Assembly: GCA_964489545.1 (NCBI GenBank)
Contig: CAZAZE010000003.1
Coordinates: forward strand, 249,527-313,526
Origin: an uncultured Bacteroidales bacterium
GTDB taxonomy: Bacteria > Bacteroidota > Bacteroidia > Bacteroidales > JAGOPY01
Reading direction: 5' to 3'
Length of the DNA: 64,000 bases
How positions within the stretch are numbered: position 1 is the first letter of the stretch; each line of letters starts with the position of its first letter. A program made the position numbers and the translations under genes. Positions 1 through 64,000 of the stretch are shown piece after piece. A model generated the notes under the pieces. The model did not search any database and had not been told where the DNA came from. It saw only the letters and a program-made list of their open reading frames with translations.

Positions 1-866
1 AGGTCGGGCAGCATGGCGGCGAATTTTTCCAGGCGCTGGCTCCATTCCGGATCTTTCAGCAGGATGTATGATTCAAATGCGGCTTTGTATCCGTAGAGCG
101 CATCTTCATAATTCTCGATCGGACCGACCACGAAGTCGATGCTGGAGGTGCGCATGTCCATCCAGGCGAAGTCGCTGGGCTGGTAATCGCTGCTCAGGAG
201 GGCGTCGGCGCGCATTTCCAGGTATTTCTTCAACCCGGCGTCTTCGGCCAGTCCTGCGGCCTGTTTCATGAGTTCAGCAGCCCGTTTCAGCTGGGTCTCA
301 TAGGCCTGGTGGTACCAGACGCTGCGCAGGCTGCCGTCGTCGTTGCGCCGGATCAGCGTGTAGAGGCTTGACTTGTTCGGATCGGTGAAGGCTTCGAACT
401 CCTCCCGCGTCATGTCGACCGGGTAGAAGTTGGCGCCCAGGGGTTTCGGTCCGATACCGGCCAGGAAAGGGTTATTGCCGTCGAGGCGGTCCCAGGGGCC
501 ATAATTGATCTCGGCGAATTTCCGGGCGCTATCATCCTGTATCCGGGCCAGGAAGGGGGCTTTCGGGCCCATGGCCTGGTTCCAGAAGAGTTCGTCCATG
601 ATGTCGGCGACATCGAACAGGATCACGAGGATCTGTTTTTCTTTTTCAGAAAGATGAGCAATGTCGGAGGTCAGGGTGAAGGGCGCGTAGGTGGCCAGGC
701 GGCTGGCGACATGTCCGGCGTCGGCCGGGGCGAGGGTTTCCTGCCCGGCGGCCAGGCCCGGGTTTTCCTGTTCCATTTGTGCTTCTGTTTTGGGGGTTTG
801 CCGGCATGAAAAGGTAAATACCACTAAAATGCTCAGCAGGGCGAAAGATAATTTCTTGCAATACAT
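1..866 (-). CDS. Peptidase M49-like (dipeptidyl peptidase III-like) Zn-dependent hydrolase lipoprotein; partial, runs off the window start
   Basis: Manual translation from ATG at 866: MYCKKLSFALLSILVVFTFSC (lipobox) ... MDELFW ... INYGPWDRLDGN ... GANFYPVDMT ... VVGPIENYEDALYGYKAAFESYIL. Absent from the ORF track because the stop is outside the window. The catalytic motif is not in the window. Confidence 0.75.
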   Translation of the reverse strand, partial: MYCKKLSFALLSILVVFTFSCRQTPKTEAQMEQENPGLAAGQETLAPADAGHVASRLATYAPFTLTSDIAHLSEKEKQILVILFDVADIMDELFWNQAMGPKAPFLARIQDDSARKFAEINYGPWDRLDGNNPFLAGIGPKPLGANFYPVDMTREEFEAFTDPNKSSLYTLIRRNDDGSLRSVWYHQAYETQLKRAAELMKQAAGLAEDAGLKKYLEMRADALLSSDYQPSDFAWMDMRTSSIDFVVGPIENYEDALYGYKAAFESYILLKDPEWSQRLEKFAAMLPD

Positions 867-970
867 CACTTTGGTTTTTTAAAATCTTTGAACCGGCGAA
901 GTTACTCAAAATCTGTCTTTCCCGTTCATTTTTCCGGCTATTTCTGCCATCTGTCGTGTGATAACTGATC

Positions 971-2062
971 TTATTTCATCGATGCGCCCGGGCGCTTGAT
1001 CTTATCTTCCATCGACAGGCCCGACTTCACCTCGACGTTGATGCCGTCGGACAGCCCGGTCTTGATGTATCGCTTTTCAAACTGCTGGGGGGCGATTTCA
1101 ATTTCTACGAAAGCAGAATCCTTATCGAACTGCAGCAGGCTTTCGGGAATGGCCAGCACGCTGTCGGTGCGGTCGAGGACCACCTTGGCGTTGGCGCTGT
1201 AACCGGCCCGGATGAACTGATCTTCCTGAAGGTTCACGTTGGCTTTGATCTCGAACTGTATGGCGCCGTTTTCCTCAATGCCTTTGGGCGAGATGTGCTC
1301 CAGGCTGGCCGAGAAGGTGGCGTCGTCGATGGCGCCGACGGTCAGGATCAGGGGCATTCCTTCGCGGATCTTGCCCACTTCCGTTTCATCGATCTTTCCT
1401 TCGAAGATCATATCGCCCATATCGGCTACGGAGGCGATCGTGGTCCCGTCGTTGAAGGTATTGCTTTCGATGACGGAGAATCCGACCTCCACGGGCACAT
1501 CCAGCACCATGCCCTCGGCGGTGGAGCGGACCATGGTGTTGGTCGGCTGGTTGCTCTTCTTGGACTGTCCTTCCTTGATGAGTTCCAGGTTGCTTTCCGC
1601 GGCGTCCACCTCTTCCGCGGCATTTTTGAACGCCAGGTCAAAGGTCTCAAAAGCCGCCTGGGCGATCACGCCCTGCTTGAGAAGGTCTTTCTGCCGCTCG
1701 TATTGCCGTTTGGCGTCCTCGTAATTGATCTTCGCCCGGTTGAGACGGGATTGCGCGTTGTTCAGGCTGACCATATCGGGGATGATCTTGATCCTGGCGA
1801 TCAGGTCGCCTTTCTTTACCATATCGCCCGGTTCGACGAACAATTCCTCCACGATCCCCGAAACCTGGGGCTTGATCATGATCTCTTTGCGGGGAACCAC
1901 CGAACCGGTGGCCACCGTGCTTTTGATGATCTCTGTCTTAAAGGCCTGGGTGGTCTCGAACTGCACCGGCTTCGCCTGTGATTTCTGGTACAGGAAATAG
2001 ATGGTGTACACAAAAACCGACAACACAATGACTGCTCCGATGATCTTCAATATTTTCTTCAT
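971..2062 (-). CDS. Efflux periplasmic adaptor (MacA-like membrane fusion protein)
   Basis: N-terminal TM anchor, ATGSVVP...IKPQVSGIVEELFVEPGDMVKKGDLIA lipoyl-like half-motif, coiled-coil hairpin; last gene of the TolC/ABC operon. Confidence 0.9.
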   Translation of the reverse strand: MKKILKIIGAVIVLSVFVYTIYFLYQKSQAKPVQFETTQAFKTEIIKSTVATGSVVPRKEIMIKPQVSGIVEELFVEPGDMVKKGDLIARIKIIPDMVSLNNAQSRLNRAKINYEDAKRQYERQKDLLKQGVIAQAAFETFDLAFKNAAEEVDAAESNLELIKEGQSKKSNQPTNTMVRSTAEGMVLDVPVEVGFSVIESNTFNDGTTIASVADMGDMIFEGKIDETEVGKIREGMPLILTVGAIDDATFSASLEHISPKGIEENGAIQFEIKANVNLQEDQFIRAGYSANAKVVLDRTDSVLAIPESLLQFDKDSAFVEIEIAPQQFEKRYIKTGLSDGINVEVKSGLSMEDKIKRPGASMK

Positions 2063-2103
2063 TTTCTAATGGTTTGTATTTCGTTGTTTTATTCGTCCGG
2101 AAG

Positions 2104-2123
2104 GGACGTTGCATGCAACGTCC
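2104..2123. repeat. Perfect 20-bp palindrome, REP-like
   Basis: GGACGTTGCA|TGCAACGTCC in the intergenic gap 2063-2138. Confidence 0.7.
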
Positions 2124-2138
2124 TTACGGTTTATTTTT

Positions 2139-3410
2139 TTATTCATCCCGTAATGCATCGATCGGTTTGATGCTGACAGCGCGGCGGGCGGGGATCAGCC
2201 CGGCGAAGATGCCGGAAATGACCAGGATGCCCAGGGCCGACATAGCCATGTTAAAATTGACTTCCGGGTTCTGGAACATATCCGATTCGGTGCCGCTGGA
2301 TACGATCAGATAATCCACCAGCTCGATCAGACCGACGCCCAGCACCAGGCCGACGTAGCCGGCCAGGGTGGTCAGGAAGACCGATTCGACGATGATCTGG
2401 CTGATGATGGCCGAGGGCGGCGCGCCGATGGCCCGCTGGATGCCGATCTCCTTCGTCCGCTCCTTCACCACGATCAGCATGATGTTGCTCACGCCGACCA
2501 CGCCCGCGAACAGCGTTCCGCTGCCCACGATCCAGACCAGAATGTCGATGCCGTCAAACAATTTGTTGAATTTGTTGAATTCATTCTCCATGTTCCAGGA
2601 GCCGACCGCGCGGTCATCATCCGGATGGATGTGGTGCCGGGTCTTGATGAAGTCTTTCGTCTTCTGCTCCACTTCCGATGCGGGGATGCCTTTTTGGGCC
2701 GTGATGGAGTACCATCCCACGATATCGCCGTAATTATAGGTCCGCTGAAGCGTCGTGAACGGCATGAACACCGATTTTTCGTCCCGCTCGGCGTTGTGTC
2801 CGCTCTGCTTGGATTTTACTACGCCCACGACCTTGAAATAGACCCCCTGGATCTGCAAATACTCGCCAATGGGATTTTCACCGGCTTTGAACATTTCCTG
2901 GTACACCCGGTCGCCGATGACGATCACCTTGCGCAAATCCAGGATATCTGCCTGGTTAATGGTCCGGCCCATGACGACGTTCATCGGCATGATCCGGAAG
3001 AACTCCGGCGTATCGCCGTAAATATCAAAAGCGCCGATGCGTTCTCCGCGCACCACATTGTTGCCGCCGCCCGACCAGCGGTTGGCCTGGAGCCGGGGCG
3101 CGACCAGGTCGGCTTCCGGAATATTCTGCCGGATGGCCTCCGTATCGGAATTGCGGAAATTGTAGAACCGGCCCCGCTGGAAGCCCTTGTAAGGCATGGT
3201 GGTGCGCTGCGTCCACATGAAAAAGCTGTTGGTGGCCATGTCGCCGAAGTCTGAAGTGACGCTGTTGCGCAGGCCATTGCCCGATCCCATCATGACCACG
3301 AGCAGGAAGATGCCCCAGAATACACCGAATGCGGTGAAAAAGGTGCGCAACTTGTTCTTCTTCAGAACCGTAATGATCTCCTGCCATTTGTCGTAATCCA
3401 GGATCCGCAT
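2139..3410 (-). CDS. ABC transporter permease (MacB/FtsX family)
   Basis: LRTFFTAFGVFWGI, large periplasmic domain, GVSNIMLIVVKERTKEIGIQRAIGA, C-terminal PIDALR. Confidence 0.92.
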   Translation of the reverse strand: MRILDYDKWQEIITVLKKNKLRTFFTAFGVFWGIFLLVVMMGSGNGLRNSVTSDFGDMATNSFFMWTQRTTMPYKGFQRGRFYNFRNSDTEAIRQNIPEADLVAPRLQANRWSGGGNNVVRGERIGAFDIYGDTPEFFRIMPMNVVMGRTINQADILDLRKVIVIGDRVYQEMFKAGENPIGEYLQIQGVYFKVVGVVKSKQSGHNAERDEKSVFMPFTTLQRTYNYGDIVGWYSITAQKGIPASEVEQKTKDFIKTRHHIHPDDDRAVGSWNMENEFNKFNKLFDGIDILVWIVGSGTLFAGVVGVSNIMLIVVKERTKEIGIQRAIGAPPSAIISQIIVESVFLTTLAGYVGLVLGVGLIELVDYLIVSSGTESDMFQNPEVNFNMAMSALGILVISGIFAGLIPARRAVSIKPIDALRDE

Positions 3411-3439
3411 ATTGTTATCTTTGTTTTTCTTTCAAAAAA

Positions 3440-3540
3440 GGGCAGGGGGGTTTAAAAAAAGCATCCCTCAGTAACCCCCCGCCCGTGCAAGCATTAACCA
3501 TTTGCTGCTATGAGAAAATTACATCCTTCGCGGGATGTAA
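3440..3540. repeat. Two intergenic inverted repeats between the permease genes
   Basis: GGGCAGGGGGGTT (3440-3452) with AACCCCCCGCCC (3473-3484); TTACATCC-ttcgcg-GGATGTAA (3519-3540). Confidence 0.55.
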
Positions 3541-3545
3541 AGTTC

Positions 3546-4787
3546 TTATTCATACCTCAAAGCCTCGATCGGACGTATGGCGGCGGCCTTGCGTGCCGGC
3601 ACAAAGCCGGCCAGCATGCCCGACACCACCATGACGACTGTGGCGCCGATGGCCACGCGGACGTCGACCGAGGGGTTTTTAAAGAACGTATCCGCCGACT
3701 CGAACATGGGCGAGACCAGTTCCAGCAGGCCGACGCCCATCACCAGGCCGATGTAGCCGGCAAAGGCGGTGATCAGCACCGACTCCATCAGGATCAGGGT
3801 GATGACCGACCAGGGCGTGGCGCCCATGGCCTTGCGGATCCCGATCTCCTGGGTCCGCTCCTTCACCACGATCATCATGATGTTGCTCACGCCAACCACC
3901 CCGGCGATGATGGTCCCGATGCCGATGATCCAGATAAACAGCCGGATCGAAGCGAACAGCGACAGGAAGCGCTTGAACTCCTCGATGTTGTTGCGCACAT
4001 ATATTGCACGCTGGTCTTCGGGATCGAAACGATGGAGCTGTGCCAGCGTCTGGCGGATCTCTTCCGTCATGGCCTGGCTGGTCTCCACGTCAATCTCCTC
4101 GGTAACGATGCTCAGGTTAAAGATGCGGTCGCCAAAGTTGTACACCCGCTGCGCGGTGGAGATGGGTATGTAGACCCGCTGCATGTCGCGGTCGCCGCCC
4201 ACGTCGTTGAACACGCCAACCACCTTGAACGGAATCCCGCTAACCTGGATGAACTTGCCGATGGGGTTCTCGCCCTTGAATAAGCCGTCGCGCACCAGGG
4301 TACTGATGACCACCGTTTTCCGGTAATCGTTGATGTCTTCTTCGTTGATATACCGGCCTTCCACTATGTCGACTGTTTCATAATACCCGTATCCCGGGTG
4401 GCAGGCGATGATGTCCCAGTTGCCGAATTCCTTTTTGTACGAAATCGTGTTGTTCTGCCACACCATCAACCGGCTGCTGATCTTGTCGATGTTGGGAATG
4501 TCTTTTTTGACGATATCATAATCCTCGTTGGTGAACTGTATGGTGCGACCGGATTTCAGTCCTTTATACGCCACGCTGGTCTGGCCGGGATTGACCCAGA
4601 TGGTGTTGGTGGCGTCGCCTTCAAACTCTTTCCTGACGCCGTTCTCCAGTCCGTACCCGCTGCCGAGCAGGATCATGAGCATGAAGATCCCCCAGGCCAC
4701 GCTGAATCCGGTTAGGAAGGTGCGCAGCTTGTTCTTCTTCATCGTTTCGAAGATCTCCTGCCATTTATCTCCGTCAAAAATGCCCAT
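3546..4787 (-). CDS. ABC transporter permease (MacB/FtsX family)
   Basis: LRTFLTGFSVAWGI, GVSNIMMIVVKERTQEIGIRKAMGA, RPIEALR; paralog of 2139-3410. Confidence 0.92.
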   Translation of the reverse strand: MGIFDGDKWQEIFETMKKNKLRTFLTGFSVAWGIFMLMILLGSGYGLENGVRKEFEGDATNTIWVNPGQTSVAYKGLKSGRTIQFTNEDYDIVKKDIPNIDKISSRLMVWQNNTISYKKEFGNWDIIACHPGYGYYETVDIVEGRYINEEDINDYRKTVVISTLVRDGLFKGENPIGKFIQVSGIPFKVVGVFNDVGGDRDMQRVYIPISTAQRVYNFGDRIFNLSIVTEEIDVETSQAMTEEIRQTLAQLHRFDPEDQRAIYVRNNIEEFKRFLSLFASIRLFIWIIGIGTIIAGVVGVSNIMMIVVKERTQEIGIRKAMGATPWSVITLILMESVLITAFAGYIGLVMGVGLLELVSPMFESADTFFKNPSVDVRVAIGATVVMVVSGMLAGFVPARKAAAIRPIEALRYE

Positions 4788-4795
4788 TTTGCAAA

Positions 4796-5518
4796 TCAGT
4801 TGACGTTCGCGGTATATTGATTCTTATTCTTTCCGTTGATCTCGTTGCGCGCAATCAGCCCGTCCTTCAGGTGGATGATCCGGTCGGTGCTGTGGGCGAT
4901 ATCGTGTTCATGGGTCACGATCAGTATCGTGATGCCTGAATCATTGATTTCCCGCAGCAGATCCATGACTTCCATGGAGGTCGTCGAATCGAGCGCGCCG
5001 GTGGGCTCATCGGCCAGGATGATCCGGGGTTTCGACACCAGGGCGCGGGCGATGGCGATGCGTTGTTTCTGCCCGCCCGACAATTCGTTGGGGAGATGAT
5101 GCCACCATTCCGCCAATCCCATTTTCTCCAGCATTTCCATGGCGGTGCGGTTACGCTTCTTGCGGCTGATGCCCTTGTAATAAAGGGGAAGGGCCACGTT
5201 CTCCATGGCATTCTTGAAGGAGATCAGGTTGAACGACTGGAAGATGAACCCGATCATCTCGTTGCGCAGCCGGGCGGCTTTTTTTTCCGTCAGGTTGACG
5301 ATCGTCTGTCCGTCGAGCACGTATTCCCCGTCGTCGTGGTTGTCCAGGATGCCGATCACGTTCAGCAGCGTGGATTTTCCCGATCCCGAAGAGCCCATGA
5401 TCGAGACCAGCTCCCCTCTTCTGATATCCAGGTCAATGCCTTTGAGCACGTGCAGGGGGTTCTTGCCGTTCCCATAGGATTTGTGGATGTTCTTCAGCCG
5501 GATGATCGAATCTTCCAT
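4796..5518 (-). CDS. ABC transporter ATP-binding protein (LolD/MacB-type)
   Basis: Walker A GSSGSGKS, signature LSGGQKQR, Walker B ILADEPTG. Confidence 0.95.
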   Translation of the reverse strand: MEDSIIRLKNIHKSYGNGKNPLHVLKGIDLDIRRGELVSIMGSSGSGKSTLLNVIGILDNHDDGEYVLDGQTIVNLTEKKAARLRNEMIGFIFQSFNLISFKNAMENVALPLYYKGISRKKRNRTAMEMLEKMGLAEWWHHLPNELSGGQKQRIAIARALVSKPRIILADEPTGALDSTTSMEVMDLLREINDSGITILIVTHEHDIAHSTDRIIHLKDGLIARNEINGKNKNQYTANVN

Positions 5519-5526
5519 GATGTTGA

Positions 5527-6993
5527 TTATTCCAGGGTGATGGGTTTTCCCATATAAAAATCAAGGACGGTGGTGGTGTAAATAAACCGGTATTTGGCCT
5601 GCAGCAGGTCGGATTCCGCAGCGGTCAGGTTCTTCTTCACCTCGTTGTATTCCACGGCGGTGACCATTCCCACGTCCAGCTTTTGTTCCGAATATTTGAA
5701 GGCTTCCTTCTGAGCAAAGACCTTCTTTTGGGAAGCGGTAAAATTCTTCAGCGCGGCGACCGCATCGGCGTATGCCTGCTGAATATTTTTGTCAAGATCC
5801 AGCTTTGCCTGGCGCAGGTCGAGATCGGCCTGTTCGTGCATGATCTTGGCCTGGGATATGGCCGTGCGGACCTGCCAGCCGTTGAAGATCGGGATCTGGA
5901 GGCTCAGCTGGAGGCTCCGGTTCTGGTTATCGGTCCATTGTTCCCCCCAGGGTATGATCTCGCTGCGGGTGAACTGCTGGCTCACAAGCGTGACCGGTTC
6001 CAGGGTGTTGGCCGTAAAACCGGCATTTTCATAATACACAATTTCCGGGTCGAAGCCTTCGGTGGCGGCGCCGGAATAACCGGTGGCCCAGGTGCCTGAG
6101 AAGCTCAGGGTTGGACTGAGGTAGCCGCGGGCGATGGAAACGCCTTTGCGCGCGCTTTCAACGCGCAGTTCGGCGCTCTTAATCTCAGGACGCTGCAGCA
6201 GGGCCGTCTGGTACACGTCGCCGGGGGTTAGCACCACCTGGGGCGCCTCGATCGGCTTAAGCTCAGGAACGTCTATCCGGAAATCTTTGGAGTAGGGGAG
6301 GTCGATCAGTTGCTGGAGACTGAGGAAAGAAATGATCAGCCTGTTTTCCGCTTCGACAATCTGAAGCTCTTCCGTTGCCAGTTGGGCTTCAATGTTGAGC
6401 AGATCGCCGCGGGCCAGCGTCCCCGCCTCAACCATCTTCTCCATCCGGTTAACCTGCTGCTGAGTGATCTCATATTGTGCTTTCGCCACGGCCAGGAGTT
6501 CCTGGTTGAATAAAATGTCAAGATAATAGGCGGCCACGGTGAGGGAAATGTCGTCCATCATCTTGTCGAGATCGTACTGAATCGCCGCATAATTAAGCTT
6601 GGTCTGGTTCAGTTCGTTGATCTGGCGCAGTCCCTGGAACAGGTTGAGCTGTGTCCCCAGGTAGAAGTTGTTCGACTGCACCCGGGTGGTGGCGAACTGG
6701 TTGGTGTAGCGGTCGATCGTCTGCCCCCAGTTGTAGCCGTGGGTAGCGCCCCCGTTGAGGTCGGGAAGCATGATCAGATAGCTTTGCAGCAATTGGGCTT
6801 TCTGGTTTTCGACCATCAGGACCTGTTTCTGGACGTTGATGTTGTTGTCCAGGGCGTAGTTGATGCAGTCTTCCAGCGTCCAGGCTTTTTCCTGGGCGGA
6901 TGCAGCCAGGAGCCCGAGGGAAGCCACGACAGTGAACGCCAGCCTGACAATAAAATTCAGCCTGGTTTTTTGGTTAATGCTTTGTCTGTGCAT
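5527..6993 (-). CDS. TolC family outer membrane efflux protein
   Basis: Signal peptide, WTLEDCINYALDNNINV start, duplicated helical repeats, QIPIFNG, C-terminal LDFYMG; heads the exporter operon. Confidence 0.9.
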   Translation of the reverse strand: MHRQSINQKTRLNFIVRLAFTVVASLGLLAASAQEKAWTLEDCINYALDNNINVQKQVLMVENQKAQLLQSYLIMLPDLNGGATHGYNWGQTIDRYTNQFATTRVQSNNFYLGTQLNLFQGLRQINELNQTKLNYAAIQYDLDKMMDDISLTVAAYYLDILFNQELLAVAKAQYEITQQQVNRMEKMVEAGTLARGDLLNIEAQLATEELQIVEAENRLIISFLSLQQLIDLPYSKDFRIDVPELKPIEAPQVVLTPGDVYQTALLQRPEIKSAELRVESARKGVSIARGYLSPTLSFSGTWATGYSGAATEGFDPEIVYYENAGFTANTLEPVTLVSQQFTRSEIIPWGEQWTDNQNRSLQLSLQIPIFNGWQVRTAISQAKIMHEQADLDLRQAKLDLDKNIQQAYADAVAALKNFTASQKKVFAQKEAFKYSEQKLDVGMVTAVEYNEVKKNLTAAESDLLQAKYRFIYTTTVLDFYMGKPITLE

Positions 6994-7239
6994 GGTTAGT
7001 TAATTTTATTCCGTTAACTATTAACGGCAAATTAGAGCGAAAAATATGCCATAAATATATTTTATTGATGATCAGGTAGTTTAGGGGCCTGAGATGACAT
7101 CTCGTGATCCAAAACCCGTTCACAATCCGACACTTTTTGTCCGTTAACGAACAATCATTGCACAAAGATCGGAAGGAATAGATGGGGCCCCGGGCCAAAA
7201 TCCACGGGCGTGCACAGGGAATTGACGAATGGCAATATT

Positions 7240-7272
7240 GAGACTCCATCCCGGTTTTTGAGATGGAGTCTC
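7240..7272. terminator. Inverted repeat just downstream of 7281-9350, possible terminator
   Basis: GAGACTCCATC (7240-7250) / GATGGAGTCTC (7262-7272), an 11-bp perfect stem without a clear U-tract. Confidence 0.45.
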
Positions 7273-7280
7273 GTTTGGTA

Positions 7281-9350
7281 CTATTGGATACTTTTCAGGG
7301 CCTCTTCGGCGGCAGTTAGGGTGGGTGTGATGGAGACCGGGCTGCCGACGGCCTGCTGCATCCAGACCTGCGGCACCAGGATGCCCAGGGTGAACATGCG
7401 GTACACCTCGCCGGCGAGTTTTTTGCCTTCCATATACTCTTCGATCTGGAACTGGATCAGGTGGCCCACCGGGTAGGCGGAGAGGTACAGCGGGTTGTCG
7501 ATCATATGAGAGTAGATGGCCAGGATGGGGGAGTCGCTGACGCCGAACACGGGGGCGTAATAACTGTTCCACACCTCTTTGGCAATGCGTATGACTGCTT
7601 CTTTGAGCTGAGCCGCCGTAGCGTCCGGATTTTCGTACATCCATTTCCACACCCGCATGTCGACCAGCGAAACGCCCATGATCTCGTAATTGGACCACAG
7701 GTTTTCGAGCGCCGCCAGGTGTTTGCCCATGGGATCGTCATGCTTCATTCCAAGCAGCTCCAGGTCGCGGTGCTGGAACAGGAACGCCAGCGCCTCGGTG
7801 AACGCGGTGTTGGGCACGCCGTGGAGGATGTAGTAATCCATGTTGTAGAGTGAGATGGTCTGCTCCACGTTGTGACCGAATTCATGGATGGCAATGTTAT
7901 ATCCTTTGTAGTCCATCCCCTGTGCGCCGATGCGGGTGCGCAGGCGGGCGCGGTCGGTCCGCATCTCGGCTCCCCAGGCGTGGCCGGAGCCGCGGGCCGC
8001 GTCGACGGTGATCCGCGAGGCGATCAGCGCGGCGCTGTCCTTCGGAAAGCCCAGTTTCACCAGGATATTGGGTAGATCGGCCTCAAACGCGCGGCTGTCG
8101 GGGTATTTTGCCCTGGTGATCTGGTTCAGCGCTTCTTCATTGAGCGTTCCGCGTGATTTAAACCCGTTGTACCAGATATCAAAAGGCTCCAGCGGCCGGC
8201 CCAGCCGCTTGCTGACCAGTTCGCCGGCCAGCTTCACCTGCGGAGAAGACACCAGCTCCACAAATAGCCGCTCCACATCCTCCTGCGGGATCTCCATTTC
8301 CTGGTCGAACGCCCGGCTGATATAGGTCGGGTAGAACGGATTATACGGATCGGCTTTGAGCATCGCCCTGAAGTTGTTCAAAAGTACCTGGTAGCGGCCA
8401 ATATCTTCTGGTACGGCTTCCGCCGGGACGTCATCACGGAAGAGCTGGTTTGTATAGGGATTCCAGGTGAATTCCGGATTGTCGATGACCGCCTTCGGGA
8501 TCTCCTGGCTGATGATCCGCAGCATGACCTCGTAGATCATTTTCTGCTTCTCCAGGCCGTCGGGCTGCCCGAAATGCGATTTCAGTTCGTCGCGCAGGCC
8601 CCAGTGGGTGATCAGGCGGAGGTCATCGGGAAATAGTTGCCGGCCCTCATCGTCGCGCAGTTTGCCCAGGTAAATGTTGTAGAAAGAAATGTAGTTGTCG
8701 CCGTCGGTCAGAGCTTTGGCGATCTCCTGGTTGATGGCCGCCGGAGTGCGTGAGGTGAACAGCTCGCCCATCCGCGCATAAGCCCATTGTTTGCGGGTCC
8801 ATTCCCCGGAAAGCGCCGTTTTTTCTTCCAAAGTGTAAAAGGGGAAATTCAGCAGGACGATGAACGCCATCTTGTTGCTGAACATATCATCGGTAAAATG
8901 CGCGCCCGGACTGTAGGCGCCCATGATCTCATCGACCGGGTGCAGGGGGCCCTGGTCGACATGCAGGGGCATTTTCAGGTCCACGCTGATCTTGTTGTAG
9001 CATCCTCCAAGTGATTCCAGCGCAGACGACAGCCTTTGGAAAACCAGGTCAAGCTCCGCTTCATCGGAAATAAACCGTTCGAGGCAAAAGGCCTTGAAGT
9101 CTTCAGCGCTGCCGTCGTTTGCGTTCCAAAACGCGGCGGCTTGCGCCACCCCCTTTTCAATTCTGAATCCGGCCGCTTCACCGTGCTTTTCCTTTAGCAG
9201 GGCAACGACTTCCTTCTTCATAATATCGGAAATGGAGGACAATGCCTGAACTGCATGCTCGTCATCCGCCGCAGGTCCTGCGGCAGGCTGACACCCGGCC
9301 ATCACCAGGACAATGGCTGCCGGAAGGATCATTCTGATCTGGATATTCAT
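7281..9350 (-). CDS. Uncharacterised lipoprotein, putative gluzincin metallopeptidase
   Basis: Lipobox MAGC; IAIHEFGHNVEQ (HEXXH) followed by NTAFTEALA (candidate third-ligand Glu). Confidence 0.65.
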   Translation of the reverse strand: MNIQIRMILPAAIVLVMAGCQPAAGPAADDEHAVQALSSISDIMKKEVVALLKEKHGEAAGFRIEKGVAQAAAFWNANDGSAEDFKAFCLERFISDEAELDLVFQRLSSALESLGGCYNKISVDLKMPLHVDQGPLHPVDEIMGAYSPGAHFTDDMFSNKMAFIVLLNFPFYTLEEKTALSGEWTRKQWAYARMGELFTSRTPAAINQEIAKALTDGDNYISFYNIYLGKLRDDEGRQLFPDDLRLITHWGLRDELKSHFGQPDGLEKQKMIYEVMLRIISQEIPKAVIDNPEFTWNPYTNQLFRDDVPAEAVPEDIGRYQVLLNNFRAMLKADPYNPFYPTYISRAFDQEMEIPQEDVERLFVELVSSPQVKLAGELVSKRLGRPLEPFDIWYNGFKSRGTLNEEALNQITRAKYPDSRAFEADLPNILVKLGFPKDSAALIASRITVDAARGSGHAWGAEMRTDRARLRTRIGAQGMDYKGYNIAIHEFGHNVEQTISLYNMDYYILHGVPNTAFTEALAFLFQHRDLELLGMKHDDPMGKHLAALENLWSNYEIMGVSLVDMRVWKWMYENPDATAAQLKEAVIRIAKEVWNSYYAPVFGVSDSPILAIYSHMIDNPLYLSAYPVGHLIQFQIEEYMEGKKLAGEVYRMFTLGILVPQVWMQQAVGSPVSITPTLTAAEEALKSIQ

Positions 9351-9369
9351 CGTGTATAATTTTGGTTGG

Positions 9370-10227
9370 TTATTTCAATTCATAAGCCATGACGCGGTTG
9401 TCATAAAAAGTGGGGACCAGCAGCAGCTTCAATGACGGTATGTATTCGATGTCGGCCGCATTGATGTTCAGCGGCGAGGTATCGAGCAGTTTTTCAATTT
9501 TGCCGTCGCTCCCGGCCAGGTAAACGCTGCCCTGCCAGTCGGAAAAGAGGTATCGCCCGTCGCCGGTGCCTTCCAGCCCGTCAATTCCTCCCGTGTTTCC
9601 TATAAAATCAAGGATCTCCTTGTTTTTGACATTTATTTTGACGATCCGCTTACAGCCGGCCAGCAGATGCCCCTCCTCCACAAACAGCCCGTTGGGCGAC
9701 GTCAGGTCCTCATTGTCCAGCCAGAGCTCCGCCCGGCCGTCGTAGATGCGGTATATGCGGGTCGACATCATATCCGAAATGTACACCGCCCCTTTCCGGT
9801 CGATGTCGATATCATTCAGGAATTTCGCCTCATGGAAATCGAAAAAACCGGTGATCATCATGCTTTCAATGTCGATCACCGCCACCCGGTCGATATCTGT
9901 TACGAACAACTTGTTCTTATAAATGCCCATTCCCTTGGGGGCGTTGAGGCCCGTGACCCATTTCAGTTCCATGACCATTCCGTCAAGGCCTATTTTAGAA
10001 ATATAACCGTTGCCGTCCTTGTCGGTGGGTTTTCCGGCGATATTCGCAACATAAAGCACTTCATTCACGGGATCATAACAAACGGATTCCGGAACTTCGA
10101 ACACGGCCTGCGTTTCCCACTTCTTTTGCAGCTTATCGCTCTGGAAGCCTTGATTTTCCTGTGACCTGACGGAAATGATCATGAAGGTCAGAACAGCCAT
10201 GATCATGATTGTAAAAATAGATCTCAT
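9370..10227 (-). CDS. SMP-30/gluconolactonase-like beta-propeller protein
   Basis: PESVCYD, LNAPKGM, FLNDI, PNGL, IDGL and AADI blade motifs. Start moved to ATG 10227 (MRSIFTIMIM signal peptide), downstream of a TAACTTGG -7-like element. Confidence 0.75.
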   Translation of the reverse strand: MRSIFTIMIMAVLTFMIISVRSQENQGFQSDKLQKKWETQAVFEVPESVCYDPVNEVLYVANIAGKPTDKDGNGYISKIGLDGMVMELKWVTGLNAPKGMGIYKNKLFVTDIDRVAVIDIESMMITGFFDFHEAKFLNDIDIDRKGAVYISDMMSTRIYRIYDGRAELWLDNEDLTSPNGLFVEEGHLLAGCKRIVKINVKNKEILDFIGNTGGIDGLEGTGDGRYLFSDWQGSVYLAGSDGKIEKLLDTSPLNINAADIEYIPSLKLLLVPTFYDNRVMAYELK

Positions 10228-10284
10228 TGAAATTAATTTTCCGGCCAAGTTACGTATTTTCATGGGGAGAATCAAAAAGGAAAT

Positions 10285-10346
10285 AACCGCAGAGGTGCAG
10301 AGGCGCAGAGATTTTTTTCACTTTGCGTCTCCGCGCCTCCGCGGTT
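10285..10346. repeat. Inverted pair of short tandem-repeat arms with no ORF
   Basis: AACCGCAGAGGTGCAGAGGCGCAGAG (10285-10310) vs CTTTGCGTCTCCGCGCCTCCGCGGTT (10321-10346); 9-bp period; 21/26 complementary. Confidence 0.75.
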
Positions 10347-10351
10347 TATTA

Positions 10352-10371
10352 TTAACTAATTATTTAGTTAA
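10352..10371. promoter_or_regulatory. Putative BlaI-type operator, third copy
   Basis: TTAACTAA-ttat-TTAGTTAA, the same AACTAA-N4-TTAGTT core as the boxes upstream of the blaI-like gene. Confidence 0.5.
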
Positions 10372-10388
10372 TCTGAAGAAAAAAATAA

Positions 10389-11669
10389 TTATTTGCCTTC
10401 GGTTTTCACCTTGTCATCCAGCTTGAACTTGATGGGCAGGTTCATCTGCACTCTGACCGGCTTGCCTTCTTCGTTATACCCCGGTTTCCAGTCGGGCATT
10501 TCTCTGATCACCCGCAGGGCTTCCGCATCGAGGTCCTCCGCGACGCCTTTGAGCACAGACTGATTGGTTACATGTCCGTCTTTTTCGACCACGAAGGAGA
10601 CAAACACGGTTCCCTGTACGCCGGTCTTCTTGGAGGCTTCAGGATATTTTACATTGCTCACCATATAGGCAGCAAGACCTTCATGCCCGCCTTTGAATTC
10701 AGGGGCCTTGTGGACCTGGATGAACACTTCATCGCCGGCCGCGGGGGGCGGGGGCGGAGGTACCTGTTTTTCGGCCGCAGGCGGTTTTTCCTGCGCCACC
10801 GAAACGTTCACCGAAGCGGAAAAGACCATCACCAGGCACACCGCCGCCGGGATGGCCATGATGGCTTTCCACTTCCTGAATCGGTTCGATCTTTCTTTTG
10901 TCATCATGATAATTCTGTTTTTAAGTAATGAATGATTGAAATTATGGACCAGGTCGTTGACCTGAATTCCAAGGCTTTGGTTCAATAACTGCTCCTGGTA
11001 GCGGTACCGGTCATACCCGCTGTGCAGCACCCCTTCGTCGGCCAGGTATTCGTGAAGCGATTTCATCGAGCGGCGGTACATCCAGATGATGGGGTTGAAC
11101 CACTGGACAACGGTCAGCAGTTCGAGGAGGATCAGGTCGACGGTATGGGCCTGGCGCACATGGACCCGTTCATGTTCGATGATCTGCGGCAGGGCTTCCG
11201 ACCGGTGCAGGTCTCCGGGGATGAAGACGAGCCGGAAGAAGGAAAAAGGCTGATAACTCTTATCGGTGAACACCAGCCGGAGGCCCTGTTCGCGGCGGAT
11301 CCCAAACCGGCGCACCAAACCTATGACCTGGCCGAACTGGAAGAAGAACCGGGCGAGGAACAACGCCGCACCGGTGAGATAGATAATAACGAGGGTTTTA
11401 AAAATTCCGGGCCCGGATTCCATTGCACCGTCCCAGGTTTCCGGGGTGATGGTGATGGTTTCGAGCAGGTACGACATCGTCGTGTTGCCCCCGTCCACCG
11501 TGATGTTGAATCGAATCAGCGGGATGACAAGTGAGAACAGCATCGCCCCCAACAGGTAGAACCGGTTGACTGCAAAGAAGGTGTCCTTCTCCAGAAACAA
11601 CCGGTAGAGCAGATACAGCACCACTATGCTTACCGACGACTGCAACAGGTATGTCAGCACCGCGTCCAT
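10389..11669 (-). CDS. M56 (BlaR1-like) metallopeptidase fused to a TonB C-terminal domain
   Basis: N-terminal TM segments, IIEHERVH (HEXXH), QWFNPIIW, HEYLAD; proline-rich linker; TonB_C (YPE...GVQGTVFVSFVVEKDG, WKPG). Confidence 0.9.
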   Translation of the reverse strand: MDAVLTYLLQSSVSIVVLYLLYRLFLEKDTFFAVNRFYLLGAMLFSLVIPLIRFNITVDGGNTTMSYLLETITITPETWDGAMESGPGIFKTLVIIYLTGAALFLARFFFQFGQVIGLVRRFGIRREQGLRLVFTDKSYQPFSFFRLVFIPGDLHRSEALPQIIEHERVHVRQAHTVDLILLELLTVVQWFNPIIWMYRRSMKSLHEYLADEGVLHSGYDRYRYQEQLLNQSLGIQVNDLVHNFNHSLLKNRIIMMTKERSNRFRKWKAIMAIPAAVCLVMVFSASVNVSVAQEKPPAAEKQVPPPPPPAAGDEVFIQVHKAPEFKGGHEGLAAYMVSNVKYPEASKKTGVQGTVFVSFVVEKDGHVTNQSVLKGVAEDLDAEALRVIREMPDWKPGYNEEGKPVRVQMNLPIKFKLDDKVKTEGK

Positions 11670-11670
11670 G

Positions 11671-12045
11671 CTATTTCTCCTTTTTACGGATCTGATCCTG
11701 AATAAATTTACGGACATCTTCCATCTCTTCCAGGCTCAGGTTTTCCTCCTGCGCGAAGAAGGATAACATTTCCTTGTATGAGTTTCCGAAATAACTGCCG
11801 ACGAAACGCTTCATGAAGGAGCGGGTGTATTCTTTCTTGCCGATCAGCGGGTGATACCGGTGCGATTTGCCGAATGCCTCATACCCGACAAACCCCTTCC
11901 TCTCCAGGATGCGAATGATGGTGGAAACCGTGTTGTAGGCCGGTTTGGGCTCCGGCAACCGGTCGAGCACGTCATTCACGAATCCGCTCCCGATCGACCA
12001 GAGGATCTGCATGATCTGTTCTTCGGCACGGGTGAGTTCTTTCAT
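11671..12045 (-). CDS. BlaI/MecI/CopY family transcriptional repressor
   Basis: MKELTRAEEQIMQILW, AYNTVSTIIRILERKGFV; directly upstream of the M56 gene. Confidence 0.92.
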   Translation of the reverse strand: MKELTRAEEQIMQILWSIGSGFVNDVLDRLPEPKPAYNTVSTIIRILERKGFVGYEAFGKSHRYHPLIGKKEYTRSFMKRFVGSYFGNSYKEMLSFFAQEENLSLEEMEDVRKFIQDQIRKKEK

Positions 12046-12063
12046 GAGGGTCAATTTTCAATA

Positions 12064-12108
12064 CAAATATATAACTAATTTTTTAGTTTGTCAACTATTT
12101 TCTTAGTT
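12064..12108 (-). promoter_or_regulatory. blaI-like promoter (-7 TATATTTG) with two adjacent operator palindromes
   Basis: Minus-strand TATATTTG at 12064-12071; AACTAAttttTTAGTT (12073-12088) and AACTAtttTcTTAGTT (12093-12108), 20 bp apart. Confidence 0.65.
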
Positions 12109-12128
12109 TTTTGATGTATACCGAATAA

Positions 12129-12156
12129 TAAACCGACGGGTTAACCCGTCGGTTTA
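12129..12156. repeat. Perfect 28-bp palindrome, REP-like or terminator
   Basis: TAAACCGACGGGTT|AACCCGTCGGTTTA downstream of 12176-12775. Confidence 0.65.
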
Positions 12157-12175
12157 AAGAATTTATGCCACTGAT

Positions 12176-12775
12176 TCACTTCCCCTTACGGAAATCCTGG
12201 AACAGGCTGACGGGAGTGTAGCTTTTCTTCCGTGAATAGCGGAAGTAGCCTTCCTTGGCGGTTTTGACGTCTTCTATGGTCACAAAGGCATGGGGGTTAT
12301 GCTCCTGGATGATCCCCAGGACATCCTTGAGGTCTTTCCGTTTGGCGATGGTAAAGATCATCTTCAGCTTGCCCGTCATCCCTTCGATATCCACCACCGA
12401 GGCGCCGAAATTCTCCGCCCGGAGGTGGTTGATGAGGTTGGTGGTGTCGAATTTGGGCACCACGCGGATCAGCACGGTCCCGAGTGACATCTTCTCATCC
12501 AGGTAGATCCCGATGTAGTTTCCGGTGGCGAACCCCAGGCCATAGGCGAAGTAGCACATGAAATTGTCGAGGTGCTGCATGATCTGCCCGATGGCCAGCA
12601 GCCAGATGACCACTTCGAAAAAGCCCAGGATCGGTGCATAGTATTTGAAGCCCTTGGAAACGAAGATCAGCCGGAGGGTTCCGATACTGACGTCGAGGAT
12701 GCGGGCGAGAAAGATGAGTACCGGTAGAATGATCCAGGTAAAGACCCAGGAATCTGTCAGGAATAATGTTTCCAT
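12176..12775 (-). CDS. DUF2179/DUF5698 family membrane protein
   Basis: LIFLARILDVSIGTLR, GFFEVVIWL, GFATGNYIG; C-terminal small soluble domain. Confidence 0.85.
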   Translation of the reverse strand: METLFLTDSWVFTWIILPVLIFLARILDVSIGTLRLIFVSKGFKYYAPILGFFEVVIWLLAIGQIMQHLDNFMCYFAYGLGFATGNYIGIYLDEKMSLGTVLIRVVPKFDTTNLINHLRAENFGASVVDIEGMTGKLKMIFTIAKRKDLKDVLGIIQEHNPHAFVTIEDVKTAKEGYFRYSRKKSYTPVSLFQDFRKGK

Positions 12776-12828
12776 GAGTTATAGAATCTATTTTTATGAT
12801 AAAGCGGTAAAATTACAACATACCTTTT

Positions 12829-12922
12829 CTCCGCGGACCTCCGTGCCTTCTCTGTGTGTCTCCGTGTTATTCATTATTTTTTTACACGGAGATACACGGA
12901 GGTTTCACGGAGGACCACGGAG
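12829..12922. repeat. Inverted pair of CTCCGTG tandem-repeat arms with no ORF
   Basis: Left arm 12829-12867 (four CTCCGTG-like units), right arm 12884-12922 (four CACGGAG units); 31/39 complementary around a 16-nt AT-rich loop. Confidence 0.8.
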
Positions 12923-13040
12923 CGCGTATCGGTATTGCCAGGCTGACTTTTCAGCATTCCATAAACTTTTTTAACTTTGTTTAAAGTCTGACAGATAATT
13001 AATCCGGGCTTTTAAACGTTTAATTGAAAACCTCCTTCCC

Positions 13041-14549
13041 TTGCAAATTTACTACAAGAAAAAAAGATGGAAATGGTTGTTGTTCGGTGCGGCGGTGCTG
13101 ATCGTGACCGTGACGCTCTGGTACACCAATCTCCTGGTCAGGGAAATCGGTGAAGACGAGCGGATGAGCATCAACATCTGGGCCAACGCCATCCAGCGCA
13201 AAGCCAACCTGGTCAATTACACCAAGGAGTTTTTCGACCAGATCGAGGAGGAGGAGATGAAGCGTGCGAAACTGCTGGCCGAGGCTTACCGCAATTTCCG
13301 CTTTGAGGAGGAATCGCGCACGGTTGAATTCTACCGGCAGATGATGGAATACAACACCACCATCCCCATCATCCTGACCGATGAAGAGGGGAACATCCAG
13401 CTCTACAAAAACATCCCGGAAGGCGAAATGCAGGGCATTACGGTCATGACCGACAGCCTGAGCCGGGAGTTTTCCTCGTTCGACCCCATCCGCATCGTGC
13501 TGGTCGGCGAGGAGTACCAGCTCCTTTACTTCAAAGAGTCCACCATTTTCACCGAACTGCGCCAGGTGCTCGACGACCTGGTCCAATCGTTCTTCTCCGA
13601 GGTGGTCGGCAGCTCCGCCTCCGTCCCGGTGATCGTGACCGACAGCAGCGGGCTCCGCGTCATCGAATCGGGAAACCTCGACAAGAACCGGCTGCAGGAT
13701 CCGGAATACGTGGCCGGCCTGATCGCCGACATGGCTTATGAGAACGAGCCCATCCGCATCATGCTGCCCGATTACGGACCGAGCTATATCTACTATATGA
13801 ATTCGGCCCTGATGCGGCAGATCATGTATTATCCCTACGTGATGCTCGCCGTGATCAGCGTCTTCCTGTTCATCTCCTACCTGCTGTTCAGCACCGCCCG
13901 CAAATCGGAACAGAACCTGGTCTGGATCGGCATGTCGAAGGAAACGGCGCACCAGCTCGGTACGCCGCTTTCGTCGATCATGGCCTGGATTGAATTGCTC
14001 AAGATGAAGGGTGAAAACACCGGGGAACTGGCGGAAATCGAAAAGGACATCAAGCGGCTGGAGGACATCACCGACCGTTTTTCCAAGATCGGTTCGCCGG
14101 CGAAGCTGGAGGCGGACAACCTGGTGAGCGTGCTGGAGGAAAGCATCCGGTACCTGCAGCCCAGGGTTTCCAAACGGGTCAGTATCATCCTGCAGAAAAC
14201 CGGCGACCATCCGGTGATGGTTCCGCTGAACCGGCAGCTTTTCGAATGGGTTGTGGAGAACCTGTGCAAAAACGCAATTGACGCCATGAGCGGTTCCGGC
14301 AGCATTACCATTAGCATTGAGGAAACGAACCATCATGTCAGCATCGATTTTGAAGACACCGGAAAAGGCATCCCCAAATCCCAGTTCAAGACGATCTTCA
14401 ACCCCGGCTTTACCAGCAAGAAAAGAGGCTGGGGGCTGGGCCTGTCGTTATCCCGGCGCATCATCGTCAATTACCACAAGGGGAAGATATTCGTGAAGTC
14501 TTCCGTGATCGACAAGGGGACGGTGATCCGCATCGTCCTGAAAAAATAA
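13041..14549 (+). CDS. Orphan sensor histidine kinase
   Basis: Two TM segments, H-box ETAHQLGTPLS, N-box ENLCKNAIDA, DTGKGI, GWGLGL; TTG start; TAACTTTG -7 element upstream. Confidence 0.9.
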   Translation: MQIYYKKKRWKWLLFGAAVLIVTVTLWYTNLLVREIGEDERMSINIWANAIQRKANLVNYTKEFFDQIEEEEMKRAKLLAEAYRNFRFEEESRTVEFYRQMMEYNTTIPIILTDEEGNIQLYKNIPEGEMQGITVMTDSLSREFSSFDPIRIVLVGEEYQLLYFKESTIFTELRQVLDDLVQSFFSEVVGSSASVPVIVTDSSGLRVIESGNLDKNRLQDPEYVAGLIADMAYENEPIRIMLPDYGPSYIYYMNSALMRQIMYYPYVMLAVISVFLFISYLLFSTARKSEQNLVWIGMSKETAHQLGTPLSSIMAWIELLKMKGENTGELAEIEKDIKRLEDITDRFSKIGSPAKLEADNLVSVLEESIRYLQPRVSKRVSIILQKTGDHPVMVPLNRQLFEWVVENLCKNAIDAMSGSGSITISIEETNHHVSIDFEDTGKGIPKSQFKTIFNPGFTSKKRGWGLGLSLSRRIIVNYHKGKIFVKSSVIDKGTVIRIVLKK

Positions 14550-14553
14550 GGTC

Positions 14554-16128
14554 TTAAAAAGGAAATTCCTCCTTGTAGTCGATATTCTGTTCCAGCGCTT
14601 CTTCCGGGGGTTTTTCCGCGACCTGGTGGACCGGGTTGCCTTCCACGTAGATGGATTTGGGGTCTGTCGGGCAGGCATACTCGCAGGCGCCGCATCCGAT
14701 GCAGATATTTTCGTTGACTTCCGGGATGGTGAGTTTACCGGTATAGGGGACCATTTGCACCGCTTTGGTGGGGCAGTGCTCCGAGCAGGCGCCGCAATCG
14801 GTATTCCGGGTATAGACCACGCAGTTTTCCTTCACGAATTTCACCCTTCCCAGCTGCAGGAGTTTTTTCTCCTCCAGGGGCAGGGGCAGGAGCGCGCCGG
14901 TGGGGCAGACCCCGGTGCAGAGCGTGCATTCAAAGTTACAGAAGCTGGTGATGTAATCCATGCGGGGCTGCAGGAACCCTTTCAGCCCATACATCAGGTA
15001 TGCGGGCTGCAGGACGAGGGTAGGGCAGGCGGCGACGCAGAGATGGCAGGCGGTGCAAAGGCTGTTAAACCGTTCCTGGCTGACCGCTCCCGGCGGGGTG
15101 ACCGGGTGTTCGCGGAAGATGGGCACCGTGGCCGGGATGATCTCCTTTTTCCCGCCGTTCTGGGCAAACAGGCCTTTCGCAAATCCAAGAGTGCCGGCGG
15201 CCAGCAGCCCGGCGCTCTTCAGGAAGTCGCGCTTGGCAGGTTCAAACCGGAGATGAGTCTCGCTGTTCTTCTTCCAGGCCGGAACGAACCTGACCCCATT
15301 GTCGGGGCAGGGCGTCAGGCAGTTCATGCAGCCCACGCAACGGCTGAAATCAATGCTTTGCGATTTCGGATCAATGCACTCCGCCTTGCATACCGCCGAA
15401 CACTTGCCGCAGCTGTTGCAGATGGTTTTGTCCATGGAGATGCGAAAAAGGGAAACCCTGGAAAATAGGCCGAGCAGCGTCCCGACGGGACAAATCGTGT
15501 TGCAATAAAGCCGGCCGCGCTGTGCAGCCATGACGAGCAGCATCGCCGACCAGGCCAGAGCCAGGGCCAGGGCCGCGTAATTCACCGGCACCCACTTCAC
15601 GGGATAGAGCAGGAAGACGTTTGCCTGTGTGAGCCCGTAGGCGGCTGCGTTGTTCCCCGCGATGAAGACCGGGCGGGCAAGGCTATGGAAGATCTTTCCG
15701 AACAGGCTGTACGGATCGAAAATATTCACCAGCAGGATGGAACCGGTGGTCAGCGACAGGAGGATAAGGCCCGTAATGCCATACCTGAGCCAGTTCACCG
15801 GCCGTTTGAATCTCCATAATTTTTTTCGTGGGGAGAGTTTTCTGGAGATATAGATGAAGATATCCTGCAGGGTGCCCAGCGGGCAGAAGAACGAGCAGTA
15901 AACCCGTCCGAACAGAAGGGTCAGGATGATGATGAGGGCGAACCCGAGCGCCAGCGGGGCGAGCGTGGCCGCAAAGCGCACCAGGGAGGGGACGAACTGA
16001 AGGTCGAGGGTGATCTGCAGGAGGCTGGCCGCGACCTTCCCGGTAAAATCGAGGAACATCGCGCCGATGATGAAGAAAAACAGCAGGGAAACAACGACCC
16101 GCAGTTTTTTCAGCCAGCCGTTCCGCAT
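14554..16128 (-). CDS. Membrane 4Fe-4S protein (NapH/MauN-like) fused to a NapG/MauM-like polyferredoxin
   Basis: GRVYCSFFCPLG and GRLYCNTICPVG motifs, several CxxCxxCxxxCP clusters, internal KRDFLK Tat-like segment. Confidence 0.85.
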   Translation of the reverse strand: MRNGWLKKLRVVVSLLFFFIIGAMFLDFTGKVAASLLQITLDLQFVPSLVRFAATLAPLALGFALIIILTLLFGRVYCSFFCPLGTLQDIFIYISRKLSPRKKLWRFKRPVNWLRYGITGLILLSLTTGSILLVNIFDPYSLFGKIFHSLARPVFIAGNNAAAYGLTQANVFLLYPVKWVPVNYAALALALAWSAMLLVMAAQRGRLYCNTICPVGTLLGLFSRVSLFRISMDKTICNSCGKCSAVCKAECIDPKSQSIDFSRCVGCMNCLTPCPDNGVRFVPAWKKNSETHLRFEPAKRDFLKSAGLLAAGTLGFAKGLFAQNGGKKEIIPATVPIFREHPVTPPGAVSQERFNSLCTACHLCVAACPTLVLQPAYLMYGLKGFLQPRMDYITSFCNFECTLCTGVCPTGALLPLPLEEKKLLQLGRVKFVKENCVVYTRNTDCGACSEHCPTKAVQMVPYTGKLTIPEVNENICIGCGACEYACPTDPKSIYVEGNPVHQVAEKPPEEALEQNIDYKEEFPF

Positions 16129-16130
16129 TT

Positions 16131-17078
16131 TCAGAGGATGATCCGGTGAATATTCAGTTGATCCAGGTCCATCTTGCCGATGCCCATGGAATCGGCGATG
16201 CCGATATAGGGCACGTCGTCCGGTTTTACGCCGAACATTTTGGCAGAAGCCGTATCGGCGGCCACCATATCCGGCGAAATAATGAGCGACTTCATCAGGC
16301 TGACATCGCCTTCCGACACCCCGCGCGGGCCGTTCTTCATCATCACCCGGTAGGCGTCGACGATGTTCAGCGTAGGTTTCTTCTCAAAGAGGCCGTAATC
16401 GGCAATGCATTGCTGCAGGTCGTTCCGGTGCCAGTACATGCGGTCCCACACCACACCCATGAGGTTTTTCAGGGTGACGGTCAGTTTGGCCGAGCTGTGG
16501 TGCTTCAGCACCGGCATATTGATGAACACGTCGGACTGCAGGACGAGCTCGTGGACTTTGGCCGACTTCAGTTTTTTAGCGCCGGGTATCTCAACCGTCT
16601 GATAATAGCTTTCCGTATTGCCGGGAACGATCTTCCCGCCGGCATCCTTCACGGCTTTTTCGATGCCGCTGTTTGCGTAGCAGCGGTCCCATTTGTCGCA
16701 TGTATTGTCGAAAACGTACACATGCTTTGCCCCGGCCTGCATGCAGAGCTCGACCACGCGTTTCACCAGCAGGGGATTGGTGTTGCCGGCCCGTTCCGGG
16801 GTCACGTCCCATCCGATATTGGGCTTGAGGAGCACGGTTTGGCCTTTTTTCACGAAATTGCCGATGCCGCCCAGCGCTTCGATGCCTTTGTCGAACATGA
16901 TGTCCGGCTCTCCGCCCTTGACTGCGACCAGGTCATAAGGCAGGAGCGGATTTGAGTGGAAAGGTGGAAGGGTGGAAAAGTGATTTCCGAAAAGCCTATT
17001 TGTAAAGGGTATGGAGATGGATGCGCCGGCCAGTGCCGCTGCGCCCAGGCCTTTTGTAATAAAATCGCGTCGTTTCAT
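16131..17078 (-). CDS. DUF362 domain protein with Tat signal
   Basis: MKRRDFITK twin-arginine leader; VLLKPNIGWD, INMPVLKHH, TLKNLMG. Confidence 0.85.
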   Translation of the reverse strand: MKRRDFITKGLGAAALAGASISIPFTNRLFGNHFSTLPPFHSNPLLPYDLVAVKGGEPDIMFDKGIEALGGIGNFVKKGQTVLLKPNIGWDVTPERAGNTNPLLVKRVVELCMQAGAKHVYVFDNTCDKWDRCYANSGIEKAVKDAGGKIVPGNTESYYQTVEIPGAKKLKSAKVHELVLQSDVFINMPVLKHHSSAKLTVTLKNLMGVVWDRMYWHRNDLQQCIADYGLFEKKPTLNIVDAYRVMMKNGPRGVSEGDVSLMKSLIISPDMVAADTASAKMFGVKPDDVPYIGIADSMGIGKMDLDQLNIHRIIL

Positions 17079-17186
17079 GATCGGAAAGAATATTTTTTGA
17101 ATGAGCTAAATTACATCTTTTTAGTTTAACGAGCCTTATGTCGATTGGGCGAACCTCCCTTCGCCTACCTTTGCAAATAGAAAACC

Positions 17187-18329
17187 ATGGCCGGCATTTA
17201 CATCCATATTCCTTTCTGCAGGCAGAAATGCCATTACTGCAATTTCTTCTCCGTCGCCGGTTTGCGCGGGAAGGAGCAGTTTCTCCGGGCCCTGCTGCAG
17301 GAGGCGGAATTGCAGCGGGAATACCTGGAAGGGGAGGCGGTTTCGACGATCTATTTCGGGGGAGGGACTCCGTCCCTGCTGACGGCTGATGAGGCCGGGG
17401 CGATCCTGGATAAAATCCGGTCGCTGCACCCGGTGACGGAGGACGCGGAGATCACCCTGGAAGCCAATCCTGATGATGTAAGCCCTGAAAAGGCACGGGA
17501 ATGGGCCGGGCTGGGGATCAACCGGCTCAGCATCGGGGTGCAGTCGTTCTTCGATGAAGACCTGGAAAAGCTGAACCGCGTGCATACAGCCCGGCAGGCG
17601 CTTTCCGCCATCGGGTCGGCACGGGCGGCAGGCTTCGAAAATATCACCGCCGACCTCATCTATGGCATCCCGGGACTGACCCGGGAGAAATGGCGCGAAA
17701 ACCTCAGGATGTTCTTTACCCTCGACATTCCGCACCTGTCTGCATATGCCCTGACGGTCGAACAAAAAACGGCCCTCGACGTGCTGATCCGCAAAGGAAA
17801 ATACCCCCCGGTGGACGAGGAACTCGCGGTGGAGCACTTCCGCATCCTGGCGGAGGAGGCCGCGGCGCACGGATTCGTCCATTATGAAATTTCAAATTTC
17901 GCCCGGCCGGGCCATTATTCCCGCCACAACAGCCTCTACTGGCTGGGCGGGAACTACCTGGGGCTGGGGCCGTCGGCCCATTCGTTCAACGGCAGGACGA
18001 GGCAATGGAACGTGTCACACATCGGAAAATACACACAGCCCGGCGATTCCCGTTCTTTTGTCGAAGAAACGGAAATGCTGACGCCGGAACAGCGGTACAA
18101 TGAATACGTGATGACTTCGCTGCGAACCATCTGGGGTTGCGACACCGTGCATATCGAAAACCTTTTCGGGACGGCCCGGCGCGATGGGTTCCTTAAAGCC
18201 GCGCAAAAGTTCCTCATAAGGAAGCATCTCCGCAGGGATGGAACGCGGTTTTTTCTGACCGATGAAGGAAAGTTGTTTGCAGATGGCATCTCCTCCGACC
18301 TTTTTCTTGATGAGGTCAATCCGGTTTGA
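17187..18329 (+). CDS. hemW: Radical SAM heme chaperone HemW (HemN-like)
   Basis: GIYIHIPFCRQKCHYCNF, YFGGGTPS, EITLEANP, HYEISNFA, YLGLGPSAH. Confidence 0.92.
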   Translation: MAGIYIHIPFCRQKCHYCNFFSVAGLRGKEQFLRALLQEAELQREYLEGEAVSTIYFGGGTPSLLTADEAGAILDKIRSLHPVTEDAEITLEANPDDVSPEKAREWAGLGINRLSIGVQSFFDEDLEKLNRVHTARQALSAIGSARAAGFENITADLIYGIPGLTREKWRENLRMFFTLDIPHLSAYALTVEQKTALDVLIRKGKYPPVDEELAVEHFRILAEEAAAHGFVHYEISNFARPGHYSRHNSLYWLGGNYLGLGPSAHSFNGRTRQWNVSHIGKYTQPGDSRSFVEETEMLTPEQRYNEYVMTSLRTIWGCDTVHIENLFGTARRDGFLKAAQKFLIRKHLRRDGTRFFLTDEGKLFADGISSDLFLDEVNPV

Positions 18330-19371
18330 TTTCCATCTTCACCGGGTGGTGGTCGGCCGGGCCAAAACCCAGGTAGTCCGTTTCAATGGAAATGACCTGT
18401 ATATTCGGTGAGGTGACGAAAAAATCGATGATGGTCACGGGTGTCGTGCCTTTCCGGTAGGGCTGGTCAACGGCCCGGTTGGAAGGCGTTTTTGGGTCAT
18501 AGACCCACTGCCAGCCTTCCGGCATGAAACCGGGGTCGAAGGCTGGTTCGATAAGCATGGTGGCATCGCCGGTTGTGATGTTCGCCGGATCAAAGCCCAC
18601 CGGGTTCATGTTCCAGTCGCCGCCCGTCACGACGTAATTCCCCTTTTCGAACTCATCCAGCATGACCTGCCTGAGGTGTTCCAGCTGCGATTTTCGCTGC
18701 GACCCATCGTCAAAGGCCTCATTGTGGGTGTTGATGAGCACCAGGTCTTTTCCCGATGGCAACGGCACCCGGGAGAGCAAAAAACACCGGTCGAGCATGA
18801 AGAGCCGCACCGGCCAGGAATAGCCCCCGAAAAAGGCGTGGCGGGTGTTTTCCGTGGTGTTCATCCGGAGAAAGGTGGCCAGGCCGCTCTTCACCCGGCC
18901 CATGGGATTGAATAACGGCACCGGGACAAAAGGCACCTGGTAGTTCACGGCGCAGAAACCGGAATGGTCAGGCAATTCGATGGACAGCAGCGCCACCTGG
19001 TCGTCGTGGTAACTTCGCCTCGAGCGGAGATCCGCTTCCTGGAAGAAATAAACATCCGCATCGCTGTGATTCCGGATATAATCCAGCGCCGTTCCGGCAT
19101 ACCGCCGGTACTGCTCCTCACCGGGGCGTGTCATTTTTCCTCCGTCATAAAAGAAATCGACATCCTTGCCCAGTCCGAAATAGCCCAGGTTCCAGGTGAC
19201 GAGAGTCAGTGTGCTGTCGGGAATCCGTATCTGCCTCGCCATGGAAACCGTGACAGCCTTTTCTTTCTCAGCGGGCCGGTAATCGAGGGAGGTGGCCAGG
19301 ATCAGCAGGCCCAGGAGAGCGGCCAGCAGGGCGACCAGGATATAACTCAGAAATTTTAGCGCTTTTCTCAT
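18316..19371 (-). CDS. Endonuclease/exonuclease/phosphatase family protein
   Basis: TWNLGY, FFQEAD, INTHNEAFD, GGDWN, IDFF, ADHHPV; N-terminal TM anchor. Confidence 0.85.
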   Translation of the reverse strand: MRKALKFLSYILVALLAALLGLLILATSLDYRPAEKEKAVTVSMARQIRIPDSTLTLVTWNLGYFGLGKDVDFFYDGGKMTRPGEEQYRRYAGTALDYIRNHSDADVYFFQEADLRSRRSYHDDQVALLSIELPDHSGFCAVNYQVPFVPVPLFNPMGRVKSGLATFLRMNTTENTRHAFFGGYSWPVRLFMLDRCFLLSRVPLPSGKDLVLINTHNEAFDDGSQRKSQLEHLRQVMLDEFEKGNYVVTGGDWNMNPVGFDPANITTGDATMLIEPAFDPGFMPEGWQWVYDPKTPSNRAVDQPYRKGTTPVTIIDFFVTSPNIQVISIETDYLGFGPADHHPVKMEIKPD

Positions 19372-19451
19372 GGGGTGATCCGGGGCGTGAAGTGAATGGT
19401 AAAAATATCAATTTTTTTATACTTTTGTTCAGCTTTAAACTCATTGAAAAC

Positions 19452-20996
19452 ATGCCGATACTGGGACCCCTGGTTAAAAAAGCTTACGAGCTGGGCCGCA
19501 TCCCCGAGAAAGCCCTCTCCAGGCCGGATCCGTATACGGCACAGAAGCGGGTGCTGAAGAAACTGCTGCGCAAAGCCCAGTTCACCGCTTTTGGCGAATA
19601 CTACAATTTCTCCGATATACTGAAGCGTGATGACCTGGTCCGCGAATTCCAGCGGAGGGTGCCCACCTTTACGTACAACACCATGTTCCGGAAATGGTGG
19701 TACCGCAACCTGAGCGGGGAGCCCTTCGTAACCTGGCCCGGCCGGGTTAAATACTTTGCGCTGACATCGGGCACCTCGGAAGCTTCCAGCAAGCACATCC
19801 CTGTCACGGGCGAAATGATCCGGGCGATCCGCAAGGTCAGCATCCGGCAGCTGGTTTCTTCCGTCTCTTACAATCTGCCCGATAATTTTTACGAAAAAGG
19901 CATGCTGATGATCGGCGGGAGCACCCACCTGAATTACAACGGAACGTATTATGAGGGCGATTTGTCGGGCATTTCCGCCAGCACCATCCCGTTCTGGTTC
20001 CAGCATTTTTACAAGCCGGGCAAACGGATCTCCCGCGAACGCGACTGGGCCACCAAGCTCGACGAGATCGTCAAATCGGCCGTGAACTGGGACATCGGGG
20101 TGATCGTGGGCGTGCCGGCCTGGATCCAGATCATCCTGGAACGCATCATCGCCTTTTACAACGTTAAAACGATTCACGACATCTGGCCGAACCTGGCTAT
20201 TTATGTGCACAGCGGTGTTTCCTTCGAACCGTATGTCAAATCCTTCGAGAAACTCTTCTCGAAACCGATGATCTATCATGAGTCGTACCTGGCCTCTGAA
20301 GGATACATCGCGTATCAGAAAAACATCAGCCGAAAATCCCTCTCGCTGGTGACCGACAACTGCCTGTTCTTCGAATTTGTTCCGTTCGACGACCAGAATT
20401 TTGATGAAGACGGCAATATGGTCGACAATCCCGTTGCGCTGACCATCGACCAGGTGGAGGAGGGCAAGGAATACGCTTTGCTGCTGAGCACCTGCGCCGG
20501 AGCGTGGCGCTACCTGATCGGCGATACGGTAAAGTTTGTTTCCGCAGCCAATGCCGAGATCGTGATCACGGGCCGCACCAAGCATTTCCTGAGCATCTGC
20601 GGCGAGCATCTTTCGGTCGAGAACATGAGCCGGGCGGTCAAGATGCTCTGCGATGAACTGAACGTGGAGATCAGGGAGTTTACCGTCGCCGGCATCAAGC
20701 ACGACAGCCTGTTCGCGCATCAGTGGTACCTGGGCACCGACGACCCGCTCGATCCGGAGCTTGCCCGGCAGAAGATCGATGAATACCTCAAGATCCTCAA
20801 CGATGATTACCGCGTGGAGCGCATTGCCGCCATCAGGGATGTATTCCTGGAAGTGCTGCCATCCAAGGCATTCAGCACCTGGATGAAGGTGCATGATAAA
20901 GAGGGCGGCGCCAACAAGTTCCCGAGGGTGTTGAAGAAAGACCAGCCCGCAGCCTGGGAAAAGTTCCTCGTGGAGTATAATTTCAAGAAAACCTGA
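19452..20996 (+). CDS. GH3 auxin-responsive promoter family protein (acyl-adenylating enzyme)
   Basis: FALTSGTSEASSKHIP, YLASEG, GAWRYLIGDTVKF, ITGRTKH; start at ATG 19452 after a TACTTTTG element. Confidence 0.88.
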   Translation: MPILGPLVKKAYELGRIPEKALSRPDPYTAQKRVLKKLLRKAQFTAFGEYYNFSDILKRDDLVREFQRRVPTFTYNTMFRKWWYRNLSGEPFVTWPGRVKYFALTSGTSEASSKHIPVTGEMIRAIRKVSIRQLVSSVSYNLPDNFYEKGMLMIGGSTHLNYNGTYYEGDLSGISASTIPFWFQHFYKPGKRISRERDWATKLDEIVKSAVNWDIGVIVGVPAWIQIILERIIAFYNVKTIHDIWPNLAIYVHSGVSFEPYVKSFEKLFSKPMIYHESYLASEGYIAYQKNISRKSLSLVTDNCLFFEFVPFDDQNFDEDGNMVDNPVALTIDQVEEGKEYALLLSTCAGAWRYLIGDTVKFVSAANAEIVITGRTKHFLSICGEHLSVENMSRAVKMLCDELNVEIREFTVAGIKHDSLFAHQWYLGTDDPLDPELARQKIDEYLKILNDDYRVERIAAIRDVFLEVLPSKAFSTWMKVHDKEGGANKFPRVLKKDQPAAWEKFLVEYNFKKT

Positions 20997-21634
20997 TGCA
21001 CACCATTGTTGAAGGCGTAATCCTGGGGCTGACGCTGTCGGTCTTTTTCGGCTTCGGGCCCGCCCTGGTGGCTTTGATACAGACCAGCATCCACCGGGGG
21101 TTCTGGGCCGCCTTTTTCCTGGTGTTCGGGGTATTTCTGAGCGATGCGGTGCTCGTAGGACTGGGTTTCATCGGCGCCGTCCAGGTCTTTATCAGCAATA
21201 AGCTGGTCCTGGGCTTCATCGGCGGTGCAATCCTCGTGATTTTCGGGATCGTCACCTATCGCAGGAAGGTCCAGATCAATGTCGAAGGGGCCGGCCCGGT
21301 TGAAAAATCCAACCGAAAACCCGGGTTTTATACTTACATCGCCAAAGGCTTCCTGATCAATTTCACCAACCCGTTCATCTGGATCTTCTGGATGGGGGTC
21401 GTGGTCGGGTTCACCAGCAATTACCAGGGCGATCATTTCCTGCTGATCTCTTTCTTCACTGCAGCATTGGGTACCGTTTTCGTGATGGATGTGCTGAAAT
21501 CATTTTCCGCTTACCAGATCAAAAGGTACATCCAGTCTCACAATATCATATGGATCAACCGGTTCGCCGGGGTGGGGCTGGTTTTATTCGGGGTATACCT
21601 GGTGATCCGGAGCGCGTGGGATATACTGTTTTGA
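20996..21634 (+). CDS. LysE family translocator
   Basis: FGPALVALIQTSIHRGF, GFLINFTNP; about six TM segments. Confidence 0.85.
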   Translation: MHTIVEGVILGLTLSVFFGFGPALVALIQTSIHRGFWAAFFLVFGVFLSDAVLVGLGFIGAVQVFISNKLVLGFIGGAILVIFGIVTYRRKVQINVEGAGPVEKSNRKPGFYTYIAKGFLINFTNPFIWIFWMGVVVGFTSNYQGDHFLLISFFTAALGTVFVMDVLKSFSAYQIKRYIQSHNIIWINRFAGVGLVLFGVYLVIRSAWDILF

Positions 21635-21671
21635 CAACACCAATAAGACATAAACCAAAATCTTCAATTCC

Positions 21672-22205
21672 ATGAAAAAGAGCAACTGGTCCGTTTTCCT
21701 GTTCAACGGCGTGATCGCCATATTGTTCGGCCTGCTGATGCTGATCGAGTCGCAGGAAGGGATCATCCGGCTGATGCGGTATTTCGGCATCCTGATGATC
21801 ATTGTCGGCGCATTGATGGCCCTCATCGCTTACACCAACAATAAAAGGAGAAAGCCTTACCTTGCCCTGATGGCCTCCGCACTGGTCACGATAGGGGCCG
21901 GGGCCATCATCGCTTTCCTTCCTGAGAAATCCCTGAAAATATTCCTGGTCCTTGTTGGGGCGTGGGCCGTCCTGGCCGGGCTGTACCAGATCATCATAGC
22001 GGTGAGGATGAAAGGCAGGGTTTCACAGCACCAGCTGTTCACCGTCAACGGGGTGGTCACGCTCGTCTTCGGCATCCTGTTGCTGATCAATCCCATGGCG
22101 ACCGCGATCCTGGTCATGCGGATCATCGGTATCCTGGCGCTGGTATCGGGTGTTCTGCTCCTGTACCTGGGGGTGAAGATCAGGACCTCTTCGGGGCTGG
22201 AATAG
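21672..22205 (+). CDS. HdeD/DUF308 family membrane protein
   Basis: NGVIAILFGLL, GAWAVLAGLYQII, repeated two-TM units. Confidence 0.8.
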   Translation: MKKSNWSVFLFNGVIAILFGLLMLIESQEGIIRLMRYFGILMIIVGALMALIAYTNNKRRKPYLALMASALVTIGAGAIIAFLPEKSLKIFLVLVGAWAVLAGLYQIIIAVRMKGRVSQHQLFTVNGVVTLVFGILLLINPMATAILVMRIIGILALVSGVLLLYLGVKIRTSSGLE

Positions 22206-22214
22206 AAGGCCCGT

Positions 22215-23972
22215 TCAGGTTTTTGCGGGCTTGATGTCCTTGATGTTCAGCTGGAACGATTTTTTTCCGTTCCATTCGTTTTCTTCGATGTGGTAACAGA
22301 TGTTGAAGAGGTTGCCGTTGCGGATGTATTCGTAATGTTCCAGCCCCTGCTGGAATGCGATGGATGAGATGGGTTCGCTCCGCACGTCCAGCTGCACCAC
22401 CTCCAGCTTCAGGTGGTTATTTCCCACGATCTTGGCTTTCCCGGCGTCGATCAGGTTATCGGTCTGGAATACCGGGGACATATTGCCGGGACCAAAGGGC
22501 GCGAACTGTTTGAGGATATCGAAGAATTTCCTTTTGATGTCGAGCAGGTCGAGTTTGGCATCCACTTCGATCTCCGGAAGAGAAATGTCATCACTCAAAT
22601 GGGTAGTCACATACTCCTCAAATCGTATTTTGAACTGATCGAGGTTTTCGGGTCTCAGCGAAAGGCCGGCGGCATAGGTGTGCCCGCCGAAATGTTCCAG
22701 CAGGTCGCCGCAGGCGTCGACGGCGTCATAGATGTCGAATCCTTTGATGGAGCGGGCCGATCCGGTGATCATCCCTTCAGAATGGGTCAGAACGATGGTG
22801 GGGCGGTAATAGGTTTCGATCAGCCTGGAGGCGACGATACCGATCACGCCCTTGTGCCACTCCGGGTGAAAGAGCACCGTGCTTTTGCGGTGCTGCGTCT
22901 CCGGGTCGTTCCGCATCATGTCCAGGGCGTTCTGGGTGGCCTGGGCGTCGAGGGTCTTGCGCTCGGTATTGTGCGTGTTGATCTGGTTTCCCAGGGCAAA
23001 GGCGATGTCCGGATCTTCGGTGACGAGCAGTTCCACCGAGGTGCTGGCGCTTTCGATCCGACCGGCCGCGTTGATCCGGGGCCCGACGATGAACACCAGG
23101 TCGTTGATCGTGAGTTCCCGGGTGAACTGCACGTTGTTGCCCCCGTTCCCGTTGGGTTTGCTGTATTTGTTGCTGACGTTGAGGATGGCTTCCAGCCCGG
23201 CCCTGGGCCGGGTATTGATCCGCTTTAGCCCGTAATAAGCCAGTACACGGTTCTCTCCTGTAATGGGAACAATGTCGGAAGCAATGCTCACCACGACCAG
23301 GTCGAGGTATTCTTCAAGCTGCCCGAACGGGATGTTGTTCTTCCAGGCAAAGGCCTGGACCAGTTTGAAGCCGATGCCGCATCCCGCAAGTTCTTTGTAC
23401 GGATAAGGGCAATCGTCGCGTTTGGGATCCAGGATGGCGCAGGCGGCCGGAAGCTGATCGCCCGGCCGGTGGTGGTCGCAAATGATGAAATCGACATCCT
23501 TCTCCTTCGCGTACGCGACCTTTTCCACTGCCTTGATCCCGCAGTCGAGCGCGATGATCAGCGAATAACCGTTGCCGGCGGCGAAATCGATCCCCTTGAA
23601 AGATATCCCGTACCCCTCGCTGTAGCGGTCCGGAATGTAAAAAGCGACTTTGTCGTGTATCTTCTTGAGGAATGTATATACCAACGCCACGGCGGTGGTG
23701 CCGTCGACGTCGTAATCGCCGTAGACCAGGATCTTTTCGTCGCGCTTCAGGGCGAGTTCGATCCGTTCCACGGCCTCGTGCATGTCCTTCATCAAGAAAG
23801 GATCATGCAGATGCTCCAGCTGAGGCCGGAAATAAGCTTTGGCGCTGTCATAGCTTGTGACGCCCCGCTGCGCCAGCAGGTTTGCAAGCTTCTCGCTGAT
23901 ATTCAGGACCTTGCTGAGATGCCTCACCAGATCCCTGTCTCCCTGCGGTTTTAATACCCAACGTTTTTCCAT
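22215..23972 (-). CDS. recJ: Single-stranded DNA exonuclease RecJ
   Basis: VYGDYDVDG, ALDCG, ICDHH (DHH), GPRINAAGR, HKGVIGIVASR, GSARS, GGHTYAAG. Confidence 0.96.
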   Translation of the reverse strand: MEKRWVLKPQGDRDLVRHLSKVLNISEKLANLLAQRGVTSYDSAKAYFRPQLEHLHDPFLMKDMHEAVERIELALKRDEKILVYGDYDVDGTTAVALVYTFLKKIHDKVAFYIPDRYSEGYGISFKGIDFAAGNGYSLIIALDCGIKAVEKVAYAKEKDVDFIICDHHRPGDQLPAACAILDPKRDDCPYPYKELAGCGIGFKLVQAFAWKNNIPFGQLEEYLDLVVVSIASDIVPITGENRVLAYYGLKRINTRPRAGLEAILNVSNKYSKPNGNGGNNVQFTRELTINDLVFIVGPRINAAGRIESASTSVELLVTEDPDIAFALGNQINTHNTERKTLDAQATQNALDMMRNDPETQHRKSTVLFHPEWHKGVIGIVASRLIETYYRPTIVLTHSEGMITGSARSIKGFDIYDAVDACGDLLEHFGGHTYAAGLSLRPENLDQFKIRFEEYVTTHLSDDISLPEIEVDAKLDLLDIKRKFFDILKQFAPFGPGNMSPVFQTDNLIDAGKAKIVGNNHLKLEVVQLDVRSEPISSIAFQQGLEHYEYIRNGNLFNICYHIEENEWNGKKSFQLNIKDIKPAKT

Positions 23973-24010
23973 ATCATTAAGAAGGGATAAAAATAATCAT
24001 AATCTGCTTA

Positions 24011-24058
24011 TTAATCCGGAATTTACCCGAATTATACCCGTCCGCCCGGAAAAATATT
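24011..24058 (-). promoter_or_regulatory. Bipartite GGGTAT-N15-CGGATTAA motif upstream of recJ
   Basis: Minus strand reads AATATTTTTCCGGGCGGAC-GGGTAT-N15-CGGATTAA; one of five copies in the window. Confidence 0.55.
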
Positions 24059-24064
24059 TTCCGT

Positions 24065-25309
24065 TCAGAATGTCGACCGCATCGCTTCCACGGGATCAAG
24101 GCGGGAAGCGTTCCAGGAAGGTACCAGCCCGGAGATAAACCCGATGGCCGCCGAAACAAACACCCCCAGCAGGATATTGGACTGCGTCAGCGTCAGGCTC
24201 ATATCGAAGGCCTGGGAGATGCCGAAGGACAGGAGGAACACGATGATCAGGCCCAGTATCCCCCCGAAAAGGGAAAGGAATACGGCCTCGAACAGGAACT
24301 GCAGCAGGATAAAATAGTTCTTCGCGCCCAGGGCTTTTTGTATCCCGATGATCCGGGTCCGCTCCTTGACCGAAACGAACATGATGTTGGCGATGCCAAA
24401 ACCGCCGACGAGCAGAGAGAACCCGCCAATGATCCAGCCGACCACGGCGATCACCCCGAAGAGCTGGTCAAATCCTTTGCTGATGATATCTGTCTGGTTG
24501 ATGGCGAAATTATCTTCCGCCCTGGGCTTTAATTTCCTTACCGAGCGCATGATCCCGGTAAGTTCATCTTTCATTTCATCCAGGCTGACGTTTGGTTTTG
24601 CTTTGACGATGACGGCGCCCTGGAGGTTCCGTGCATCGGTGTGATTGCGCGCGAAATTCACCGGGACGATCACCTGGTTGTCGGAAGAATTGCCAAAGAT
24701 GCTGCTCCCCTCCTTCTTCAGTACCCCGATCACCTCGACATTCACGCCGAACACCCGGATCTTTTTACCTACGGGATCGGGGACATTCATCAGGTTGGCG
24801 GCGATTTCGCTGCCAACGACCGCCACCGGCTTGCCGCTGAGAAACTCCGCCGGGGAGATGAACCGCCCCTCACTGATATCAACGGTCATGGCTTTGTCGT
24901 ATTCGTCGGCCACGATGATCACATCGGCATTGTCCATGGAATTGGTGCGGTATTTCAGGGTCTCGTTGACCCCGGCCATGTATGTGGCGGTCTGCGCGGT
25001 CTGGCTGCGGCGGCGGATCTCCTTCATCTCATTGAGCGAAGCCTCGGGCCGGTTGATGTATTTCCACCAGGGATAATCGCCGCCCATGGCCCAGGGCCAT
25101 TTCTGCACGAACAGCACATCGCTGCCCAGCGAGTTAATGCGTTCGCGGATGCCCGATTCCATCGAATCGAAGATGGTGAAGACCGAGATGATCGAAAAAA
25201 TCCCTATCGTGATCCCCAGCAGCGAAAGAAGCGTCCGGACCTTGTTCACCACAATTTCATGCAGCGCAAACAGGTAACTCTCATGCAACAGTTTCAGAAA
25301 TATTTTCAT
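24065..25309 (-). CDS. ABC transporter permease (MacB/FtsX family)
   Basis: VRTLLSLLGITIGI, GIANIMFVSVKERTRIIGIQKALGA, LDPVEAMR. Confidence 0.9.
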   Translation of the reverse strand: MKIFLKLLHESYLFALHEIVVNKVRTLLSLLGITIGIFSIISVFTIFDSMESGIRERINSLGSDVLFVQKWPWAMGGDYPWWKYINRPEASLNEMKEIRRRSQTAQTATYMAGVNETLKYRTNSMDNADVIIVADEYDKAMTVDISEGRFISPAEFLSGKPVAVVGSEIAANLMNVPDPVGKKIRVFGVNVEVIGVLKKEGSSIFGNSSDNQVIVPVNFARNHTDARNLQGAVIVKAKPNVSLDEMKDELTGIMRSVRKLKPRAEDNFAINQTDIISKGFDQLFGVIAVVGWIIGGFSLLVGGFGIANIMFVSVKERTRIIGIQKALGAKNYFILLQFLFEAVFLSLFGGILGLIIVFLLSFGISQAFDMSLTLTQSNILLGVFVSAAIGFISGLVPSWNASRLDPVEAMRSTF

Positions 25310-25412
25310 GACCGGCGTGCGGTGGTTCAGGGTGTAAAATTATACAATTGAAACGAGAATAATGCCTTATATTTGGTGGTTTGAACATTAATAGCGATAA
25401 AATCGGGATGAT

Positions 25413-26930
25413 ATGAAGAAAAAGATCGGCAGCGCGCTGATTTCAGTATACTATAAAGACGGTCTGGAAGAGATCGCCCGGAAGCTTTCCACCCTGGGAG
25501 TCACGTTATATTCCACCGGCGGGACTCATGATTTTCTCACCGGCCTGGGATTGAACGCCATTACCGTCGAATCGGTGACGGATTATCCTTCCATATTCGG
25601 CGGCCGGGTCAAAACTTTGCATCCCAAGGTGTTCGGCGGTATTCTCCATCGCCGCGACCATGCAGGCGACCGCGAAGAGGCGCTGCGGTATCAGGTCCCC
25701 CCGATCGACCTGGTGATCGTAGACCTGTACCCGTTTGAAGAGACCGTTGCGAAAACCGACGACGAGGAGGAGATCATCGAAAAGATCGATATCGGCGGCA
25801 TCTCGCTGATCCGGGCGGCCGCCAAGAACTACCGCGACGTGCTCATCGTTTCTTCTTCCGGACAGTATGCGGATCTGCTCCGGCTGCTGGAGGAAAAAGG
25901 CGGTTTTACGGACCTTGAGGACCGGCGGGGGTTTGCCGGACTGGCATTCGGGATGTCATCTCATTACGACACGGCCATACAGGAGTACTTCCACGGCGCG
26001 GATCCGCCCGCTTTCAGGAAGAGCATCCGGGGGAAGCAGGTGCTGCGTTACGGCGAGAACCCGCATCAGAAAGGGTTTTACTACGGCGACCTGTCGCGGG
26101 TGTTCACCCAGTTGCATGGCAAGGAACTGTCGTACAACAACCTGGGCGACCTGGAGGCGGCCATTGGCCTGATCGGGGAGTTCGACGAGCCCACCTTCGC
26201 GATCCTGAAGCACAACAACGCCTGCGGCTGCGCCAGCCGGCCATCCCCTGCCGAAGCCTGGAAAGCCGCGCTGGCGGGTGATCCGGTCTCTGCCTTTGGC
26301 GGGGTGCTCATCACCAACACGGAAATTGACGACGAAACCGCGGCGGAAATCGACACGCTGTTTTTCGAAATCCTGCTGGCTCCGGGCTATAAAAAAAGTG
26401 CCCTGGAACGGCTTCAAAGCAAGAAAAATAGAATACTTTTGCAGGGTGGGGCATACGATTTCCCGGCGCGGCAATTCAGGTCGGCGCTGAACGGCGTGAT
26501 CGAACAGGACAAAGACCTGAAGAGCGAGAAGATGGAAGACCTGCGCCCGGTGACCGACAGGAAGCCGACCGGTGAAGAAATCAACGATCTTCTTTTTGCC
26601 AACAAACTGGTCAAGCACACCCGTTCCAACGCCATTGTCCTGGCGAAAGACCGGCAGCTGATCGGCAGCGGGGCGGGGCAGACATCCAGGGTTGACGCCC
26701 TGAAGCAGGCCATCGCCAAAGCCCGTGAATTCGGATTTGACCTCCGGGGGGCCGTCATGGCTTCCGACGCGTTCTTCCCCTTTGCCGACTCGGTGGAAAT
26801 CGCCCACGGGGCCGGGATCACCGCGGTCATCCAGCCCGGCGGTTCGGTCCGCGACCAGGATTCCATCGATTTCTGCAGCCGCCACGGCCTGGCCATGGTG
26901 TTCACGGGAATACGCCATTTTAAACATTAA
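25413..26930 (+). CDS. purH: Bifunctional AICAR transformylase/IMP cyclohydrolase
   Basis: SALISVYYK, STGGT, GRVKTLHP, IDIGGISLIRAAAKN, RYGENPHQ, ASDAFFPF, IRHFKH. Confidence 0.97.
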   Translation: MKKKIGSALISVYYKDGLEEIARKLSTLGVTLYSTGGTHDFLTGLGLNAITVESVTDYPSIFGGRVKTLHPKVFGGILHRRDHAGDREEALRYQVPPIDLVIVDLYPFEETVAKTDDEEEIIEKIDIGGISLIRAAAKNYRDVLIVSSSGQYADLLRLLEEKGGFTDLEDRRGFAGLAFGMSSHYDTAIQEYFHGADPPAFRKSIRGKQVLRYGENPHQKGFYYGDLSRVFTQLHGKELSYNNLGDLEAAIGLIGEFDEPTFAILKHNNACGCASRPSPAEAWKAALAGDPVSAFGGVLITNTEIDDETAAEIDTLFFEILLAPGYKKSALERLQSKKNRILLQGGAYDFPARQFRSALNGVIEQDKDLKSEKMEDLRPVTDRKPTGEEINDLLFANKLVKHTRSNAIVLAKDRQLIGSGAGQTSRVDALKQAIAKAREFGFDLRGAVMASDAFFPFADSVEIAHGAGITAVIQPGGSVRDQDSIDFCSRHGLAMVFTGIRHFKH

Positions 26931-26960
26931 CCCGCATTTGCGCAAAACATAAGATACACA

Positions 26961-27983
26961 ATGGGACTCTTTTCATTCCTCACCAAGGAAATCGCCATTG
27001 ACCTCGGAACGGCCAACACCATCATCATTTACAACGACAAGGTGGTGGTCGACGAACCGAGCATCGTCGCCATCGAAAGGAACACAGGAAAGGTTATCGC
27101 TGTAGGGAAGAAGGCGATGATGATGCACGGGAAGACGCACGAGAACATCAAAACGATCCGGCCTTTGCGCGACGGCGTCATCGCCGACTTCAAAGCCGCC
27201 GAGATCATGATCCGGGAGATGATCAAAATGATCGGCTTCAAGAACAACGTATTCCCGCCGGCGCTCAAAATGGTCATCTGCATCCCCAGCGGCATCACCG
27301 AGGTGGAGGAGCGCGCGGTCAAGGATTCGGCCGAGCAGGCCGGCGCCAAGGAGGTCCGCCTGATCCACGAGCCCATGGCGGCCGCCATCGGGATCGGCAT
27401 CGACGTGCTCGAGCCCACCGGTAACATGATCATCGACATCGGGGGCGGCACCAGCGAGATCGCCGTCATCGCCCTCGGGGGCATCGTCAACAACAAATCC
27501 ATCCGCATCGCCGGCGACGACTTCAACGCCGACATCGAGGAATACATGCGCAAGCAGCACAATATCAACATCGGGGAGCGCACCGCCGAACGCATCAAGA
27601 TCGAGGTGGGCGCCGCCATGACCGATATCGACAACCCGCCCGACGATTTCCCGGTGCACGGTCGCGACATGCTCACCGGCATCCCCAAGGAAATCACGGT
27701 CAACTACGCCGAGATCGCCCATTCCCTCGACAAGTCGATCTCCAAGATCGAAGCCGCAGTGCTGAACGCCCTGGAAATGACCCCGCCCGAACTGGCGGCC
27801 GACATTTACCGCACCGGCATTTACCTCGCCGGCGGGGGTTCCATGCTCCGCGGACTCGACAAACGCCTCCACCTGAAAACCAAACTCCCGGTACACGTGG
27901 CCGAAGATCCCCTGCGGGCCGTGGCACGGGGCACCGGCATCGCACTGAAGAATTTCGATAAATTCACCTTCCTGATCAAGTGA
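26961..27983 (+). CDS. mreB: Rod shape-determining protein MreB
   Basis: IAIDLGTANT, IRPLRDGVIADF, IIDIGGGTSE, LAGGGSMLRG. Confidence 0.97.
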   Translation: MGLFSFLTKEIAIDLGTANTIIIYNDKVVVDEPSIVAIERNTGKVIAVGKKAMMMHGKTHENIKTIRPLRDGVIADFKAAEIMIREMIKMIGFKNNVFPPALKMVICIPSGITEVEERAVKDSAEQAGAKEVRLIHEPMAAAIGIGIDVLEPTGNMIIDIGGGTSEIAVIALGGIVNNKSIRIAGDDFNADIEEYMRKQHNINIGERTAERIKIEVGAAMTDIDNPPDDFPVHGRDMLTGIPKEITVNYAEIAHSLDKSISKIEAAVLNALEMTPPELAADIYRTGIYLAGGGSMLRGLDKRLHLKTKLPVHVAEDPLRAVARGTGIALKNFDKFTFLIK

Positions 27984-27984
27984 G

Positions 27985-28806
27985 ATGAGAAACCTCCTGG
28001 CATTTTTGTCAAGATACCAGTTTTTCTTCCTTTTCCTGATCTTCCTGGTCATCTCTCTTGTTCTGGTCTATAACAACAACTACTACCAGCGCTCGAAAGT
28101 GGTGGGCACCACCAGCCAGTTCACGGGCCGGTTCAACCAGGTTTATAAGAATTTTTCCGGGTACATCGACCTGAGAAAAGAAAACACGGCCCTGGCAGCC
28201 GAAAACGCACGGCTGAGGTCGTTTCTGCGCATCGGCACCGGCGGCATCCCCGATTCGCTGATCCGCCTGGAGACGGACCTGACCATGCGGTACATCAGCG
28301 CCCGGATCATCAGTAACTCTGTTCAGCGGCGCAACAATTACTTCATGATCGACAAAGGCTGGCGGCACGGCGTCAAAAAAGATATGGGCGTGGTGACACC
28401 GAATGGGGTCGTCGGCGTCATCATCGATGTGTCAGAAAATTTCAGCTCCGGTATCTCCGTGCTGCATAAAGACGCCCGCGTGAGCGGCCGGATCAAGAAA
28501 AACGACCAGCTGGTCAACATCTCATGGGACGGCATAAACTACCGCCTGGGGAGCCTGGGCCATATCCCGGCCCATGTCAGCCTCATGCCCGGCGACACCA
28601 TCCTCACCAGCGGCAATTCGCAGCTTTACCCCGAAGGCATCATGATCGGAACGGTTGATTATGTTGAAGACGAGCTGGATAACCTGTTCAAAAAAGGCAA
28701 GATCCGGTTTTCCATCGACTACAACCAGCTGACGCATGTGTATGTTGTGGAAAATACCTTCCGGGAAGAAATGAAACAGTTAAATATGGGCACTCCGGAT
28801 GAATAA
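27985..28806 (+). CDS. mreC: Rod shape-determining protein MreC
   Basis: N-terminal TM, coiled coil ENARLR, IDKGWRHGVKKDMGVV, GDTILTSG...PEGIMIG. Confidence 0.93.
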   Translation: MRNLLAFLSRYQFFFLFLIFLVISLVLVYNNNYYQRSKVVGTTSQFTGRFNQVYKNFSGYIDLRKENTALAAENARLRSFLRIGTGGIPDSLIRLETDLTMRYISARIISNSVQRRNNYFMIDKGWRHGVKKDMGVVTPNGVVGVIIDVSENFSSGISVLHKDARVSGRIKKNDQLVNISWDGINYRLGSLGHIPAHVSLMPGDTILTSGNSQLYPEGIMIGTVDYVEDELDNLFKKGKIRFSIDYNQLTHVYVVENTFREEMKQLNMGTPDE

Positions 28807-29314
28807 ATCGCTGCTGGCCAATACCGTCCGCTTCATTGTCCTGGTCCTGGCGCAGATCTACATCTTCGACAAGATCCAGGTAACCGGCTTCATCAACCCG
28901 CAGGTCTACGTGTTGTTCATCCTTATGCTGCCGTTTGAGATCGCGGGGTTCTGGCTGCTGGCGCTGTCGTTCCTGCTGGGCATCACCGTCGACATTTTCC
29001 AGCAGACGCCGGGTATGCACGCCGCAGCATCGGTCTTCCTTGCCTTCAGCCGCCCGGGCGTCATCCGCCTGGTCGGTAAAAAAGAAGACCTGGAGCCGTA
29101 CCAGTATCCGAACGTACGCGAATCCGGATCTCTCTGGTTCCTGGCCTACACCATGATCCTGGTCCTGCTCCATCATCTGTTCCTCTTCTACCTGGAAGTC
29201 TTCCGCTTCAGCGAATTTTTCCAGACCCTGCTGAAAGTGGTGGTCAATACCGTCATCACCACCATGATCATCATGCTCCTGCAGTTTTTGTTCTTTTCCA
29301 GGAAAAGAGATTGA
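28799..29314 (+). CDS. mreD: Rod shape-determining protein MreD
   Basis: Hydrophobic multi-TM protein after mreC; YVLFILMLP, GITVDIF...PGMHAAA. Confidence 0.88.
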   Translation: MNKSLLANTVRFIVLVLAQIYIFDKIQVTGFINPQVYVLFILMLPFEIAGFWLLALSFLLGITVDIFQQTPGMHAAASVFLAFSRPGVIRLVGKKEDLEPYQYPNVRESGSLWFLAYTMILVLLHHLFLFYLEVFRFSEFFQTLLKVVVNTVITTMIIMLLQFLFFSRKRD

Positions 29315-29355
29315 GTTTTTGTTTTTAGTTTTGTCACCTTAAAAAATCAACTGAT

Positions 29356-30471
29356 ATGTTCAAGAACCTGGTTATTATTGCTTTCGCCGCCCTGATGATC
29401 GCATCCTGCACCACGCCGGTCAAAAATGAATTCACCATCACCGGATCCGTAGATTCCGTGTTCGACGGTTATGTGCTGCTGCAACGGAGGCTGGAAGCCC
29501 CTCTGGTCACCATCGACTCCGTGCCGATGCGTGCGGGAAAATTTGAATTCAAAGGCACCGTGGAATACCCCGAAGTTTTTTACATCAACATTCCCGGAAC
29601 CAAATCACTGGTGCCCTTCTTCGTGGAAGCCAGCGAAATCAGCATCAATATCAATACCCGCGAAATCGACAAGACCAGCATCACCGGCTCGTCCGTGCAG
29701 AAAGAATATGAAAACTACCTGGACATGGTCGACCAGTACAATGCCAAAGTGAAAGAAAACTACCAGATGTACGTAAAGGCCATGGAAACCGGCGATGAGG
29801 AAAAAGCGCGGTATTTTGACTCGCTCGCCACGGCCTATGACGAGCAGCGGACCCAGTTCTCCAGGGAATTCGCCAAAAAGAACAATAAATCCTTCGTTTC
29901 GCCTTACATTGTGTACCGCAACAGCTGGGCTTACGGCATGGAAGACCTGGAGAGCACCCTGAACAATTTCGATACGGTGCTGAACCGTTCGGTGTATACC
30001 GGTTTTCTGCAGGATTACCTGAAAACGATGAAGCGCACCGCGGTGGGCATGATCTATGTGACCTTCCAGATGCAGGATACCGCCGGCACCTACCTGGCGA
30101 TCGCCGACCTGATCGGCGAGAATTACCTGCTGCTCGATTTCTGGGCCAGCTGGTGCGCCCCCTGCCGGGAAGAGAACCCGAACCTGGTGGCCATGTATAA
30201 CAAATACCACGAAAAGGGCTTTGACATCTTCGGCGTTTCGCTCGACTCCAACCGCGACCGCTGGCTGAAAGCGATCAAGGACGACAACCTCACCTGGCAC
30301 CATGTTTCGGACCTCACCGGCTGGGACAACAAGGCGGCCCGCAGCTATGGCGTCCGTTCCATCCCGGCCAACGTGCTCATCAATCCGCAGGGCTATATCA
30401 TCGGAAAAAATTTACGGGGAGAAGAGCTTCAGAAGAAACTGGCCGAGATCTTCCCGGAAGCATCCCTTTAG
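29356..30471 (+). CDS. TlpA/AhpC-TSA thiol-disulfide oxidoreductase lipoprotein with a DUF4369-like N-terminal domain
   Basis: Lipobox IASC; LLDFWASWCAPCREENP; GVSLD; IPANVLI. Confidence 0.9.
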   Translation: MFKNLVIIAFAALMIASCTTPVKNEFTITGSVDSVFDGYVLLQRRLEAPLVTIDSVPMRAGKFEFKGTVEYPEVFYINIPGTKSLVPFFVEASEISININTREIDKTSITGSSVQKEYENYLDMVDQYNAKVKENYQMYVKAMETGDEEKARYFDSLATAYDEQRTQFSREFAKKNNKSFVSPYIVYRNSWAYGMEDLESTLNNFDTVLNRSVYTGFLQDYLKTMKRTAVGMIYVTFQMQDTAGTYLAIADLIGENYLLLDFWASWCAPCREENPNLVAMYNKYHEKGFDIFGVSLDSNRDRWLKAIKDDNLTWHHVSDLTGWDNKAARSYGVRSIPANVLINPQGYIIGKNLRGEELQKKLAEIFPEASL

Positions 30472-30477
30472 GAATCC

Positions 30478-31884
30478 TTATTCATTTTCCTCCTCTGGCG
30501 CGGGCCTGGTATTCTTCGGATGCTGCTCGCGCCAGATTTTATTGAACGTCCGGGCTTCCAGCCTGGGCAGTTCGCGCCTGGGGCCCCACGCGCCGGCGAA
30601 GAAATTTCGGAACAGGCTGTTTTTAAAGCCGCCGCTCATGTTCATCAGGTTTCTCCGAAGCAGGACGCGGCGCAGGTTGGTCATCACGAACTTTTCACTT
30701 CCGGTGCCCATACCTTTGTTGACGCTTGCATTCCGGTTGACCAGCAACAGTTCGTGCAGCGGGATCTTCACCGGGCAGACTTCCGTGCAACTGCCGCAAA
30801 GGGAAGAGGCGTAGCTCAGGTGCCTGTAATCCCTCATGTTTTCCATTAAGGGCGTGATGACCGAGCCGATCGGACCTGTATAGACGGAACCGTAGGTATA
30901 GCCTCCGATGTTTTTATAGACCGGACAGGCGTTGAGGCAGGCGCCGCAGCGGATGCACGACATGGCGCGGCGCGGGCGCACCTCTCGGATCACCTCCGTG
31001 CGCCGGTTGTCGAGCAGGATGACATACATCTCCTCCGGGCCGTCGGGTTCATTTTCCTTCCTTGGTCCGAACAGGATGGAATTGTAGACCGTCATTTTCT
31101 GCCCGGTGCCATGGGTGGCCAGCAAAGGCCAGAACAGCTGCAGATCGTTGATGGAAGGCAGCAGCTTTTCTATCCCGGCGATCACGATGTGCACCCGGGG
31201 GAAAGACACCGACATCATCCCGTTGCCTTCGTTCTCCGTCAGGCAGACCGCGCCGGCGTCGGCCAGCAGGAAATTGGCCCCGGTGATCCCGGCGTCGGCC
31301 TCATGGAATTTCTGCCGCAGGTGTTCCCGGGTATAAGACGTGATCTCCGATGGAGTAGAATGCTCCGGCAGCCCGAATTTTTCATGGAACAGCGCGGCCA
31401 CATCCTCCTTCGACTTATGCATGGCCGGTGTGAGAATGTGATACGGCTTTTCGCCGGCAAGCTGCACAATGAACTCGCCCAGGTCGGTCTCCACCGCCTC
31501 GATCTTCTTCTTCTCCAGGAAATCGTTCAGGTCCAGCTCTTCCGACATCATCGACTTGGATTTGACCACCGAAGTCGCCCGGATCCTTTTCAGAATGGCC
31601 ATAACCTCCTTCAGCGCATCTTTGTAAGTAGGCGCCCAGATCACCTTACCGCCGTTCTTCTCAAAATTGCTCTCAAATTCAATGAGATATTTATCCAGGT
31701 CGTTGATGATCTTGTGTTTGGCATTCGCCGCCCGTTTCCGGGCCAGCTCCAGGTCGGAGAACTGCAGCTTCCCTTTCGCCACCGCGCTGTCGTACCTGGA
31801 AATGTTGTTCCGGAGCTTTTGCCGGTGGCTTTCGTCGAACGATACCTTTTCGGCATCCTTCAGGAATTTTTTCTGCAGTTCCAT
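30478..31884 (-). CDS. lutB: LutB/LldF family lactate-utilisation Fe-S protein
   Basis: VKSKSM, ETDLGEFIVQL, PYHILTPAMH, CIRCGACLNACPVY, SSLCGSCTEVCPVKI. Confidence 0.88.
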   Translation of the reverse strand: MELQKKFLKDAEKVSFDESHRQKLRNNISRYDSAVAKGKLQFSDLELARKRAANAKHKIINDLDKYLIEFESNFEKNGGKVIWAPTYKDALKEVMAILKRIRATSVVKSKSMMSEELDLNDFLEKKKIEAVETDLGEFIVQLAGEKPYHILTPAMHKSKEDVAALFHEKFGLPEHSTPSEITSYTREHLRQKFHEADAGITGANFLLADAGAVCLTENEGNGMMSVSFPRVHIVIAGIEKLLPSINDLQLFWPLLATHGTGQKMTVYNSILFGPRKENEPDGPEEMYVILLDNRRTEVIREVRPRRAMSCIRCGACLNACPVYKNIGGYTYGSVYTGPIGSVITPLMENMRDYRHLSYASSLCGSCTEVCPVKIPLHELLLVNRNASVNKGMGTGSEKFVMTNLRRVLLRRNLMNMSGGFKNSLFRNFFAGAWGPRRELPRLEARTFNKIWREQHPKNTRPAPEEENE

Positions 31885-31886
31885 GA

Positions 31887-32342
31887 TCAGTGATTCAAAC
31901 AGTTGGCAATCTTTGAAACCCTTTGCGCATGCCTGCCGCCCTCAAACGGCGTGGACAGGAACATATCGACCATGGCCGCGGCCAGGCTGAATTCAATGAA
32001 CCGCCCCGGCAACGACAGGATATTGGCATCGTTGTGCTGGCGGGCGAGGCGGGTAATCTCCTCATTCCAGCAGAGCGCCGCACGCACGCCGGGATATTTG
32101 TTGGCCACCATCTGCGCACCGTTGCCACTGCCGCAAATGATAATCCCGACCGGATAAAGCCCGGAATCGACAGCATGCGCCAGGGGATGGATGAAATCGG
32201 GATAATCGACACTTTCGCCGCTGTGGGTGCCAAAATCCCTGACTTCGTATCCTGATTTCTTCAGATGTTCCATGATGAAAGATTTCATCTCATATCCCCC
32301 ATGGTCCGAAGCAATGGGAATAACCGTATTTTTTAATTCCAT
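31887..32342 (-). CDS. rpiB: Ribose-5-phosphate isomerase B
   Basis: IASDHGG, VDYPDF, ICGSGNG, ARQHNDAN, FEGGRH; TAACTTTG -7 element upstream. Confidence 0.95.
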   Translation of the reverse strand: MELKNTVIPIASDHGGYEMKSFIMEHLKKSGYEVRDFGTHSGESVDYPDFIHPLAHAVDSGLYPVGIIICGSGNGAQMVANKYPGVRAALCWNEEITRLARQHNDANILSLPGRFIEFSLAAAMVDMFLSTPFEGGRHAQRVSKIANCLNH

Positions 32343-32789
32343 AAGCAAATAAAAGAACAAAGTTAAGGGGATAATCTATCCCGGCTGATATTCATAAAAT
32401 TAACACTTACCAACAATTGTTAATTGCCGATTGTCAATTACACTGTATAACTGGCATCAAATTTGATTCATTGACCATCAGAAAACAAAACTGAATAATG
32501 CAAATCATTTTATTGGATTCTTTTCAGTAGATCGATGATCTTTATCAACACACGCGTATTAACTTTGAGCCCTAATTTTTTAACACCCGGCTTTAATAAC
32601 ATCCTGTTAATAATTCTTAATATTCATCGGATCAATGAATAAAAAATCAATATTTCCGGAAATGTGTTTATATTTTTGGATATTTAAATTTTGCAAGATT
32701 TCCGGAGGATATTTCTCCACCCTGTTAACAGGATAAATATTAAAGACAATTTTTTTTAAAAACTATATATATAATCATTGTTATTAAAG
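32343..32789. other. AT-rich spacer with clustered DnaA-box-like 9-mers; candidate oriC
   Basis: TTATCAACA (32542), TTACCAACA (32407), TTTTTAACA (32577), TTAATAACA (32593), TGTTAATAA (32605), TGTTATTAA (32779); GATC sites. Confidence 0.45.
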
Positions 32790-33725
32790 ATGGATTACAG
32801 AGCGGAATTTGAGCGCCTGAAGAAAGAGAAGAACGCCATATTGCTTGCGCATTATTACCAGACCGATGATATACAGGAAATTGCGGATTATGTGGGCGAC
32901 AGCCTTGGACTCGCGCAACAGGCAGAGAAAGCCAACGCATCGGTCATTGTCTTCGCAGGGGTTCACTTCATGGCGGAAACGGCGAAAATATTGAATCCCG
33001 GTACTAAAGTCCTCCTGCCTGACCCGGAGGCGGGTTGTTCCCTGGCCGATTCATGCCCCTACGATGATTTTAAGCGGTTCAGGGAAGACCACCCGGACCA
33101 TGTGGTCGTCTCCTACATTAATTGTACTGCCGCCGTTAAAACGCTTTCAGATGTGATCTGCACCTCGAGCAACGCCCGGCAGATCGTGGAATCTTTTCCG
33201 GAAGACCAGAAGATCATCTTTGCGCCCGACAAAAACCTGGGCGGTTATATCAACCGGATCACCGGCCGCAACATGCTTCTTTGGGAGGGGACCTGTGAGG
33301 TCCATGACATTTTGCAGACCGAAGCGGTGATCCGGCTTAAGATAGAAAACCCGGACGCAAAACTGATCGCCCATCCCGAGTGCAAGGCGCAGATCCTCGA
33401 GCTGGCCGATTTTGTCGGATCGACAACGGCTTTGCTGAATTTTACCGTGAAGGATGATGCCAAGAAATACATCGTCGCTACCGAAACAGGCATTCTGTAC
33501 CAGATGAGGAAATCGTCCCCGGACAAGGAATTCATCATTGTTCCGTCCGACGAGACCTGTTCCTGCAACGATTGTCCGTATATGAAACTCAATACGATGC
33601 AGAAGTTATATCTTTGTCTGAAGAATGAACGGCCTGAAATCGTACTTTCGGAAGAAATCATAAATAAGGCCAGGAAGCCCATAGAAAAGATGCTGGAAAT
33701 TTCAAGAAAAGCCCGGCTGATCTAA
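32790..33725 (+). CDS. nadA: Quinolinate synthase A
   Basis: ILLAHYYQ, GDSLGL, GVHFMAETAKILNP, GCSLADSC, YINC, AHPEC, CPYMK. Confidence 0.96.
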   Translation: MDYRAEFERLKKEKNAILLAHYYQTDDIQEIADYVGDSLGLAQQAEKANASVIVFAGVHFMAETAKILNPGTKVLLPDPEAGCSLADSCPYDDFKRFREDHPDHVVVSYINCTAAVKTLSDVICTSSNARQIVESFPEDQKIIFAPDKNLGGYINRITGRNMLLWEGTCEVHDILQTEAVIRLKIENPDAKLIAHPECKAQILELADFVGSTTALLNFTVKDDAKKYIVATETGILYQMRKSSPDKEFIIVPSDETCSCNDCPYMKLNTMQKLYLCLKNERPEIVLSEEIINKARKPIEKMLEISRKARLI

Positions 33726-33735
33726 GAGAATAAAT

Positions 33736-35286
33736 GTGAAACTGAAGATTGTCATACCGGTCGTTGCCTTTATTTTATGCGGTTTATCCTTTGCTTACGG
33801 GCAGGAAGAAAACCAGGTCGTGACCGACGGTTACCAGGTCTTTTATCATCCCAACGGGGTGATCTCCAGCGAAGGCACCATGCGGGCCGGAAAGCCTGAC
33901 GGGTATTGGAAGACATATAATGACCAGGGGATACTCATCTCTGAAGGAAACCGTAAAAACTATCAGCTCGACAGTCTCTGGCGGTTCTACGATGAGGAAG
34001 GAAGGATCACCATGGAGATCAGTTACCGGCAGGGTAAAAAGAACGGCATCCGGAAAACCTACCGGCAGGATGAGATCATAGAGGAAAATTTCTCAGAAGA
34101 CCTGAAGGACGGGATGACCCGTTATTATTATCCTTCGGGAAAAGTGAAAAAGGAGGTCATGTTCCGGCAGGGGCTTGAGGATGGTGTTTCCCGGGAATTC
34201 GACGAGGATGGGCGGATCGTCACCCTGATCACCTATAAAAGCGGGTTCATCACTGAACGGGAGCTGATCAACCGCTATGACAACGCCGGGCAGAAGCATG
34301 GTCCCTGGAAATATTTCTATGATAACGGTATGGTCAGAAGGGAAGGCAATTACAAACATGGCCTGGAGAACGGTTTTTTCAAGGAATATGACCGGGAAGG
34401 CAATTTACTGACCACATCCAAATACGCGGAAGGAACCATGCAGGAAGACGTGGCCGAGCTGGCGAAGCTGGATGTGCGGAAAGACTATTACCCGGACGGT
34501 AAGGTCCGTATCGCCGCCACGTATAACAAAGAGGGACAGCCCGAGGGCATCCGCCGCGAATACGCGCCTGACGGGACCATTGAACGTTCCTATATTTTCA
34601 GGAACGGAATCCTGATCGGGGAAGGGATCGTCACGGAAAAAGGAGAACGCGACGGTTTCTGGAAAGAGTATTACAACGATGGCCGGCTCAAAGCCGAAGG
34701 GAAGTACAACAAGGATGTCAGGGAAGGAAACTGGGTGTTCTACCACGAGAACGGGATGAAGGAGCAGGAAGGCATGTACCGGGAGGGTAAGCCGGAAGGG
34801 GACTGGACCTGGTATTATGCTTCGGGAGAGGTGCTCAGGACCGAATCGTATTACAACGGCCTGTCCGACGGGATCATGACGGAATATGATCAGGACGGCA
34901 AGGTGATCACCAAAGGGGAATACATCGAGGGAAAAGAGGAAGGGCCCTGGTATTACCGTGTGGGCGACAGCGAAGCGGAAGGATCCTACGCCGGCGGATT
35001 GCGCAACGGGATGTGGAAATATTTTGATCTTGCCGCAGGGTATGGAAAACAAAAAACTCTTCGTTTTGAAGGCCGGTTCATCGAAGATAATCCCCATGGG
35101 AAACATACATACTACTGGGACAACGGCAACAAAAAGGATGAAGGCGAATACAGCATGGGGCTCAAAACGGGAGAATGGATCCACTACAATTACGATGGGA
35201 CCCCGTTCATCACCGTGACCTATGAGAACGGCATTGAACAGCGTTACGACGGCATCCGCATCGCGGACGGTCAGTCCGTTCAATAA
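33736..35286 (+). CDS. MORN-variant (YwqK-like) repeat protein, exported
   Basis: Signal peptide; many G-x-W-x-x-Y/F-x-x-x-G repeats; GTG start. Confidence 0.8.
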   Translation: MKLKIVIPVVAFILCGLSFAYGQEENQVVTDGYQVFYHPNGVISSEGTMRAGKPDGYWKTYNDQGILISEGNRKNYQLDSLWRFYDEEGRITMEISYRQGKKNGIRKTYRQDEIIEENFSEDLKDGMTRYYYPSGKVKKEVMFRQGLEDGVSREFDEDGRIVTLITYKSGFITERELINRYDNAGQKHGPWKYFYDNGMVRREGNYKHGLENGFFKEYDREGNLLTTSKYAEGTMQEDVAELAKLDVRKDYYPDGKVRIAATYNKEGQPEGIRREYAPDGTIERSYIFRNGILIGEGIVTEKGERDGFWKEYYNDGRLKAEGKYNKDVREGNWVFYHENGMKEQEGMYREGKPEGDWTWYYASGEVLRTESYYNGLSDGIMTEYDQDGKVITKGEYIEGKEEGPWYYRVGDSEAEGSYAGGLRNGMWKYFDLAAGYGKQKTLRFEGRFIEDNPHGKHTYYWDNGNKKDEGEYSMGLKTGEWIHYNYDGTPFITVTYENGIEQRYDGIRIADGQSVQ

Positions 35287-35330
35287 AAAATAATTCTATA
35301 TTTGCATTTCAAACCATTAAAGAGAAAGCT

Positions 35331-35795
35331 ATGACCAGAAAAATCAACCTATTGGCATTGTTTGCCATCATGATGTTCTTATCCACCAACCTTTTTGCAC
35401 AGGAAATGACCTCGGCGAAAAAAGCGGTGGCCCCCCAGAAGGGCGCAGTGTTAACCCCCGAAAAATTCCAGGATGCAGCTGCAGATCTTGTTGGACAGGA
35501 AGTGGAAATTGAAGGCATGGTGGTGCATGTCTGCAAGCATGGCGGAAAAAAGATGTTCCTGATCGGTGAGAACCCCGATATCCGGATCAAGATCACCGCG
35601 AGCGACAAAGTGGGCGTGTTCGATCCGGAACTGGAAGGAAGCACGGTACATGTGAACGGAATCGTGGAACCCATGGATGAAGCCGAGGCCGTGGCCACGG
35701 AAGAAAAACATGAGGAAGACGCCGATCACAAGAACTATTACCACAAGCCGCAGTTCTCCATTTCCTGCCTGGCATTCAAAACGATGGAAGATTAA
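35331..35795 (+). CDS. Exported hypothetical protein, possible OB-fold
   Basis: Signal peptide; VEIEGMVVHVCKHGGKKMFL; acidic/His-rich C-terminal segment; TATATTTG -7 element upstream. Confidence 0.6.
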   Translation: MTRKINLLALFAIMMFLSTNLFAQEMTSAKKAVAPQKGAVLTPEKFQDAAADLVGQEVEIEGMVVHVCKHGGKKMFLIGENPDIRIKITASDKVGVFDPELEGSTVHVNGIVEPMDEAEAVATEEKHEEDADHKNYYHKPQFSISCLAFKTMED

Positions 35796-35823
35796 GCGCG
35801 ATAATATGCATTTAAATGTGAAC

Positions 35824-35858
35824 AAAGCGCAAGGAAGTAAGCTTTCCTGCGCTTTTTT
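35824..35858 (+). terminator. Rho-independent terminator
   Basis: AAAGCGCAAGGAAG-taag-CTTTCCTGCGCTTT followed by a T run. Confidence 0.65.
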
Positions 35859-35880
35859 CATATAAAAAACGATACCAAAG

Positions 35881-36444
35881 ATGAGACTTCAATGGCGAAA
35901 ATGGTTCCGGGTGGTTCACCGGGATTTTGGCTATCTTTTTTTCGGCCTGACACTGGTTTATTCCATATCAGGCATTGCGCTCAACCATCTTGACGACTGG
36001 AACTCCAACTATATCATCATCCGCAAGGAGATCACCGTGGAAGACCTTTCCAGGATCACCCGGGGCATGAGCAAAGCGGAGGCGCGGGCCCTGCTTGAGC
36101 CTTACGGCCAGGAAGATGCTTACAAGAATCACTATTTTCCGCAGGAGAACCAGATGAAGATCTTCCTGAAGGGAGGATCGGTGATCATCAACCTGGAGAC
36201 GGGGAATGGTTTGCTGGAGCGGGTGACGCGCAGGCCTTTCTTCCGGGAAATGAACTGGCTGCACTACAACCCCGTGATCAGCTGGACCTGGGTTTCCGAC
36301 GTGTTCGCCGGGGCGCTGATCGTACTGGCCATCACCGGGCTGTTCCTGGTGCGGGGCGCCAAAGGCATCACGGGCCGCGGCGCCTGGCTGACCATCCTCG
36401 GGATCGTGCTCCCGGTAGTTTTCCTGCTGATCTTCTTCTATTAA
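35881..36444 (+). CDS. PepSY-associated TM helix domain protein
   Basis: FRVVHRDFGYLFFGLTLVYSISGIALNH, MNWLHYNP, LAITGLFL. Confidence 0.85.
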   Translation: MRLQWRKWFRVVHRDFGYLFFGLTLVYSISGIALNHLDDWNSNYIIIRKEITVEDLSRITRGMSKAEARALLEPYGQEDAYKNHYFPQENQMKIFLKGGSVIINLETGNGLLERVTRRPFFREMNWLHYNPVISWTWVSDVFAGALIVLAITGLFLVRGAKGITGRGAWLTILGIVLPVVFLLIFFY

Positions 36445-36455
36445 ATCACACGACC

Positions 36456-36632
36456 ATGAACATTTACTGGTTTACAGCTATATTCATCCTGTGGTATACC
36501 CTCTCGCTGATTATCTCCGAGCGGATCGGGAAAAAAAGGACAATCGGGGAGGAATGGTCATTCTTCCTGAGTTTCATGCTCAGCCCGCTGGTCGGCCTGC
36601 TGGTCAGCCTGGCCACAAAACCCAGGATTTAA
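36456..36632 (+). CDS. Small (58 aa) two-TM membrane protein
   Basis: Manual translation: MNIYWFTAIFILWYTLSLIISERIGKKRTIGEEWSFFLSFMLSPLVGLLVSLATKPRI; 11 nt after the PepSY gene; below the ORF-track length cut-off. Confidence 0.65.
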   Translation: MNIYWFTAIFILWYTLSLIISERIGKKRTIGEEWSFFLSFMLSPLVGLLVSLATKPRI

Positions 36633-36640
36633 GCCTTATC

Positions 36641-38866
36641 TCATCGTCTTTTTGACCGGTAATCCGGTTTCCGGGATTTTTTCTCCTTGCCGGCCGGTAA
36701 TTCATTGATGATCTGGAAATCCATCTCTTTTCGGCTAAGATCAATTCTTTTCACTCTGATCTTTACCGGGTCGCCAAGCTTATACTGGTGGCCGTGGCGC
36801 TGACCGATGACCTGGTAGTTGTCTTCATCCAGGAAGTAATAATCGTCCGCCAGGTCGCGCAGCCTGACCATCCCTTCGCTTTTTGAGCCGGTAAGCTCCA
36901 CGTAGATGCCCCATTTGCTCACCCCGGAGATCAGCCCGCTGAATTCCTGTCCGATCTTATCGAGCAGGTACTCGGCCTGCTTGTATTTGACCGACTCCCG
37001 TTCCGCCTCGGCCGCCTTGCGTTCCATTTCGCTCGAGTGTTCGCATTTTTTCTCGAATTCCTCCTTGCCCACGTTGCCGCCCTTGTTCAGGTATCGGTCG
37101 AGCAGCCGGTGGACCATCAGGTCGGGATACCGGCGGATGGGCGAGGTGAAATGGGTGTAGAATTTGAAGCCCAGGCCGTAATGCCCGATGTTGTCGGTCG
37201 AATAGATGGCTTTGGCCATGGTCCGGATCGCGATGGTCTCGATCATGGTCTGCTCGCCCCGGCCTTCGATCTGCTGGAACAGCTTGTTGAACGACGAAGC
37301 CAGCCCCTTCCGGTTGTCGATGTTCAGCTTGTACCCCAGCTTGCCGAGGAACTGGGCGAAGGTGGTCAGCTTTTCCATGCTGGGCGAATCGTGGATGCGG
37401 TACACGAAAGTTTTGGCTTTTTCATTCGCTTTCACCTTCCCGATCAGCTCAGCCACTTTTTTATTGGCCAGCAGCATGAAGTCTTCGATCAGCCGGTTCG
37501 ATTCCTTCTGCTCCTTGATGAAAACACTCAGGGGCTTTCCTTTTTCATCCAGGACGAACTTGACCTCCTGGCTTTCAAAATTGATGGAGCCTTTCCGGAA
37601 GCGGTCCTCGCGCAGTTTGGTGGCTAGCTTGTTCAGGATCAGGATCTCTTCGGAGTATTCACCCTGGCCGGTCTCGATGATCTCCTGCACTTCTTCGTAA
37701 TTGAACCGCCGGTTGGAATTGATGAGGGTCCGCCCGATCCATTGCTGCTGTATTTCCGCGTTTTCATCCAGGGTGAACACCGCCGCGTAGCAGAGTTTGT
37801 CTTCGTGCGGCTTCAGCGAACAGAGGTCGTTCGACAGTTTTTCCGGGAGCATGGGGATGGTGCGGTCGACCAGGTAGACCGAAGTTGCGCGGTTGAACGC
37901 CTCCTTGTCGATCAGGCTGCCTTCCTTCACGTAGTAGGAAACGTCGGCGATGTGCACGCCAACCTCAAACAGCCCGTCGGGAAGTTTCCGGAGCGAAAGG
38001 GCGTCGTCGAAATCCTTGGCGTCGGCCGGGTCGATGGTCAGGGTGAAGACGTCCCGGAAGTCTTTCCGCCTCCGGATCTCTTCCGCGGTGATGCCCCTGT
38101 CGATCTTCTCCGCCTCTTTCTCGACTTTCTCTGCGAACTTCCAGGGGAAATCGAACTCAGCCAGGATGGATTTCATTTCCACCTCGTGCTCTCCCGGTGT
38201 TCCCAGGACTTCCGTGACCGTTCCGAACGGATTTTTCGAGTGCTCGGGCCATTCGGTGATGCGGACCACCACTTTCTGACCGCTCTTCGCCCCGTTCAGC
38301 TCCTCTTTCGGGATGAAAATGTCGACGGGCATGCTCTGGTTATCGGCGACGAGGAAGGCGAAATGCTTGCTGATGTCGATGATCCCGACGTATTGTTCCT
38401 TGCCCCGCTCCAGGATTTCGATGATCTGGCCTTCGACCTTACGATCATTTCTTTTCGGGAAGAGCAGCACTTTGACCCGGTCGCCGTTCAGGGCGCGGAA
38501 CGTATTGTTCGGGGCGATATAGATGTCTTCTCCGCCTTCGTCGTTGATCACATAGGCTTTCCCGGTGCCTTTCATATCGACTTTCCCGGTGATGTATTTC
38601 TTCAGCTGGGGCGCCTGCGCGGCGTATTCTTCGCTGATGCGGTATTTTCCCGGTTTCAGCTCGGTGATGGCCCCGTCTTCCAGCAATTCCACCAGGATGA
38701 TGTTGATGAGATCCTTGCTGGCCTTGTCTTTGATGCCCAGCCCGGCGGCCACCTGCTTGTAGTTATAGGCCCGGTAGGGCTGTTTGGTGAAGATACCGAG
38801 CACACTGCCGGCGAATGCGTTTTTTCCGCGGGGACGGGGTTTCTTTTGAGATTTTTTCTTTGACAT
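36641..38866 (-). CDS. rnr: Ribonuclease R
   Basis: TIDPADAKDFDDA, VGVHIADVS, HFTSPIRRYPD, C-terminal S1 domain and basic tail. Confidence 0.96.
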   Translation of the reverse strand: MSKKKSQKKPRPRGKNAFAGSVLGIFTKQPYRAYNYKQVAAGLGIKDKASKDLINIILVELLEDGAITELKPGKYRISEEYAAQAPQLKKYITGKVDMKGTGKAYVINDEGGEDIYIAPNNTFRALNGDRVKVLLFPKRNDRKVEGQIIEILERGKEQYVGIIDISKHFAFLVADNQSMPVDIFIPKEELNGAKSGQKVVVRITEWPEHSKNPFGTVTEVLGTPGEHEVEMKSILAEFDFPWKFAEKVEKEAEKIDRGITAEEIRRRKDFRDVFTLTIDPADAKDFDDALSLRKLPDGLFEVGVHIADVSYYVKEGSLIDKEAFNRATSVYLVDRTIPMLPEKLSNDLCSLKPHEDKLCYAAVFTLDENAEIQQQWIGRTLINSNRRFNYEEVQEIIETGQGEYSEEILILNKLATKLREDRFRKGSINFESQEVKFVLDEKGKPLSVFIKEQKESNRLIEDFMLLANKKVAELIGKVKANEKAKTFVYRIHDSPSMEKLTTFAQFLGKLGYKLNIDNRKGLASSFNKLFQQIEGRGEQTMIETIAIRTMAKAIYSTDNIGHYGLGFKFYTHFTSPIRRYPDLMVHRLLDRYLNKGGNVGKEEFEKKCEHSSEMERKAAEAERESVKYKQAEYLLDKIGQEFSGLISGVSKWGIYVELTGSKSEGMVRLRDLADDYYFLDEDNYQVIGQRHGHQYKLGDPVKIRVKRIDLSRKEMDFQIINELPAGKEKKSRKPDYRSKRR

Positions 38867-38879
38867 TACGTTGATCTTT

Positions 38880-40622
38880 TCAATTTATGGCTTGAAGCTC
38901 GTAGCTGGCGGCTTCAATCAGCTGCCGTGTATATTCCTGTTCGGGGTTTCCGAATATCTTTTCCGGGCTGCCGGTTTCGATGATCCTTCCGTCTTTCATG
39001 ATGACAATGCGGTCGGAGAGGAAGCGGATGACGGAAAGATCGTGCGAGATGAAGATATAGGTCAGGCCGAATTCATCTTTCAGATCCTTTAAAAGGTTCA
39101 GCACCTGGGCCTGGACCGAAACGTCGAGGGCCGAAACCGATTCATCGCAAACGACAAAGCGGGGCCTGACCGCCAAGGCCCGGGCGATGGAAAGGCGCTG
39201 GCGCTGTCCGCCCGAAAGTTCGTGCGGATAACGGTCGAAATGCGCCGGTTCGAGCCCGGTTTTCTCCAGCAGTTCCAGGGCCAGGGCTTTCCTCTCTGCG
39301 TGGTCTTTCCCGATGCGGTGGACCTTCATGGCCTCTGTCAGGGCGCTTCCGGCAGTCTTTCTCGGGTTCAGCGAAGCGAACGGATCCTGGAAGATGATCT
39401 GGATCTCCCGCCGGAACTTTCGCAAGCGGCCGGATCTGAGCTGGAGCAGGTCGATATCGTTGTAGCGTATTTGTCCCTGCCCGGGCATGACGAGCCTCAG
39501 GATTGCCCGGCCGAGGGTGGTTTTCCCGCAGCCCGATTCACCGACCAGGCCCAGGACCTCCCCGGGAAATACTTCAATGGTCACCCCGTCGAGCGCGGTC
39601 ACCCTGTGGTTTCGCTTACCGCCGCGCCGGGCCGGAAAAGATACGCCCAGGCCGGATACCTGAAGCAGGGGTTCGTTGCAGTAGATCCCGGCCATTCTTT
39701 CCCGGTACCGCGCTTCGTTACGCGGCGTAAATGCGACAGGATCCAGTGCGTCCGCGGAGGTGAAGTCGCGGATCGTGGGCAGCCTTTCGGGCGTGTATCC
39801 GGCGGGTGGACGGCAGGCCAGCAGCGCCCGGGTATATGCATGCTGTGGGTTCGTCAGCACTTCGGCGGCTGGCCCCGATTCCACCATTCTGCCATCGCGC
39901 ATGACGGCCAGGTCGTCGGCAATGCCGGAAATCAGGGCCAGGTCGTGGGTGATGAACATCATCGCCATGCCATATTTTACCTGAAGGTCTTTGAGCAGAC
40001 TGATGATACTTTTCTGCACCGTGACGTCGAGCGCGGTGGTGGGCTCGTCGGCGATCAGGATGTCCGGGCCCAGGGCCACGGCCATGGCGATCATCACGCG
40101 CTGCTTCTGTCCGCCGCTGATCTCGTGCGGATAAGCGTTGCAGATACCTTCCGGATCGCTCAGGCGCGTTTCTGAAAACAAGGAGATCGTTTTTTCCTTT
40201 GCCGCCCGCGACGACATATTCCCGTGGATCCTCAGCACTTCGGCGACCTGGTCTCCGCAGCGCATGACCGGGTTGAGGCAGCTCATGGGTTCCTGGAAGA
40301 TCATAGAGATCCTGTTGCCGCGGATCCGGCGCATGAGCCGGGGGCTGGCCTCCGGCAGCGATACCCGGCTCCCGTCGCCCGGATGAAATGTCATTTCACC
40401 GGCGGTGACGATCGCCGGAGGAGTGGTCAGCAGCTTCATCAGGGCCAGGGCGGTGACCGATTTGCCGGATCCCGATTCGCCTACAATACCCAGCGTGCGA
40501 CCCGGGAACAGGGAGAAGCTGATGTTGTCGACGGCCCTGAAGGCCTGCCCTTTGGTGCGGAAGGAAACGGAAAGGTCCCTGACGGTCAGTATTTCCGGTT
40601 GGGTTTTTGCCATGATGGTCAT
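38880..40622 (-). CDS. Fused dipeptide/oligopeptide-type ABC ATP-binding protein with two ATPase domains
   Basis: GESGSGKS / [16 protein letters not shown] / [17 protein letters not shown] / CDESVSALD. Confidence 0.92.
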
Positions 40623-40630
40623 CCAAAGGT

Positions 40631-40677
40631 AAGATTTTTACTCCGGACCGGGTATAATTCCGGAAAATGCGGATTAA
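40631..40677 (+). promoter_or_regulatory. Bipartite GGGTAT-N14-CGGATTAA motif upstream of comF
   Basis: GGGTAT at 40650-40655, CGGATTAA at 40670-40677. Confidence 0.55.
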
Positions 40678-40696
40678 CAGGAAAAAGAATGATGAC

Positions 40697-41410
40697 ATGA
40701 AAACCGTGATCAATTTCCTCAGGGAATCGGCGGAGGACGTGCTCTGCCTGTTCTTTCCCAACCTGTGCGCGGGATGCGGCCGGCCGCTGCTGCGCGGCGA
40801 ATCCGTGATCTGCGCCCTGTGCCAGTTTCATCTTCCCAAAACTTACTTCCACAACGATCCCGACAATCCCTTGTCCCGCGCGTTCTGGGGCAGGGTGATG
40901 CTGGAATCGGCCGCTTCGTACGTTTATTTCCAGAAAGGCGGCACCATACAGCACCTGCTCCACCAGCTCAAATACAAGAACAGGCCGGACATCGCCTTTC
41001 AACTGGGGAAATGGTACGGCTCGGAGCTGGCCCTTGCGGATGATTTCCGGGATTGCGACCTGGTTGTGCCCGTTCCGCTGCATCCGGCCAAACAAAAACG
41101 CCGTGGTTACAACCAAAGCCAGCTGTTTGCGGAAGGCCTTTCGGCCAGGATGAACGCCCGGATAGAGACCCGGAGCCTCTACCGTAAGATCGATTCGAAG
41201 ACCCAGACGCGAAAAGCCCGGTTTGACCGCTGGGAGAATGTGGAGCACATCTTTGCCGTGCGCGATCCAGGTCGTCTGGCGGGGAATCATGTTCTGCTGG
41301 TCGACGACGTGGTGACCACCGGCGCCACGCTGGAAGCCTGCGCACAGGCCCTGCTTCTGGTACCGGGCGTCAGGATCAGCGTGGCCACGATCGCGTACGC
41401 CGGGATTTAG
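40697..41410 (+). CDS. comF: ComF family amidophosphoribosyltransferase-like protein
   Basis: CAGC...CALC Zn finger, VPVPLHP...RGYNQS, VLLVDDVVTTGATL. Confidence 0.9.
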   Translation: MKTVINFLRESAEDVLCLFFPNLCAGCGRPLLRGESVICALCQFHLPKTYFHNDPDNPLSRAFWGRVMLESAASYVYFQKGGTIQHLLHQLKYKNRPDIAFQLGKWYGSELALADDFRDCDLVVPVPLHPAKQKRRGYNQSQLFAEGLSARMNARIETRSLYRKIDSKTQTRKARFDRWENVEHIFAVRDPGRLAGNHVLLVDDVVTTGATLEACAQALLLVPGVRISVATIAYAGI

Positions 41411-41412
41411 GC

Positions 41413-44022
41413 TCAGCGCCGGCGCGCGAGGACGCAGGCGTGCCTGAAGCGGTGCGTTTTACCATCCATTCCCAGCGCTTCGGCCAGGATCACATAGATA
41501 CCGTCAGGGGCGGGGGTGCGGTCGTCGAGCAGACCGTCCCAGGTGTAGATCCCCTCTGTGCCCGGGAACTCCGCGTTCACCAGGTTCCGGGCCAGCCGGC
41601 CTCCGGAGGTGAACACCAGGATGCTCATCAACTTTCCCGGCGCATCGAATGAATACTGAATCCCCAGGTGGTCGTCCATCCCGTCGCCGTCGGGGGAGAA
41701 CAGTTCCGGGCTGACGGAGAATACTCCCCCGGTCGCCAATGCCTCCAGGCGCTGGGAATTCCGGTAGCCCGGCGTGCCAAATCCAGCCGTTTCCGCAGCG
41801 GAATACCAGTTTCCCCGGTCGAATCCCGATACCCCTGGGACAATGCGCTCCAGGGCGACCCCTTCCACCGAATTCAGCAGAGGATGGTGCATGTCTTCAT
41901 GGTACTTCATCCCGTCGATGATGCTTCCGCTGCCATCCAGGAGGAGCGCGCAACCCTCCTCGTTACTATATGCGGGCATTTGTGCTACCCTTTGGAGATG
42001 GAGCGGGTATGGGCAGAAATATTGCTGACTTACCCGGCCGGGGTCTTCACTGAGCAACAGATAACCGTCGGGTAGCAGAAAATGGCCATCCATCAGGAGG
42101 GGATATTTTGTCGTATCCGGTGGATTGGGTTCGGTTTCCTGCACTGAAGCCAGTGTAAGCCCGCTGAGACTGACGGTTTTTCCCAGGGGGTTATGGAGTT
42201 CAATATAGTCCGGGCCGTCGCCGAGGGGGTTGAACAGGATCTCATTGATGACCAGTGCGGCGCTGTCGCAGGGTTCCGGCCAGGCGAAGGATGCCCGGAG
42301 CTCCCGGCCGGATTTTTGGGCGATGCAATTGCACAGATCCCCGGAAACTACGACTTCCATGACCATTCCGGAAGGGATTGGCATATCCGTGACCAGGCCC
42401 ACGGTCCGGCTTTCCGGCGCCCCGGGAAGGGCCTGCGCCACCTGCATCAGCGGGGGATCAAATCGGTAGTGGCTGATGCCGGAAGCGGAAATGCTGTCGG
42501 GCACCTGCGAAAAGATCAGCTCCAGCAGATTGGAGTCTGCGACCCGAATGCCGGCAATCTCCATCTCTTCCTGACCCGTGACCGGAAACAGGTTGCCCCG
42601 TCCGGGAGTCCCTCCGGCGGGATGGGCCGATGCGCGCCAGTTGCGGTAGTCTTTACAGGGGCTGGTTGTATCCTGCATTTCCAGGGCCCACCCTCCTTCG
42701 GATTTTGCCGGATCACAATACCAGGAAGGATCATAGGCAAGCGCGCAAATCGTTTGCCCTTTGGGATCCATTAATCGCAGGGTAGTACCGTTGTTGGGCA
42801 GGCTGAAAGAAGGAATACCGGTTACGTTCCCGTGGTTGACCAGGGCTGCCGCGCCTTCGACGCTGCTGAGCAGGGCGTAGCTTCCCGGTGGCATGATGAC
42901 GGGGGGCAGAACCTGGACCGATGATCCGGACTGGAACCGCCAGCCCGCCAGGTTGAGCTCAAACCCGCTCCTGTTGAGCAATTCAACATATTCCGCCTCC
43001 GGAAGGCTGACGATGGGTGAAGGATCGGCCATGATCTCTGTGAAAATCACTTCCCAGGGCCTGCATTCGTAATAGAAAACCGATAGCAGGGCTTCTTCCA
43101 TGATGTTGCCGGCATCGTCCCGGATATTTCTTACCATGAGGGTATAGGATGCCCCGTTTTCCATCTGATATTCAAAAAACAAATGCACCTGTTCCGGTTC
43201 GAGGAGGCGAAAGGCCTCAAACGGATGGCTCATCCCCGGAGTCAGCTCATAATTGAGCACTTCGGAAGCGCTGCTTTCCGCTACCGCCTCCGAGAAGATG
43301 AGCCGGATTTCATCCCGCCCCACGACCTCCGCGGCGACCAGTTCCGGCGGCAGTGTATCGACGATCATCGGGCCGGCATAGAGGTCATCAAAATAGAATT
43401 TGGAAGCGTTAGAGCTGGTATACTGGCAAAAGAGACCGAAAAACGCTCCATCCACTACCGTGGTTTCGGTCAGGGTCCCGACCGTGTCCGCCGGGTTTCC
43501 TCCGGCCGCGTCCGCCAGGAAGGTCCACAGCCCTTCCGCATCCCGCGTGATCCGTATCCGCAGGCTGTTGGTGGAATTCCCGGTGAACAGCGCATCCAGG
43601 GTGAGCAGCCGGATCATCTCCAGGGAATCCTGCCGGAAGAACGACACGCTGTCGTCGGCCCCTCCCGCCTGGATAAAAAAACCCTCCAGCGGCGATTTCA
43701 GGTCGCTCTGGTCGGAACACAGGTAGATCCTGGCGAAATTTCCGGCAGAGGTGTTCATGCTCATTTTGATCCAGAATTGCCATTCCATGGCGCTGAAACT
43801 GCCGCTTTCTGCAACCAGCGACGACTGCCCGGCCTCGGGCGCATCAAGCTGCAGTGCAGGGCGCATGTTCTCCGGCACGGCGGAGGATACGCTGATCTTG
43901 AAATGGCCGGTATCGCCCATCCAGGCAGGATTTTGCGTGAAATCTCCGTCGTCGAACTGTTCAAACACCTGGGCGCGCAGGCAACAAGGGAGCACGATAA
44001 TCAGAAATAACAATGTTCTCAT
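41413..44022 (-). CDS. Lamin-tail-domain surface protein with a CHU_C/gliding-motility-type C-terminal domain
   Basis: Signal peptide; VIFTEIMADP...EYVELLN and VINEILFNP...DYIELHN (two LTD-like domains), Ig-like segments, GTPG; C-terminal FSPDGDGMDD...YTWDG. Confidence 0.78.
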   Translation of the reverse strand: MRTLLFLIIVLPCCLRAQVFEQFDDGDFTQNPAWMGDTGHFKISVSSAVPENMRPALQLDAPEAGQSSLVAESGSFSAMEWQFWIKMSMNTSAGNFARIYLCSDQSDLKSPLEGFFIQAGGADDSVSFFRQDSLEMIRLLTLDALFTGNSTNSLRIRITRDAEGLWTFLADAAGGNPADTVGTLTETTVVDGAFFGLFCQYTSSNASKFYFDDLYAGPMIVDTLPPELVAAEVVGRDEIRLIFSEAVAESSASEVLNYELTPGMSHPFEAFRLLEPEQVHLFFEYQMENGASYTLMVRNIRDDAGNIMEEALLSVFYYECRPWEVIFTEIMADPSPIVSLPEAEYVELLNRSGFELNLAGWRFQSGSSVQVLPPVIMPPGSYALLSSVEGAAALVNHGNVTGIPSFSLPNNGTTLRLMDPKGQTICALAYDPSWYCDPAKSEGGWALEMQDTTSPCKDYRNWRASAHPAGGTPGRGNLFPVTGQEEMEIAGIRVADSNLLELIFSQVPDSISASGISHYRFDPPLMQVAQALPGAPESRTVGLVTDMPIPSGMVMEVVVSGDLCNCIAQKSGRELRASFAWPEPCDSAALVINEILFNPLGDGPDYIELHNPLGKTVSLSGLTLASVQETEPNPPDTTKYPLLMDGHFLLPDGYLLLSEDPGRVSQQYFCPYPLHLQRVAQMPAYSNEEGCALLLDGSGSIIDGMKYHEDMHHPLLNSVEGVALERIVPGVSGFDRGNWYSAAETAGFGTPGYRNSQRLEALATGGVFSVSPELFSPDGDGMDDHLGIQYSFDAPGKLMSILVFTSGGRLARNLVNAEFPGTEGIYTWDGLLDDRTPAPDGIYVILAEALGMDGKTHRFRHACVLARRR

Positions 44023-44036
44023 GGCTTTTTTCCCTG

Positions 44037-44083
44037 TTTATCCGCTTTTTTTGAGAATATACCCGGTCACGGTGAAAATATTT
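44037..44083 (-). promoter_or_regulatory. Bipartite GGGTAT-N14-CGGATAAA motif upstream of the lamin-tail gene
   Basis: Plus strand shows TTTATCCG at 44037-44044 and ATACCC at 44059-44064. Confidence 0.55.
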
Positions 44084-44124
44084 TCCGGCCAAATGACTAA
44101 TTTTGCGCTTTTAAAGATGATGCG

Positions 44125-45120
44125 ATGAAGATCTGTGTCCTTGGTGCAACAGGCCTGGTAGGCCGGGAGATGATCGCTGTGCTCGAAGAGCAGGGGTTTG
44201 GCGGTCATGAACTGATCCCCGTCGCGTCGGGCCGTTCCGAGGGCAATCCGGTTACTTTTGCCGGGAAAGACTTCATTATTACCGATGCCGCCACGGCGGT
44301 GGCCCTGAAACCACAGATCGCGCTATTCAGCGCCGGGGCATCCGTTTCGCGTGAATGGGCCCCGAAGTTTGCCGCCGCGGGTACTTATGTGATCGATAAC
44401 TCGTCGGCCTGGAGGAAGGAAAAAGAGATCCCGCTGGTGGTCCCGGAGATCAATGCCGGTGTGATCCGGCCGACCGACCGCATCATCGCCAACCCCAACT
44501 GCTCCACGATCCAGCTCGTAATGGTGCTGGCGCCCCTGCACAAAGCGTACCGGATCCGGCGCGTGGTCGTTTCGACCTACCAGTCGGTTACCGGCAGCGG
44601 GGCCAAAGGGATGAACCAGCTGATGAGCGAAAGGCAGGGGAAGAACGAAGCCGCTTTTTATCCCCATACGATCGACCTCAACCTGATCCCGGAAGCCGGC
44701 GAGTTTGCCGGCGACGGCTATACGACCGAAGAAGAAAAGCTGGCCTTCGAGACCCGGAAGATCATGGGCGACGAACAGATCAGGCTGACGGCCACCTGCG
44801 TCCGCGTCCCGGTGCTGGGCGGGCATTCAGAGTCGGTGAACATCGAGTTCGAACGGCCGTACGACCTGGATGAGGCGCGGAACCTGCTGAAGGGGACCGA
44901 AGGCATCGCCGTTGTCGATGATCCTTCACGGCATGCGTACCCCATGCCCAAAGATGCGCGGGGCCGGGATGAGGTGTTTGTGGGCAGGATCCGGAGGGAT
45001 TTTACAATAGATAACGGCCTGAACCTGTGGGTGGTATCCGACAACGTCCGGAAGGGTGCGGCGACCAATGCGGTGCAGATCGCCCGGTATTTAATCCAAA
45101 AAGGCCTGGCCGGCGCGTAA
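44125..45120 (+). CDS. asd: Aspartate-semialdehyde dehydrogenase
   Basis: VLGATGLVG, VIDNSSAWR, IANPNCST, VSTYQSVTGSG, VRVPVLGGHS, DNVRKGAATNAVQ. Confidence 0.96.
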   Translation: MKICVLGATGLVGREMIAVLEEQGFGGHELIPVASGRSEGNPVTFAGKDFIITDAATAVALKPQIALFSAGASVSREWAPKFAAAGTYVIDNSSAWRKEKEIPLVVPEINAGVIRPTDRIIANPNCSTIQLVMVLAPLHKAYRIRRVVVSTYQSVTGSGAKGMNQLMSERQGKNEAAFYPHTIDLNLIPEAGEFAGDGYTTEEEKLAFETRKIMGDEQIRLTATCVRVPVLGGHSESVNIEFERPYDLDEARNLLKGTEGIAVVDDPSRHAYPMPKDARGRDEVFVGRIRRDFTIDNGLNLWVVSDNVRKGAATNAVQIARYLIQKGLAGA

Positions 45121-45133
45121 AGATGCTGCTGTC

Positions 45134-46060
45134 GTGAACATTTATCATCATATCGACCTCTTCCAGCCCGTCCGCAACCCTGTGGTGAGCGTGGGCACCT
45201 TCGACGGAGTGCACCGGGGGCACCAGGAGATCTTCCGGATCATGACCGAAGAAGCCAGAAATTGTGATGGAGAAACCGTTGTGGTAACTTTTTACCCGCA
45301 TCCCCGGCTGGTCATTCACCCCGACAGCCGCAACCTCAGGTTCATCAACACCCAGGAGCGCAAGTACGAGATCATCCAGCGCAGCGGGATCGACCACCTC
45401 ATTGTGATGCCGTTCACCCGGGAATTCGCCAACCTATCGGGGGCGGAATTCGTGAAACGCTTCCTGGTCGACCGGATCAGAACGCATAAACTGATCGTGG
45501 GCTACGACCATCATTTCGGTAAAGACCGCCTGGGCAGTTCCATCGAGCTGCGCGGGCTGGGAAAGATGCACGGATTCGACGTCAGGGAGGTGCCCGCATT
45601 GTCCGTCGACGGGATATCGGTCAGCTCCACCAAGGTCAGGGATGCGTTGAACCGGGGCGATATCCGCCTGGCCAACATGCTGCTCGGCTATGATTACTCG
45701 ATCTCTGGGAAAGTGGTTTACGGAAACCGCATCGGCCGCACACTGGGATTTCCCACGGCCAACATCGAGCTGGAAGACGAATACAAGCTGATCTCTGCGG
45801 TCGGCGTCTACGCGTGCAAAGTGGATCACCACGGGGTGATCTACAAAGGGATGGGCAACATCGGCTATCGCCCCACCATCGACAGGGGCAACCTGACCAT
45901 CGAGGTGAACATTTTTGATTTTGACCAGGAGATCTACGGCGACCGCATCATCATCTATTTCCTGGAGCGGATCCGCGACGAAGTGAAATTCGACAACCTG
46001 GCGGCCCTGCGCGAACAACTGATCATCGACCGGGGAAGGGTGCAGGAGATACTACGTTAG
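45134..46060 (+). CDS. ribF: Bifunctional riboflavin kinase/FAD synthetase
   Basis: GTFDGVHRGH, VGYDHHFG, SSTKVR, GRTLGFPTAN, NIGYRPT. Confidence 0.96.
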   Translation: MNIYHHIDLFQPVRNPVVSVGTFDGVHRGHQEIFRIMTEEARNCDGETVVVTFYPHPRLVIHPDSRNLRFINTQERKYEIIQRSGIDHLIVMPFTREFANLSGAEFVKRFLVDRIRTHKLIVGYDHHFGKDRLGSSIELRGLGKMHGFDVREVPALSVDGISVSSTKVRDALNRGDIRLANMLLGYDYSISGKVVYGNRIGRTLGFPTANIELEDEYKLISAVGVYACKVDHHGVIYKGMGNIGYRPTIDRGNLTIEVNIFDFDQEIYGDRIIIYFLERIRDEVKFDNLAALREQLIIDRGRVQEILR

Positions 46061-46113
46061 TTCCAGGGTTTCAGGGTTCCAGGTTCCAGAGTTCCAGGTT
46101 CCAGAGTTCCATA
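46060..46113. repeat. Tandem array of 7 units (GTTCCAGG-like, 7-8 bp), downstream arm of cassette 1
   Basis: gttccagg gtttcagg gttccag gttccaga gttccag gttccaga gttccata. Confidence 0.92.
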
Positions 46114-46120
46114 GTTATTC

Positions 46121-46510
46121 TTATTTGTATTTTCTGCCCTTTAATTCGGTCTCTTTCAAGTATTTGATTAGTTTATTTAAAGACCTGATAATTTCTAAAG
46201 ACTGTTCATTTAACTCCTGGAAACGATTGGTTTCCAAATACAACAGACGTGCTGCAATAATCAGCTGGCAGCGCAATTCTCCACAGGATCCTTTGGCAAT
46301 ATGAAGAAAATTAAGGAATTCTTTATTACCATCTCTTTCAAAACCTTCAGCGATATTAGATGCAATTGAAATAGCTGACTTTCTGACCTGATTGGTTAGT
46401 ACATAATCTTTAGAAAATGGGCCACGGCTAGTCTCATGGTAAATTTGTGTCGTTAAATCAATGGATTTCTGCCACACCTCCATTTCTTCGAATCGTTTAA
46501 ACGTGCTCAT
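46121..46510 (-). CDS. Four helix bundle protein (TIGR02436/PF05635 IVS-protein family)
   Basis: FEEMEVWQKS, LTNQVRKSAISIASNIAEGFER, FLHIAKGSCGELRCQL; visibly AT-rich. Confidence 0.92.
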   Translation of the reverse strand: MSTFKRFEEMEVWQKSIDLTTQIYHETSRGPFSKDYVLTNQVRKSAISIASNIAEGFERDGNKEFLNFLHIAKGSCGELRCQLIIAARLLYLETNRFQELNEQSLEIIRSLNKLIKYLKETELKGRKYK

Positions 46511-46601
46511 AGTGATAAATTATTTTTATCAGTTAATTGCATTTTGACTCAAAAAATACCCGGTTGTTAATAAAAATACCCAGCTTGCTCAGAAAGAAAA
46601 C

Positions 46602-46680
46602 TCTGGAACTATGGAACTGTGGAACTGTGGAACCCTGAAACCCTGGAACCCTGGAACCTGGAACCCTGGAACCCTGGAAC
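46602..46680. repeat. Tandem array of 10 units (CCTGGAAC-like), upstream arm of cassette 1
   Basis: tctggaac tatggaac tgtggaac tgtggaac cctgaaac cctggaac cctggaac ctggaac cctggaac cctggaac; reverse complement of the 46060 array units. Confidence 0.92.
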
Positions 46681-46682
46681 TC

Positions 46683-47150
46683 TTACCTCTTCCTGACAAT
46701 CAGTCCGACCTGCATGATCCCGGCGAGATCGGCCTGCGACATGGCGCTGGAAACTTCGATGCGGCAGATGCCGGGTTCCGTGAAACGAAAGCCCTCCCAG
46801 GCCAGGAAATTCAAATCCCAGAGTGCGCCCATTCCGTTGCCCAGGTTTTTGCCTTCGGCGTCCTTCACCGGGATCCGGAAGCTGTTGTTCCGCGTTTCGC
46901 CCGAAGGAGTTTCCATGTTGAAATAAATGTCCAGGTTCCGGTAAGGGATATCGGTATGGTGGCGTATGGCCACAAGGATGTCGTATTCCGTGTCGATATC
47001 CTGGATTTCCACGTCAAACACTTTGACATCGAAGCGGTTCCACACCAGCCCCCGGGTATCGAGGTGTTCTTCGTAGATCTTTCCCGGGCTGCAGGCGCCC
47101 AGGATCAGCAGGAAAGGTATGATCAGGGATATCGTTCTCATCGTCTTCAT
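46683..47150 (-). CDS. gldH: Gliding motility lipoprotein GldH
   Basis: Lipobox LGAC; IAIRH-like LVAIRHHTDIPYRNL, GNGMGALWD, YRI-like CRIEVSSAM, GIMQVGLIV. Confidence 0.78.
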   Translation of the reverse strand: MKTMRTISLIIPFLLILGACSPGKIYEEHLDTRGLVWNRFDVKVFDVEIQDIDTEYDILVAIRHHTDIPYRNLDIYFNMETPSGETRNNSFRIPVKDAEGKNLGNGMGALWDLNFLAWEGFRFTEPGICRIEVSSAMSQADLAGIMQVGLIVRKR

Positions 47151-47254
47151 CAACAAAAATAATTCAAATCGGTTTAAAAACATGTTCAAGGATTATCCTG
47201 TCACCGGTCATTCTTCCGTTAATCATCCTTATTTTCGCCCTGAAATTGATTTCA

Positions 47255-47878
47255 ATGCCGGCGAAAAAGTATTACGTGGTTTGGAGCGGGCTCAGGCCGG
47301 GGGTGTATGAGACCTGGAAGGAGTGCGAGGCACAGATCCGGGGCGTGGACGGCGCCGTGTACAAATCATTTCCCGACCGGGAAAGCGCCGTTAAGGCCCT
47401 GAATTCGGACTGGAGGGAATATATCGGGAAGAAGAAGGAGGAGCCGGCGAAGAAGGTGCAGCGCGACCGGCAGAGCATACGGGAAAGTATCAGCGTCGAC
47501 GCCGCCTGCAGCGGGAACCCGGGCGTTCTGGAATACCGGGGCGTGGAAACCGCTACCGGCCGGCAGCTGTTCCACCAGGGCCCTTTTCCACTGGGAACTG
47601 TGAACATCGGCGAATTTCTGGCCATCGTGCACGCGCTGGCCTACCTTCAGAAATACGGCAGCAACCTGCCGGTCTATTCCGATTCACGCACTGCCATCAA
47701 ATGGACCCGGGATAAAGCCATCAAGACCAATCTACCGAGAAACAGCAAAACGGAAGCTCTTTTTGACCTGGTCGACCGGGCGATCAACTGGCTGAAAATC
47801 CATGATTATCCCAATCAAATCTTAAAATGGGAAACGGACCGGTGGGGAGAAATCCCGGCGGATTTCGGGAGGAAGTGA
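47255..47878 (+). CDS. rnhA: Ribonuclease HI with an N-terminal hybrid-binding (viroplasmin-like) domain
   Basis: KKYYVVWSG...PGVYETW, SVDAACSGNPG, NIGEFLAIVHAL, YSDS, KWETDRWGEIPADFGRK. Confidence 0.93.
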   Translation: MPAKKYYVVWSGLRPGVYETWKECEAQIRGVDGAVYKSFPDRESAVKALNSDWREYIGKKKEEPAKKVQRDRQSIRESISVDAACSGNPGVLEYRGVETATGRQLFHQGPFPLGTVNIGEFLAIVHALAYLQKYGSNLPVYSDSRTAIKWTRDKAIKTNLPRNSKTEALFDLVDRAINWLKIHDYPNQILKWETDRWGEIPADFGRK

Positions 47879-47879
47879 A

Positions 47880-49235
47880 CTACCCTGTCGCCAGCCTGAC
47901 AGAGATATCAATTTTTATCATGAAATGCAGGCCGATGCCGAGGACGATCCTCAGGAACAGCAGCAGGGCCAGCATCATGGCCAGGTAGCCTATATTGATC
48001 TTCCTGACTTTTTTCACCTTCAGCAGGTTCAGCCTGGGTTTTACCCTGGGGTTGAAGAAGGGGGGAATGACGAGGAACATCATGCTGAAGAACATCAGGG
48101 TTTCGTAAGGATATTCAAATCCCCGGGGCAAGCGGAGCAGCAGCATGATCACGGTTCCGAGGAACCAGGGGATGAGCATCTGCAGTAAGAAAAACGCGGT
48201 CCGGTTTTCCGGCTTGATCCGGTTGAGGGAGTCGGAGGTTTCCAGGATCTTTTCCGCGGAATAATAGCCAATCAGGCCCAGGACAAATAATGAGATGATG
48301 GAGAACATGAATTTGAAGGCCGTATTCATGTACATCCATGCCGCCACATAGCCGAAGCCTTCAGAGGTGATGATGCCGCTGGGCAGCGCGCCGAAGAAAT
48401 GATTGAACAGGTGGAACGAGGTCCAGAGCACGAACAGCTTTTGCAATCCGATCAGCCGGCGGTGCTTGAATACCACCCTGAGGAGAAAAAGACCCAGGAA
48501 AAGGCAGAAAAACGGAGGGATGCCCGTTACGAGCAGGATATTGAACCGGTTCCAGAGCGTAGAATGATCGTTGAATTTCAGGTCATAGTAGTATAAGGTC
48601 GAATCCAGTCCGTAAACGGATGCGACCAGCATACTGGTGAGCCAGTAGAACAGGTAGACGAGGACATAAGTGGCCACGAAGATCAGCAGCGAGTTCACCA
48701 TAATGGTGAGGCTTCGGTAGAATTCGCTGCGCTGGGAGAACAGCGGTATTCTTTTGGCCCGGGCCTCTTCGCTTTCGGCGGAAATGGTGAAAAGTTTCTG
48801 CCCCAGGGAGCGGCCGGATTCCATTTTCCGGTATTCCTTCTGGTGTTTCCGGCGCATCTTGTTCTTGAAGCGTTCCTCCCGGCGGATTTCCCGGCGCTGG
48901 GCTCTTAGTTTGAAGTAATACCGGATGGACTCCGCAATGGATTTTTTTCGCCGGGGGTATGTTTCCTGCCCGCCATCAATGGGAAACTCAACCGGTTTTG
49001 TTTTTTCAGGCGAAGATGGAGTCTGCTTACTGATGGGGATTCCTTCCTGTGGATCAGGCTTGGTCTCGATGGAATGCTCCCTGTGTTCCTGGGGTTTTTC
49101 GTCCGGAAAGTGGATTCCGGGGAACGACGACCGGTGGGTTTTGTATTTATTGCGGCCCAGCAGCCGGTCCCAGAAACTCCTGCGGTGTTTGCGGCGCTTC
49201 GATGAACTGCGGTGGTGTTGGTCGGATCCGGCCAT
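47880..49235 (-). CDS. Hypothetical multi-pass membrane protein with a long basic/charged N-terminal region
   Basis: About 160 aa Arg/Lys/Glu-rich N-terminus, then about 7 hydrophobic segments; no family recognised. Confidence 0.6.
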   Translation of the reverse strand: MAGSDQHHRSSSKRRKHRRSFWDRLLGRNKYKTHRSSFPGIHFPDEKPQEHREHSIETKPDPQEGIPISKQTPSSPEKTKPVEFPIDGGQETYPRRKKSIAESIRYYFKLRAQRREIRREERFKNKMRRKHQKEYRKMESGRSLGQKLFTISAESEEARAKRIPLFSQRSEFYRSLTIMVNSLLIFVATYVLVYLFYWLTSMLVASVYGLDSTLYYYDLKFNDHSTLWNRFNILLVTGIPPFFCLFLGLFLLRVVFKHRRLIGLQKLFVLWTSFHLFNHFFGALPSGIITSEGFGYVAAWMYMNTAFKFMFSIISLFVLGLIGYYSAEKILETSDSLNRIKPENRTAFFLLQMLIPWFLGTVIMLLLRLPRGFEYPYETLMFFSMMFLVIPPFFNPRVKPRLNLLKVKKVRKINIGYLAMMLALLLFLRIVLGIGLHFMIKIDISVRLATG

Positions 49236-49310
49236 ATGATTGTTCTTCGCTATGGTTGATTTAAATTGTTTTACTTTAGCCGCAAACTTCTATCATTATA
49301 CTGGCGAAAA

Positions 49311-49901
49311 ATGAAAAAGTTTATCGAAGAGATCGGTAAAAGTATAAAAAAATACAAGCTGCATGTTCTCAAGGACGTCCTCATCTTTGTGATCATCACG
49401 CTGACCATTCATTATTCTTACAGATACTGGGCCAGGAAACAATACTGGCCCGTGACCTCTGTAATGAACGCATCACATGAATTCATGTCCCAAAAAGTGT
49501 ATGACCAGAGTACATGGCTGATCGATAATTTGCTGGGTATTCCCATAACAGTGGACGAGACGGGGCGTGTGATCTATTTTGAAAACAACGGATTTATCGG
49601 TATCAACCACAGTTGTTCAGGGCTAAAGCCCATCCTGCAGTTTGTCTTGCTGATGCTGCTTTTCCCCGGGCCCTGGAGGCATAAGGCCTGGTTCATCCCA
49701 ATGGGTGTAATGCTGGTTCATTTAACCAATCTATTCAGGATCTCGGGCCTGGCTGTCGTGACGATCACCGTGCCGCAATACTGGGATTTCGCACACGACA
49801 ATATCTTCCGGCCGTTTTTTTACGTGGTGATCTTTTTACTGTGGGTATGGTGGGTGGAGCGATTCAGGAGCAAAGCTCCACGCCACCTTAACGAAGGGTG
49901 A
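49311..49901 (+). CDS. Exosortase/archaeosortase family protein
   Basis: INHSCSGLK (catalytic Cys), TNLFRI (Arg), AHD (His); multi-TM. Confidence 0.82.
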   Translation: MKKFIEEIGKSIKKYKLHVLKDVLIFVIITLTIHYSYRYWARKQYWPVTSVMNASHEFMSQKVYDQSTWLIDNLLGIPITVDETGRVIYFENNGFIGINHSCSGLKPILQFVLLMLLFPGPWRHKAWFIPMGVMLVHLTNLFRISGLAVVTITVPQYWDFAHDNIFRPFFYVVIFLLWVWWVERFRSKAPRHLNEG

Positions 49902-50814
49902 AGGTAGTATGCCCGATGATCGTGTTCTCACAGAAAATATCAACATGATATAAGCCCGCCATCATCTCCTGGTTCGTATATTCTTTCTTCCAATAAAGGC
50001 AAAGATCCATGGACTGGTTTTCATAATTGATCGTCTCCATGATGGAGTATTGCAGCAATTCGCCCTGGTATTCGAAGGCATAATCGTCGAGCCGGCCTTT
50101 GACCAGGATTTCCTGGTCAGGACGGGCGATGCGGATGTACACGTCTTTTCTGCCCGGCGCTGCGATCTCATTCTCACCGATGGTGAAGCATATTTTGACC
50201 TGGTCGGTCCGCTGCACTTTGTCTGTTTCCACTTCCTTATCCCCGCCGCTGCGTGAGCGGATGCCCGTGGCTTTCATGTTGACCGCTCTCAGCTGGGCGG
50301 CAATCTCCACCTTGCCCGATAGAACCTCCCGGTCTTTCTCGATTTCCTCTTTTTCTTTTTTCAGATCTTTCAGATCCTTCCGGATGGCCACGTTTTCCTC
50401 AGTAAGTGCGGCGTTGACCCGGTAGAGGGAATCCATCTGCCGGACGTACCCCTGGGCGATCACCTGGAGCTGGCCCAGTTTCTTCTTCACTTTGTAATAC
50501 TCCCATTCCGTATCGAGCAGCCGGCGGATCTCTTTGGCATTGGCCTGAATCAGGCTGTCCTTGACCATCAGCGTATCCGACAGCCTGCCGTATTCGGTTT
50601 TCACCTTTTCATGCTCCACCAGGAGCGAATCCAGTTCCAGCTGCAATTCGGTCCGTTGTTGTTCTTTCTCGGCCAGGAGGCCTTTCAGGTTGCTCCGGGT
50701 TTGCATCAGGATGATGATGAGCGCGATCACCACGATGGCCAGAACCGCCGCGATGGCGGTCAGGGTGGTGTTTGAGCGGCCGCGTGCCTTGTTATCCGAT
50801 GAGGTTTGTTCCAT
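49888..50814 (-). CDS. Membrane-anchored coiled-coil protein, hypothetical
   Basis: One N-terminal TM, long heptad-rich coiled coil, C-terminal beta domain (VKICFTI, YHVDIF). Confidence 0.65.
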   Translation of the reverse strand: MEQTSSDNKARGRSNTTLTAIAAVLAIVVIALIIILMQTRSNLKGLLAEKEQQRTELQLELDSLLVEHEKVKTEYGRLSDTLMVKDSLIQANAKEIRRLLDTEWEYYKVKKKLGQLQVIAQGYVRQMDSLYRVNAALTEENVAIRKDLKDLKKEKEEIEKDREVLSGKVEIAAQLRAVNMKATGIRSRSGGDKEVETDKVQRTDQVKICFTIGENEIAAPGRKDVYIRIARPDQEILVKGRLDDYAFEYQGELLQYSIMETINYENQSMDLCLYWKKEYTNQEMMAGLYHVDIFCENTIIGHTTFTLR

Positions 50815-50910
50815 AAACCGGTGATTTACTGCAAAAATAGTAAAAAATGCAACCGGATTCCAGTGAATCGGTTGCAAGGGACGAATTGAATAATCGAAAT
50901 GGAGCGGTTC

Positions 50911-52083
50911 TTATTTCAGATGATCTGGTACTATTTCCCGCAACCTCTCCATAGCCATCTCCAGCGTTTGCCGCGGACAGCCGATGTTCACGCGCTGAAA
51001 GCCTTCACCTCCCGGGCCGAAAACCGTGCCATCCACAAAACCCAGTCCGGCTTTATGGATGAGCAGGCGCTTCAGCTCATCTGCCGGCAGATTCCATTCC
51101 CGGAAGTCGAGCCAGAGCATATAGGTGGCTTCCGCCGGACTGACCCTGATCCCAGGGATGTTACGGGAAATGTAATCCATCACGAACCGGACGTTCCCCT
51201 TCAGGTACTCCATCAGTTCTTCAAGCCATGGGTCGCCGTAGCGATACGCCGCCTCCGCAGCAGTGATCCCGAAGATATTTGCGCTCAGGTGCACCCTTTC
51301 TTCTGCAGTTTTGAACCGTTCGCGGAGTTTTTCATCGGAGATGATGATGGACGAGGAATACAGACCGGCCAGGTTGAAGGTCTTGCTCGGGGCGATGCAG
51401 GTAATGGTGTTCCCGGCGATCTCTTCCGACAGCGTGGCGAGCGGGATATGCCGGTGCGGATCCAGCACCAGGTCGCAGTGAATTTCATCGCTCACGATCA
51501 GCACGCCATGCTCTAAGCCCTTCGCTCCGAGCCACTCCAGTTCTTCACGGCTCCAGCAGCGGCTGACGGGATTATGCGGGTTGCAGAGGATCATCATTTT
51601 CGCCCCGTCGCGCATCTTCCGCTCCAGGTCTTCAAAGTCGATGGAATACACCCCGTCGCGCTCCGCCAGCTGGTTCAGGACCAGCTCACGCCCGTTCTTT
51701 TCGACGCAGGTGAAAAACGGGAAATACACCGGCGGCTGGATGATGATCCGGTCGCCGGGCTCGGTGAAGGCCTGCACGATCACGTTCAATCCCGTCACCA
51801 CCCCGGGACTGAACAGGATCCAGTCTTTTTCAATGGCCCAGCCGTGGCGGCGTTTTTGCCAGCCGATGACCGATTCGTAATAGCTTTCCGGGATGATGGA
51901 GTACCCGAACACGGGATGCTCTGCGCGCTGGCGGATGGCTTCTGCAACAAAGGGCGGCACCGCAAAATCCATGTCCGCCACCCACATCGGGATCACATCC
52001 TCCCGGCCGAAATAAGTTTTGCGCAGGTCGAACTTGACGCAATTCGTCCCGGCCCGTTTTATGGGTTGATCAAAGTTGAACAT
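50911..52083 (-). CDS. patB: PatB/MalY family PLP-dependent C-S lyase/aminotransferase
   Basis: True start MFNFDQP at 52083; IPMWVADMDF, LCNPHNP, SDEIHCD, APSKTFNLAG, ATYMLWLD, RVNIGCP. Confidence 0.88.
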   Translation of the reverse strand: MFNFDQPIKRAGTNCVKFDLRKTYFGREDVIPMWVADMDFAVPPFVAEAIRQRAEHPVFGYSIIPESYYESVIGWQKRRHGWAIEKDWILFSPGVVTGLNVIVQAFTEPGDRIIIQPPVYFPFFTCVEKNGRELVLNQLAERDGVYSIDFEDLERKMRDGAKMMILCNPHNPVSRCWSREELEWLGAKGLEHGVLIVSDEIHCDLVLDPHRHIPLATLSEEIAGNTITCIAPSKTFNLAGLYSSSIIISDEKLRERFKTAEERVHLSANIFGITAAEAAYRYGDPWLEELMEYLKGNVRFVMDYISRNIPGIRVSPAEATYMLWLDFREWNLPADELKRLLIHKAGLGFVDGTVFGPGGEGFQRVNIGCPRQTLEMAMERLREIVPDHLK

Positions 52084-52093
52084 ACTGAAAAGA

Positions 52094-52213
52094 GACTGTA
52101 GGACGGTAGGACGGTAGGACTGTAAGACTGTAGGACGGTAAGACTGTAGGACGGTAAGACTGTAGGACTGTAGGACGGTAAGACTGTAGGACTGTAAGAC
52201 TGCTGGACTGCAG
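52094..52213. repeat. Tandem array of 15 x 8 bp (GACKGTAR), upstream arm of cassette 2
   Basis: Units gactgtag, gacggtag, gactgtaa and gacggtaa; the last two are degenerate (gactgctg, gactgcag). Confidence 0.95.
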
Positions 52214-52288
52214 CACTTCAAGGAAAGATATTAACAGACCGGGTATTTTTTGGAATTTACCGGATAAACCGGTATAAAATGTCTTTTT

Positions 52289-52660
52289 ATGAAGTTCACT
52301 AATCATGAAGAATTAGAAGTCTATAAACTGGCTTTTGAATCAGCCATGCGAATTTTTCATCATTCAATAAAATTTCCAAAGGAGGAAAAGTATTCGCTCA
52401 CCGATCAAATGAGGAGGTCTTCCCGATCCGTTTGTGCGAATGTTGCAGAAGCTTTTTACAGAAGAAAATACCCTAAAAACTTTTCCTCCCATTTGTCTGA
52501 TGCAATTGCTGAGGCTGCTGAAACGCGCGTATGGTTAAACTTTTCTTATTCCTGTCACTATTTATCTGAGGACGAAACAAACAATCTTCTTGAAACCTAC
52601 ACCAAAATAATTGGGAAACTGATAGTTATGTATAATCAATCAGACAAATGGCAGATATAA
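52289..52660 (+). CDS. Four helix bundle protein (TIGR02436/PF05635 family)
   Basis: HEELEVYKLA, FPKEEKYSLTDQMRRSSRSVCANVAEA, AETRVWL; visibly AT-rich. Confidence 0.92.
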   Translation: MKFTNHEELEVYKLAFESAMRIFHHSIKFPKEEKYSLTDQMRRSSRSVCANVAEAFYRRKYPKNFSSHLSDAIAEAAETRVWLNFSYSCHYLSEDETNNLLETYTKIIGKLIVMYNQSDKWQI

Positions 52661-52663
52661 ATC

Positions 52664-52719
52664 CTACCGTCCTACAGTCTTACCGTCCTACAGTCCTACT
52701 GTCCTACAGTCCTACTGTC
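52664..52719. repeat. Tandem array of 7 x 8 bp (YTACHGTC), downstream arm of cassette 2
   Basis: ctaccgtc ctacagtc ttaccgtc ctacagtc ctactgtc ctacagtc ctactgtc; five units are exact reverse complements of units in the 52094 array and two differ by one base. Confidence 0.95.
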
Positions 52720-54466
52720 AATGCGCCGGCCCGATCACCTTCAGCTTGTCGCCGGTCTGTTCGACGATGCCGCGCAGGAACCACTCCGGGTAGCCGGGCT
52801 GTTCCACCTTGGGCGCGTGGTACTTGTAGCCTTCGGGGACTTCCGTCGCCGTCTTGATGTTCCCGTCCATGAAACGGGTGAACAGGTGCCCGTAGAACTT
52901 CTTCCAGTCCATGACGGCCGTGTTCCCTGCCGAAACGGAATACTGGGTGAGGTATTCGACGGCTTTCTGCGGGTCGGTCTTGTAGAACTCCTGTGCGGCC
53001 GCATCGATCTGTTTCACGGTCTCGATGAAGTTGGCCTCGTCGGTCTGCTGTTTGACGTGGATTTCCGGGTGGATGTAGGAATAGCGGGTATAGGCCAGGT
53101 TGGAGATCTGGTTAAAGACCCAAAACGCGGCGTCGTCGACGAACTCCATCATGGAGCCATAGCCCGTGGCCATTTTATCCGGCGCCTGGGTCATGGAGCA
53201 GTACATGGGCATAAGGAGGCTGCTGGAAGCGTCGTCGACGGCGAACCAGAAGATGCCGCCGATCGGGTCGGGCAGCCAGGAGCGTGACTGGGCCAGGAAC
53301 CAGAAGCCGGTCTGCTGGGTGGCGGTGGCGCGTTCGTTGCAATAGGTCACGCCGTCGACCTTCCAGGTGAGCGGGCGCCAGCGGTAGGGCTTGCCGAACG
53401 GGCCGGCCCCTTCGTCTTTCGACATATCCAGCGGCGTTTCTTCCAGGTGGTCGCGCATGAAGTTCATCACTTCATGCAGGTCAAGGAGGTGGTCGGGCCT
53501 GATCCAGAGCGGCATGCGGTTGGTGGCGTAGCCGTTGGCGTTCGGGCTGCCGTCGGCGAAGGTCGCCTCGTGTTTGATATGGCCGCTGGCGTAATCAAAG
53601 TATTGTTCCATCTCCTTGTTGATGGACTTGAAGAACGACCATACCCGGATCTCGCAGAAGCGGGCTGCGCTGAAATCCACCGGGGCATATGTGTCGGAGA
53701 AGCTGAACTCGGCGTCTTTGCCGTTGAAATAGCCTTTTTCACGGGCGAAGGTAATGACGTCGTCGGCATAGAAACACTCCACTTCCGGGGCCATCAGCTT
53801 GCTGCGCTGGCTGAACTTAACGGCTTTCTTCTTGTCGCCCACCGGGAAGGTCGTGATGCGCGCCTGGTTGGCGTGGGCGGAAACGTAACCGTCGGGCACT
53901 TTCAGGGCCACCCATACGGCGCCTTTCTGGCCTTCGCCTTTTCCGATCATTTCAAAGATCCATACCTCGTTCTTGTCGGCGATGGAGAACGATTCGCCCG
54001 AGCTGGCGTATCCGTAGTCATTCATGAGCTCAGTGATCACGACCATCGCTTCGCGGGCCGTTTTGGCGCGCTGCAGGGCGATGTACATCAGGCTGCCGTA
54101 GTCCATGATGGCGCCCGGCTGGCTGCCCAGCTCCTGGCGCCCGCCATAGGTCGTTTCCCCGATGGCCACCTGGTGCTCGTTCATATTGCCGATCACGTTG
54201 TAGGTCTCGGCGGCCTGCGGGATCTGGCCAAGGAATTTGCCCGTGTCCCACTCATAGACGTCCAGCATGCTGCCGGCGGGCCATTTCTGGGCGGGCCAGT
54301 GGTACAGCTCGCCGTATAAAGTGTGCGAATCTGCGGCGTAGGTGATCATCACCGAACCGTCTTTCGAAGCGCCTTTGGTCACAAGAAAATTGGTGCAGGC
54401 AAAAGTTTGCATTCCTGCCCAGGAAGTCAAAAGAAAGGCTAAAGCCAGGGCTAGTCTTTTTTTCAT
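52718..54466 (-). CDS. Peptidase family C69 dipeptidase
   Basis: Signal peptide then CTNFLV (N-terminal nucleophile Cys), GNMNEHQVAIGETT, GESFSIAD, HANQARI. Confidence 0.9.
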   Translation of the reverse strand: MKKRLALALAFLLTSWAGMQTFACTNFLVTKGASKDGSVMITYAADSHTLYGELYHWPAQKWPAGSMLDVYEWDTGKFLGQIPQAAETYNVIGNMNEHQVAIGETTYGGRQELGSQPGAIMDYGSLMYIALQRAKTAREAMVVITELMNDYGYASSGESFSIADKNEVWIFEMIGKGEGQKGAVWVALKVPDGYVSAHANQARITTFPVGDKKKAVKFSQRSKLMAPEVECFYADDVITFAREKGYFNGKDAEFSFSDTYAPVDFSAARFCEIRVWSFFKSINKEMEQYFDYASGHIKHEATFADGSPNANGYATNRMPLWIRPDHLLDLHEVMNFMRDHLEETPLDMSKDEGAGPFGKPYRWRPLTWKVDGVTYCNERATATQQTGFWFLAQSRSWLPDPIGGIFWFAVDDASSSLLMPMYCSMTQAPDKMATGYGSMMEFVDDAAFWVFNQISNLAYTRYSYIHPEIHVKQQTDEANFIETVKQIDAAAQEFYKTDPQKAVEYLTQYSVSAGNTAVMDWKKFYGHLFTRFMDGNIKTATEVPEGYKYHAPKVEQPGYPEWFLRGIVEQTGDKLKVIGPAH

Positions 54467-54520
54467 TTTTATCTGATTTTAATAGTTGATTTGATGTAAT
54501 GAGGTTTGCAAAAATAAAAT

Positions 54521-54560
54521 AATCCGTGATAAATCTGTGAAAATCTGAGTAATCTGTGGC
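54521..54560. repeat. Four 10-bp tandem units (AATCYGWG core), single arm
   Basis: aatccgtgat aaatctgtga aaatctgagt aatctgtggc. Confidence 0.65.
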
Positions 54561-54589
54561 AATAACCCAGTTAAAACCCTAAGTCAGGA

Positions 54590-56200
54590 TTAGAAATCGT
54601 AATAAATATTCCTCAGCCCGGTTTTCAGGCCGAAATACAGGTAATGCATTTGTTTGTCCCACTGGGCATTATTTTCATTGCGGATGGTGACCCCGGCTTC
54701 GAGGCGCATATTGGTCCTGCGGTTCAGCAGGTAGGCCACGTTGAGGTCGCCGATGAACAGCTTGGTTTTGAGGCCCTGCCCGATTTCGTTCCCGTATTCG
54801 CTGATGCGCTGATCATAAGGGATGAAGATGTCTTTTCCGTAATCCAGTCCGGCGGTATCGATCCCGTACATCGCGAAGTTCAGTTTGAAGCTGATCATCC
54901 AGTTGTTCCGGGTATAGGACGACATCAGGATAAATTCCCGGAAATTGGCTCCTAAGGGGTGGGCCAGCGGTTGATTGTAGTGCCCGTAGGCTTCGGTGGT
55001 GTTCGCGTAAGAGTAAGTGTACGGCCGTGCCTGGTTGAACTCAAAACGGGCGTTCAAAGCCGGTACATCGAAGAGGTTCCATCCGGCGACGCCCAGCTGG
55101 TAGCCGAATTTGTTGCCCCACCATCCGGTATTCGCCGTGACCTCATCCAGTTTGAATTCATCCAGGAATACCTGGCCGTAAACATTGAGGAATCTGTTGA
55201 TCCGCAGGTTGAACGTAGCCCCCATTACGCTGTTGTCAGGCGATCCGAAGGATGACTCTATCGGCCGCATCAGGAAAATGACGGGATTCAGGTACTGGAA
55301 TTCGAAGCCGCGATAACCGGCCGAGTCGGCATTTTCCCATACGATCGCATCGAAAAGGCCGATGGTCAGCCTTTTCCACAGCATAATCTGCAGGTAGTGC
55401 ATGGTCGACCACTTGCGGTCGTTGCCAAAACCGACCGTTGAAGTCACGCTGCGGTCGATGAACTGATTGTACAATACCGTGTATTTGACTTTTTTGAAAT
55501 TGGCGGTTAAAGCGACGTAGGGATAATTGAAAGAGGCATCCGACAGGATCATCGAGCGGTAGCCGTCGCCGATGAAGTTTTTGCCATATCCCAGGGTCAT
55601 ATTGATGTATTTCACCGGAGTATAGGTCAGATAACCGCTGCTGTACAAATAATCATATCCTTCTTCCTTAAAGGGTTTTGTGCCGCCCTGTCCGGGGACC
55701 ACCCCGGTCTGCCGGACCATGGAGTCGGGCCAGGAGGCGAACACCGCCTGGTTCTCGTACAGTTCCGCGTTAAAAAAGACCTTGTTCAGCAGCGCTCCCG
55801 TTACCGTAAAGCCCCGCGTGTTGGTCCACGCGAACTTTGGTTCCTTCAGATCATATCCTCCCGAAAAATTAAACACGGGATCCGCGGTGATCCAGAAATC
55901 CTTTGTCCGGTAACGGATCAGGCTTTCATTGAATATTTTCCGGTACACCCAGGTGTTTTTACGTCCTTCCTTCCGGAACACCGTGGGGTAGATCACGCTG
56001 TCGATGTGGTAAGCGCTGTCCAGTTCCTGCATCAAAACGGGTTTCATGGACGACAGAAACGAAGCATTTTCCTGCTGGTACTTTTGGGTGAGCAGGTTGT
56101 AGAAATGGTTGTCCAGGGGGATGAACTGGGCAACACTAATGAATGGGAGGATTGCCAGCGCAATGATTCCCAGGCGAATATTAGGGAATTTAATTTTCAA
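54590..56200 (-). CDS. Outer-membrane protein resembling RemB/Wzi-type barrels
   Basis: Signal peptide; LGYGKNFIGDGYRSMILSD, YLNPVIF, YGQVFLDEF, YGHYNQPLAHPLGANFRE; C-terminal aromatic residue. Confidence 0.7.
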   Translation of the reverse strand: MKIKFPNIRLGIIALAILPFISVAQFIPLDNHFYNLLTQKYQQENASFLSSMKPVLMQELDSAYHIDSVIYPTVFRKEGRKNTWVYRKIFNESLIRYRTKDFWITADPVFNFSGGYDLKEPKFAWTNTRGFTVTGALLNKVFFNAELYENQAVFASWPDSMVRQTGVVPGQGGTKPFKEEGYDYLYSSGYLTYTPVKYINMTLGYGKNFIGDGYRSMILSDASFNYPYVALTANFKKVKYTVLYNQFIDRSVTSTVGFGNDRKWSTMHYLQIMLWKRLTIGLFDAIVWENADSAGYRGFEFQYLNPVIFLMRPIESSFGSPDNSVMGATFNLRINRFLNVYGQVFLDEFKLDEVTANTGWWGNKFGYQLGVAGWNLFDVPALNARFEFNQARPYTYSYANTTEAYGHYNQPLAHPLGANFREFILMSSYTRNNWMISFKLNFAMYGIDTAGLDYGKDIFIPYDQRISEYGNEIGQGLKTKLFIGDLNVAYLLNRRTNMRLEAGVTIRNENNAQWDKQMHYLYFGLKTGLRNIYYDF

Positions 56201-56302
56201 CCGAGATTGATGAATTAATTAAATACAAGTATAATACCTTTGATGGACCTTTCACAAAGAATACTGGAAAATATCTCTATTTTCGTGGCAAAATAAATTT
56301 GA

Positions 56303-56890
56303 ATGCTTAAGTCTTACAACCAACGTATACGGAAAATTTATTATGGCCCTTATGGTTTTGTGTTTGATATTGTTCTTTTTGCGGTTATTACATACACATT
56401 TCATGTATTATGGTGGGATTTCGCCAGTTTTATTAAATCATTCGCTATAGTCTATAACACAGCGGACTGGCTGGCCAGACAGGTATATCTTTCGAGCCTT
56501 TGGATAAATCGGAATATCCTTGGGATTTCAATTTCAACAGAAGAGCCTAATTTGATGCGATTCAGTAATGGGGGCTTTGTTGCGGTGGTCGAAAGTTGTT
56601 CAGGTTTGAAGCAGTTCTACCAGATTCTTGTGCTTTTTCTGCTCTTCCCGGGCCCATGGAAGCATAAGTTATGGTTCATTCCGATGAGTATTTTGATTAT
56701 GCATTTTGTGAACATAATGCGCATTGTCATACTTTCGGTAATGGCCATTTGGAAACCCGAATACTGGGACTTTGTGCACGCCTGGATCCTCCGACCCGGT
56801 TTCTACGTCGTGATTTTCCTGCTTTGGGTATGGTGGGTCGAAAAATTCACACGACGAAGATCTGCTTCTACGCAGCCTGCAGGATCATGA
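56303..56890 (+). CDS. Exosortase/archaeosortase family protein (paralog of 49311)
   Basis: VESCSGLK, VNIMRI, FVHAW; shared FPGPWKHKLWFIP motif. Confidence 0.82.
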   Translation: MLKSYNQRIRKIYYGPYGFVFDIVLFAVITYTFHVLWWDFASFIKSFAIVYNTADWLARQVYLSSLWINRNILGISISTEEPNLMRFSNGGFVAVVESCSGLKQFYQILVLFLLFPGPWKHKLWFIPMSILIMHFVNIMRIVILSVMAIWKPEYWDFVHAWILRPGFYVVIFLLWVWWVEKFTRRRSASTQPAGS

Positions 56891-56925
56891 CAGCAGAAAT
56901 TTGCAGAAAGCCAGCCCGGTAAAGA

Positions 56926-58014
56926 TCAGGAGCTTTGCCTCTTGTTCTTCTGATAAATCAGGTAAGTCGGGATGGAAGTGAGGATGACGGCCAGCAGGAA
57001 GACCACCCCAAACAGCATGTGCATACCAATGACATTTTGCAATAACAGAGCCAATGCGATAAAGAAGGCATTTCCTCCGATGAGGGTTGCCGCAGCTTTT
57101 CGATGGCTCATGCCCAGTTCGATAAGCTGGTGATGCAGGTGCGACTTATCAGGACTGAACGGGGAGCCTCCTTTGATGATCCGCATGACAAAGACCCGGA
57201 ACGTGTCGAACAGGGGAATGATCAGGATTGCCAGCGATACGGAGGGGGTCGATTTAATGGCATAGGGGCTGGCCAGCCCGGGATTGATTTCATTGAACCG
57301 GATGATCAGCACCGAAATGAAGAAGCCCAGGGTGAGGGAGCCCACATCGCCCATGAATATCTTTTTCTTTTTTGAAAAAACGTTGAACCGGAGAAATGCG
57401 GCCAGCGATCCGACCAGCGCAGCGGAGAAAACGGCCAGGTCGATCTGCCCAACCAGGAAAAACCAGATGCAGAAAAACCCCACCACCAGGATGCCGATTC
57501 CGGCCGCCAGTCCGTCAATCCCGTCAATCAGGTTGAATGCGTTAATGATCAGAATGATCACGAAAATGCTGAAGAACACCCGGGCCGTATACCCCAGTTC
57601 AAAAATCCCAAAAAACCCATGGAGGTTGGTAAAGATCACATCGCCAAGAACAATGACAATAGAAGCGGCCGCGATTTGCCCGAGCAGTTTTTGTTGGGGG
57701 GAAATGGACAATATGTCGTCTTTCAGGCCGGTGAAAAAGATCAGGATGGAGCCGGCAATGACATATTGCATGTAACTGATCTGGACAATGTTGATAAAGA
57801 TCATGCCGGAAATGATGAATCCGGCATAAATAGCCATGCCGCCCAGCCTGGGTGTTTCCACATGGTGTGAAGTACGGCCGTTGGGCACATCAAATAATTT
57901 TTTTTCTCTGGCTGCTTCTATTACGTAAGGGATGAATATGAACGTGGAAATGAAAGCCAGGCCCAGGCTCAATAATACTTTCAGGATCGTATGATCAAGT
58001 AATAATGATGCCAT
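56926..58014 (-). CDS. MraY/WecA-like glycosyltransferase family 4 (undecaprenyl-phosphate GlcNAc-1-P transferase)
   Basis: TPRLGGMAI, GLKDD, NAFNLIDGIDGL, IFMGDVGS, DKSHLHH. Confidence 0.9.
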   Translation of the reverse strand: MASLLLDHTILKVLLSLGLAFISTFIFIPYVIEAAREKKLFDVPNGRTSHHVETPRLGGMAIYAGFIISGMIFINIVQISYMQYVIAGSILIFFTGLKDDILSISPQQKLLGQIAAASIVIVLGDVIFTNLHGFFGIFELGYTARVFFSIFVIILIINAFNLIDGIDGLAAGIGILVVGFFCIWFFLVGQIDLAVFSAALVGSLAAFLRFNVFSKKKKIFMGDVGSLTLGFFISVLIIRFNEINPGLASPYAIKSTPSVSLAILIIPLFDTFRVFVMRIIKGGSPFSPDKSHLHHQLIELGMSHRKAAATLIGGNAFFIALALLLQNVIGMHMLFGVVFLLAVILTSIPTYLIYQKNKRQSS

Positions 58015-58101
58015 CGTACAAATTGGTTAAAGACAGGGCATTTGCTTTTTGATTCGCAAAGGTATACGGAAAAACACAAATCATGTTACCTGATCGCCGG
58101 A

Positions 58102-58977
58102 TTATTCTGAATTTAAGTTATAAACTCCTGCAGACAAATTGATGACAGATATCTTATTCTTGTGACTCATGGTATCTGAAATGCTTGTCATTTCATACCA
58201 TTTGAGTAATCGCTCCAGCTTATCCATGGAAGAGCGTGTCCCGGGCAAAAAGCGCAATCGTTCTGCAGCGGTGAATTCTCTGACCTCATGCACTTGTTCA
58301 TCCAGGTCCCGCGGATGGAAATACAGCATATGGTATCCGGGTTGTGCAAGCTTCCCTTTGACAAAAGTGAAAGGCAGGAGCCGGAAATAACCGCTTCCGG
58401 CATATGGAAAACGGCGGAAAAAAAGACAGAACGTGCTGACGGGGAAATAGACCAGGGATGATCCTGCGGGACCGAATGAAAAAGGTTGGTTTGGTAACCG
58501 GATCCCCTGATACCGAACCCCGGACATGATGGAACTATCGTATTGAATGCCGGCTCCGATCAATGATTCTACCGCATGGCCTGAAACCGGAAAGAGGGTG
58601 AAAGCCGGCGCCCGGTAACTGACCACTTTCCGGCCGGTAATCTCCTCAAGAATTGCGATGTTGCGGTGCAGGTCCTCGCGGAAATCAGCCAGCGTCTGCC
58701 GGTGCACCTGTTCATGCCAGTGGGAATGCGCAGCCACTTCATGCCCCGCTGAACTGATCTCCCGGATCAGCTCAGGATATTTGGAGGCCACCCAGCCGAG
58801 GCAAAAAAAAGTAGCCCGGGCATTGTGGCGTTCCAGCAGTTCCAGGATTGCATAGGTGATTCCCGGCAGGCGCACCGGAAGAGTATCCCAGTTATTTCTT
58901 TGCAGAAGGGGGTTCCGGCCGAAGATATGAAACCATTCTTCAAAGTCAAAGCTCAATATACGCAGGTCTGTTCCCAT
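58102..58977 (-). CDS. Polysaccharide deacetylase with a DUF3473-like C-terminus
   Basis: LSFDFEEWF, ATFFCLGW, GHEVAAHS, YRAPAF, GSGYFRLLP, YFHPRD. Confidence 0.85.
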   Translation of the reverse strand: MGTDLRILSFDFEEWFHIFGRNPLLQRNNWDTLPVRLPGITYAILELLERHNARATFFCLGWVASKYPELIREISSAGHEVAAHSHWHEQVHRQTLADFREDLHRNIAILEEITGRKVVSYRAPAFTLFPVSGHAVESLIGAGIQYDSSIMSGVRYQGIRLPNQPFSFGPAGSSLVYFPVSTFCLFFRRFPYAGSGYFRLLPFTFVKGKLAQPGYHMLYFHPRDLDEQVHEVREFTAAERLRFLPGTRSSMDKLERLLKWYEMTSISDTMSHKNKISVINLSAGVYNLNSE

Positions 58978-58986
58978 ATCCTTTGT

Positions 58987-60360
58987 TTAATAGACCCATT
59001 TGGCCAGGTAGCCGCCCAGGCGCCGGCGAAGAAACCAGGGAAGGAATTTCCACAGCTTGTGCAGCCATTTGTGCCTGCGCAGGTTGATTTTTTGCGCCGG
59101 GAAATGTGACCATAAGAGCGGAACCTCAGTGGTGCCCCATTGCATCTTAAACCGATGGACGCCGCCGCCGGTCGTGCTTCTGCCGAAGCTGTATGTGTGG
59201 CAGCGGAGGCTGATCGCATGGCTGATCATGGCATGGTGCATCACATAGGAAGCATACAACCCCTGGACAGAATGCAGCGTGGCAAACCAGCCGTTTTCAT
59301 AAAAACCCTGGTGCACAAGATTAAAGGCGCCTCCGACCACCCGGCCGTTGTGGCGCAGAATGAAAATATGGCAAGTCCCCGGGGCGCTTTTTTGAAGCAG
59401 GGCCTCAAAAAAACGCCTGGGCAGGGCGACTGATCCCAGGTGATCCAGGTGCCGGGCATATACCTGCCAGAATTCATGGATCAGGCCAATGCCGCCTTTC
59501 TCAACGATAAAACCGTTATGCTGGCCTCTTCTGATCTTTCGCCTGAGATTAGAGGAAAAATTTTGCATCTGCGCTTCCATACTGCCCGAAAGCCTCAACC
59601 AGGATGCTATCTTTGAATTTTCCTGCAGCGGATCCCGCCACGCCAGCCTGATCTCCATCTGGGCAATGTTCCGGGGCAGTGCAAACCCGGCCAGGATGGA
59701 TTTCCAGTTGTCGGCTGAAATATCTTTTCCTGTATTGTTCTGTACATTTCCATAAGAGAAATGAGGCAAAGAGACCAGACTTTTGCCTGTGCACACCATA
59801 TCCAGGGTAATCCCTTCCATGGGCTGTAACTGTAAGGCTTTCCAGCCAAAACTACCGGCAATGATCTGGTTGAGCCCGGGCAGGTTCCCGATCGTCATCG
59901 CCGGGACGAAAGAGGTGCCGGGCTCATGTTCCTTGAGATCTGAATTGTCTTTGCCGGTCGTGTTGGTGCGGGCGGCCATTGCCATCAGGCTGCAGTTACA
60001 GTTCTTATAGGCCCTGCGGGTATGCAGCAGGATTCCGGCGATCGCACCGGCGCTGCCCGAAATCAGGTCGAAATAGGTCAGGTACCGGTTGAGTTTGGGT
60101 AACAGGCCCTGTATATAGCCCATCCAGGCCAGGTGCGCCAGCGCCATGACGAATATCCACGGCGCCAGGTTGCGCCACCTCAAGGGACAGCCACCCAGGA
60201 CCGAAAGCGCAAGCCAGGTGAACAATCCATAACCGATAAAATGGATCAGGAGATCGAATCCGCTGACATGGTCCCATGGAAGAAGCCGTGCCGGCAGGAA
60301 ATAATATGCGGTCAGAAGCAGCAAATAGAGCAGGCTCAGGCGCAAATAATTCTTTTTCAT
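58987..60360 (-). CDS. VanZ-like membrane domain fused to a FemAB-like GNAT domain
   Basis: N-terminal four TM with DLLIH...YIQ...FD; C-terminal LVSLPHFSYG, LRRKIRRG, FWQVYARH, YSFGRST, RFKMQWG. Confidence 0.7.
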   Translation of the reverse strand: MKKNYLRLSLLYLLLLTAYYFLPARLLPWDHVSGFDLLIHFIGYGLFTWLALSVLGGCPLRWRNLAPWIFVMALAHLAWMGYIQGLLPKLNRYLTYFDLISGSAGAIAGILLHTRRAYKNCNCSLMAMAARTNTTGKDNSDLKEHEPGTSFVPAMTIGNLPGLNQIIAGSFGWKALQLQPMEGITLDMVCTGKSLVSLPHFSYGNVQNNTGKDISADNWKSILAGFALPRNIAQMEIRLAWRDPLQENSKIASWLRLSGSMEAQMQNFSSNLRRKIRRGQHNGFIVEKGGIGLIHEFWQVYARHLDHLGSVALPRRFFEALLQKSAPGTCHIFILRHNGRVVGGAFNLVHQGFYENGWFATLHSVQGLYASYVMHHAMISHAISLRCHTYSFGRSTTGGGVHRFKMQWGTTEVPLLWSHFPAQKINLRRHKWLHKLWKFLPWFLRRRLGGYLAKWVY

Positions 60361-60722
60361 GTCTTTATGATCCCTCTGCTAATGAGCAGTTTCCAGAGGA
60401 TCCAGCCAGGCAGGAATCCAATGACGTTGGCCAGCACGTCCAGCAGGTCGAACGACCGGCCCGCCGGACCATATTGCTGGATTATTTCCAGTATGATGCC
60501 CCACAAAGTCACCAGGAGCAGCGGGATGAACTGCCGGGGCCCGGTCAGCCTGTCGTGCCAGGCCCAGAGCATCAGGAAGGTGAACCCCGCGTACATCCCG
60601 GCGTGGATCAGTTTATCAGCATGAAGAAAAAGCGGCAAGTCCGGTAAAGCATCCGAAGGCCAGAGACTCAGCGCAGTGATCAGGATGAGATAGAGAAAAA
60701 AGATCGCTTTTTTGATCATCAC
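60357..60722 (-). CDS. VanZ family protein
   Basis: DKLIHAGMY, LEIIQ, GRSFDLLDVLANVIG. Confidence 0.88.
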   Translation of the reverse strand: MMIKKAIFFLYLILITALSLWPSDALPDLPLFLHADKLIHAGMYAGFTFLMLWAWHDRLTGPRQFIPLLLVTLWGIILEIIQQYGPAGRSFDLLDVLANVIGFLPGWILWKLLISRGIIKT

Positions 60723-61927
60723 ATCTTCTGGTCAAGGTTCTTTCCGGTTTCCACGTGCTGAAAAGTAGGGATGAATTCGCTCATCACACGGACGATATCT
60801 GCTTTGTTGAGATTTGGGGCGCTAAGAACGTTAGTCAGCTTGCCGATCATGGCATGTATCTCTGCGAGCGACCGGCGGGGGGCGTTTTTGATGACCCCCA
60901 GGGAATGATAGGTTTCCAGGTCAATCCGTTCGTCTCCGGTGTAAAACTCCTCATAAGCTTTCTCCCCCGATGTATCGGACCGGAAGTAATAAACCGGCCA
61001 GTACTTTGTATCCTGCGGCATGCGGGCGGCATATTCCTTCGCTCCCTCCTCGGTATCAAAGGGGATCACTTCCATTCCCAGCGATCTTACAAATTCTTCG
61101 GTAATATCGTAAAAGGAGGTGAGTTGGTCTTCCTGCAGCTTCGGGAAGAAAATTTCTCCGGTCGAGCCCAGCATACAAGCCAGCATACAGATCTGCCCGG
61201 ATTCATCGGGCGAGACAAAGTAGCGTTTTACATCGGTAGGGACGGAGAACGGCTGGCGCCTCATCAGCCGGTTCATGAACCCGTCGAGCAGACTGCCGTT
61301 TGAGAAAGCGACATTGGCAAAACGTGCCGTCGTTACCGGGAAATAATTGGCATAGGCCATGATCATCTCTTCCATGATCTTCTTGCTGGCCCCCATGATG
61401 TTCACCGGATTTGCCGCTTTGTCGGTCGATACGCAGAAAAAATGTTGCGGTGGGTGCTGCTTGAGGAACGCCAGGAATTTCTCCGCGCGGATCACGTTGT
61501 TTTCCAGCAGCGCGGTGATGCTGTAATGGTCCTTTTCACTGCGGACATGCTTGTGCGCCGCGAAATTGGCCACGATATCAAACGTGCCTTCCTTTTCAAA
61601 AAGCCGGTAAAAAACGTTGTCGTTGAAATTGATCGGGTAGGTCTTGTACTCATCGGGCACATAACCGCCATGAGCACTTCGAAGATCGCGCGTCAGTTCG
61701 GTCAGGCCGTTTTCACTGATATCGGCAACATAAAGCCGGGAGGGATGGTATTTCAGCACCGACCGGATGTAAGAAGAACCGATCGTGCCTGCGCCCCCGA
61801 TGACCAGGACGGATTTGCCGGAAATAGCCTGTAAAAGTGCATCATGGTGCCTTTGCAGGTCCTGGCTGAAGAAGCTTTCGCCCCGGTTGGTGATGTGCTC
61901 CTGGATAAATGTATTAATATCGATCAT
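60719..61927 (-). CDS. Polysaccharide biosynthesis protein (CapD-like UDP-sugar 4,6-dehydratase)
   Basis: VIGGAGTIGS, FAAHKHV, VSTDKAANPVNIMGASK, RFANV. Confidence 0.88.
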   Translation of the reverse strand: MIDINTFIQEHITNRGESFFSQDLQRHHDALLQAISGKSVLVIGGAGTIGSSYIRSVLKYHPSRLYVADISENGLTELTRDLRSAHGGYVPDEYKTYPINFNDNVFYRLFEKEGTFDIVANFAAHKHVRSEKDHYSITALLENNVIRAEKFLAFLKQHPPQHFFCVSTDKAANPVNIMGASKKIMEEMIMAYANYFPVTTARFANVAFSNGSLLDGFMNRLMRRQPFSVPTDVKRYFVSPDESGQICMLACMLGSTGEIFFPKLQEDQLTSFYDITEEFVRSLGMEVIPFDTEEGAKEYAARMPQDTKYWPVYYFRSDTSGEKAYEEFYTGDERIDLETYHSLGVIKNAPRRSLAEIHAMIGKLTNVLSAPNLNKADIVRVMSEFIPTFQHVETGKNLDQKM

Positions 61928-61946
61928 ATATAATGGAATTAAATTG

Positions 61947-62630
61947 CTATTCCGGCTGCCCCGGCAAATGGGGCTTTTCCGGCAGGTCTTTAAAGATTCT
62001 GAAAACTAAATTACTATTAGGTGCAATAATTGCCCAGGCCGTAAGGAAGATCAGCATAAAATCAGTATAAAAAGAGATATGATTTTGGTACCATAGTTCC
62101 AGTTCTCCTTTATAGGGCGCAATATGTTTTCTATGGTATTCCTCCAATGGCATTTTTTTATCAGATATAAGTTTTTCCTCATCTCTGAATACAACTGAGC
62201 CGATTCCGGTAAGCCCCGGCTTAACATTGTTAATCACCTGCTTGACATGCTCCGGATAGTAGGCAAAGGTTTTGTCTACAAGTGGCCTGGGGCCCACAAT
62301 ACTCATATCACCGATGAGGATATTAATCAATTGAGGCAGCTCATTTATTTTGGTATGCCTTAAAAAGCCGCCCATCGGTAATATTCGAGGGTCTTTTTTG
62401 GTTGTGTGCAAACCTGTACCCATATTTGGACTTTCCTTGAGCATGGTCGCGAATTTCCAGATATAAAAGTATTTGTTTTTATAGCCAATGCGCTTCTGGA
62501 AGTAAAAGACATAATGCTCCCCCGTCAATAATAATCCAATACATACCGGGATTAATAACGGGGAAATGACGATCAATGCAATAAAAGCCAGGATGAGATC
62601 GATGATGCGCTTAAAAAAATACCGGTACAT
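61947..62630 (-). CDS. Bacterial sugar transferase (phosphoglycosyl transferase)
   Basis: KRIIDLI, WKFATM, GGFLRHTKINELPQLIN, SIVGPRP, KPGLTG. Confidence 0.92.
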   Translation of the reverse strand: MYRYFFKRIIDLILAFIALIVISPLLIPVCIGLLLTGEHYVFYFQKRIGYKNKYFYIWKFATMLKESPNMGTGLHTTKKDPRILPMGGFLRHTKINELPQLINILIGDMSIVGPRPLVDKTFAYYPEHVKQVINNVKPGLTGIGSVVFRDEEKLISDKKMPLEEYHRKHIAPYKGELELWYQNHISFYTDFMLIFLTAWAIIAPNSNLVFRIFKDLPEKPHLPGQPE

Positions 62631-62655
62631 ATGATTAGAGTTCGAAGGTTTATTT

Positions 62656-63654
62656 TTATTTCCGAAATGATTCGAGTGTTTTTTTCATCCCGGCAATGGC
62701 TGTGACCGGGAATCTATCTATGTTTAGAGCATGTTTAATCTTTTGATTTGAGACAACGTACGACTCAGTTAATTTTCGCAATCGTTCGCTGTTTAATGGC
62801 AGATGAAAGAAATCACCGGCCCGGGCAATAACTTTAATTGAATTTACGGGAAGATGCCAGATCCTTGCTTTTTTATCTTGTGATAAAGCCATTAATCCAA
62901 TCAGCTCATTGGTAGATAAAGCTTCATCATCAGCAACCTGGTAAATGCCAGGTTCAAGATCTTCATTTATTAACTGTTGAACTACAAATAAAATATTATC
63001 GATGGAGCAGAAGGATCTTTTATTCTCAAAAGCCCCTAATGGCCAGGGAAGACCTTTTTCCTGCATTTTATATAGGAGATTTAAATTTCCTTTGTTCCCG
63101 GGACCATGGATCATGCAAGGCCTCAATATATATACCTTCTTTTCGTTGGGGCCTGTGCCTTTTGCACGATCGTTTAATCTGTCTGTGGTTCTGTCGCGTT
63201 CTTCTTTCCACTGTTGCCATTCTTTCAGTATGTATTTTTCCGCCTCTAATTTGGATTTGCCATAGGGCGTCAGCGGATTTGGTGTGATTTCTTCAATAAG
63301 CTGATCCCCCCTTACCGAATCAGCCACCGCTTTAACCGAGCTAAAAAAGATGAACTTTGAGGCGGATGACCGAAGAAAATGCTGGAATATTTGTTTTGTC
63401 AGATTCACATTGACTTCAATATATTCTTGCCCGGATGATGTGTTTTTGGTGTCATGGGCTTTCCCGGCCAAATGTATGATTGTGTCTGTGGCAGGTACTT
63501 TATTAAGATCGTCCCAATTATAAAACATCTTATGAGGAATAAAGTCTTTGTGATAAAGATCCAGTCCAAAAATTTGAAAATCATCATTTAAATACTTATA
63601 TAGATTAATACCTACAAAGCCATTTATACCAGTAATTAAGATAAATTTACTCAT
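62656..63654 (-). CDS. NAD-dependent epimerase/dehydratase
   Basis: ILITGINGFVG, IHLAGKAH, FSSVKA, YGKSK, LRPCMIHG. Confidence 0.9.
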   Translation of the reverse strand: MSKFILITGINGFVGINLYKYLNDDFQIFGLDLYHKDFIPHKMFYNWDDLNKVPATDTIIHLAGKAHDTKNTSSGQEYIEVNVNLTKQIFQHFLRSSASKFIFFSSVKAVADSVRGDQLIEEITPNPLTPYGKSKLEAEKYILKEWQQWKEERDRTTDRLNDRAKGTGPNEKKVYILRPCMIHGPGNKGNLNLLYKMQEKGLPWPLGAFENKRSFCSIDNILFVVQQLINEDLEPGIYQVADDEALSTNELIGLMALSQDKKARIWHLPVNSIKVIARAGDFFHLPLNSERLRKLTESYVVSNQKIKHALNIDRFPVTAIAGMKKTLESFRK

Positions 63655-64000
63655 AAAGCGCGAAAGTTTTTTCAATTACCATTTTGAGGGAAAATTCTCT
63701 TTCGGCTTTAATACGTGAAGCTTTACCCATTTCTTTCATCAATAAAGGATCATCTATTAATTCAGCCATCTTATCAGCTAATCTATTTGGATTACCAACA
63801 GGGACAAGAAAACCATTGATGCCATCATCAACACATTCCCTACACCCGACTGTATCAGTAGTTATAATGGGTAATCCAACCGCCGCAGCTTCTATTAAGG
63901 ATTTTGGCAGACCTTCTCTATAGGAAGGGAAAACCATGACATCCGCATCTTGCAATAATTCAAGGATGTCATCTCTTGGTCCAAGCCATTGAATATTTGT
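63647..64000 (-). CDS. Glycosyltransferase family 4, C-terminal part (partial)
   Basis: FPSYREGLPKSLIEAAAVGLPIITTDTVGCRECV; the start lies beyond the window. Confidence 0.88.
   Translation of the reverse strand, partial: TNIQWLGPRDDILELLQDADVMVFPSYREGLPKSLIEAAAVGLPIITTDTVGCRECVDDGINGFLVPVGNPNRLADKMAELIDDPLLMKEMGKASRIKAEREFSLKMVIEKTFALYE

Follow-up and report, generated by a model that had tools for sequence, protein, structure and literature searches.

An array-flanked insert carrying a four-helix-bundle gene between a dipeptidase gene and patB in a Bacteroidales genome: one copy of a widespread, apparently undescribed type of small insert

The family of four-helix-bundle proteins represented by PF05635 was first found within rRNA "intervening sequences" (IVSs). 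IVSs of 23S rRNA that bear an ORF for such a protein, S23p, are documented in Leptospira, Coxiella burnetii, and Brucella, and the Coxiella IVS is a 428-nt element with a 28-bp stem and an S23p ORF, which is cleaved by RNase III and has a GC content below that of its genome (PMC4990558). A separate body of work describes long simple-sequence repeats in intergenic DNA, such as GGGAATC in Xanthomonas and GGGGAYT in Nostoc (Rehm et al. 2015, PMC4692102), and TAACTGA repeats in Beggiatoaceae, Cyanobacteria, and Bacteroidetes (MacGregor 2015, PMC4679880). [quoted passage not shown] A search of the text of PMC4692102 found no mention of S23 or the XCC0516 gene between inverted pairs, a search of PMC4679880 found none of an S23-family or four-helix gene in that position, and in the literature we found no paper that ties PF05635, TIGR02436, or S23p genes to short tandem arrays. 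The insert described here, cassette 2, combines the two, and is one copy of what is apparently a widespread and undescribed type of small insert.

Within the window, the 64-kb stretch of Bacteroidales DNA that was analyzed, cassette 2 measures 627 nt and fills the spacer between a dipeptidase gene and patB, which form a closely spaced pair in relatives, from the stop codon of the former to 10 nt before the ATG of the latter. The cassette and its host genes are laid out as follows.

50911-52083, minus strand: host gene, PatB-family C-S lyase (TIGR04350, E 2e-157)
52094-52210, plus strand: arm 5' of the ORF, 14.6 tandem octamers GACKGTAR, purine-rich on the ORF sense strand (period 8, GACTGTAG in Tandem Repeats Finder; unit listing, pattern search)
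52211-52288, plus strand: leader, AT-rich, with a conserved motif (relatives' leaders compared side by side)
52229-52236, 52241-52253, and 52259-52273, plus strand: leader motif blocks TATTAACA, GGGTATTTTTTGG, and ACCGGATAAACCGGT, respectively
52289-52660, plus strand: passenger ORF, 123 aa, PF05635/TIGR02436 four-helix-bundle protein
52662-52719, plus strand: arm 3' of the ORF, 7.2 tandem octamers CCTACMGT, the reverse complement of the left arm (period 8, TCCTACAG in Tandem Repeats Finder; inverted-repeat search)
52718-54466, minus strand: host gene, C69-family dipeptidase (ORF list; PF03577, E 2e-69)

The preliminary description had placed the ORF antisense between two co-oriented host genes, with one array over the dipeptidase TGA and the other 10 nt from the patB ATG, and these coordinates are confirmed: the passenger ORF lies on the strand opposite to both genes, the last unit of the right array covers the TGA at 52718-52720, and a gap at 52084-52093 separates the left array from the ATG at 52081-52083 on the minus strand. 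The TIGR04350 model aligns from residue 4 of the protein that begins at this ATG (orthologs begin MF(S/N)FD), and the longer ORF from the TTG at 52221, which reads through the array, is therefore spurious. Both arrays are built of head-to-tail period-8 units and are intergenic except for the stop-codon overlap. Allowing at most one mismatch, GACKGTARGACKGTAR matches 18 times in the window, every time within these two arrays, to which the octamer is confined, and not once in 100 shuffles. The cassette interior has a GC content of 36%, the flanking genes 57-59%, and the window 53%. Pfam matches on the neighbors comprise a semialdehyde dehydrogenase, an FAD synthetase/riboflavin kinase (ribF), GldH, RNase H, an exosortase-like protein, PatB, and the dipeptidase, with two ORFs giving no match; Rfam returned no match at E<=1 across 45500-55000 and no rRNA, and PADLOC no defense-system match at E<=0.1. 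The leader shares 92% identity with that of L001, a related contig with a cassette at the same locus, and it may be a promoter or 5'UTR of the ORF's own. A search for promoters of patB or the passenger ORF found no sigma-70 promoter in 51900-52900 and, for the Bacteroidetes -7 box TAnnTTTG, approximate matches only, which do not establish a promoter.

The two arrays of cassette 2 are mutually reverse-complementary over 58 nt at 91%, in several registers, and the pairing of the arms proposed in the preliminary description is supported by folding predictions. A stem of about 58 bp is predicted to close the entire cassette on either strand, in both MFE and centroid structures, with MFE values of -225 and -230 kcal/mol and z-scores of -11 and -12 for the two strands; its formation is independent of the orientation of the interior. 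A different role for the arrays, that of supplying stop codons in all frames to incoming translation (unit GACTGTAG/TAA), holds for cassette 2 and not in general, as a stop triplet is found on the incoming strand in 10 of 26 stop-abutting array sides and on the other strand likewise in 10 of 26.

By its profile matches, the passenger protein is a member of the 23S-rRNA-IVS protein family, as it scores 102.6 bits against PF05635 (E 1.7e-29, cut-off 33.8) and 90.7 bits against TIGR02436 (E 6e-26, cut-off 24). It is also distantly Avd-like, with 26.9 bits against the Avd equivalog NF033474 (E 4.5e-6, cut-off 80) and 24.9 bits against PF22296 (E 3e-5, cut-off 40); PF05635 and bAvd are the only Pfam families that it matches. 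An exact-sequence look-up of the 123-aa protein returned no record. The ORF is under purifying selection, with a dN/dS of about 0.1 against L001. The window holds a second cassette of the same build, in which two arrays enclose a four-helix-bundle ORF.

46059-46680, minus strand: cassette 1, arrays at 46059-46116 and 46599-46680, RGTTCCAG type
46121-46510, minus strand: cassette 1 ORF, 129-aa four-helix-bundle protein (phmmer 4e-12 to cassette 2)

Stop codons adjoin both arms of cassette 1, whose neighbors encode GldH and FAD synthetase, and its ORF lies in sense, the usual orientation of the class, directly behind the gldH stop and convergent with ribF.

Among described systems, cassette 2 resembles the 23S rRNA IVS in its PF05635 protein, in having a long terminal stem whose loop encloses a small ORF, in size (627 nt vs 428 nt in Coxiella), in a GC content under that of the host genome, and in a patchy distribution suggestive of horizontal spread. 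However, it lies between protein-coding genes and not in helix 9, 25, or 45 of 23S rRNA, and its arms belong to a class of variable-copy tandem arrays of 7-9-nt units, whereas the Coxiella stem is described only as a 28-bp terminal inverted repeat. With the heptamer and octamer LSSR/STRR repeats, the arrays share unit size, intergenic position near the 3' end of an upstream ORF, length variation between relatives, and the frequent occurrence of convergent (inverted) pairs, as in the 70-75 pairs of Xanthomonas; the Xanthomonas GGGAATC repeats are in fact the arms of the XCC0516 cassette. What sets the present class apart from those repeats is that a four-helix-bundle gene is the regular passenger and that the unit goes with the lineage of the protein. 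In REPIN-RAYT systems and MITE/IS pairs, too, a single gene lies between inverted copies of a short repeat. There the repeat is also dispersed between other genes of the genome, a trait that the present class may share, as solo arrays of a cassette's unit are enriched at its own locus, although the octamer of cassette 2 occurs nowhere else in the 64-kb window. The cassette protein, however, is PF05635 and not HUH/Y1 (RAYT) or any known transposase, the repeats are tandem arrays and not single palindromes, and no target-site duplication is visible. The Avd protein of DGRs is a distant homolog with a shared type of fold, the pentamer-forming four-helix bundle; membership of a DGR was rejected, since the neighboring genes compared with Pfam include no reverse transcriptase and the equivalog score is well under its cut-off.

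The build is not peculiar to this window. A first tblastn screen overlooked divergent members of the family (for example at L005/L006), and these were recovered by a purpose-built HMM. Over all loci examined, a tandem array with a unit of 6-10 nt lies no more than 300 nt from the ORF in 87 of 99 family members, compared with a background density of about 0.11 arrays per kb at unbiased Bacteroidales loci. Where at least 200 nt was available on both sides (63 ORFs), arrays were two-sided in 35, one-sided in 18, and lacking in 10, and 29 of the 35 two-sided cases have reverse-complementary units; unit sequence varies among cassettes, and arm complementarity is retained. The build is also present in finished isolate sequences, namely Nostoc punctiforme pNPUN02 and three other cyanobacterial plasmids, and with GGGAATC arms in accB-XCC0516-accC of X. 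campestris. The array-bracketed architecture is real and general for the PF05635 family in Bacteroidota, Cyanobacteriota, and Xanthomonas. Cassettes of the GGACKGTA type are found between dipeptidase and patB genes (the window, L001, L169, L167/168), between a glmS-like gene and an S41 peptidase gene (L079, L159), between an LTD gene and mfd (L160, L161, and two further contigs), and between a fourth, different flanking pair (L080/081), so that the pairing of ORF and octamer recurs at four or more distinct loci.

Comparison of the dipeptidase-patB junction among relatives supports two further points of the preliminary description. Array length does vary, with 14.6 units in the patB-side arm of the window vs 21.6 in L001, and 7.2 in the dipeptidase-side arm vs about 11.5 in L169 and about 8 in L167; and the empty junction to which it had pointed exists, as L004 and L005 have neither cassette nor array. 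Other cassette-free junctions keep an array, consisting of eight solo units of the window's octamer in L003, two in L074, and three to four in L002, and some array is kept behind the dipeptidase stop codon in at least ten relatives, though the unit differs. The same description had also proposed that arm pairing loops out the antisense ORF and brings the dipeptidase stop close to the patB start, which would minimize disruption; a benefit of this kind is not supported, nor is antisense placement a design feature of the class. Sense placement immediately after a host stop codon is seen for 46 of 53 protein clusters (p 4e-8), and across the class the stop codon and the cassette edge are a median of 2.5 nt apart, so that antisense placement is a minority state. 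At the same locus, L001 has its interior flipped and the ORF in sense, while four other contigs share the window's orientation; L001, the sole flipped contig, is a short-read metagenome assembly, in which a collapsed inverted repeat can be traversed wrongly. For a bacterial cistron that is initiated independently, no advantage of having a stop brought near its start is known, and the documented precedent for such stems is the cleavage of rRNA IVSs by RNase III (PMC4990558). The interior is far less synonymously diverged than both host flanks, with a dS of 0.215 in the ORF vs 1.13 in patB (Fisher p 3e-9) and of 0.188 vs 0.617 in the dipeptidase gene (p 3e-4), although the low values of the ORF could stem in part from nucleotide-level constraint on an AT-rich, structured insert.

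On balance, we lean towards reading cassette 2 as an IVS-like and largely selfish hairpin cassette outside rRNA, whose arms pair, slip, and recombine. The cassette is a short AT-rich insert with the gene of a pentamer-type four-helix bundle in its loop and with a stem formed by inverted arrays of a lineage-specific 8-nt repeat. Slippage or unequal exchange would change the length of the arms, which would also permit inversion of the interior (antisense in the window, sense in L001) and supply homology for exchange or conversion between copies. In any transcript that crosses the cassette, the arms would pair as a duplex of about 58 bp, and this may be treated like an rRNA intervening sequence, through cleavage by RNase III, or may serve as an insulator or terminator, either of which would allow the host cistrons to remain usable. 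RNase III-type processing of host transcripts across the cassette is what we infer from the rRNA precedent. In an antisense copy, expression of the ORF would necessarily come from its own leader. Against this reading, no target-site duplication is visible at cassette 2 (flanks ..CTGAAAAGA and AATGCGCC.., with no common direct repeat) or at cassette 1 (flanks ..CTACGTT and CTCTTACC.., likewise), and the nearby genes annotated at 44-47.9 and 49.2-56 kb include none for a recombinase, transposase, or reverse transcriptase. Recombination between inverted arms accounts for inversion, but not for solo arrays.

These solo arrays are numerous, as 73 of 86 short arrays in related genomes do not adjoin a four-helix gene, which indicates that arrays have an existence of their own. 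Short-loop hairpins that enclose no ORF were also seen, at 12168-12234 of L006 and 11981-12046 of L074. An oligomer of the four-helix-bundle protein could bind the 7-9-nt units of the arrays, in RNA or DNA form, much as ring proteins read spaced repeats; the gene would then sit amid its own sites (autoregulation or insulation), same-unit solo arrays behind other genes would be its targets, and the cassette would be a domesticated post-transcriptional or termination module and not a parasite. The depositions of solved relatives, 2GSC and 2RLD, have five chains each, and regulator binding has been proposed for TAACTGA repeats (MacGregor 2015, PMC4679880). Unit and period track the protein lineage, in that the period is the same for 91% and the unit for 49% of protein pairs with an identity of 65% or more, compared with 1-3% for more distant pairs, but co-inheritance of ORF and arms would produce this link without recognition, and units are unrelated below that identity. 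Solo arrays with a cassette's unit are enriched within its locus, where they make up 10 of 121 pairs, compared with 1.05% between loci (p 9e-7). There is a 10-fold excess of arrays directly at host stop codons (28% vs 2.7%), and the arrays are consistently purine-rich on the strand that is sense for the upstream gene (17 of 20 solo arrays; mean 0.67 for 5' arms). These patterns, and the arrays retained behind the dipeptidase stop despite differing units, would suit targets of a regulator; however, the 13.7-kb locus L006 has at least eight unit families and only two four-helix genes, and the low GC, patchy orthologous sites, and several insertion loci have the appearance of a mobile insert. We regard the regulator reading as unlikely.

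A further reading, which we consider very improbable, makes the protein an Avd-like cofactor of a reverse transcriptase encoded elsewhere, with units produced as a short template is copied over and over, and with cassettes spreading via an RNA intermediate. Such spread would account for the strong sense bias behind host genes, and the fixed unit length within a lineage and the weak but real Avd similarity (PF22296, NF033474) fit as well; PF05635 is the commonest accessory domain beside DGR reverse transcriptases (PMC10053308). Nevertheless, the genes annotated at 44-47.9 and 49.2-56 kb include no reverse transcriptase, the equivalog score is far under its cut-off, unit variants are not adenine-specific, the origin of two inverted arms is unaccounted for, and no viral or phage relative was found by tblastn among 50,697 phage records or with the same query in IMG/VR. 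Finally, that ordinary slippage-prone repeats or assembly errors enclose an ORF by chance is scarcely credible, for although short arrays are common in related genomes without such an ORF nearby and many homolog contigs are short and end in arrays, the enrichment of arrays near family ORFs over background, the reverse-complementary arms of most two-sided cases, and the presence of the build in finished isolate replicons of two other phyla already contradict it.

Taking these observations beyond the window, we put forward a broader hypothesis, tentatively and with some doubt, in which the 7-9-nt tandem repeats found between genes in Bacteroidota, Cyanobacteria, Xanthomonas, and other groups have PF05635 proteins as their missing partner. 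Arrays of a given unit would be maintained, spread, or read by one protein lineage, a gene enclosed by inverted arrays would be a "master" copy and the solo arrays that follow host stop codons its offspring or targets, and the rRNA IVS would be a special case borne in rRNA. If true, this would join the S23p or "four helix bundle protein" family, which has solved structures, many copies per genome, and no known function, with heptamer and octamer tandem repeats that are common in the intergenic DNA of several phyla and have no known origin. Should the link hold, it would give a testable handle on both, with accB-XCC0516-accC of Xanthomonas and the Nostoc plasmids as tractable systems. In practical terms, cassettes break short-read assemblies, and their arrays yield spurious long ORFs, such as the 436-aa "patB" ORF from 52221. 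For the host, transcripts may be cut or insulated at the operon spacers that the cassettes occupy.

Cassette 2, the insert at 52094-52720 between the dipeptidase and patB genes, consists of an ORF bracketed by two inverted octamer arrays (its arms), and its geometry holds in every detail of the preliminary description, from the arrays and the ORF to the stop and ATG positions. Its features, with its two host genes and a second insert of the same kind in the window (cassette 1), are as follows:

ATG at 52083, minus strand: PatB-family C-S lyase, 10 nt separating its ATG from the left array
52094-52210: left array, period 8, 14.6 copies, consensus GACTGTAG (Tandem Repeats Finder)
52211-52288: leader of cassette 2, with a motif kept among Bacteroidales copies
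52289-52660, plus strand: passenger ORF, 123 aa, between the two arrays
52662-52719: right array, period 8, 7.2 copies, TCCTACAG (Tandem Repeats Finder)
52718-54466, minus strand: C69 dipeptidase, its TGA under the last repeat unit of the right array
46059-46680, ORF on the minus strand: cassette 1, RGTTCCAG-type inverted octamer arrays around a four-helix-bundle gene (46121-46510, 129 aa)

Written out, the left-array units read GACTGTAG, GACGGTAG, GACTGTAA and GACGGTAA, with the right array consisting of their reverse complements. A degenerate two-unit pattern of cassette 2 occurs 18 times in the window, always at cassette 2, and never in shuffles. The pairing of the arms proposed earlier is borne out by an inverted-repeat search, which aligns 58 nt with 91% complementarity and in several registers, and by structure prediction, which gives either strand a stem of ~58 bp (MFE -225 and -230 kcal/mol; z -11 and -12). 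The ORF does lie on the opposite strand, both neighbors being on the minus strand. GC content is 36% in the interior versus 57-59% in the flanking genes. Elsewhere in the window, at 12849-12901, two adjacent 10-nt repeat pairs (TCTCCGTGTG x1.9 and TACACGGAGA x1.9) are mutually reverse-complementary and form a small hairpin-like structure.

Because the array is open on the minus strand, the "patB" ORF extends to a TTG at 52221. We rejected this longer ORF as mere read-through of the array, as the PatB model fits the ATG-52083 product, with an alignment that begins at residue 4. Further spurious ORFs or N-terminal extensions arise from the open strand of the arrays (50911-52221 and 52070-52306, minus; 52648-52857 and 46611-47162, plus), and array-derived ORFs in the window encode peptides repeating like LTVLQSYS. 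Arrays open on one strand are a likely source of mis-annotated starts, of which the 436-aa "patB" is an example.

The cassette 2 ORF matches PF05635 (23S rRNA-intervening sequence protein; E 1.7e-29) and TIGR02436 ("four helix bundle protein"), and purifying selection acts on it (dN 0.021, dS 0.215 against L001, a locus from a relative). Its solved relatives are XCC0516 (2GSC), which has been described as a homopentameric toroid, and an uncharacterized protein (2RLD), with five chains deposited for each. PADLOC, Rfam, phage and viral-contig searches for cassette 2 gave no match. The cassette 1 protein is homologous (phmmer 4e-12), and cassette 1 fills the gap from the ribF stop (46058-46060) to the gldH stop (46683), in sense orientation behind gldH.

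This anatomy is general. A metagenome scan with the cassette 2 protein as query yielded 80 loci, and an HMM built in this analysis recovered 99 family ORFs over all fetched loci; 87 of these ORFs lie within 300 nt of a tandem array with a period of 6-10. The background array density is ~0.11 per kb in 811 kb of Bacteroidales loci, which are unbiased for the four-helix-bundle gene because they were fetched through the dipeptidase. Among the 63 ORFs having at least 200 nt on each side, arrays stand on both sides in 35, on one side in 18 and on neither in 10, and the units are clearly reverse-complementary in 29 of the 35. Periods are 7 (34 cassettes), 8 (17), 9 (1) and 10 (1), with arrays of 3 to 73 copies. 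On the ORF sense strand, the 5'-side unit has a mean purine content of 0.67 (at least 0.7 in 53/87, at most 0.3 in 4/87). The unit itself varies among cassettes (GAGACGGA, GAGACTGA, GACGAGG and TAGGTAG are examples), but despite this free choice the arms of one cassette remain complementary. Proteins at least 65% identical share the period in 91% of pairs and the unit in 49%, and pairs below 65% share the unit in 1-3%. At 36-300 of locus L004, GACTGTAA-family arms surround ~170 nt that hold no four-helix-bundle ORF, which may be either a cassette in decay or a cassette with another passenger.

The upstream gene is co-stranded with the ORF in 46 of 53 protein clusters (p 4e-8), and the cassette begins a median of 2.5 nt after the stop codon of that gene. 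Where both neighbors are known, 16 arrangements are convergent, 13 co-directional sense, 3 co-directional antisense (plus cassette 2) and none divergent. Cassette 1 has the canonical orientation and cassette 2 the minority antisense state. The suggestion that the antisense placement minimizes disruption is therefore unsupported, since the usual place of the class is in sense after a stop codon, with antisense rare, and the arms pair in either orientation. The antisense state at the dipeptidase-patB locus is common to three lineages, with an ORF that is intact and constrained, implying that the ORF is expressed from the leader of the cassette itself. The leader motif reads TATTAACA, 4-6 nt, GGGTAT(A/T)TTT, ~7 nt, CGGATWAAC; a sigma-70 consensus, sought in the cassette 2 leader, is absent, and the leader may contain a promoter. 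A similar stretch (TTATCAACA..GGGTATATTTT..CCGATTAATG) lies upstream of a host LTD/Por_Secre_tail gene in two other loci (L161 2150-2235 and L160 600-720), outside the array and directed toward the host gene; it may be a promoter or leader type common in the clade, or a leader that a cassette left in place.

Arrays also occur alone, as 73 of 86 do in loci unbiased for the four-helix-bundle gene. In a separate position analysis, 28% of 90 arrays abut the stop codon of a long ORF versus 2.7% of random positions, and 17 of 20 stop-abutting solo arrays are purine-rich on the upstream gene's sense strand. Solo arrays with a cassette's unit are eight-fold enriched within the same locus (10/121 versus 1.05%; p 9e-7). 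Inverted array pairs that lack an ORF, with loops of only 8-10 nt, separate convergent genes at their stop codons in two loci (L006 12168-12234; L074 11981-12046) and could be "empty" hairpins or terminator-like elements; the L074 pair belongs to the cassette 2 octamer family (GACGGGAR/CTTACAGT).

With the dipeptidase as query, a scan of genomes recovered 77 loci in Bacteroidales MAGs; 6 of them keep the order dipeptidase then patB, and in none of these 6 does the junction contain the ORF. The empty junction anticipated by the preliminary description is present in L005 (zero spacer) and L004 (76 nt, repeat-free). Elsewhere the junction holds solo units: in L003, eight of the cassette 2 octamer family (GACGGGAG/GACTGTAG) fill it from stop to ATG, L074 has two of this family, L002, which lacks patB, has three to four, L007 has nine GATTTGGG units and L006 has heptamers. 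Arrays directly follow the dipeptidase stop in at least 10 species (L003, L006, L007, L008, L009, L011, L012, L013, L046, L071) with unrelated units (AGGACGGG, AGTCGGC, GATTTGGG, TACCAGG, ATCGAAA, GAAATCT, AGCAGGG, AGAAATC, AAGTTAT); the site is conserved and its repeat sequence is not. Immediately upstream of the dipeptidase ATG, L005 (5413-5999) and L006 (5367-5985) harbor a further four-helix-bundle cassette, whose arms are TTTAACAA octamers and whose array ends 3 nt from the ATG. The same site is occupied in L008, L010 and L028 by a solo array of TTTAACCA type. The corresponding stretch of the window (54467-54589) has no such array; its one repeat, at 54521-54558, is a 10-11-nt one of CACAGATT type. 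Bare, solo-array and full-cassette states thus recur at two orthologous sites.

Filled junctions in the window's orientation are found in L167 and L168, whose protein has 82% aa identity to that of the window, and in L169, where the ORF's 3' arm abuts the dipeptidase stop. In L001 the interior is identical to that of L169 (342/342 nt) but reversed, its 3' arm abutting the patB ATG; the eight units beside the ORF stop are identical in the two and the outer units are not. This pattern fits a crossover inside the arms and suggests inversion, but would also result if an assembler took the wrong path across a collapsed inverted repeat. Both orientations are likewise seen, in different contigs, at a second locus, that of the LTD/Por_Secre_tail gene, where mfd is the other flanking gene in L161. 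Arm lengths vary across relatives (14.6 versus 21.6 units on the patB side; 7.2, ~11.5 and ~8 on the dipeptidase side), in agreement with the variability proposed at the outset.

Octamers of the same GGACKGTA type accompany proteins 70-82% identical to that of cassette 2 in no fewer than four gene contexts: dipeptidase/patB, glmS-like (SIS domain)/S41 peptidase, LTD gene/mfd, and a fourth flanking pair (L080/L081). Against L001, the ORF has a dS of 0.215 and patB one of 1.13 (Fisher p 3e-9); an ORF dS of 0.188 compares with 0.617 for the dipeptidase (p 3e-4). Synonymous divergence of the ORF is thus far under that of both host flanks, so that either the interior was swapped once the hosts had separated or its nucleotide sequence is under constraint. 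The cassette ends show no target duplication, and no recombinase was found nearby.

Assembly artefact as the source of this build was rejected, because finished plasmids of cultured cyanobacteria show it: homologues ~50% identical lie between (AGCAGGGG)n and (CCCCTGCT)n in Nostoc punctiforme PCC 73102 pNPUN02, N. flagelliforme, Tolypothrix and Leptolyngbya. An exception is pOSC7112.02 of Oscillatoria nigro-viridis PCC 7112 (L164), where GGGAGAGT-type purine-rich arrays flanking the four-helix-bundle gene are direct, not inverted. In Xanthomonas campestris (GCA_035012225.1; L170 1380-1920), a homologue ~86% identical to the crystallized XCC0516 (PDB 2GSC) is encoded between accB and accC in sense orientation, with GGGAATC units behind the accB stop and degenerate GATTCCC-type units reaching the accC ATG; its ORF apparently starts at a GTG within the array. 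These GGGAATC heptamers are those of Rehm et al. (PMC4692102), who reported 70-75 convergent pairs and found the repeats to lie, on average, 28 nt from the upstream ORF; their text does not mention S23 or XCC0516.

Both the S23p/IVS protein family and the heptamer or octamer repeats of intergenic DNA, inverted pairs included, were already known. A full-text literature search, with most subscription journals outside its reach, found no paper connecting the family with tandem repeats, and what appears new is an IVS-like hairpin cassette outside rRNA with tandem arrays as arms. The IVS of Coxiella (428 nt) has an S23p ORF, a 28-bp closing stem, GC below that of the genome and excision by RNase III (PMC4990558). 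Cassette 2 likewise has a PF05635 ORF, a closing stem (predicted, ~58 bp) and a low-GC interior, but lies outside rRNA and has tandem arrays as arms. It is possible that the four-helix-bundle protein is instead a regulator reading the repeats, or an Avd-like cofactor in a retro-type process, though its similarity to Avd, the DGR accessory protein, is weak and far under the Avd model cut-off.

By analogy with Coxiella, we infer that the cassette behaves like an rRNA IVS gone outside rRNA. A dipeptidase-to-patB transcript would then contain the duplex regardless of the direction of the interior, and because the arms are repeats, changes in their length are accounted for, and inversion as well as exchange between copies would be easy. 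Cleavage or termination at the duplex is the most economical guess for how such cassettes are tolerated in operon spacers such as accB-accC.
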